Of a stretch of DNA of 32,000 bases, positions 1 through 32,000 are shown piece after piece. Under the pieces are notes generated by a model. It saw only the letters and a program-made list of their open reading frames with translations, ran no database searches and was not told where the DNA came from. Every line of letters starts with the position of its first letter. Position 1 is the first letter of the stretch. The position numbers and the translations under genes are program-made. The stretch is from Buchnera aphidicola (Thelaxes suberi). GTDB taxonomy: Bacteria; Pseudomonadota; Gammaproteobacteria; Enterobacterales; Enterobacteriaceae. The stretch lies in contig NZ_OZ060389.1 in NCBI RefSeq assembly GCF_964059005.1, positions 1 through 32,000 of the forward strand, written 5' to 3'.

Positions 1-258
1 ATTTTCACATATAAAAAATAAAATAATTCATTTCAACCAAATAATTTATTATTCAAGATAAGATAAATTTTTTGATAGCATTATGGTTTTGTTAAAATAA
101 AACGCTGAATAAAAAACTCACTTAATATAAGAATACTACATTAGTATATTTTAACATAATTTTTATTATATATTTTTTAATGATATTTAATTAAAAAAAT
201 AAAAAATTTTTATAAAAAATAAAATAAAAAATAAATTTTATATTATAAAGGTTATAAC

Positions 259-2145
259 ATGACAAAGTTAAATAACTTTCAAGTAATTATTATTGGAGGA
301 GGCCATGCAGGAACTGAAGCGGCGTCTGCTAGTGCTAGAATGGGTTATAAAACACTTTTATTAACTCAAAAAAAAAAAAATATTGGATGCTTATCTTGTA
401 ATCCATCTATAGGAGGTATTGGAAAAAGTCATTTAGTTAAAGAAATTGATGCTCTTGGGGGTATTATGGGATTGGCAATTGATCAATCCGGAATACAATT
501 TAAAATACTAAATACAAGAAAAGGCATTGCTGTACGATCAACTAGAGCTCAAGCAGACCGTGTACTATATTCAAAATTTGTACAACAATATTTAAAACAA
601 CATGCTAAGTTGACAATTTTAGAACAAGAAGTTAATGATATAATTATAAAAAATAACAATGTTATAGGTGTAAAAACAAAACACAATAATTTATTTTTTT
701 CTAAATCAGTTGTATTAACTACTGGTACTTTTTTAGGAGGAAAAATACATATAGGAGATAAAACTACAATAGGAGGTAGAAAAGGAGATATTTCATCTAT
801 TCCATTAGCTTTAAAATTACGAGAATTACCTTTAAAAGTAGGAAGATTAAAAACAGGAACACCTCCTAGATTAGCATTAAAAAGTATAAATTTTAAAAAT
901 TTAAAAAAACAAAACGGAGATTTTCCTCTACCTTATTTTTCTTTTTTAAAAAAAAATTGTATAAGACCAGCTCAAATTCCATGTTTTTTAACTTTTACTA
1001 ATAATGAAACACATGAAATAATATATGAAAACATAAATAAAAGCGCAATTTATAATGGTAAAATTATAGGAATTGGACCTAGATATTGTCCATCTATAGA
1101 AGATAAAGTCATGCGTTTTAAAGATAAAAATCGTCACCAAATATTTCTTGAACCTGAAGGTTTAAAATCAGAATTAATTTATCCAAATGGAATTTCTACT
1201 AGTCTACCTTTTTCTATTCAAAAAAAAATAATTCATTCAATTGAAGGATTAGAAAACGCTGAAATTGTCCAACCAGGTTATGCTGTTGAATATGATTATT
1301 TTAACCCAAAAGATCTAAAGTTAAATTTAGAAAGTAAATATATAAACGGTTTATTTTTTGCTGGTCAAATTAATGGAACAACTGGATATGAAGAAGCAGC
1401 TGCGCAAGGATTATTAGCTGGTATCAATGCAGCCCGGTTTTCAAACAACTTAGAACCATGGTTTCCTCGTAGAGATCAAGCATATTTAGGAGTCATGATT
1501 GATGATTTATGTACACAAGGCATTACAGAACCATACCGTATTTTTACTTCTAGAGCAGAATATCGGTTATCATTAAGAGAAAATAATGCTGATTTAAGAT
1601 TAACAAAAATAGGTAAAAAATTAAATCTTATTGATACAAAACGTTGGTTACGTTATATTGAAAAAATAGAAAATATTGAAAAATATCAAACCATTTTAAA
1701 AAAAAATATTTGTTTTAAAAAATCTGAAAATGCTAAAAGTATTTTTGTATTTACTACATTAAATATAAAAGAAAATATTACTTACTTTGATTTACTAAAA
1801 AGACCTGAATTGAGCATTCATACATTAATAAACTTAAATTTAATTAAAAATAAAAATTTAGATATAGAAGCATTAGAAGAATTAGAAACAAATATAAAAT
1901 ATCATGGTTATATTTTAAGACAAAAAAAAGAAATTATACGTCAAATATTATATGAAAAATCTTTATTACCTATTAATTTTGACTATAATCAAATTAAAGG
2001 ATTATCTAAAGAAGTTATATCGAAATTAAATACTTCACAGCCTTTTTCTTTAGGACAAGCATCTCGTATCGAAGGTATTACCCCTGCTGCATTATCTATT
2101 TTACTTATTTATATAAAAAATAATTTTTTTTTAAATAAATATTAA
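259..2145 (+). CDS. mnmG: tRNA uridine 5-carboxymethylaminomethyl modification enzyme MnmG (GidA)
   Basis: 628-aa ORF. It has the N-terminal FAD-binding motif VIIIGGGHAGTEAA and is collinear end to end with E. coli MnmG (629 aa, recalled). AAGG lies 7 nt upstream of the ATG. Confidence 0.96.
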   Translation: MTKLNNFQVIIIGGGHAGTEAASASARMGYKTLLLTQKKKNIGCLSCNPSIGGIGKSHLVKEIDALGGIMGLAIDQSGIQFKILNTRKGIAVRSTRAQADRVLYSKFVQQYLKQHAKLTILEQEVNDIIIKNNNVIGVKTKHNNLFFSKSVVLTTGTFLGGKIHIGDKTTIGGRKGDISSIPLALKLRELPLKVGRLKTGTPPRLALKSINFKNLKKQNGDFPLPYFSFLKKNCIRPAQIPCFLTFTNNETHEIIYENINKSAIYNGKIIGIGPRYCPSIEDKVMRFKDKNRHQIFLEPEGLKSELIYPNGISTSLPFSIQKKIIHSIEGLENAEIVQPGYAVEYDYFNPKDLKLNLESKYINGLFFAGQINGTTGYEEAAAQGLLAGINAARFSNNLEPWFPRRDQAYLGVMIDDLCTQGITEPYRIFTSRAEYRLSLRENNADLRLTKIGKKLNLIDTKRWLRYIEKIENIEKYQTILKKNICFKKSENAKSIFVFTTLNIKENITYFDLLKRPELSIHTLINLNLIKNKNLDIEALEELETNIKYHGYILRQKKEIIRQILYEKSLLPINFDYNQIKGLSKEVISKLNTSQPFSLGQASRIEGITPAALSILLIYIKNNFFLNKY

Positions 2146-2458
2146 AAATAATAAATAAAAATAATTAATGTTCCATTTAAATATTAAATTTTAAAAAATT
2201 AAAAAAACAATATATTTAATTATTAAAAATTATTTATTTTTATAAACAAAAATTATTATTATTTAATAATAAAAAATTATGCTAATTATCAGTTATCTAA
2301 ATAAACTCAATTATCAATATTAAAAAAATAAAAATTATATTTTAAATATAGATATTTATTTGTAATAAATTAAAAAAAATAAATTAAATAATTTTTATAA
2401 AAAAATATATATAAAATTTTATTAATAATTAATATATTTAACATATTAAAAATTAATA

Positions 2459-2504
2459 ATTGTTTATGATTAATAAAAATGCATTTTTATTAATCATAAA
2501 CAAT
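2459..2504. repeat. 46-bp perfect palindrome (23-bp arms, no spacer) in the mnmG-atpB spacer
   Basis: Read directly: at|tgtttatgattaataaaaatg|catttttattaatcataaaca|at. Every position pairs, including the G/C positions. It lies about 115 bp upstream of the atpB start. Confidence 0.9.
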
Positions 2505-2601
2505 GTAATATATTTATGCATTATATTTAAATAATTATGATGCTTTATTATATAAATATATAAGCTAATATTTTATAAAAATATATAAACAAATCAAATA
2601 A

Positions 2602-3435
<834 letters not shown>

Positions 3436-3479
3436 AAAATTATAACAAAAAACATAATAACTTAAAAAATTAGAGGTAA

Positions 3480-3722
<243 letters not shown>

Positions 3723-3761
3723 AAATTAAAAAAATATTAATAATATTCATACGATACGCGC

Positions 3762-3796
3762 TGCCCTTACAGTTAATATCAAAAAAAGTAAGGGCA
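3762..3796 (+). other. GC-containing hairpin in the atpE-atpF intergenic spacer (possible intra-operon attenuator or mRNA-stabilising stem)
   Basis: tgcccttac (3762-3770) pairs perfectly with gtaagggca (3788-3796). This gives 9 bp with 5 G:C pairs and a 17-nt A-rich loop. No U-tract follows immediately. Confidence 0.55.
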
Positions 3797-3842
3797 ATAA
3801 ATATTATTTATTTTAACATTAATAAAAAAGGATATACATTCT

Positions 3843-4313
3843 GTGAATTTAAATGCAACGCTAATTGGACAAACTATTTCATTTATTTTATTTGTATGGA
3901 TATGTATGAAATACATATGGCCTCCCATCATTTATATTATTAACAAAAGACAAAAAAAAATAATAGATTCTTTTGAATTAATAAAAAAAGAAAAATTAGA
4001 AATAGATATACAGAAAAAAAACATACAACAAGAAATAAAAAATGCAAAAAAAGAAGCTTTTTCTATTTTAAACAAAGCTAAAAAAAGAAAAGAACAATTA
4101 TTAAAATCCACTATTGAGCAAGCGGAAAAAGAACGAATAACAATATTAAAAGAAGCCAAATTATCAATTCAAGCAGAAAGAAAAAAAATGATCATAGAGT
4201 CAAACCAATATACTACTAAAATAGCCATACAAATTGCAGAAACAATATTAGAAAAAGCAATTAAAAAACATGGAAATAGTAATTTAATAAAAACATTAAT
4301 ATCAGATATATAA
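3843..4313 (+). CDS. atpF: F0F1 ATP synthase subunit b
   Basis: 156 aa with a GTG start, as in E. coli atpF. The N-terminus MNLNATLIGQTISFILFVWICMKYIWPP matches E. coli [28 protein letters not shown]. Confidence 0.94.
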   Translation: MNLNATLIGQTISFILFVWICMKYIWPPIIYIINKRQKKIIDSFELIKKEKLEIDIQKKNIQQEIKNAKKEAFSILNKAKKRKEQLLKSTIEQAEKERITILKEAKLSIQAERKKMIIESNQYTTKIAIQIAETILEKAIKKHGNSNLIKTLISDI

Positions 4314-4314
4314 T

Positions 4315-4869
4315 ATGAGAAAAATTATGTTATGTACATATCATAAAAATATTGCATACCCTTATGCTAAAGCAGCATATCAATTTTCTAAATCGAACAA
4401 TTGTATTCAAGAATGGAATAATATGTTTATTCTAGTTACAAAAACATTAAAAATACCAATATTTAATTCCTTATGTCATGGAATATTAGGAATAACTTAT
4501 CCTAAAACCATTTTTAATCAAATATTCGAAAAATACATAGATTGTTTTTTTAAAAATTTTATTTATATTATTATAGAAAATAAAAGATTATTTTTAATAG
4601 AATCTATTTTTTTTATTTTTAAAAATCTATGTGAAAAATTTAATAATATACAAAATATACAAATCATAGTTCCAAATAAATTATCTGAAATAGAATATAA
4701 AAATATTATTAGTCAATTAGAAAGAAAATTCTCTTCAAAAATTAATTTAACGCATAATGTTAATAAAAATATTATTGGAGGAATTATTATTAAAAAAGAA
4801 AAATTACAAATAGATAAAAGTATTAAAAATTATCTAAATCAAATTAAAAAATATTTAAAAACTAATTAA
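4315..4869 (+). CDS. atpH: F0F1 ATP synthase subunit delta
   Basis: Its operon position and the motif YPYAKAAYQFS match E. coli RPYAKAAFDFA. The start is ambiguous: ATG 4315 gives 184 aa and ATG 4327 gives 180 aa, against 177 aa in E. coli. Confidence 0.88.
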   Translation: MRKIMLCTYHKNIAYPYAKAAYQFSKSNNCIQEWNNMFILVTKTLKIPIFNSLCHGILGITYPKTIFNQIFEKYIDCFFKNFIYIIIENKRLFLIESIFFIFKNLCEKFNNIQNIQIIVPNKLSEIEYKNIISQLERKFSSKINLTHNVNKNIIGGIIIKKEKLQIDKSIKNYLNQIKKYLKTN

Positions 4870-4882
4870 ATAAGAGATAAAA

Positions 4883-6418
4883 ATGCAATTAAATTCAAAT
4901 GAAACTTTTGAAATAATAAAAAAAAGAATAAAAAATTTTAATTTTATTAATGAAAAAATTAATGAAGGAACTATAGTTTCAGTAAACGATGGAATCGTAA
5001 AAATTATCGGATTATCTGAAGTTATGCAAGGAGAAATGATCGAACTTACAGAAAATTTATATGGAATTGCATTAAATTTAGAAAAAAATATTGTTGGAGT
5101 AATAGTTTTAGGTCCTTTTGATCATTTAAAAGAAGGTATGCAAGTACGTTGTACAGGAAAAATATTAGAAATACCTGTAGGATTAAAATTTTTAGGTAGA
5201 ATTGTGAATAGTTTAGGTTGTCCAATTGACAACCAAGGAGAAATTAAAGAAGATCAGTATTCACCTGTAGAAACAGATGCGCCTGGAGTAATTGACCGTA
5301 TTTCAATTAGCGAACCTTTACAAACAGGATATAAGTGTATTGATTCAATGATTCCGATAGGAAAAGGGCAACGAGAATTAATTATTGGAGATAGACAAAC
5401 AGGAAAAACTACCTTAGCTATTGATACAATTATTAATCAAAAAAACACAGGAGTTAAATGTATATACGTTGCTATAGGTCAAAAAAATTCAACTATTATT
5501 AGTATAGTGCAAAAATTACGCCAAAATAAAGCTTTATCTAATACAATAATAGTCGTTGCATCCGCTTCAGAATCTGCTGCATTACAATATTTGTCCGCTT
5601 ATTCTGGATGTACTATGGGTGAATTTTTTAGAGATCGTGGAGAAGACGCGTTAATTGTATATGACGATCTTTCTAAACATGCAATTGCATATAGACAAAT
5701 TTCACTACTTCTAAAAAGACCACCAGGAAGGGAAGCATTTCCAGGAGATATATTTTACTTACATTCTAGATTATTAGAACGGTCTGCTAAAATCAACTGT
5801 TCTAGTATAAAAAAAAATAATAATATTAAAAAAAAAATAGGATCATTAACAGCATTACCAATTGTGGAAACACAAGCAGGAGATGTTTCATCTTTTGTAC
5901 CGACAAATATTATATCGATTACTGATGGACAGATATTTTTAGAGTCAAGCTTATTTAATTCTGGAATTCGACCTGCTATTAACCCTGGAATTTCTGTATC
6001 AAGAGTAGGAAGTGCAGCACAAACACAAATCATAAAAAAATTATCTGGGGGAATTCGTTCTGCACTAGCGCAATATAGAGAACTGGCTGCTTTTTCTCAA
6101 TTTTCATCTGATTTAGATATAATTACTAGAAAACAACTAGATTATGGAAAAAAACTCACTGAATTACTAAAACAAAAACAACATCAACCAATGAGTATTG
6201 CAGAACAAAGCATTATGTTGTTTGCAGCTTCAAAAGGATTTTTAGAAGATATAAAAGTAACTAATATTTTAATTTTTGAACAACAACTAATAGATTTTTT
6301 TAAATTAGAACATATTAATATTTTTAATATCATTAATTTAAATAAAATTTATAATGATGAAATAGAATCACAGTTTAACGAATTAATTACATATTTTAAA
6401 AAAAATGTTTTTATATAA
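4883..6418 (+). CDS. atpA: F0F1 ATP synthase subunit alpha
   Basis: 511 aa. It has the Walker A motif GDRQTGKT and long identities to E. coli AtpA, such as [34 protein letters not shown]. Confidence 0.97.
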
Positions 6419-6454
6419 AAAATTTTATAATAAAAAATAAAAATAAGATGAATT

Positions 6455-7330
6455 ATGCCTATCAATATTGAGATAAAAAACAAAATTCATAGCATTGAAA
6501 ATACTCAAAAAATTACAAAAGCTATGGAAATGATTTCTATTGCCAAAATGAAAAAAACTCAATGTAAAATGGAAATAAGTAGACCTTATGCTAATATTCT
6601 AAATAAAGTAATTTCACATGTATCACAAGGATATCTAGAATATAAACATCCTTTTTTATATACAGAAAAAAAAATAAAAAAAAATGGATATATTATACTA
6701 TCGACAGATAAAGGTTTATGTGGAAGTTTAAATACTAATTTATTTAAAAAAATATTAGACATGTTCATAATTGACGCTAAAAAAAATATTTTTACTGAAA
6801 TTATACTATTAGGATCAAAAGGATCAAATTTTTTTGAATCACTTGGATATAATATTCTAGATAAAACAATAAATATAGGAGAAAACCCATCATTTTCAAC
6901 AATAATAACATTTGCTCATCCGTTAATTCAAGCATATAAAAATCAAAAAATTCAAAAATTATATATCTGTTATAATCACTTTCATAATAGATTATCTCAA
7001 CATCCTATTATTAAACAACTGTTACCTTTTCCGAAAAAACAAACAAATAATTATAAAAAAAAAATATGGGATTATATATACGAGCCTAACGCAAAATATT
7101 TATTAAATCTTCTATTAAACAGATATCTAGAATTTCAAATATATCAAAGCGTGTTAGAAAATTTAGCTTCTGAACAAGCAGCTCGAATGGTAGCAATGAA
7201 TACTGCAAATAATAATAGTACATCTATGATTAAAGATTTGCAGTTAATATACAATAAATCACGTCAATCTAACATTACTCAAGAAATTACGGAAATTATT
7301 TCAGGATCAAATGCTTTATCCAAAGAATAA
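6455..7330 (+). CDS. atpG: F0F1 ATP synthase subunit gamma
   Basis: 291 aa. The motifs TQKITKAMEMISIAKM and ENLASEQAARMVAM match E. coli AtpG. Confidence 0.95.
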   Translation: MPINIEIKNKIHSIENTQKITKAMEMISIAKMKKTQCKMEISRPYANILNKVISHVSQGYLEYKHPFLYTEKKIKKNGYIILSTDKGLCGSLNTNLFKKILDMFIIDAKKNIFTEIILLGSKGSNFFESLGYNILDKTINIGENPSFSTIITFAHPLIQAYKNQKIQKLYICYNHFHNRLSQHPIIKQLLPFPKKQTNNYKKKIWDYIYEPNAKYLLNLLLNRYLEFQIYQSVLENLASEQAARMVAMNTANNNSTSMIKDLQLIYNKSRQSNITQEITEIISGSNALSKE

Positions 7331-7370
7331 AATAAAAAAATAATACAAAGTATAAATTTTTAAAAGGTGA

Positions 7371-8786
<1,416 letters not shown>

Positions 8787-8826
8787 TATTTTTCGTTATA
8801 AAATTTAATTATTTATAAGGTTTACC

Positions 8827-9243
8827 ATGGTGTTTCATTTAGATGTTGTTAGCGCTGAACTTCAAATTTTTTCAGATCAAGTACAAAAAATACGTATACA
8901 TGGTGTAGAAGGAGAATTAACAATTTATCCTAAACATACACAATTATTAACATCGGTAAAACCAGGAGTATTATATATAAAAAATAAATCTGGTAAAAAA
9001 AAATATATGTATTTGTCTGGAGGAATACTAGAAGTACAACCTGAAATAGTAACTATATTGGCTGATACTGTTATCAATAGTAAAGATCTGAATCGTTATA
9101 AAGCTATATCGCAAAAAAATCAAGCAATAGCTTATATAAAAAATTGCGATTTACATGATAAAAATAGATCTAAAATGATAAAAAAATTATCTAAAGCGTT
9201 AGCTAAAATTAAAACTATAGAAATGATGAAATGTTCTTCATAA
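8827..9243 (+). CDS. atpC: F0F1 ATP synthase subunit epsilon
   Basis: 138 aa. The motifs HLDVVSAE and [20 protein letters not shown] match E. coli AtpC. Confidence 0.94.
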
Positions 9244-9275
9244 ATAAAAAAATATTTTAATTTGTTTTCAGGGTT

Positions 9276-9307
9276 CGGCAGGTTAGATATATCATTAAAA
9301 CCTGCCG
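9276..9307. terminator. GC-rich hairpin between convergent atpC and gyrB (candidate bidirectional terminator)
   Basis: cggcaggtt (9276-9284) pairs with aacctgccg (9299-9307). This gives 9 bp with 6 G:C pairs in an otherwise AT-only spacer. There is no clean U-tract on either strand. Confidence 0.55.
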
Positions 9308-9344
9308 TATAATTAAGATAAATCATATAAATTTTTTATGTTTA

Positions 9345-11768
<2,424 letters not shown>

Positions 11769-11915
11769 TTATTAATAAAAGTTCAAAATACCTAAATTGA
11801 ATAAATGTATATTAATAGAATAAAAAAATAATTAATATTTTATCAATAAATTTAATTAATATTTATTATATTTATTTAATTTTAATTATAAATATTATAA
11901 ATATTTAAATGTCAT

Positions 11916-13019
11916 TTATAACAATAAAGGCATAACTACAAAAATATTATTTGATTGTTGATCTTCTTGAATATGAACGGAACAAACTGGTATATTAAAT
12001 GAAAAAAAAACGTATTCTTCTGTCATATTATTTAATATGTCAATAATATAATTAACATTCATATTAAATGCTATCTCTTCTTTTATAATATTAATATTAA
12101 TTATTTCTTTTGCCTTCTCTTCTTCTTCATTATTAGATCGTAACTCTAATTGATCTTTACAAAAACAAAATTTTACACTTTGAAATTTTTTATCAGATAG
12201 AATAGACACTCTTAATAATGCATTTTTTAATTGTAATGTAGGAATTTTGATTTTTATTTTAGGATATTGTAATAAAACATTATTATATTCTGGATAGTTT
12301 CCTTCAATTAATTTTGAAATAAAAACGGTATTATGTATTTTTATTCTAATATTATTTTTATTTAAAAATAATATTAATTTAATATCTCGATTATTTAGTA
12401 ACTTAATAAGTTCTAATACTCCTTTTCGAGAAATAATAACAGAATAAAAATTATACCTATTGTCTAAATGTACAGAAGAAACTGCTAATCGATGACCGTC
12501 AGTAGCTACCATTTTTAACTGATTTTCGTTAATTTCAAATAATATTCCATTTAAATAATAACGTACATCATTAATAGCCATAGCAAATTGTGTATTATGA
12601 ATCATGTTTTTAATAATAGATTGTGAAACAACAAACGTCATTTCATGATTAAACGATTTTAATAACGGAAATGAAGTCTCAGATACAATTAATAATTCAA
12701 AAACACTGTTATTAGATTTGATTAACATTTTTTTTTCATTAACATATACTTTAATAACAGAATTATTAGGAATACTTTTACAAATACTTAATAATTTTCT
12801 ACCAGAAACTATGGTAGACTTATTAATATCTTGAGAAATAATAGTAGTATAAACAGTAATTTGAGTTTCTAAATTAGTACTTGTTACTGTCATAATATTA
12901 CCGTTAACATTGATTAAAACATTTTCAAGAATAGCAATATTATGATTTTTTAATAATAAAATAGAAACTTTCTGTAAAGCTTTTAAAAAATTTTTTTGTT
13001 CTACAATAAATTTAATCAT
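11916..13019 (-). CDS. dnaN: DNA polymerase III beta sliding clamp
   Basis: 367 aa, against 366 in E. coli, and collinear with it (for example VATDGHRLA and the MPLLL C-terminus). recF, which separates dnaN and gyrB in E. coli, is absent; the spacer is 162 bp. Confidence 0.95.
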   Translation of the reverse strand: MIKFIVEQKNFLKALQKVSILLLKNHNIAILENVLINVNGNIMTVTSTNLETQITVYTTIISQDINKSTIVSGRKLLSICKSIPNNSVIKVYVNEKKMLIKSNNSVFELLIVSETSFPLLKSFNHEMTFVVSQSIIKNMIHNTQFAMAINDVRYYLNGILFEINENQLKMVATDGHRLAVSSVHLDNRYNFYSVIISRKGVLELIKLLNNRDIKLILFLNKNNIRIKIHNTVFISKLIEGNYPEYNNVLLQYPKIKIKIPTLQLKNALLRVSILSDKKFQSVKFCFCKDQLELRSNNEEEEKAKEIININIIKEEIAFNMNVNYIIDILNNMTEEYVFFSFNIPVCSVHIQEDQQSNNIFVVMPLLL

Positions 13020-14416
13020 ATTTTTTTTTAAGAAGATAAAATAATTTTTAAAATAAAAAGTCTTCTATATATCCAGTTATTTTCTTTTAACAGTAAATTT
13101 ATTTTATAAGATTATAAAAATTTTTAAATCAGATCTATGATATAGCATTAACGATTTAAAAATAACAAAATTTAAATATTTTATTTTAAAAATATCTATT
13201 TAATAAATTATAAAGTAATTAATTTTTAATTTTTCAGTAAGTAATAAAATAAGTACATTAAATAGAGTTTTTTCAAAATTGAATATATTATATATATTTC
13301 AACTTAATAAGTTTATTTATATTATAATTTAAAATTATAACAATTCTTTTGTTGCAACATAAATTAATAAAAAAAATTATATTTAATATGAAATTATTTG
13401 CATATATTTCTATAAATATAGATATACTAATTATATTATAAAATAATAATTCCATATGAAATTAAAATTTATAACTTATATATGTTAAAATTTTTATCTA
13501 TACATATTATATGTATCATAATTTAAAAAAATATATATAATTATTTATAAAAAATTTTATTTTTTTTTAAAAAAAATAATATATATTCGTAATAATAAAA
13601 AACAAAACCATGATTGTTATTAATATCGTTAAAATAAATTAATTTATACATGATGAATTAATTAATAGTAATTATTATAAATATAATTACTAATAAAATT
13701 AAGTATTTATACAAGAATTTATAATTTATTATATTTATTTTAAAATATTTTGTTTTGTGATTAATAATTAAAATTATTTTTAACTTTACATTTTATAATA
13801 CATTTTAATCATAAATTAATTATTTTGAATATATTAATAATAAAATTATTAATATATTAATACATTTTTATAAATTGTAATTTTATGAATAAAATGTTTA
13901 GTTTCGTATTTTATAAATAAAATAATCTAAATTCTTGTTTTGATTAAAAGTTAAAAAATAAAGTAATAAAAAAATTATTTTTTTCTCAACAAAGAATAAA
14001 ATAATAATTTAATCAGCACATACAAAATTTAATAATATATTAAATATATACTAAAAAAGCTTTTTATTTATAATAAAAAATGAATTATTTCATTAATGAA
14101 TTATATATAATTAATATTTTATTAAAATTTATAAAAATTTTTTGTAATAAATAAATAAGTATTTAATAAAATTATTCTATAAATATAAAAATATAGTTTA
14201 TATAATTTTGAGATAATATATTATAAATTCTAATTCAAAATTATATTAATAAAAAATAAATAATTAAAAAATTTAATTTCAAACAAATTTATTTAATAAT
14301 AATTAATTTTATTTTTTTTATATAAATTAAAAAATATTTCTGTATAACCAAATATAAAATTAATTTAAAATACTATTATTAAATGTAAAACAATATTCAT
14401 AACGGATAACTTTAGT
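13020..14416 (-). pseudogene. dnaA: Fully eroded dnaA locus (synteny-defined), with a possible fossil of the DnaA C-terminus at 13028-13111
   Basis: 1,397 bp with no ORF of 60 aa or more on either strand, and about 130 G+C by hand count (roughly 9-10% GC). It occupies the position of dnaA, upstream of dnaN and divergent from rpmH. A 27-codon minus-strand frame ends at TAA 13028-13030, 8 nt before the dnaN ATG. It reads ...LKENNWIYRRLFILKIILSS*, compared with the E. coli DnaA end ...[21 protein letters not shown]. Confidence 0.5.
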
Positions 14417-14560
14417 ATGAAACGTACCTTTCAACCATCTTTATTAAAACGCAATCGTTTACATGGATTTCGATCTCGAATGTCAGATAAAAACGGAAAA
14501 CACATTTTATCTAGACGTAGAGCTAAATTACGTAGTAAGTTAACTGTTTCTTCTAACTAA
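14417..14560 (+). CDS. rpmH: 50S ribosomal protein L34
   Basis: Not in the ORF track because it is only 47 aa. Hand translation gives [47 protein letters not shown], matching the L34 consensus (E. coli [39 protein letters not shown]...). Confidence 0.95.
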
Positions 14561-14580
14561 TAAATTTAACTACATAGAGT

Positions 14581-14949
14581 ATGAATATTATATTTTCATA
14601 TCCTCGGGAGTTGCGCCTGTTAACTCCCATTCAATTTAAAAAAGTTTTTAAAAAATCATATAAAGTTACTAATAAAGAATTAATTATTCTCGGAAAACCA
14701 AATTCTTTACTATTCCCTCGTTTAGGAATTAGTATTTCTAAAAAAAAAATTAAATATGCAACCATACGAAATAAAGTAAAACGATTAATTAAAGAATCAT
14801 TTAGAATTTTACAACATAATTTAATGCATATGGATTTTATAGTGATTATAAAACAATTTTCTATTTTTTTAAAAAATAATATTTTTTTTAATAAAATAAA
14901 TAAATTATGGAATAGATACTCTTTAATTAATTTAATACATAAAAAATAA
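14581..14949 (+). CDS. rnpA: RNase P protein component
   Basis: 122 aa immediately after rpmH. The motif FSYPRELRLLTPIQFKKVF matches E. coli LAFPRELRLLTPSQFTFVF, and RNKVKRLIKESFR is conserved. Confidence 0.93.
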   Translation: MNIIFSYPRELRLLTPIQFKKVFKKSYKVTNKELIILGKPNSLLFPRLGISISKKKIKYATIRNKVKRLIKESFRILQHNLMHMDFIVIIKQFSIFLKNNIFFNKINKLWNRYSLINLIHKK

Positions 14950-15058
14950 ATCTTTAAAAATACAACTAATAAAAAAAATTATAAATTTCATTTATTAATA
15001 AATAGAAAATATAAAATTATAAAAATAATTAAAACAGATAAATGTGAGAATATAAATA

Positions 15059-16669
15059 ATGAATCTGTTACGCAATTTTATTCTTGTTTCTTCTTTCGTT
15101 GCTTTAATAATCTCCTGCGCTGTTTGGAAAAAAAATATTGAAGCAAATCATAGTTCAATAAAAATTGAAAATTTTAATCATGATGATTCGTTAATAACAA
15201 CGAAAATAAACCCATTATCATTTATAACAATAAAAAACGATGTAATCAAATTAACAATTGATAAAAAAGGAGGAGATATTGTACAAACAGAATTATTAAA
15301 ATTTAAAGATACGCTAAATTCTAAAAACGATTTAAAATTATTAGAAACATCTCATAATTTTATATATCAAGCGCAAAATGATATAATAAAATCAAAATAT
15401 TTAGGTCATGAATTTCAAAAAAATTACCGATTAAATTATCAAACTAAAAAAAATGATTTTATCTTAACAAATCAAAATTCTATAATAGAAGTACCTCTAT
15501 TATCTATTTCTAAATCTGGTATTAAATATATTAAAACTTTTGTTTTAAAAAAAAATAGTTACGCTGTCGATGTAAAATTTAAAGTTATAAATAATACTAA
15601 TCAATCCATTGATATGATTATGTTTAATCGTTTAATACAAAGCATTGTCCAACCAAAAAGTAAACAACATGAGAATAATAATATTGCCTTACAAATTTTT
15701 AGAGGGGTTGCATACTCTACTGATAATAATAAATATAGTAAGTATAAATTTACAGATATACAAAATAAAGCAAATTTAAAAATATCGACAAAAAATGGAT
15801 GGATTGCAATGTTACAAAAATACTTTGTATCTGCATGGATTCCAAAAAATACATCCTATAAAAACCATATATTCACCAATTATTTAGAAAAAAATATTGC
15901 AGCTATAGGATATAAAACAGATATTATTCATATACCAGCAAAAAATGTTACTAATTTAATATCAACATTATGGGTTGGTCCAGAAATTCAAGATAAAATG
16001 GCTGCAGTTGCTCCCCATTTAGATTTAACAATAAACTATGGATGGTTATGGTTTCTATCACAACCTCTATTTAAATTACTTAAAATATTAAATAATTTTT
16101 TTCATAATTGGGGATTTTCTATTATTGCCATCACTTTTATCATGAAATTATGTATGTATCCAATTAGTAAAGCTCAATATATTGCAATATCTAAAATAAA
16201 AAAAATACAACCTTTAGTAGAAAATATTAAAAAAAAATTCGCTCATGATAAACAAAAACTAACTGAAGAAATGATCATTTTATACAAAAAAGAAGGAGTT
16301 AATCCTTTAGGAAGTCTCTTTCCAGCATTAATTCAAATGCCTCTTTTTTTAGCACTATATTATATGTTAATGAGTTCAGTAGAATTAAGACATGCCCCTT
16401 TTATCCTATGGATTCAAGATTTATCAGATAAAGATCCATACTATGTATTACCTATTTGTATGGGTATTACTATGTTTTTTATTCAAAAAAATAATACACT
16501 TAATGATCAAAACAAATCATCTATACAAGACATCATACTGCAACTAACGCCTTTTATTTTTACTATATTTTTTCTATGGTTTCCATCAGGATTAGTTTTA
16601 TACTATACAGTTAGTAATTTAATCACAATATTTCAAAATAAAATAATGTTTAAAAATATAAAAGTTTAA
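15059..16669 (+). CDS. yidC: Membrane protein insertase YidC
   Basis: 536 aa with an N-terminal TM segment, a large periplasmic domain and a conserved C-terminal core (GWLWFLSQPLF, GVNPLGS, PSGLVLYY). It keeps the rpmH-rnpA-yidC-mnmE synteny. Confidence 0.94.
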   Translation: MNLLRNFILVSSFVALIISCAVWKKNIEANHSSIKIENFNHDDSLITTKINPLSFITIKNDVIKLTIDKKGGDIVQTELLKFKDTLNSKNDLKLLETSHNFIYQAQNDIIKSKYLGHEFQKNYRLNYQTKKNDFILTNQNSIIEVPLLSISKSGIKYIKTFVLKKNSYAVDVKFKVINNTNQSIDMIMFNRLIQSIVQPKSKQHENNNIALQIFRGVAYSTDNNKYSKYKFTDIQNKANLKISTKNGWIAMLQKYFVSAWIPKNTSYKNHIFTNYLEKNIAAIGYKTDIIHIPAKNVTNLISTLWVGPEIQDKMAAVAPHLDLTINYGWLWFLSQPLFKLLKILNNFFHNWGFSIIAITFIMKLCMYPISKAQYIAISKIKKIQPLVENIKKKFAHDKQKLTEEMIILYKKEGVNPLGSLFPALIQMPLFLALYYMLMSSVELRHAPFILWIQDLSDKDPYYVLPICMGITMFFIQKNNTLNDQNKSSIQDIILQLTPFIFTIFFLWFPSGLVLYYTVSNLITIFQNKIMFKNIKV

Positions 16670-16719
16670 AATCTATTAATTTTTAATCAAAGAAATTATT
16701 CATAACGAGACTAATTATT

Positions 16720-18078
16720 GTGTATGATATGCAAACTATTGTTGCTCAGTCTACATCTCCTGGAAAATCAGGAATAGGTATATTAAGAATTTCAGGAAAA
16801 AAAACAATTGAAGTTGCTCAATTAATATTAAAATGTTTACCATCCCCTCGTGTAGCAACATATTCTAATTTTTTTGACGTAAAAGGTAATATTCTAGATA
16901 CGGGGATAGCTATTTTATTCCCAAAACCTAATTCCTTTACAGGAGAAGACGTATTAGAATTACAAGGGCATGGAAATGATTTAATTATTGACTTATTAAT
17001 AAAAAATATTTTAACAATTAAACATATACGATTGGCAAAACCTGGGGAATTTACACAACGCGCTGTCTTAAATAATAAAATAGATTTAACACAAGCAGAA
17101 GGAATCGCTGATTTAATCAATGCTGAATCAGTAAGTTCAATTCAACTATCACTAAAAATAATGCAAGGAGATTTTTCTAAACACATTAAAAATGTAATAA
17201 AAAATATATCTGATATCAATGTTTTATTAGAAACTGAATTAAACTTTTCTGAAGAGGAAGGTTTAATGCTCAATCTTAATGTCATTGAAAATACATTAAA
17301 TACAACATTAAAATTTTTATTAAAAATTAAAAATAGTGATAAAGAAGGAATAATTTTAAAAGAAGGGGCTAAAATAGTTATCTGCGGACCTCCTAATTCT
17401 GGAAAATCCACTATACTAAATATGTTATCAAAAGATAACACATCTATTGTAACCAACATAGCAGGTACAACAAGAGATTTAATCCATCAAAAAATTCAAA
17501 TTAAAGGATTGTCATTCATTGTTACTGATACAGCTGGATTAAGAAAAAGTGATAATATAATTGAAAAAATCGGAATAAAAAAAACAAAAAAAATGATTCA
17601 TTTGGCTGACCATGTACTATTCGTTATAGACTTAAAAAAATATAAAATAAATAAAGAATATTATAAAAAAATAGAAAATGAATTACTGCAAGATAAATCA
17701 TATTGTATTATTTTTAATAAAATAGATTTATTATCATTAACTCCTATAATTAAAAAAAATAAAAATACAACACATATTTATATTTCTGCGAAAAATAATA
17801 TTGGATTAAAATTATTAACAAATTATTTATTTCATAAATATAAAAAAAATAATTCTAAAGAAAGTATTTTTACAACTAGGAGAAGACATTTAATTATAAT
17901 TAATCAAGTATTTATAGAATTATCACAATCATTAACAAATTGGAAAAAAAATCATAATTTAGAATTGCTGTCAGAAAGTTTAAGAATTGCTATTAATTTA
18001 CTACAAGAAATTATTCATTGTGATTCGTCAGAAACAGTATTAAAAAAAATTTTTTCTGAATTTTGTATCGGAAAATAA
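16720..18078 (+). CDS. mnmE: tRNA modification GTPase MnmE (TrmE/ThdF)
   Basis: 452 aa with TIVAQSTSPGKSGIGILRISG at the N-terminus, G1 motif GPPNSGKST, DTAG, and the C-terminal FCIGK motif. The start is either GTG 16720 or ATG 16729. Confidence 0.94.
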   Translation: MYDMQTIVAQSTSPGKSGIGILRISGKKTIEVAQLILKCLPSPRVATYSNFFDVKGNILDTGIAILFPKPNSFTGEDVLELQGHGNDLIIDLLIKNILTIKHIRLAKPGEFTQRAVLNNKIDLTQAEGIADLINAESVSSIQLSLKIMQGDFSKHIKNVIKNISDINVLLETELNFSEEEGLMLNLNVIENTLNTTLKFLLKIKNSDKEGIILKEGAKIVICGPPNSGKSTILNMLSKDNTSIVTNIAGTTRDLIHQKIQIKGLSFIVTDTAGLRKSDNIIEKIGIKKTKKMIHLADHVLFVIDLKKYKINKEYYKKIENELLQDKSYCIIFNKIDLLSLTPIIKKNKNTTHIYISAKNNIGLKLLTNYLFHKYKKNNSKESIFTTRRRHLIIINQVFIELSQSLTNWKKNHNLELLSESLRIAINLLQEIIHCDSSETVLKKIFSEFCIGK

Positions 18079-18166
18079 AATGTATATGAACATATACACT
18101 GTTATGTAATACATAAAATAAAATTTTATATTTAAATAATATTTAATGTTGTGAATTAATAAAAAT

Positions 18167-18239
18167 TGCCCGAAGGCGGAATTGAACCACCGACACGGGG
18201 ATTTTCAGTCCCCTGCTCTACCGACTGAGCTATTCGGGC
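18167..18239 (-). tRNA. tRNA-Phe (anticodon GAA)
   Basis: The 73-nt reverse complement is GCCCGAATAGCTCAGTCGGTAGAGCAGGGGACTGAAAATCCCCGTGTCGGTGGTTCAATTCCGCCTTCGGGCA. It folds as a cloverleaf by hand: 7-bp acceptor stem, GCTC/GAGC D stem, GGGGA/TCCCC anticodon stem, loop CTGAAAA, and a T-loop TTCAATT. It is very close to E. coli tRNA-Phe. CCA is not encoded. Confidence 0.95.
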
Positions 18240-18252
18240 ATCGATTCTGAGT

Positions 18253-18281
18253 AATATATATTAATTAATCGATTTCGTCAA
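18253..18281 (-). promoter_or_regulatory. Near-consensus sigma-70 promoter for tRNA-Phe
   Basis: The minus strand reads TTGACG (18281-18276), a 17-nt spacer, then TATATT (18258-18253). The -10 element ends 13 nt upstream of the mature tRNA 5' end. This implies a short leader removed by RNase P. Confidence 0.5.
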
Positions 18282-18348
18282 ATTTTATTTAAAATAAATA
18301 ATTTTAAAGTTTTTGTTAAAAATAAATTTTTAAATTTAAATATTATTA

Positions 18349-18379
18349 CCCTTGAAAGTCTCTAATTTAATCCATATAT
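18349..18379 (+). promoter_or_regulatory. Sigma-32 (heat-shock) type promoter of groESL
   Basis: CCCTTGAAA (18349-18357), 14 nt, then CCATATAT (18372-18379). Compare the E. coli sigma-32 consensus CCCTTGAA-N13-15-CCCCATNT and the E. coli groE promoter. It lies about 70 bp upstream of the groES ATG. Confidence 0.7.
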
Positions 18380-18446
18380 ATATATTTAAATACTTATTAT
18401 AATATAATGATCGATTGGACTGATTAAAACAAAAGGAGATCTTAAA

Positions 18447-18740
18447 ATGAACATTCGTCCATTGCACGATCGTATTATCGTTAAACGCAACGAAGTTGAA
18501 TTAAAATCAGCAGGTGGAATAGTATTAACTGGATCAGCTGCAGGTAAATCAACACGCGGAACCGTTATTGCAATAGGAAATGGTAGAGTTTTAGAAAATG
18601 GTAAAATCAAACCATTAGATGTTAAAGTTGGTGATGTTGTTATTTTTAATGAAAGTTACGGTGCTAAAACTGAAAAAATTGATAATGAAGAAGTTTTAAT
18701 TTTAACAGAAGGTGACATTTTAGCAATTGTTGAAAAATAA
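18447..18740 (+). CDS. groES: Co-chaperonin GroES
   Basis: 97 aa. [14 protein letters not shown] matches E. coli [15 protein letters not shown] strong SD, AAGGAG, lies 8 nt upstream. Confidence 0.98.
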
Positions 18741-18762
18741 ATTTAATCCGTTATTTAATTAA

Positions 18763-20433
<1,671 letters not shown>

Positions 20434-20538
20434 TTAATTTATGCATTTTTATTAAAAAATACATAAATTACATTCAAAAAGCACATTTTATAACAGTTAA
20501 TATTTAAAATCTTTTAATTAATTTAAATAAATATTTTT

Positions 20539-20573
20539 AACTTTTCACCTTGGATATAAAGGTGAAAAGTTTT
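20539..20573 (+). terminator. Rho-independent-type terminator after groEL
   Basis: aacttttcacctt (20539-20551) pairs perfectly with aaggtgaaaagtt (20559-20571). This gives a 13-bp stem and a 7-nt loop. The stem's terminal TT plus the next TT make a short T run. Confidence 0.7.
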
Positions 20574-20608
20574 AAATAAATTTAAATTTTATTTAATAAG
20601 TAAAAATT

Positions 20609-21181
20609 ATGATTATATTACATAGTAATAACATAAAAAAAGGAAGCAAAATTATTTTTTTAAATGAACCTTATTCTATAGAACATAGTGAGTTTGTTAA
20701 ACCAGGAAAAGGACAAGCGTTTATTAGGGTAAAATTACGTAATTTAATATCAGGAAAGTTATTAGATAAAACATTTAAAGCTACAGATTATTTTAATGCT
20801 GCAAATGTGCATACAACTTCAGTTATTTACATATATAAAGATCAAAACAATTATTTTTTTATGGACAAACAATCATTTGAACAATTTTCAATAAATCAAC
20901 ATACATTAAGAAATAATTATAAATGGATTGTAGAACAAAACGAATATTCAGCTAACATATGGAATAATAAAATTATCTCCATTTCTATAAACAATTTTGT
21001 TATATTAAAAGTAATTAATATAACAAACGCTATTAAAGGAAATTCAATTAATCCGGGAAACAAAATGGCTACATTATCCACAGGAGCTGTAGTAAAAATA
21101 CCTTTATTCATTAAAATAGGAGATTTGATCAAAATAGATACTCGATCTGAAGAATATGTCAGTCGAATAAAAATAAACTAA
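20609..21181 (+). CDS. efp: Translation elongation factor P
   Basis: 190 aa. SEFVKPGKGQAFIRVKLRNL contains the conserved modified Lys of the KPGKGQAF loop. TLSTGAVVKIPLFI and DTRSEEYVSRIK are conserved. Confidence 0.95.
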   Translation: MIILHSNNIKKGSKIIFLNEPYSIEHSEFVKPGKGQAFIRVKLRNLISGKLLDKTFKATDYFNAANVHTTSVIYIYKDQNNYFFMDKQSFEQFSINQHTLRNNYKWIVEQNEYSANIWNNKIISISINNFVILKVINITNAIKGNSINPGNKMATLSTGAVVKIPLFIKIGDLIKIDTRSEEYVSRIKIN

Positions 21182-21211
21182 CAATTTATTATTTATTTTA
21201 GCATTTTATTC

Positions 21212-21940
21212 CTATTTTACATATTGACGATAACTATCCCATTCAAATGTCAACCATAAACTATTTCCTAATCTCATACGATCAATAACACGTTCTCCTA
21301 ACAATAACCGCATTCCCTCATGATCCAAATTCGATAGCATTCCAGTAGAACGTTTAGAAGAAGATCTTCTATCAACTATTTGATTAATAATAACTTTTTC
21401 ATAACGTGATTCTGTTTGCATTCCTATTTCATCGATCATTAATAAGTCTACTGTACTTAAGTTATGTAATAAATTTTCTTCGGTAATAATACTCGAATCG
21501 CTAAAAGTTCCTTTCATATTAGACATTAAATCTGCAACAGTTACAATTAATACAGTTTTACCATTAAGTATTAAATGATTTCCGATTGCTGAAGCAAGAT
21601 GATTTTTACCAGTTCCAGGTTTTCCTGAAAAAATAAAACTTGCTATATTACCATTAAATTCTTCTGCATAACGTCGAGCTGCAGATACGACTTTTTTATG
21701 ACCTTTGTGTTCTATTTTATAGTTATCAAATGAACAATCAATATACAATTCGCGAATTCCTGATCTTCCTAAAATCTTCTGTATTTTTATAGATTGATTG
21801 TGTTTTAATATAGCTTTAGAAGCTAATCTTCCCTGTTCCTGATTCCAGGATATCAAATCATGTTCAGTATTAAATTTTGGTTTGACATGAGTTGGTATTA
21901 ATCGCTGTAATCTTTTTAAAAAACTGCTATGATTATCCAT
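21212..21940 (-). CDS. dnaC: Helicase loader DnaC
   Basis: 242 aa, against 245 in E. coli. IASFIFSGKPGTGKNHLA (Walker A), YEKVIINQIVDRRSSSKR and MRLGNSLW are almost identical to E. coli DnaC. Confidence 0.95.
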   Translation of the reverse strand: MDNHSSFLKRLQRLIPTHVKPKFNTEHDLISWNQEQGRLASKAILKHNQSIKIQKILGRSGIRELYIDCSFDNYKIEHKGHKKVVSAARRYAEEFNGNIASFIFSGKPGTGKNHLASAIGNHLILNGKTVLIVTVADLMSNMKGTFSDSSIITEENLLHNLSTVDLLMIDEIGMQTESRYEKVIINQIVDRRSSSKRSTGMLSNLDHEGMRLLLGERVIDRMRLGNSLWLTFEWDSYRQYVK

Positions 21941-21943
21941 ATT

Positions 21944-22504
21944 TTATTTATCTCTAAAACCTATTGGTATTTTTTTATCTGGAACTGGTAATGCATTAAT
22001 ATCTCTTTTACAACAATGATGTTTATTTTTTATAAACCTGATACGTTCTAAACTACGCGCAAATTTTTGTTGCCATTGCATATGATGAAATAATCTTCCT
22101 TCTGCTTTCCAATATGAAATAAATGATAATAATTCTTCATTTTTTGGTGCGCTTGTTAATTTTATACCCCATATAAGTGCTTGATGTAAAAAATTATTAT
22201 CTGGCTTCCAGTCATCATAGATAAGAAATTTACCTTGAGGTGTATAATTACAACTATTACTTTTTCCTTTAATATCTATTTTTGTTAAATACTTATTCAA
22301 TAAAATTGATCGATCATAATCAATATTTTTTTTATGTACATAAAATAATTTTTTCATAATTCTAGGAGTAACAACATACATTACTGGAACGTTTTCATTA
22401 AAAACAGCAAGAATTTCGTTTTTTGCACCATATAATGATTTTATAGGATTCTTAGAAAAAACTTTTAATGTTGTAAAAAAAGAGGTAAACGTACTATATG
22501 TCAT
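21944..22504 (-). CDS. dnaT: Primosomal protein DnaT
   Basis: 186 aa, against 179 in E. coli. The motifs DDWKPDNNF, SFISYWKAEGRLFHHMQWQQKFARSL and IPIGFR match E. coli DnaT ([32 protein letters not shown]). Its stop is 3 nt from the dnaC ATG, the dnaTC operon layout seen in E. coli. Confidence 0.9.
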   Translation of the reverse strand: MTYSTFTSFFTTLKVFSKNPIKSLYGAKNEILAVFNENVPVMYVVTPRIMKKLFYVHKKNIDYDRSILLNKYLTKIDIKGKSNSCNYTPQGKFLIYDDWKPDNNFLHQALIWGIKLTSAPKNEELLSFISYWKAEGRLFHHMQWQQKFARSLERIRFIKNKHHCCKRDINALPVPDKKIPIGFRDK

Positions 22505-22639
22505 ATATTAATAACCTTTAACTAATTAACAATTAATCAAATAATTAAATATTATTAAAAATATTATTTTTATCATAAAAATTAATTTATTAATAATAAT
22601 TAATATATAAATTATAAATTTATACAAAATATAAATTCT

Positions 22640-23218
22640 TTATGACAAACACTTATACAAAATATATTTTTTTTTCTTATTCATTTTAATTTTATATAAT
22701 TTCCAAGATTTTGGAATTTTTAAATCTTCTACACTCCCATAAAATTCTACATAAATTAAAGAATCTTTTTTCGTAAAATTATTTTTATAAATCAAAGTAA
22801 TTATTTTGTTAATAATATTTAAATAAAAAGGAGGATCAATAAATATTATATCAAAACTATTATTATTAGTAGAATTTAACCATTTTAATGTATTAGTATG
22901 AACAATTTTTACATTATTAATTAATAATCTATTCATATTACTTCTAATAGATAATATATTTTTTTTTTGAATCTCTAATGCAGTAACAAATTTAGCATGA
23001 CGAGAAATTGATTCAATACTTAAAATTCCACTTCCAGAAAAACAATCTAAACAGGAAGATTCATAAATATATGAATCTAACCAATTAAATAACATTTCTC
23101 TTCTAATAGATATCGTAGGTCGCATATTAATACTTCTTTGAGTATATACATATTGAGACCTTAAATATCCACCGGTTATACGTATCTTAATGTTGTTTTT
23201 TTTTATTTTTATTTGCAT
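22640..23218 (-). CDS. rsmD: 16S rRNA (guanine966-N2)-methyltransferase RsmD (YhhF)
   Basis: 192 aa. RPTISIRREMLFNWL, the SAM motif LDCFSGSG and the catalytic DPPF match E. coli RsmD. It is divergent from ftsY, as in E. coli. Confidence 0.88.
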   Translation of the reverse strand: MQIKIKKNNIKIRITGGYLRSQYVYTQRSINMRPTISIRREMLFNWLDSYIYESSCLDCFSGSGILSIESISRHAKFVTALEIQKKNILSIRSNMNRLLINNVKIVHTNTLKWLNSTNNNSFDIIFIDPPFYLNIINKIITLIYKNNFTKKDSLIYVEFYGSVEDLKIPKSWKLYKIKMNKKKKYILYKCLS

Positions 23219-23330
23219 TTTTAATCAAAATAATTATTTATTTACAATAAAAATATTTAATTTTTTTGTTATAATAAGTAAAATTTATAAAAAATATATT
23301 AATTTTTAATTAAACATCAGGAAAATATTT

Positions 23331-24428
23331 ATGTCAAAAGAAAAAAAATTCAGTTTTTTTTCTTTTTTTAATTTAAAAAAAGAAAAAGAAAAAAAAAAAG
23401 ATAACACACAAAAAAATAAAATTATACAATCAAAAAAAACGAATGAAAATAATAAAATTATCGAAAGCAACACAAATATAGAAAAAAATATTATTTGTAA
23501 AAAAGAAAATATTCATTCATCTAATAGTTTTTTCCAACGATTAAGTAATAAATTCCAAAAAACAAAAGAAAAATTTACTACTAATATAAAAAATTTATTT
23601 TTAAAAAAAGAAATTGACAAAACAATATTTAAAAAAATTGAAGAACAATTAATCATGGCAGATTTAGGAGTTAAAACTACATCTAAAATTATAAACCAAC
23701 TAATTAATAATGCAAACAATAAACAAATAGAAAATCCAGATGAAGTATATATTTTACTAAAAAAAATTATGCTTTCAATTATAAAAACAGTAGAACAACC
23801 ATTAGTAATTACTGAAAATGAACCTTTTTTTATTTTAGTAGTAGGAGTTAATGGAGTAGGAAAAACTACAACAATCGGTAAATTATCTGAGAAATTTAAA
23901 AAGCAAGGAAAAACTATTGTCTTAGCGGCAGGCGATACCTTCCGAGCTGCAGGTATAAATCAATTATTATTTTGGTCAAAAAAAAATAATATCCCTCTTG
24001 TAAAACATCTTCCACATTCTGATCCAGCATCTGTTATTTTTGATGCACTACATTCAGCAAAATCTAAAAAAAGCGATATTGTTATAGCCGATACAGCTGG
24101 AAGATTACAAAATAAAATAAACTTAATGGAAGAAATAAAAAAAATTATTCGAGTTTCAAAAAAAATTAATCCTACTTTCCCTAATGAAATTATACTGGTT
24201 ATTGATGCTTGTAGTGGACAAAATGCAATAGATCAAGTAAAAATTTTTAACGAAAATTTAGGTATAACAGGATTAATTATCACTAAATTAGATGGCACAG
24301 CTAAAGGTGGTGTTATTTTTTCTATCGCAGAAAAATATTCTATTCCTATTAGGTATATAGGTATTGGAGAAACAACAGAAGATCTAGATGTCTTTAATGC
24401 AAAAAAATTTATTGAAGCATTATTTTAA
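23331..24428 (+). CDS. ftsY: Signal recognition particle receptor FtsY (shortened A-domain)
   Basis: 365 aa, against 497 in E. coli. The NG domain is highly conserved (VGVNGVGKTTTIGKL, GDTFRAA, DTAGRLQNK, TKLDGTAKGG). The N-terminus MSKEKKFSFFSFF matches E. coli MAKEKKRGFFSWLGF. Confidence 0.95.
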   Translation: MSKEKKFSFFSFFNLKKEKEKKKDNTQKNKIIQSKKTNENNKIIESNTNIEKNIICKKENIHSSNSFFQRLSNKFQKTKEKFTTNIKNLFLKKEIDKTIFKKIEEQLIMADLGVKTTSKIINQLINNANNKQIENPDEVYILLKKIMLSIIKTVEQPLVITENEPFFILVVGVNGVGKTTTIGKLSEKFKKQGKTIVLAAGDTFRAAGINQLLFWSKKNNIPLVKHLPHSDPASVIFDALHSAKSKKSDIVIADTAGRLQNKINLMEEIKKIIRVSKKINPTFPNEIILVIDACSGQNAIDQVKIFNENLGITGLIITKLDGTAKGGVIFSIAEKYSIPIRYIGIGETTEDLDVFNAKKFIEALF

Positions 24429-24608
24429 ATAGTATTAAATAAATATAGATCTCTTATCTATAATCAGATTTTCTTTTAAATACGATATGTATATAAGAAA
24501 ATATATTCTTTGATTTATTATTTTTGATAAAGTAGACTATAAAATAGATTCTATCTAATCTAAATTTATTTAAATTAAATCAGCAAATAAAAATAATAGA
24601 GACAAAAA

Positions 24609-25472
24609 ATGATTCATAAAATGCAAAAGTTGTCTTTTACTCCTTTAGAAAATTTAGATGCATATATAAGAGCAGCAAATAATTGGCCAATGTTATCTTT
24701 AGAAAAAGAAAAAAAACTCACTCATCTTTTATATTATAAAGGAGACTTAGATGCAGCAAAAACTTTAATTTTATCACATTTACGTTTTGTTATTCATATT
24801 TCTAGAAACTATTCTGGGTACGGATTATTACAAGCTGATTTAATTCAAGAAGGAAACATTGGATTAATGAAAGCTGTTAAAAGATTTAATCCCGAAGTAG
24901 GTGTTAGATTAGTTTCATTTGCTGTACATTGGATAAAATCAGAAATACATGAATATGTTTTAAAAAATTGGCGTATTGTTAAAGTCGCAACTACGAAATC
25001 TCAACGTAAATTATTTTTTAATCTTAGAAAAAATAAACAACGACTAGGATGGTTTAATAATAATGAATTAGAAATTGTTGCAAAAGAACTAGGAGTTACC
25101 AGTAATGATGTTAGAGAAATGGAATCACGAATGTCTGCCCAAGACATTGCTTTTAATCCTACACCTGAAGAAGAATACATTGATGGAAAACAAAAATATA
25201 ATAATTATGCATATTTAAACGATTATTCTTCCAATTTTGCAAACTATTTAGAAAAAAATGATTGGAATATTCATTCAGCTAATAAATTAACTGATGCTTT
25301 ATCAATATTAGATAAACGTAGTCTACATATTATTCGTGCTCGTTGGTTAGATGAAAAAAATAAAGAAACTTTACAAAAAATTGCAAAACATTACGGGATT
25401 TCAGCAGAAAGAGTACGACAATTAGAAAAAAACGCAATGAAAAAATTAAAAATAGAAATAGAAAAGAATTAA
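24609..25472 (+). CDS. rpoH: RNA polymerase heat-shock sigma factor RpoH (sigma-32)
   Basis: 287 aa, against 284 in E. coli. [16 protein letters not shown], the RpoH-box region [10 protein letters not shown] and [18 protein letters not shown] are near-identical to E. coli RpoH. Confidence 0.96.
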
Positions 25473-25994
25473 TAAAAAAATTTAAAATATATCAGTTTTG
25501 ATTTTAATGTAATTAAATTACAAATGAAATTTGTATTTCAATAATAAATATAATTCAATTAAAAATTAATTTTTAATTCTTATTAACTTAATAATTAATT
25601 ATAATTTATTTTTATCAATTATTTTGTAAAAATTTGTTAAAAATATTTCTATTTTTAATAAATTTATTGTTAATGGAATAAATTTCTAATTATTAAAATA
25701 ATATTAACTACTATATACAAAATACTATTAATAAGTAAAATTTTTATCTTAAACAATTGTATTAAAATAATAATAACTACATTTATTAATAATATATTCA
25801 TCAACAAAATATTAAAAAATACTTAATATTCATATTAAAATATGAATTATTTAATTTTAATAATATTAAATGGAATAATCAAAAAATTAACATAAAATTT
25901 TTTATTATAAATAAATCTTTTATTAAAGAGTTTTTGAAACGTATTACTTTAGTTAATAAATAAATTTATTGCAAATAAAAAGGTTTAATAAAAA

Positions 25995-26813
25995 ATGCAT
26001 CAAATTATTACATGTGATTTAGACGGAACTTTACTAACATCTAATTATAATATAAGTAATTATACTCGTAATATTTTAAAAAAAATTATTAATAAAGAAA
26101 CTATTTTTGTTATATCAACAGGTCGCAATTTTGCTGATACATGGAAAATCAAAAATCAACTAAATATTCAAGCTTTTATGATTACTTGTAATGGAGCAGA
26201 AATATACAATAACGATGGAAAAAAAATTTATAATAATAATATAAAAACAGATATTACCTTACAATTAAGTCAAATGTTTTATTTAAAACAAGATATAATT
26301 ACTCACATTTATTTTAAAAATAAATGGTATACAAATAAAAATATTGACACGAATCTAAAACTATTAAATTCATTTAGCATAAAAAATCAACTCTATACTA
26401 AAAATTTTTTTAAAAATAAAAACGCAGAAAAAATTTTTTTTACCTCTAATAACTATTCTCAACTAAAAATTATACAATCTTATTTACAAAAAAAATTTAA
26501 AAATAAAATTACTACTACTTTTTCAAAAAAAAATTGCTTAGAAATAAATAAAAATAAAGTATCTAAAGGCACAGCTTTAATTTTTTTATTAAAAAAACTA
26601 AATCTTTCATTAAATAATTGCATTGCGTTTGGAGATGGCATGAATGATAAAGATATGCTATCAATATCAGGTAATAGTTTTATAATGAAAAATGGAGACA
26701 TAGAATTAAAAAAAAGCTTACCTGATGTTCCAATAATAGGTAGTAATAACGAAGACGCAGTTGCATATTGTTTATATAATACTTTTATAAAAAACAAAAA
26801 AATATGCAAATAA
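25995..26813 (+). CDS. yigL: Cof-type HAD-IIB phosphatase (YigL-like)
   Basis: 272 aa. It has HAD motif I CDLDGTLL, motif II STGR and motif IV CIAFGDGMNDKDML. The YigL assignment rests on similarity as I recall it and on the E. coli neighbourhood yigL-yigM-metR-metE. The family is solid; the exact orthologue is less so. Confidence 0.7.
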   Translation: MHQIITCDLDGTLLTSNYNISNYTRNILKKIINKETIFVISTGRNFADTWKIKNQLNIQAFMITCNGAEIYNNDGKKIYNNNIKTDITLQLSQMFYLKQDIITHIYFKNKWYTNKNIDTNLKLLNSFSIKNQLYTKNFFKNKNAEKIFFTSNNYSQLKIIQSYLQKKFKNKITTTFSKKNCLEINKNKVSKGTALIFLLKKLNLSLNNCIAFGDGMNDKDMLSISGNSFIMKNGDIELKKSLPDVPIIGSNNEDAVAYCLYNTFIKNKKICK

Positions 26814-27418
26814 ATAACAATTAAAACTATAAAGTTAAAAATAAATCAATTTACATATTGTTCATTAAAAATATCTAATCTATATGTATTAATTTTATTA
26901 TTTTATAATAAATAGTTAATAATTTTTATTGTAATTTTAATTAATATTAAAAATATTATAATTTTAAAAATGTTAATTTTTTATTTTTCCTTTTTATTTA
27001 TTAATTACATCAAATTATATTTACGGTATAGAATACAAAAAGTTATCAATTTATATTGATACATATAAACTAAAACTGAAATTTTTATCTGCATAATTTA
27101 TTATATCTATAATATACACTAAATTTTAAATATGTTGCATAATTATAATTAACGCATGATTATACATATATAAAATATATTAAATATATACTTCATTTAA
27201 TTTTTGAATTAATAAATTGATAAAAAATAAATGTATATTTACATATATAATTATAAAATTATTTACAATAAATAATTGTATAAAATTCAATATTTATATA
27301 TAAATTAAAAATGATTTAAATCATATATTTTTTCATACTATCAGAAATACAAAAATTTAATCAGTATAACACATAGTTCATTTTTATTTTGTATATAAAA
27401 TATTTTGGAGATGTTAGA

Positions 27419-29695
27419 ATGAATATTTTAAATCATGTGGTTGGATATCCTAGAATAGGAAAAGATCGAGAATTAAAAAAAGCTCAAGAAAATTATTGGA
27501 AAGGTTTAATATCGCAAGAACAATTATTTACAGTAGGTAAAATATTAAGAAAAAATAATTGGGAACAACAAGTTAAATCAGGAATAGATTTGGTAACAGT
27601 AGGGGATTTTGCTTGGTATGATCATGTTCTAACAACATCAATGATGTTAGGTAACATACCAAAAAGGCATATCGACCAAAAAAATACCGTAATTAATATT
27701 GATACATTATTCCGTATTGCAAGAGGCGCTGCTCCTACAGGTCCAAAATCCTTCGCTTCAGAAATGACTAAATGGTTTAATACTAATTATCATTATATTG
27801 TACCTGAATTTTCAAAAAATACTCAGTTTCAATATAGTTGGAACCAACTAATAGACGAAGTAGATGAAGCAATTACATATGGTTATCGTGTAAAACCTGT
27901 TTTACTTGGACCTTTAAGTTATTTATGGTTAGGAAAAATTAAAGGAGAACATTTTAATAAATTAGATTTACTAGATTCTATTTTACCTATTTATCATTAT
28001 ATTCTTTCAGAAATTAATAAAAGAAATATTGATTGGATTCAAATTGATGAACCAATACTTACATTAGAATTGCCTTCTGAATGGCTAAAAGCTTTTGAAA
28101 AAACTTATTATAATCTAAACGATAATAAACAAAATAATATTTTATTAACAACTTATTTTGGTGATATTAGTCATAATATAGATACTATTTGTAATCTCCC
28201 AATACAAGGTTTACATATTGATATTATTAACTCTAAAAAAAATCTAAATATTTTAAATACAATCATTCCAGAAGATTGGTTATTTTCTTTAGGAATCGTT
28301 AATGGTCGCAATATTTGGAAAACAGACTTAATTAATTGGTTTTATCAAATTAAAAAAATTCAGTATACTAGAAAACAATTTTTTTTGAGTACATCTTGCT
28401 CATTATTACATTCACCCATTGATTTAAAAGATGAAAAGTATCTTAATAAAGAAATAAAAAGTTGGTTTGCTTTTGCTGTGCAAAAATGTTATGAACTATG
28501 CATATTAAAAAATGCATTACAAAATGATAACGTTAATATATTGACAAAATGGGTTGAACCTATATTAATTAGAACTAATTCAAAATTAGTACACAATCCA
28601 GAAGTACAAAAAAGACTCCAATCAATTGAATCATTTATTCCAAATAGAAATAATAAATATGAAGTAAGGGCGATAGAACAAAAAAAATTATTACAATTAC
28701 CTGTGTTACCAACTACTACTATTGGATCTTTTCCTCAAACTGATTCAATACGTAAATTAAGATCAGATTTTAAAAATAATTTAATTAATGAACGATTTTA
28801 TAATAATGAAATAAAAAAAGAAATAAAAAAAGTTATTGAAGAACAAGAAATGTTAGGATTAGACGTTTTAGTACATGGAGAACCAGAAAGAAATGATATG
28901 GTTGAATATTTTAGTGAATATTTAAATGGATTTGCTTTTACTAATAATGGCTGGGTTCAAAGCTATGGATCTCGTTGTGTTAAACCACCTATTATCATTG
29001 GAGATATTAGTAGAAAAAAAAATATAACTACAGAATTTACATGTTATGCTCAAAGTTTAACACAAAAACCTGTAAAAGGAATGTTAACTGGACCAGTAAC
29101 TATTTTACAATGGTCTTTTCCTCGAGAAGATTTACCAAAAGAAATCATAGCTAAACAAATCGCATTATCATTACAAGATGAAGTCTTATCACTAGAAAAA
29201 TCAGGAATTAATATTATTCAAATAGATGAACCTGCTTTACGTGAAGGATTACCATTACATAAAAAAGAATGGGGTTTGTATTTAAAATGGGCTATTTTTT
29301 GTTTTAAATTAAGTTGCGCTGAAGTAAAAGATTCCACTCAAATTCATACTCATATGTGTTATTGTGAATTTAACGATTTTATGGAAGCTATTACTCAATT
29401 AGATGCTGACGTAATCACAATTGAAACTTCTCGCTCTGATATGGAGTTATTAGAACTATTTAAAGCATTTAATTATCCTAATGAAATAGGTCCTGGCGTT
29501 TATGATATACATTCTCCCAATATTCCATCTATTAGTAATATAAAAAATCTTCTAAAAAAAGCAATAAAACATATTGATAAAAAAAGATTATGGGTTAACC
29601 CAGATTGTGGATTAAAAACTAGAAATTGGGATGAAACAAAGAAAGCTTTATCATCAATGGTAAAAGCAGCTATAGAAATACGTAAAGAACTATAA
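27419..29695 (+). CDS. metE: Cobalamin-independent methionine synthase MetE
   Basis: The track ORF starts at TTG 27389. However, ATG 27419 (GGAG 8 nt upstream) gives [24 protein letters not shown], which aligns with E. coli [24 protein letters not shown]. This gives 758 aa against 753. Zn and substrate motifs are conserved ([18 protein letters not shown]). Confidence 0.96.
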
Positions 29696-29704
29696 ATTAA
29701 AAAA

Positions 29705-29738
29705 ATTCTATATTACTTATGTATAAGTAATATAGAAT
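29705..29738. terminator. 34-bp near-perfect palindrome between convergent metE and purH (candidate bidirectional terminator)
   Basis: attctatattacttat (29705-29720), then gt, then ataagtaatatagaat (29723-29738). The 16-bp arms pair perfectly. It starts 10 bp after the metE stop. Confidence 0.6.
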
Positions 29739-29843
29739 AATACAATTGATATAAAAATTCATTAATTTTTATTTATATAATCATATATATTTAAAAAAAT
29801 GTCAGTAAACTATATTTATAATTTCTCATAAAAACAATTTTTA

Positions 29844-31481
29844 TTAATGTTTAAAATAACGTTTATGCGTAAAAATCATTTTCATACCATATTTATTTAC
29901 AGTATTAATTACTTCTTGATCTCGAATTGATCCACCTGGCTGAATAATGCATGAAATTCCATTTAAAAAAGCACTTTCGACTGAATCTTTAAATGGAAAG
30001 AATGCATCTGAAGACATAATCAAATGTTTGTTATGTAATACATTGTTATTTTTATTTAACTTATAATTAGCAATTCCAACAGCGTCAATTCTACTTGTTT
30101 GACCTCCTCCAATTGCAAGAGTTTGTTGATTTTGCACATACACAATAGAATTAGACTTAACAAACTTTGATACTTTTAAAGCAAAAACACAGTCTTCTAT
30201 CTCTTCTTTACTTGGTTTTTTATAACTAACTGTTTCCCAATTTGCAATATCCTTATTAGAAATTATTGAATCTGTACTCTGTATTAATAATCCATTATTT
30301 ATTTGTTTCAAGTGATAACTTGGTTGATTATCAACATGCTCACTACTATTATTATTATCATCATAACCACAAATTAAAAGTCTAATATTAGGTTTTAAAT
30401 TGAATAATTCACGCGCCTTTAAATCAATATCTGGAGCGATAATAACTTCTACAAATTGATTGTCAATAATATATTGAGCTAAAATTAGATCTATTTTTTG
30501 ATTTAAAGCAATAACACCTCCAAAAGAAGATATAGGATCATTGGAATATGCAGAATAGTAAGATTCTAAAGCGCTATTTCTTAAAGCAACACTACACGGA
30601 TTACCATGTTTGACAATAACACATGTCGTAAAATTAAATTCTTTAATACATTCTAAAGCAACATCAGCATCTAATATGTTATTATAAGACAGTTGCTTAC
30701 CCTGAATCTGAGAACATCCAATAATAGATTGGGTATTTGTATTATAATTATTAGCAGCATATAATGCAGCTTGTTGATGTAAATTTTCTCCATATCTAAG
30801 ATTATTTTTTTTATTTACATTTATCAAAATAGTATCTGAAAAAGATTTTTTATTTATTCTAGAAAAAAAATACTCATAAATAGAATAATCATATAAACAA
30901 GTATACTTAAAAGCTTTTTCTGCAAATATTTTCATAAGACGACGTTCGCATTTAAAAATATTATCTTTATTATCATTATTTTGTAATATTTTTATAATAA
31001 GGTGATAATCATTATAATCAGTTAATATAACAACATTATTATAATTTTTTGCAGCAGCTCTAACTAAAGCCGGTCCCCCAATATCTATGTTATTTAATAC
31101 ATTTTCTTGGCTAGATTGAGTATGTAAATTTAATTTTTTATTATTAAATGGATAAAAATTAATGATTACTATACTAAACAATATAATTTTATGTTCTTTA
31201 ATATCTAAATGATCTAAATGATAATTATATAATATTCCTCCTAAAATTTTTGGATGTAAAGTTTTTACTTTCCCATTCATTATTTCTGGAAAATTAATGT
31301 ATTGAGATAACTTTTTTGCTTTGATATTATTTTTAATAAGATATAAATATGTATTCTCGGTGGCAAATATTGTAAAATTATTTTTTTTTAATTCTAAGGC
31401 TATAATTAAAATATTCGTTTTATCGAAAACGCTAATTAATGCGTTTTTATTTGTTTTCATATTTAACATTAATATATTCAC
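29844..31481 (-). CDS. purH: Bifunctional AICAR transformylase / IMP cyclohydrolase PurH
   Basis: The ORF is 545 aa from GTG 31481. Alignment to E. coli PurH (ALLSVSDK vs ALISVFDK) suggests the true start is ATG 31460, giving 538 aa. Conserved motifs include GRVKTLHP-like GKVKTLHP, KHGNPC and the ASDAFFPF-like SSDAFFPF. Confidence 0.94.
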   Translation of the reverse strand: MNILMLNMKTNKNALISVFDKTNILIIALELKKNNFTIFATENTYLYLIKNNIKAKKLSQYINFPEIMNGKVKTLHPKILGGILYNYHLDHLDIKEHKIILFSIVIINFYPFNNKKLNLHTQSSQENVLNNIDIGGPALVRAAAKNYNNVVILTDYNDYHLIIKILQNNDNKDNIFKCERRLMKIFAEKAFKYTCLYDYSIYEYFFSRINKKSFSDTILINVNKKNNLRYGENLHQQAALYAANNYNTNTQSIIGCSQIQGKQLSYNNILDADVALECIKEFNFTTCVIVKHGNPCSVALRNSALESYYSAYSNDPISSFGGVIALNQKIDLILAQYIIDNQFVEVIIAPDIDLKARELFNLKPNIRLLICGYDDNNNSSEHVDNQPSYHLKQINNGLLIQSTDSIISNKDIANWETVSYKKPSKEEIEDCVFALKVSKFVKSNSIVYVQNQQTLAIGGGQTSRIDAVGIANYKLNKNNNVLHNKHLIMSSDAFFPFKDSVESAFLNGISCIIQPGGSIRDQEVINTVNKYGMKMIFTHKRYFKH

Positions 31482-31527
31482 TATTTATGAATTTTAATCA
31501 ATAATTTTAATACCAATTAACATATCC

Positions 31528-31562
31528 ATCTTGAAAACTACAAAATAATTAGTTTTCAAGAT
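31528..31562 (-). terminator. Hairpin downstream of rpoC and upstream of purH
   Basis: atcttgaaaact (31528-31539) pairs perfectly with agttttcaagat (31551-31562). This gives a 12-bp stem and an 11-nt loop, about 40 nt past the rpoC stop on the minus strand. No U-tract follows. Confidence 0.45.
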
Positions 31563-31603
31563 ATAATTAAAAAATATTGTTATACTTTAGAACAAAAAAT
31601 TTT

Positions 31604-32000
<397 letters not shown>

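Follow-up and report, generated by a model that had tools for sequence, protein, structure and literature searches.

A probable dnaA remnant between dnaN and rpmH in Buchnera aphidicola of Thelaxes suberi

DnaA is nearly universal and essential in free-living bacteria. Among insect endosymbionts, dnaA is absent from Wigglesworthia, Baumannia, Carsonella, Sulcia, and Blattabacterium (PMC4389277, PMC1472245), and in Blochmannia it is kept in one lineage, a pseudogene in one, and absent in four (Williams & Wernegreen 2015, PMC4389277), the gene being intact in B. turneri, a pseudogene in B. obliquus, and absent in the symbionts of Camponotus (PMC4389277). Buchnera was still cited in 2015 as keeping dnaA despite extreme reduction (PMC4389277). 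The gene has been reported as lost in the Buchnera of three Cerataphidini, namely Ceratovacuna japonica, C. nekoashi, and Pseudoregma panicola (bioRxiv 10.1101/2025.07.09.664008). The original prediction for the locus described here had stated that dnaA loss is known from insect endosymbionts, and such losses are indeed published for Wigglesworthia, Blochmannia, Baumannia, and Cerataphidini Buchnera.

The genome of the Buchnera of Thelaxes suberi, strain 3717, comprises 530 kb and 472 CDS at 23.33% GC (Manzano-Marin et al., bioRxiv 10.1101/2022.08.28.505559). No mention of dnaA occurs in the text and two supplements of that report, and Thelaxes is not among the lineages reported there with a co-obligate partner (bioRxiv 10.1101/2022.08.28.505559). 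The window, that is, the whole 32-kb stretch of DNA that was analysed and to which all coordinates refer, carries mnmG, atpBEFHAGDC, gyrB (minus strand), dnaN (minus), the spacer under study, rpmH, rnpA, yidC, mnmE, tRNA-Phe, groES, groEL, efp, dnaC (minus), dnaT (minus), rsmD (minus), ftsY, rpoH, a HAD hydrolase gene, metE, and purH (minus). The downstream boundary of the spacer is dnaN (11916-13019, minus strand, by ORF call), which is intact and encodes a beta sliding clamp of 367 aa with three DNA_pol3_beta domains (Pfam), and its upstream boundary is rpmH (14417-14560, plus strand, by ORF call) for ribosomal protein L34; the Pfam family Ribosomal_L34 is present in the rpmH orthologues of the relatives considered below, which also share with T. 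suberi a GGAT Shine-Dalgarno-like motif in the approximately 20 nt adjoining rpmH.

The original prediction had described an ORF-free interval between a dnaN start at 13019 and an rpmH start at 14417, with 63 G and 69 C by hand count and a GC content of about 9-10%. The ORF calls bear out the interval, and the program count agrees exactly with the hand count: positions 13020-14416 span 1,397 bp, with A656, T609, C69, and G63, or 9.45% GC as compared with 23.5% over the window in full. No other spacer there comes close to this length, the runner-up measuring 575 bp. ORFs that begin at a start codon extend to 55 aa at most, none reaching 60 aa, and each frame contains between 43 and 58 stop codons. 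The longest stop-free run, 57 codons, is what shuffled sequence would be expected to give, because dinucleotide shuffles of the spacer had a mean longest run of 53.9 and 35% of 500 shuffles reached 57. No tRNA gene was found in the spacer, and none of its ten longest peptides matched a Pfam family, including Bac_DnaA and Bac_DnaA_C. The sole Rfam match to the spacer was a sub-threshold, chance-level CRISPR-repeat hit (28.9 bits against a gathering score of 42). A repeat search of the spacer gave no meaningful family, just short low-complexity AT arrays; such tandem arrays are many, yet they cover a minority of the spacer. As for neutral GC in the window, four-fold degenerate sites have 10.3% and the remaining spacers, taken together, 11.6%. 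The composition of the spacer is thus at the neutral level of the genome, a mutational equilibrium, and these values agree with the earlier view that the interval looks like the outcome of long-term neutral decay.

The DnaN of the window is 100% identical to that of the T. suberi Buchnera, and AtpB leads to the same symbiont. The closest relatives were identified by DnaN, for which the best matches after T. suberi itself are the Buchnera of Thelaxes californica (63% identity) and Kurisakia onigurumii (56%). The second-best AtpB match (P0242) was considered as a closer relative and rejected, as it comes from a free-living enterobacterium. Both relatives have the order rpmH <> dnaA-dnaN-gyrB, with the same flanking genes as the window, and both carry in the slot an intact dnaA of 457 aa (T. 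californica) or 455 aa (Kurisakia) with the DnaA_N, Bac_DnaA, and Bac_DnaA_C domains. The spacer of T. suberi occupies this slot, on the strand of dnaA, and the assertion that it marks the dnaA position is supported by the intact gene between rpmH and dnaN in both closest relatives. The interval from rpmH to dnaN is 1,741 bp in T. californica and 1,771 bp in Kurisakia versus 1,397 bp in T. suberi, whose slot keeps approximately 80% of the ancestral length, and the dnaA genes of the relatives have 23% GC versus 9.4% in the T. suberi slot. Amino-acid identity over ten flanking genes is 72.4% between T. suberi and T. californica, 67.1% between T. suberi and Kurisakia, and 66.0% between T. californica and Kurisakia. 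From these values the two Thelaxes Buchnera are sisters, which puts the loss on the T. suberi branch, and there is no rate acceleration in the flanking genes of T. suberi, since its distance to the outgroup is not above that of T. californica.

A trace of the gene persists next to dnaN. As had been claimed, a 27-codon frame, SYKINLLLKENNWIYRRLFILKIILSS*, lies on the minus strand at 13028-13111 and ends at a TAA (13028-13030) located 8 nt before the dnaN ATG; the stretch that separates the old dnaA stop from dnaN (13020-13027, minus strand) reads AAAAAAAT and is 8 nt long versus 9-12 nt in the relatives. The frame has an in-frame stop codon directly upstream and is without an ATG, GTG, or TTG start. 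In ungapped alignment anchored at the stop codon, the 27 stop-free codons match the DnaA C-terminus at 11/27 positions in T. californica and at 12/27 in Kurisakia; by our own count, the two functional DnaA tails are themselves identical at 12/27. The BLOSUM62 scores of 35 (T. californica) and 33 (Kurisakia) compare with a null mean of about -22 (sd about 12), and neither 20,000 random AT-rich peptides of 27 residues, generated without stops at spacer composition, nor the 122 actual stop-free windows in the rest of the spacer included one that reached the observed score. The original prediction, which had compared this trace with E. coli DnaA, had rated it as weak evidence; in comparison with the close relatives it is strong.

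At the DNA level the last 84 nt are 64% identical to T. californica and 61% to Kurisakia versus 36% by chance, and the same 84 nt form the top unanchored local DNA alignment with both relatives. Ungapped identity drops to chance (35%) past this segment. With gapped anchored alignment, p for the block 84-156 nt from the old stop was about 0.001 with Kurisakia and 0.07-0.11 with T. californica, that at 156-228 nt was marginal (p 0.006-0.016, against Kurisakia only), and nothing was detected past about 230 nt from the old stop. The fading relic of DnaA domain IV revealed by these alignments (13112-13255, minus strand) is interrupted by indels and stop codons and corresponds to the region of the relatives that encodes ...EIGxAFGxRDHTTV.... 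Judged from sequence comparison, only about 90 nt adjoining dnaN appear clearly recognisable, and weaker similarity may reach about 230 nt. Alignment with the dnaA genes of the closest Buchnera, which had been proposed at the outset as a check, therefore yields residual similarity in the 3' tail and indels and stops upstream of it.

The slot is empty in other Buchnera as well. It measures 460 bp in the Buchnera of Stegophylla sp., 203 bp in that of Therioaphis trifolii, 290 bp in that of Takecallis arundicolens, and 319 bp in that of Mollitrichosiphum nigrofasciatum, and tblastn of DnaA against the 13-21 kb loci of these four Buchnera gave no match. As in T. suberi, dnaN and rpmH are divergent neighbours that no dnaA separates; the four differ from T. 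suberi in the short slot of 203-460 bp, in having no DnaA tail relic, and in genomes of about 410-435 kb. The 1.4-kb ghost of T. suberi is thus a less advanced or a differently constrained stage than theirs. Among the papers searched, none links dnaA to these aphid groups. In the Buchnera of Hormaphis cornu, dnaA is kept and reads in two frames.

An assembly artefact, in which 1.4 kb of AT-rich sequence would have been mis-assembled or collapsed and the true genome would have dnaA in the slot, has some footing in the genome report, which notes for some Buchnera assemblies that the replication start has low-complexity regions and was edited after assembly (bioRxiv 10.1101/2022.08.28.505559). 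The spacer nevertheless runs without a break into the correct flanking sequence at either end and is no simple repeat, and four other independently assembled Buchnera genomes are without dnaA in this slot. Above all, an artefact would not create a degraded, positionally exact dnaA 3' end joined to dnaN, for which reason we regard this explanation as extremely improbable.

Upstream of the relic, the body of the spacer (13256-14416, not assigned to a strand) is AT-rich, and homology to dnaA was not detected in it. Over these approximately 1.15 kb, no result exceeded that of shuffled controls, whether from tblastn, from a 20-aa diagonal scan, from protein-DNA alignment tolerant of frameshifts, or from composition-aware DNA alignment in local and global form, and homology between the body and the rpmH-dnaA intergenic region of the relatives was not detected either. 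At four-fold sites, identity between T. suberi and T. californica is 0.504, as against 0.419 expected at saturation. Because these sites are almost saturated, DNA that has long been neutral should be unrecognisable, just as the body is. The body may accordingly descend from dnaA, as its position and length suggest. The sharp contrast between a body without homology and a tail at 64% identity would also fit a history in which most of dnaA was deleted, only the 3' 150-230 nt or so were left, and the rest arose by AT-rich slippage or expansion; the many short tandem arrays in the spacer and the shrinkage of the slot to 203-460 bp in other lineages point the same way. Near-saturated neutral sites already explain an unrecognisable body if the loss is old, while the slot is near its ancestral length (80%), tandem arrays cover a minority of the spacer, and long gene-free remnants are known to persist in Buchnera genomes, so that such a replacement is considered unlikely, albeit the least unlikely of the alternatives. 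The functional conclusion is unchanged if it is true.

Given near-saturated neutral sites, the 64% identity of the tail therefore implies constraint on it. Promoters of E. coli dnaN sit within dnaA. In Buchnera of T. suberi, the tail would have been kept under selection since it would carry the promoter and leader of dnaN, and this is the simplest and a likely reason for its retention in this particular lineage. A TAAAAT hexamer at 13101-13106 is common to T. suberi and T. californica, Kurisakia having AAAAAT there. Promoter-like matches in the region were no commoner than in shuffles, the scan being uninformative in DNA of 9% GC. Because such matches are at shuffle level and four dnaA-less Buchnera are without the tail, the promoter is something that we infer for the tail. 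A general need of the DnaA tail for dnaN expression was considered and rejected, as the tail is absent from those four slots.

With the orthologous slot, the broken frame, and the significant relic, the proposal that dnaA has been inactivated and eroded in this lineage is supported, the body contributing through its position and length. We consider it highly probable that the spacer is the ghost of a dnaA gene lost on the T. suberi branch and that this symbiont replicates without DnaA, which is the best explanation of the whole. According to this explanation, dnaA would have been inactivated in the T. suberi lineage of Buchnera after its split from the T. californica lineage, and the inactivated sequence would have drifted to neutral base composition, with about 80% of the slot length left.

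An intact dnaA elsewhere on the chromosome or on a plasmid, the slot being the abandoned old copy, would alter this reading. A tblastn search of the rest of the 32-kb window gave no DnaA-like sequence other than the paralogue dnaC. With the T. californica DnaA as query, the best 120 matches, all of at least 572 bits, comprise the DnaA proteins of T. californica, Kurisakia, and about 40 other Buchnera, and no T. suberi DnaA is among these 120 listed matches, although the database contains T. suberi proteins; the sister T. californica scored 1005 bits and other Buchnera about 600 bits. No Buchnera plasmid is among the listed best dnaA matches in PLSDB. The second-best DnaA match, on a 6.8-kb contig (P0122), was evaluated as a plasmid or a relocated Buchnera dnaA and discarded as an E. 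coli-like contaminant with assembly duplications. Genome-wide absence of dnaA from the 530-kb T. suberi Buchnera is on this basis very likely. In favour of relocation, Thelaxes Buchnera have an extra lineage-specific plasmid, and a very divergent or unannotated copy could escape a DnaA search that covers the best 120 listed matches of at least 572 bits. It is opposed by the lack of T. suberi among the listed DnaA matches where the sister scores 1005 bits and other Buchnera about 600, by the lack of a Buchnera plasmid among the listed best matches in PLSDB, and by the gene order of this region, which is identical in three Thelaxinae genomes. To our knowledge, gene duplication or transposition would moreover be unprecedented in Buchnera, which is without recA and mobile elements, and this too was counted against relocation, which we hold to be very improbable.

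If the gene is lost, as we prefer to conclude, the replication start of T. suberi Buchnera and the loading of its helicase must therefore proceed by another route than DnaA. Within the window, dnaN, gyrB, dnaC, and dnaT are intact; dnaB, dnaG, priA, rnhA, recBCD, and the pol III core lie outside it. The helicase loader gene dnaC (21212-21940, minus strand; Pfam IstB_IS21 / Bac_DnaA ATPase) encodes a protein 86% identical to that of T. californica, well above the average of 72%, and the adjacent dnaT (21944-22504, minus strand; Pfam DnaT DNA-binding domain), for the primosomal protein of PriA-dependent restart, encodes one that is 53% identical. Both genes are also present in the dnaA-bearing relatives T. 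californica and Kurisakia and are for that reason permissive rather than diagnostic. Most likely, DnaC would load the DnaB helicase by way of a PriA/DnaT primosome that acts at R-loops, at D-loops, or wherever AT-rich DNA melts easily; the cell is highly polyploid, and its replication may be permissive or host-paced. In E. coli, the PriA-dependent primosome can sustain replication that is independent of the origin and starts from R-loops and D-loops, and polyploid Synechocystis tolerates DnaA depletion, Buchnera also being polyploid. Wu et al. 2006 (PMC1472245) stated that Buchnera is without recA and that priA/recA pathways cannot explain the other dnaA-less symbionts, and they suggested a role for recBCD (PMC1472245). 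Their argument on the priA/recA pathways counts against a PriA-based route here. Control by the host is the idea of Gil et al., in the form in which it is summarised in PMC4389277.

The DnaA box TTWTNCACA does not occur in the slot or in the 258 bp upstream of mnmG, and boxes are not enriched in the 32-kb window (7 observed versus 10.4 expected). The 428-bp spacer upstream of mnmG in T. californica is equally without boxes, though dnaA is present in that genome, and the decay of DnaA boxes was consequently rejected as a test of the loss. Four-fold strand skews are alike in T. suberi and its dnaA-bearing sister (TA skew -0.10 versus -0.13), which weakly suggests that replication polarity through the region is unchanged. 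These results bear on the notion that the spacer has gained a function, being kept as a DNA-unwinding or origin region or as a long regulatory region of dnaN and rpmH: 1.4 kb at 9.4% GC would melt easily, the spacer adjoins replication genes, and its ends bear expression signals, namely the Shine-Dalgarno-like motif before rpmH and the conserved tail before dnaN. Its composition, in contrast, is the neutral expectation, it is devoid of DnaA boxes, repeats, and conserved structure, 203-460 bp suffices in other dnaA-less Buchnera, and the four-fold skews resemble those of the dnaA-bearing sister. A gained function is on balance quite improbable, and a decayed dnaA remains the preferred account of the spacer.

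A loss of the initiator in this Buchnera speaks against any need for extreme genome shrinkage or for a companion symbiont, because the genome is mid-sized, it has more genes than that of the dnaA-bearing sister (472 CDS versus 455), and the genome report names no co-obligate partner for Thelaxes. The chances seem evenly balanced that DnaA has been repeatedly dispensable in Buchnera, that is, in Cerataphidini, in Calaphidinae/Phyllaphidinae, in Greenideinae, and most recently in T. suberi. If so, Buchnera as a whole would already have had a DnaA-independent start, either PriA/DnaT/DnaC-based or host-paced, and T. suberi and T. californica would amount to a knockout and a wild type provided by nature, with sequencing depth as a direct readout of origin usage. 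It is this sister pair, one without and one with dnaA, that is most useful, as origin usage, copy-number control, and strand asymmetry can be compared cleanly between its two members.

Among the known systems, Blochmannia resembles T. suberi in a lineage-specific loss within a gamma-proteobacterial clade of insect symbionts whose relatives keep an intact gene, in a recognisable pseudogene stage in the ancestral slot, and in that DnaA-box searches are uninformative in both. It differs in host and symbiont genus, and unlike the Blochmannia pseudogene, which is detectable by BLASTX, that of T. suberi is recognisable only in its last 90-230 nt, a later stage of decay. The Cerataphidini Buchnera belong to the same symbiont species complex and have lost the same gene, but their genomes are strongly reduced, having shed 201 genes in comparison with the A. 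pisum strain, and they have co-obligate companions, which the authors suggest may compensate. Wigglesworthia and Baumannia are likewise obligate insect symbionts that replicate without DnaA; they keep recA, whereas Buchnera is stated to be without it (PMC1472245), and since recA is missing, RecA-dependent stable DNA replication is no option in T. suberi Buchnera. Replication without DnaA and oriC, from R-loops or D-loops, is also found in the constitutive stable DNA replication (cSDR) of E. coli rnhA or topA mutants, and DnaA-independent growth in polyploid cyanobacteria, Buchnera being polyploid likewise; these are laboratory mutants or distant phyla and offer a possible working analogy, not membership. 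The dnaA loss of T. suberi is in all probability real, but insect symbionts, other Buchnera among them, already provide examples of its kind. What distinguishes it is a 1.4-kb ghost with a conserved 3' tail still visible, in a mid-sized genome, in an aphid genus without a reported need for a second symbiont, and with a sister that keeps dnaA. A known phenomenon gains a further, well-placed case, and its category is left unchanged.

The dnaN-rpmH slot was found to lack both dnaA and the DnaA C-terminal relic in the Buchnera of four further aphids, namely Stegophylla sp. (L089 19072-20782, with a spacer of 460 bp), Mollitrichosiphum nigrofasciatum (L091 11347-12907, 319 bp), Therioaphis trifolii (L092 11279-12726, 203 bp), and Takecallis arundicolens (L093 11186-12723, 290 bp). 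The GC content of these four spacers was 4-11%. Since the slot is without dnaA in all four, the gene has gone from this position in several lineages beyond T. suberi and the Cerataphidini. No mention of the empty slots in these four Buchnera was found in the literature searched.

Three other AT-rich, ORF-free spacers with a GC content of 8-11% were located in the window, at 2146-2619 (474 bp, between mnmG and atpB), 25473-25994 (522 bp), and 26814-27388 (575 bp). The first of these is probably one more gene ghost, because the mnmG-atpB interval of a free-living enterobacterium (L086) is occupied by rsmG and atpI.

Sequences resembling DnaA boxes occurred at the level expected by chance. Those in the window and in the T. 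californica (L001) and Stegophylla (L089) loci were isolated and distant from any origin. They comprised a perfect box, TTATCCACA, within efp of T. suberi (21074-21082, plus strand); a near-box, ATTTTCACA, formed by the opening bases of the window (1-9); a perfect box in the groES-mnmE interval of T. californica (L001 4254, minus strand); and, in the Stegophylla strain that has no dnaA, an 8/9 match, TGTGGATAC, approximately 75 nt upstream of dnaN (L089, about 20253-20262, minus strand). At four-fold degenerate sites between 2620 and 22504 of the window, the plus strand carried more A than T and more C than G in genes of either orientation, and this skew was common to all three Thelaxinae Buchnera, as seen in the orthologous parts of L001 and of the Kurisakia onigurumii locus (L003). 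If the leading strand were rich in G and T and the origin lay immediately upstream of mnmG, the reverse would be expected.

DnaC (21212-21940, minus strand) was 86% identical between the Buchnera of T. suberi and T. californica, well above the mean of 72% over ten neighbouring genes, with dnaN at 63% and gyrB at 74%. The helicase loader is thus unusually constrained in this clade.

One 6.8-kb contig (L085, JARCCX010063278.1), from an assembly that seems to be non-bacterial, encoded at 3961-5982 an E. coli-like DnaA of 673 aa in which some segments are internally duplicated. This gene is unrelated to Buchnera and was rejected; it has the appearance of contamination combined with mis-assembly.

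In the Buchnera of Hormaphis cornu (L090 19780-20810, CP051840.1), dnaA was still recognisable, but tblastn matched it in two pieces, 19780-20274 and 20313-20810, that do not share a reading frame. This split could have arisen from true pseudogenisation or from assembly errors; the nearby der, mnmE, and mnmG are likewise in fragments, and the gene order of this locus is unlike that of other Buchnera.

Follow-up and report, generated by a model that had tools for sequence, protein, structure and literature searches.

The gene pair dnaT–dnaC lies on the minus strand of the window, the whole stretch of 32,000 nucleotides analysed. The upstream gene, dnaT (21944-22504), encodes a replication-restart (preprimosome) protein of 186 aa, assigned by PF17948, NF002770 and alignment to PDB 9zbt_D. 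The downstream gene, dnaC (21212-21940), encodes the 242-aa AAA+ loader of the DnaB helicase, assigned by NF005931 and alignment to 6qel_G. Between the dnaT stop codon and the dnaC start codon is a spacer of 3 nt (21941-21943, minus strand), which reads AAT on the coding strand and gives the junction TAA-AAT-ATG; the spacer in E. coli K-12 is 2 nt. The open reading frames and the junction confirm an initial sequence-only reading of the locus, which described both genes as full length and 3 nt apart. At their own base composition, the probability that such open frames arise by chance is ~2e-8 for 186 codons and ~1e-10 for 242 codons.

A 135-nt spacer (22505-22639, minus strand) separates dnaT from a 192-aa ORF (22640-23218, minus strand), which the ORF list and synteny place at the position of rsmD/yhhF, a putative assignment. 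This ORF is conserved in position across the nine Buchnera-type genomes compared and may be co-transcribed with dnaT–dnaC. Beyond the other end of the operon, a convergent 190-aa ORF (20609-21181, plus strand), putatively efp on the same grounds, leaves 30 nt between its own end and that of dnaC. A promoter and terminator scan of the operon and the spacer upstream of dnaT detected no promoter signal beyond chance level (18 promoter-like sites, compared with 22.7 expected) and 0 terminator-like sites.

DnaC scores 424.5 bits against the NCBIfam equivalog NF005931 (cut-off 357), with residues 1-242 aligned to positions 1-242 of the 246 in the model. Its alignment with E. coli DnaC (PDB 6qel_G) runs over the full length at 325 bits and ~62% identity, and here the Walker A motif GKPGTGKNHL, whose lysine corresponds to E. 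coli K112, and the Walker B motif DEIG (IDEIG) are preserved. The protein is among the most conserved in the clade, its tree length ranking at the 4th percentile among 402 orthologues, and dnaC was found in 6/6 of the dnaA-less Buchnera-type genomes sampled. A dnaC809-type substitution would make PriA and DnaT unnecessary. The bypass allele of this type is E176G (PMC5778457), and it is ruled out here: the position corresponding to E176 still holds E (in QTES), and K178 of the E. coli protein is replaced by R.

DnaT matches the DNA-binding domain model PF17948 at 54.1 bits (gathering score 25). Against NCBIfam NF002770 it reaches 175 bits (E 1e-51; residues 5-184 on positions 5-178 of 179), which is under the 201-bit cut-off; Buchnera-type DnaT proteins of the same GTDB genus all score 167-175 against this model. 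Residues 26-184 align to E. coli DnaT (PDB 9zbt_D) at 118 bits, and FHHMQWQQKFARSL aligns with a 14-residue block of the E. coli protein. Both signature blocks named in the sequence-only reading, this one and GKPGTGKNHL in DnaC, are therefore matched in the E. coli alignments. The C-terminal core that forms the ssDNA filament (QWQQKLA-SL) is conserved across divergent lineages. In E. coli, the acidic DnaT linker docks on PriB through residues Asp66 and Asp70 (PMC13377028). The net charge of the linker is -4 in E. coli, +7 here and +4 to +14 in every Buchnera-type DnaT examined, and AT-driven lysine enrichment may contribute to this basic character.

Loss of dnaA and probable position of the origin

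The genome is a 543 kb, Buchnera-type chromosome with small contigs and has a completeness score of 98.9%. The label 'Buchnera-type' rests on gene order and plasmid matches; the pLeu-type contig matches Buchnera aphidicola plasmids only, at 72-77% identity. The claim that dnaA is gone proved correct genome-wide, although the operon alone could not show it: both profile searches and searches with sister-genome DnaA were negative. The DnaA models TIGR00362 and PF00308 match DnaC only. Similarly, DnaA from the two sister genomes gives no match on the three small contigs or in the empty dnaA slot between dnaN and rpmH/rnpA (13020-14416; no strand), which spans 1397 bp at 9.4% GC.

In the two closest relatives, G001 and G002, the position equivalent to 13020-14416 holds an intact dnaA, and their gene order matches that of the genome studied here (G000) gene for gene. 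In the phylogenetic tree, G000 groups with G002 and G001 branches off just outside this pair, each node having 100% support. As the sister and the outer branch both keep the gene, the loss of dnaA is lineage-specific. The other genes absent from G000 relative to both sisters are murJ, endA, pyrG, dsbA, ppiD, trmB and a few small ORFs without a family match, and none of those identified is replication-related. Takeover of the chromosome by a plasmid-type initiator (integrative suppression) was considered and rejected: the chromosome has no RepA homologue, and plasmid DNA matches it only in low-complexity, AT-rich sequence. Three IncFII-type RepA genes are carried on the small contigs.

The third-codon GC (GC3) skew, which is a historical proxy and not a measure of present origin use, has a replichore effect of 0.198 in G000, compared with 0.212 and 0.220 in the sisters. 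The skew of G000 is sharp and bipartite, and its profile correlates at 0.98 with that of G002. It switches at 60 kb in G000 and at 55 kb in G002, ~58 kb from mnmG and near tsaD-ribB-cca in both; in the next relative the switch lies ~80 kb out. Because the skew is as polarised as in the sisters and switches where that of G002 switches, it suggests that initiation in G000 is still site-specific. A search for a classical origin with DnaA boxes, proposed together with the sequence-only reading, found no clusters of boxes in G000, either at mnmG or where the skew switches. Such clusters are also absent from the dnaA-bearing sisters, so box counting does not discriminate within this clade.

Primosome genes with and without dnaA

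G000 encodes priA, dnaT, dnaC, dnaB, dnaG, ssb, polA and rep. E. coli stable DNA replication (SDR) occurs as cSDR in rnhA, recG or topA mutants and as iSDR after SOS. The gene inventory bore out one part of the sequence-only reading, with priA, dnaB and dnaG present and no dnaA elsewhere in the genome; for the SDR-related genes the outcome was mixed, with rnhA intact and priB, recA and topA absent. RNase HI scores 204 bits against a 160-bit cut-off, and the equivalents of D10, E48, D70, H124 and D134 are preserved. No recA match was obtained in G000 at E <= 0.01, and priC was not found in this genome. recG and topA were found neither in G000 nor in the dnaA-bearing sisters. The only match to the priB model TIGR04418 is SSB, at 21 bits, and the rpsF-rpsR gap, where the order rpsF-priB-rpsR-rplI is expected, is ~82 nt; priB was not found in any of the three genomes checked, in which this gap measures 82-116 nt (G000, G001 and G002).

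PriA of G000 is a full-length orthologue that scores far under the NCBIfam cut-off. The Walker A motif GVTGSGKTE, the K230 loop of E. coli-type PriA, has become NINILQKLD, and DEEH has become YQDY. In 6/6 Buchnera-type PriA sequences, the Walker A loop is degenerate and the DExH motif lost or altered, although three keep the latter in part (DEEC, VEEH and DSEH). All eight cysteines of the zinc-binding, Cys-rich region are aligned and kept in 6/6 sequences. Relatives with and without dnaA alike share the degenerate PriA and the basic DnaT linker. PriA–DnaT is the sole helicase-loading adaptor encoded.

A comparison of 58 small symbiont genomes, 28 without and 30 with dnaA, revealed no enrichment of dnaT, priA or dnaC in the dnaA-less group. 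The gene dnaT is present in 6/28 dnaA-less and 10/30 dnaA-bearing genomes, priA in 16/28 and 20/30, and dnaC in 7/28 and 17/30, respectively. Within the Buchnera-type genomes, 5/6 dnaA-less and 7/12 dnaA-bearing members have dnaT, a non-significant trend (Fisher p = 0.6) towards a PriA–DnaT start of replication. G001 and G002 share both the dnaT–dnaC operon and the diverged priA, and dnaT is intact in both genomes, so that one check suggested with the sequence-only reading is passed. As the dnaA-bearing sisters keep the same operon and priA, retention predates the loss of dnaA and is independent of it. Furthermore, two Buchnera-type genomes with the window's gene order dispense with parts of the machinery: G069 lacks dnaA, dnaT and priA, and G118 lacks dnaA and priA.

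Tree length places dnaT in the 92nd percentile of the 402 orthologues and priA in the 99th. The dN/dS values are indicative only, as 33-40% of protein sites differ and dS is almost saturated, which inflates the ratios; they are 0.08-0.12 for dnaC, 0.43-0.65 for dnaT and 0.62-0.91 for priA, against a background of 0.32. In view of this saturation, relative rates of the proteins were used besides dN/dS. The G000 branch accounts for 0.31 of the tree length of DnaT (76th percentile), 0.27 of that of PriA (50th percentile) and 0.35 of that of DnaC (93rd percentile, on a branch of only 0.09). The proposed comparison of dN/dS with dnaA-containing relatives could be computed, and gave similar values in pairs with and without G000; no clear lineage-specific shift emerged.

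Readings of the retained operon

The sequence-only reading argued that keeping dnaT in a genome without dnaA suggests a start of replication through PriA, DnaT and DnaC. According to this proposal, a PriA–DnaT–DnaC primosome on an R-loop (or D-loop) would start chromosome replication, and dnaT would be kept as part of the initiator. The required genes are encoded (priA, dnaT, dnaC, dnaB, dnaG, ssb, polA and rep), and the chromosome offers no other initiator, the DnaA models matching DnaC only and no RepA homologue being present. In E. coli, loss of recG or topA favours R-loops and DnaA-independent replication, and both genes are absent here. Five of the six dnaA-less Buchnera-type genomes keep dnaT. 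Furthermore, the architecture of DnaT is DnaA-like, combining a filament of the C-terminal domain on ssDNA with an oligomeric N-terminal domain (PMC13377028), and excess DnaT bypasses PriB in vitro (PMC5778457).

Most of the genomic context nevertheless argues against such a start, which is judged unlikely. Without recA, neither a D-loop-primed start nor the RecA-dependent step of E. coli cSDR is possible. An R-loop-primed start of the E. coli type fits badly, since RNase HI is intact, catalytic residues included, and priB is absent; priC is missing too, and E. coli cSDR needs PriB (PMC5778457). The Walker A and DExH motifs of PriA are lost, and in E. coli a PriA devoid of ATPase and helicase activity has, when PriB is missing, the phenotype of a priA null (PMC5778457). 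The sharp, bipartite skew differs from the dispersed pattern expected of many R-loop origins. Few genes are under weaker constraint than priA and dnaT, and no tightening is seen in G000. The claim drawn from keeping dnaT could not be upheld: the dnaA-bearing sisters have the same operon and gene set, dnaT is not enriched in dnaA-less genomes, G069 and G118 live without priA (G069 also without dnaT), and recA, priB and the PriA motor are missing. Because the state of PriA and DnaT is alike with and without dnaA, retention of dnaT–dnaC says nothing specific about dnaA-less initiation.

At the other extreme, dnaT and priA could be decaying, non-working relics, with dnaC alone of importance. Their fast evolution (92nd and 99th percentiles, with dN/dS above background), the score of DnaT under its NCBIfam cut-off and that of PriA far under its own, and losses of dnaT and priA in several Buchnera-type lineages are consistent with decay. 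Saturation of dS inflates those ratios, however, and open frames of 186 and 746 codons would arise by chance with probabilities of 2e-8 and 1.6e-31 at 23% GC. The frames are open in nine (dnaT) and six (priA) divergent lineages, and the DnaT core QWQQKLA-SL and the eight zinc cysteines of PriA are conserved, which makes the relic explanation highly improbable. A third possibility, drawn by analogy with plasmids, is that the clade already starts at a fixed, non-oriC site, the skew switch, by a DnaA-independent, ColE1-like R-loop, with RNase HI and Pol I feeding a PriB-free primosome of motor-less PriA, DnaT and DnaC. The origin would then have moved, and DnaA would have become dispensable, before the gene was lost. 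This is regarded as quite improbable; if true, it would explain the repeated loss of dnaA in Buchnera.

The operon is probably best read as an ancestral Buchnera operon for helicase loading and replication restart, which purifying selection maintains for these ordinary jobs, and not as a marker of initiation. It would have been inherited from a free-living enterobacterial ancestor, with DnaC loading DnaB whenever a replisome is assembled, and DnaT and PriA reloading DnaB at abandoned forks. The restart machine of the clade would be a stripped-down version that is independent of PriB and PriC, and in which the acidic linker by which DnaT docks on PriB appears to have been replaced by a basic linker. 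Replication would start at one fixed place, the GC3 skew switch ~58 kb from mnmG, as in G002. This start most likely requires DnaB loading by DnaC; candidate agents for opening the DNA are transcription, supercoiling and a host factor, and PriA–DnaT would be at most an optional helper.

Several observations count against this housekeeping role. DnaB must be loaded without DnaA, and PriA–DnaT is the only adaptor encoded for it. recG and topA are absent, and the frequency of dnaT in Buchnera-type genomes leans, non-significantly, towards those without dnaA (5/6 compared with 7/12). In addition, G000 has an intact priA, whereas in the dnaA-bearing G001 the gene is broken in two at an A15 tract.

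Comparison with known replication systems

The closest known system is the E. coli dnaT–dnaC pair and its PriA–PriB–DnaT preprimosome (PDB 9zbt/9zbu, 8fak and 6qel; PMC5778457; PMC13377028). The gene pair, its order and its near-abutting spacing are alike, as are the ATPase motifs of DnaC, the C-terminal ssDNA-binding core of DnaT and the Cys-rich region of PriA. In contrast to E. coli, priB, priC, recA and recG are absent here, the PriA motor motifs are degenerate, and the DnaT linker carries +7 instead of -4. By analogy with E. coli genetics, this gene combination would equal a priA null (PMC5778457). Motor-less PriA is known in Deinococcus (cited in PMC5778457), where the scaffold and zinc-binding region are likewise kept and the ATPase motifs gone; here the same state occurs in an Enterobacterales symbiont and is coupled to loss of PriB and a recharged DnaT linker.

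ColE1-type origins are site-specific and independent of DnaA and RecA. At such an origin, the RNA II R-loop is cut by RNase HI and extended by Pol I, and a PriA-dependent primosome is assembled on the displaced strand; in E. coli, PriB is also used. The likeness to the present genome is a gene-inventory analogy only: the required RNase HI, Pol I, PriA, DnaT, DnaC, DnaB and DnaG are all encoded. E. coli SDR is also DnaA-independent and uses PriA, DnaT, DnaC, DnaB and DnaG, and the recG-less, topA-less background of G000 resembles SDR-activating conditions. cSDR requires loss of RNase HI together with RecA and PriB, and iSDR requires RecA and the helicase activity of PriA (PMC5778457), whereas RNase HI is intact here, RecA and PriB are absent, PriA is motor-less and the skew indicates one fixed origin.

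How dnaA-less bacteria start replication is a question that dates from the Wigglesworthia and Blochmannia genomes of 2002-2003. Like Wigglesworthia, Camponotus Blochmannia and the Buchnera of Cerataphidini aphids, the present genome is AT-rich and reduced, belongs to an obligate gamma-proteobacterial symbiont and no longer has dnaA; for such symbionts, host control and DnaA-independent (Kogoma-type) initiation have been debated (PMC3280448, PMC4389277, PMC3620526, bioRxiv 10.1101/2025.07.09.664008). In Blochmannia floridanus and Wigglesworthia, dnaC is reportedly missing too (PMC3620526), whereas G000 keeps dnaC, dnaT and priA. The presence of dnaT–dnaC is no valid indicator of PriA-dependent initiation, because dnaA-keeping relatives share the operon and some dnaA-less Buchnera lack dnaT and priA. 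Unlike in the other dnaA-less insect endosymbionts, the loss here is lineage-specific, with dnaA-bearing sisters in the same order gene for gene. These Buchnera form a natural experiment: sister genomes of identical gene order, with and without dnaA, that have a stripped-down primosome and a skew-inferred origin in common.

The dnaT–dnaC pair and the loss of dnaA

The chromosome of the Thelaxes suberi symbiont (genome G000) spans 529.5 kb, of which the window is the initial 32 kb; with three small contigs, the genome totals 542,847 bp (23% GC; completeness score 98.9%). Two adjacent ORFs on the minus strand, dnaC (21212–21940, 242 aa) and dnaT (21944–22504, 186 aa), meet at the junction TAA-AAT-ATG with a 3-nt spacer, whereas the identical gene pair of E. 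coli K-12 is separated by 2 nt. The 242-aa protein scored 424.5 bits against NF005931 (equivalog cut-off 357), aligned with E. coli DnaC over the full length (6qel_G, 325 bits) with Walker A and Walker B intact, and is DnaC by sequence comparison. The 186-aa protein scored 54 bits against Pfam PF17948 (cut-off 25), gave a full-length match to NF002770 (175 bits, E = 1e-51) under the 201-bit cut-off, and matched E. coli DnaT (9zbt_D) at 118 bits; these matches identify it as DnaT. The sequence-only reading had described both genes as intact, 3 nt apart and conserved in the E. coli signature blocks, and the ORF coordinates, the junction, the Walker A motif of DnaC and the motif it quoted from DnaT all bear this out. 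Here, the two are ordinary Buchnera genes. Nine further reduced genomes, all in the GTDB family to which G000 belongs, match the window's gene order gene for gene; genomes with this order are termed Buchnera-type.

That dnaA is gone, as also claimed, was confirmed. In the G000 genome, the DnaA models TIGR00362 and PF00308 matched DnaC alone, and DnaA proteins of the sister genomes found no similarity in the emptied, unstranded dnaA slot (13020–14416; 1397 bp, 9.4% GC) or in the small contigs. Intact dnaA occupies the equivalent position in the sisters G001 and G002. In a concatenated tree (5,675 columns), G000 and G002 are sisters (100%) and G001 is the next branch out (100%), so the loss is specific to the G000 lineage. 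It is also old relative to the rate at which third positions turn over, since the slot now stands at 9.4% GC with zero residual similarity. dnaA is likewise missing from five other sampled Buchnera-type genomes (G033, G062, G069, G076 and G118), and a published study reports its loss in Buchnera from Cerataphidini aphids (bioRxiv 10.1101/2025.07.09.664008). Other identifiable genes that both sisters carry and that found no match in G000 are murJ, endA, pyrG (CTP synthase), dsbA, ppiD and trmB, together with a few small ORFs without a family match.

Among the small contigs, one of 8.5 kb is a pLeu-type plasmid (leuABCD, ibp, yqhA and two IncFII repA genes) that matched Buchnera aphidicola plasmids only, at 72–77% identity. 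Another, of 2124 bp (G000:C2, locus L085), is plasmid-like and carries a divergent IncFII-type RepA gene (91 bits) and a 333-aa gene matching PF19420, a family of eukaryotic-type dimethylarginine dimethylaminohydrolase (299 bits). A gene of this family is unusual cargo for a Buchnera plasmid.

The sequence-only reading took the kept dnaT to point to a start through PriA, DnaT and DnaC; retention, however, does not track dnaA loss. Among small genomes, dnaT was found in 6 of 28 without dnaA versus 10 of 30 with it, and priA in 16/28 versus 20/30; dnaC was rarer where dnaA is missing (7/28 versus 17/30; Fisher p = 0.018), which runs against that hypothesis. Buchnera-type genomes retain dnaT in five of six dnaA-less and 7 of 12 dnaA-bearing cases (p = 0.6), and dnaC in all 18. 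The key counter-example is G069 (428 kb; loci L088 and L089), which has the window's gene order, keeps dnaC and lacks dnaA, dnaT and priA: only ~130 nt separate its dnaC from the next gene (~19167–20472), so dnaT has been deleted, and a priA search gave no match. G118 lacks dnaA and priA and keeps dnaT. dnaC is reported to be missing from Blochmannia and Wigglesworthia (PMC3620526), and restart genes are variable among endosymbionts according to Klasson and Andersson, as cited in PMC2671203.

A stripped-down PriA and DnaT

The replication genes listed in the sequence-only reading are retained in part: priA, dnaB (568 bits), dnaG and rnhA (204 bits against a 160-bit cut-off, with conserved catalytic residues) are present in G000, and priB, recA and topA are absent. 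ssb, polA and rep are also present, no priC was found, and the sole match to recG was a truncated mfd. This mfd (G000:C1 ~265.3–267.4 kb; L003:346–2445) encodes 700 aa covering only positions 286–907 of TIGR00580, the N-terminal third being missing. The absence of priB, topA and recG is common to G000 and its dnaA-bearing sisters; in all three genomes, priB has been deleted from the rpsF–rpsR operon, leaving a gap of ~82 nt in G000 (G000:C1:493713–493796).

The priA orthologue of G000 (G000:C1:106425–108665; L002:775–3012) is full length at 746 aa and scored 180–295 bits, far under the cut-offs. Six Buchnera-type PriA proteins were aligned, all but one taken from genomes with dnaA. None has an intact Walker A loop, GVTGSGKTE having degenerated in each (NINILQKLD in G000). 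Nor does any retain an unaltered DExH box, which reads YQDY in G000 and survives in part in three sequences, as DEEC, VEEH and DSEH. The zinc-binding region retains its full set of eight cysteines. Because the Walker A loop is degenerate in all six, a motor-less PriA looks, from the alignment, ancestral to the Buchnera-type clade. The stripped-down primosome predates dnaA loss. The priA of dnaA-bearing G001 (G001:C1:100890–103122) is split at an A15 run into ORFs of 154 and 576 aa in different frames; either the run is prone to slippage or the sequence contains an error.

In E. coli, the acidic linker of DnaT docks on PriB (PMC13377028). The net charge of this linker (residues ~50–88) is −4 in E. 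coli, +7 in G000 and +4 to +14 in all nine Buchnera-type proteins, while the C-terminal filament core is conserved. AT-driven lysine enrichment may account for part of this shift, yet the recharged linker and the priB deletion together look like co-evolution towards a PriB-free primosome. Genetically, ATPase-dead PriA without PriB approximates a priA null in E. coli, and in vitro PriB can become dispensable when DnaT is in excess (PMC5778457). Buchnera appears to use a minimal PriA–DnaT–DnaC route, whether dnaA is present or not.

Origin position and rates of change

Origin position was approximated by third-codon-position strand asymmetry corrected for gene strand (GC3 skew). The best-fit origin and terminus fell at 60 and 270 kb in dnaA-less G000 (replichore effect 0.198), at 55 and 265 kb in dnaA-bearing G002 (0.220) and at 80 and 290 kb in dnaA-bearing G001 (0.212), and the profiles of G000 and G002 correlated at 0.98. 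A displaced origin fitted much better than one at mnmG (residual sum of squares 536 versus 795 in G000). Gene by gene, the corrected skew of G000 flips from negative to positive not at mnmG but at ~56–60 kb of the chromosome (L098:6956–10091), between tsaD (56956–57981) and cca (58841–60091), with ribB in between. Over the first 40 kb, where gene order is identical, the replication component is negative in G000, G001, G002, G033 and G076, and positive in dnaA-bearing G108 and G142 and dnaA-less G069, G118 and G062. These profiles suggest that the origin moved without rearrangement and that its position varies within the clade.

No cluster of DnaA boxes was found at mnmG or at the skew switch in any genome examined, dnaA-bearing ones included. 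The spacer upstream of mnmG in G000 (window 1–258 plus 529422–529515) held no DnaA box with up to two mismatches; of the dnaA-bearing sisters, G002 had none there and G001 one site with two mismatches. Given an old dnaA loss and these fits, the skew proxy implies that initiation in dnaA-less Buchnera would still be site-specific, that G000 would start at the same place as its dnaA-bearing sister, and that the origin would have left mnmG before dnaA was lost.

Rates were compared across 402 orthologue triples of G000, G001 and G002, in which the median G000 share of the tree was 0.27. Tree length placed DnaB at the 3rd percentile, DnaC at the 4th, DnaT at the 92nd and PriA at the 99th. The G000 share was 0.35 for DnaC (93rd percentile, on a branch of only 0.09), 0.31 for DnaT (76th) and 0.27 for PriA (50th). 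NG86 dN/dS, with dS near saturation because the proteins differ at 33–40% of sites, was 0.08–0.12 for dnaC, 0.43–0.65 for dnaT and 0.62–0.91 for priA, against a background median of 0.32. For these genes, neither rates nor dN/dS showed specific tightening or clear relaxation on the dnaA-less branch.

Routes to initiation

The loss of dnaA in insect symbionts, some Buchnera included, is already published, and Kogoma-type DnaA-independent replication or host control in such symbionts has been discussed since 2002–2003. Four by-products of this analysis may be new: a PriA without a motor across the clade; PriB loss alongside a recharged DnaT linker; a skew origin that is both displaced and variable; and a Buchnera-type genome without dnaA, dnaT and priA. 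A search of a limited library found no paper on any of them.

The dnaT–dnaC pair is probably plain inherited housekeeping, its retention uninformative about initiation. It is rather unlikely that PriA, DnaT and DnaC form the actual initiation route in the G000 lineage, although recG and topA are missing and PriA–DnaT is the sole encoded adaptor for DnaB loading without DnaA. Priming by R-loops or D-loops, as the sequence-only reading proposed, fares poorly: the lack of RecA excludes the D-loop route, and the R-loop route of E. coli sits badly with an intact RNase HI, the absence of PriB and RecA, and a PriA without a motor. That dnaT is a non-functional relic is highly improbable; the chance probability of an open frame is 2e-8 for its 186 codons and 1.6e-31 for the 746 codons of priA, and such frames in themselves argue for selection.

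The simplest common denominator would be DnaC-mediated loading of DnaB at a site that something other than DnaA opens, because every dnaA-less Buchnera-type genome carries dnaC and dnaB but not all carry priA and dnaT. The site-specific skew pattern argues against dispersed initiation of the kind seen in constitutive stable DNA replication (SDR) of E. coli, although skew does not pinpoint the mechanism. A ColE1-like origin requires RNase HI, Pol I, PriA, DnaT and DnaC, and does not require RecA; for that reason, and by analogy, a site-specific R-loop origin of this type would match the gene inventory better than SDR.
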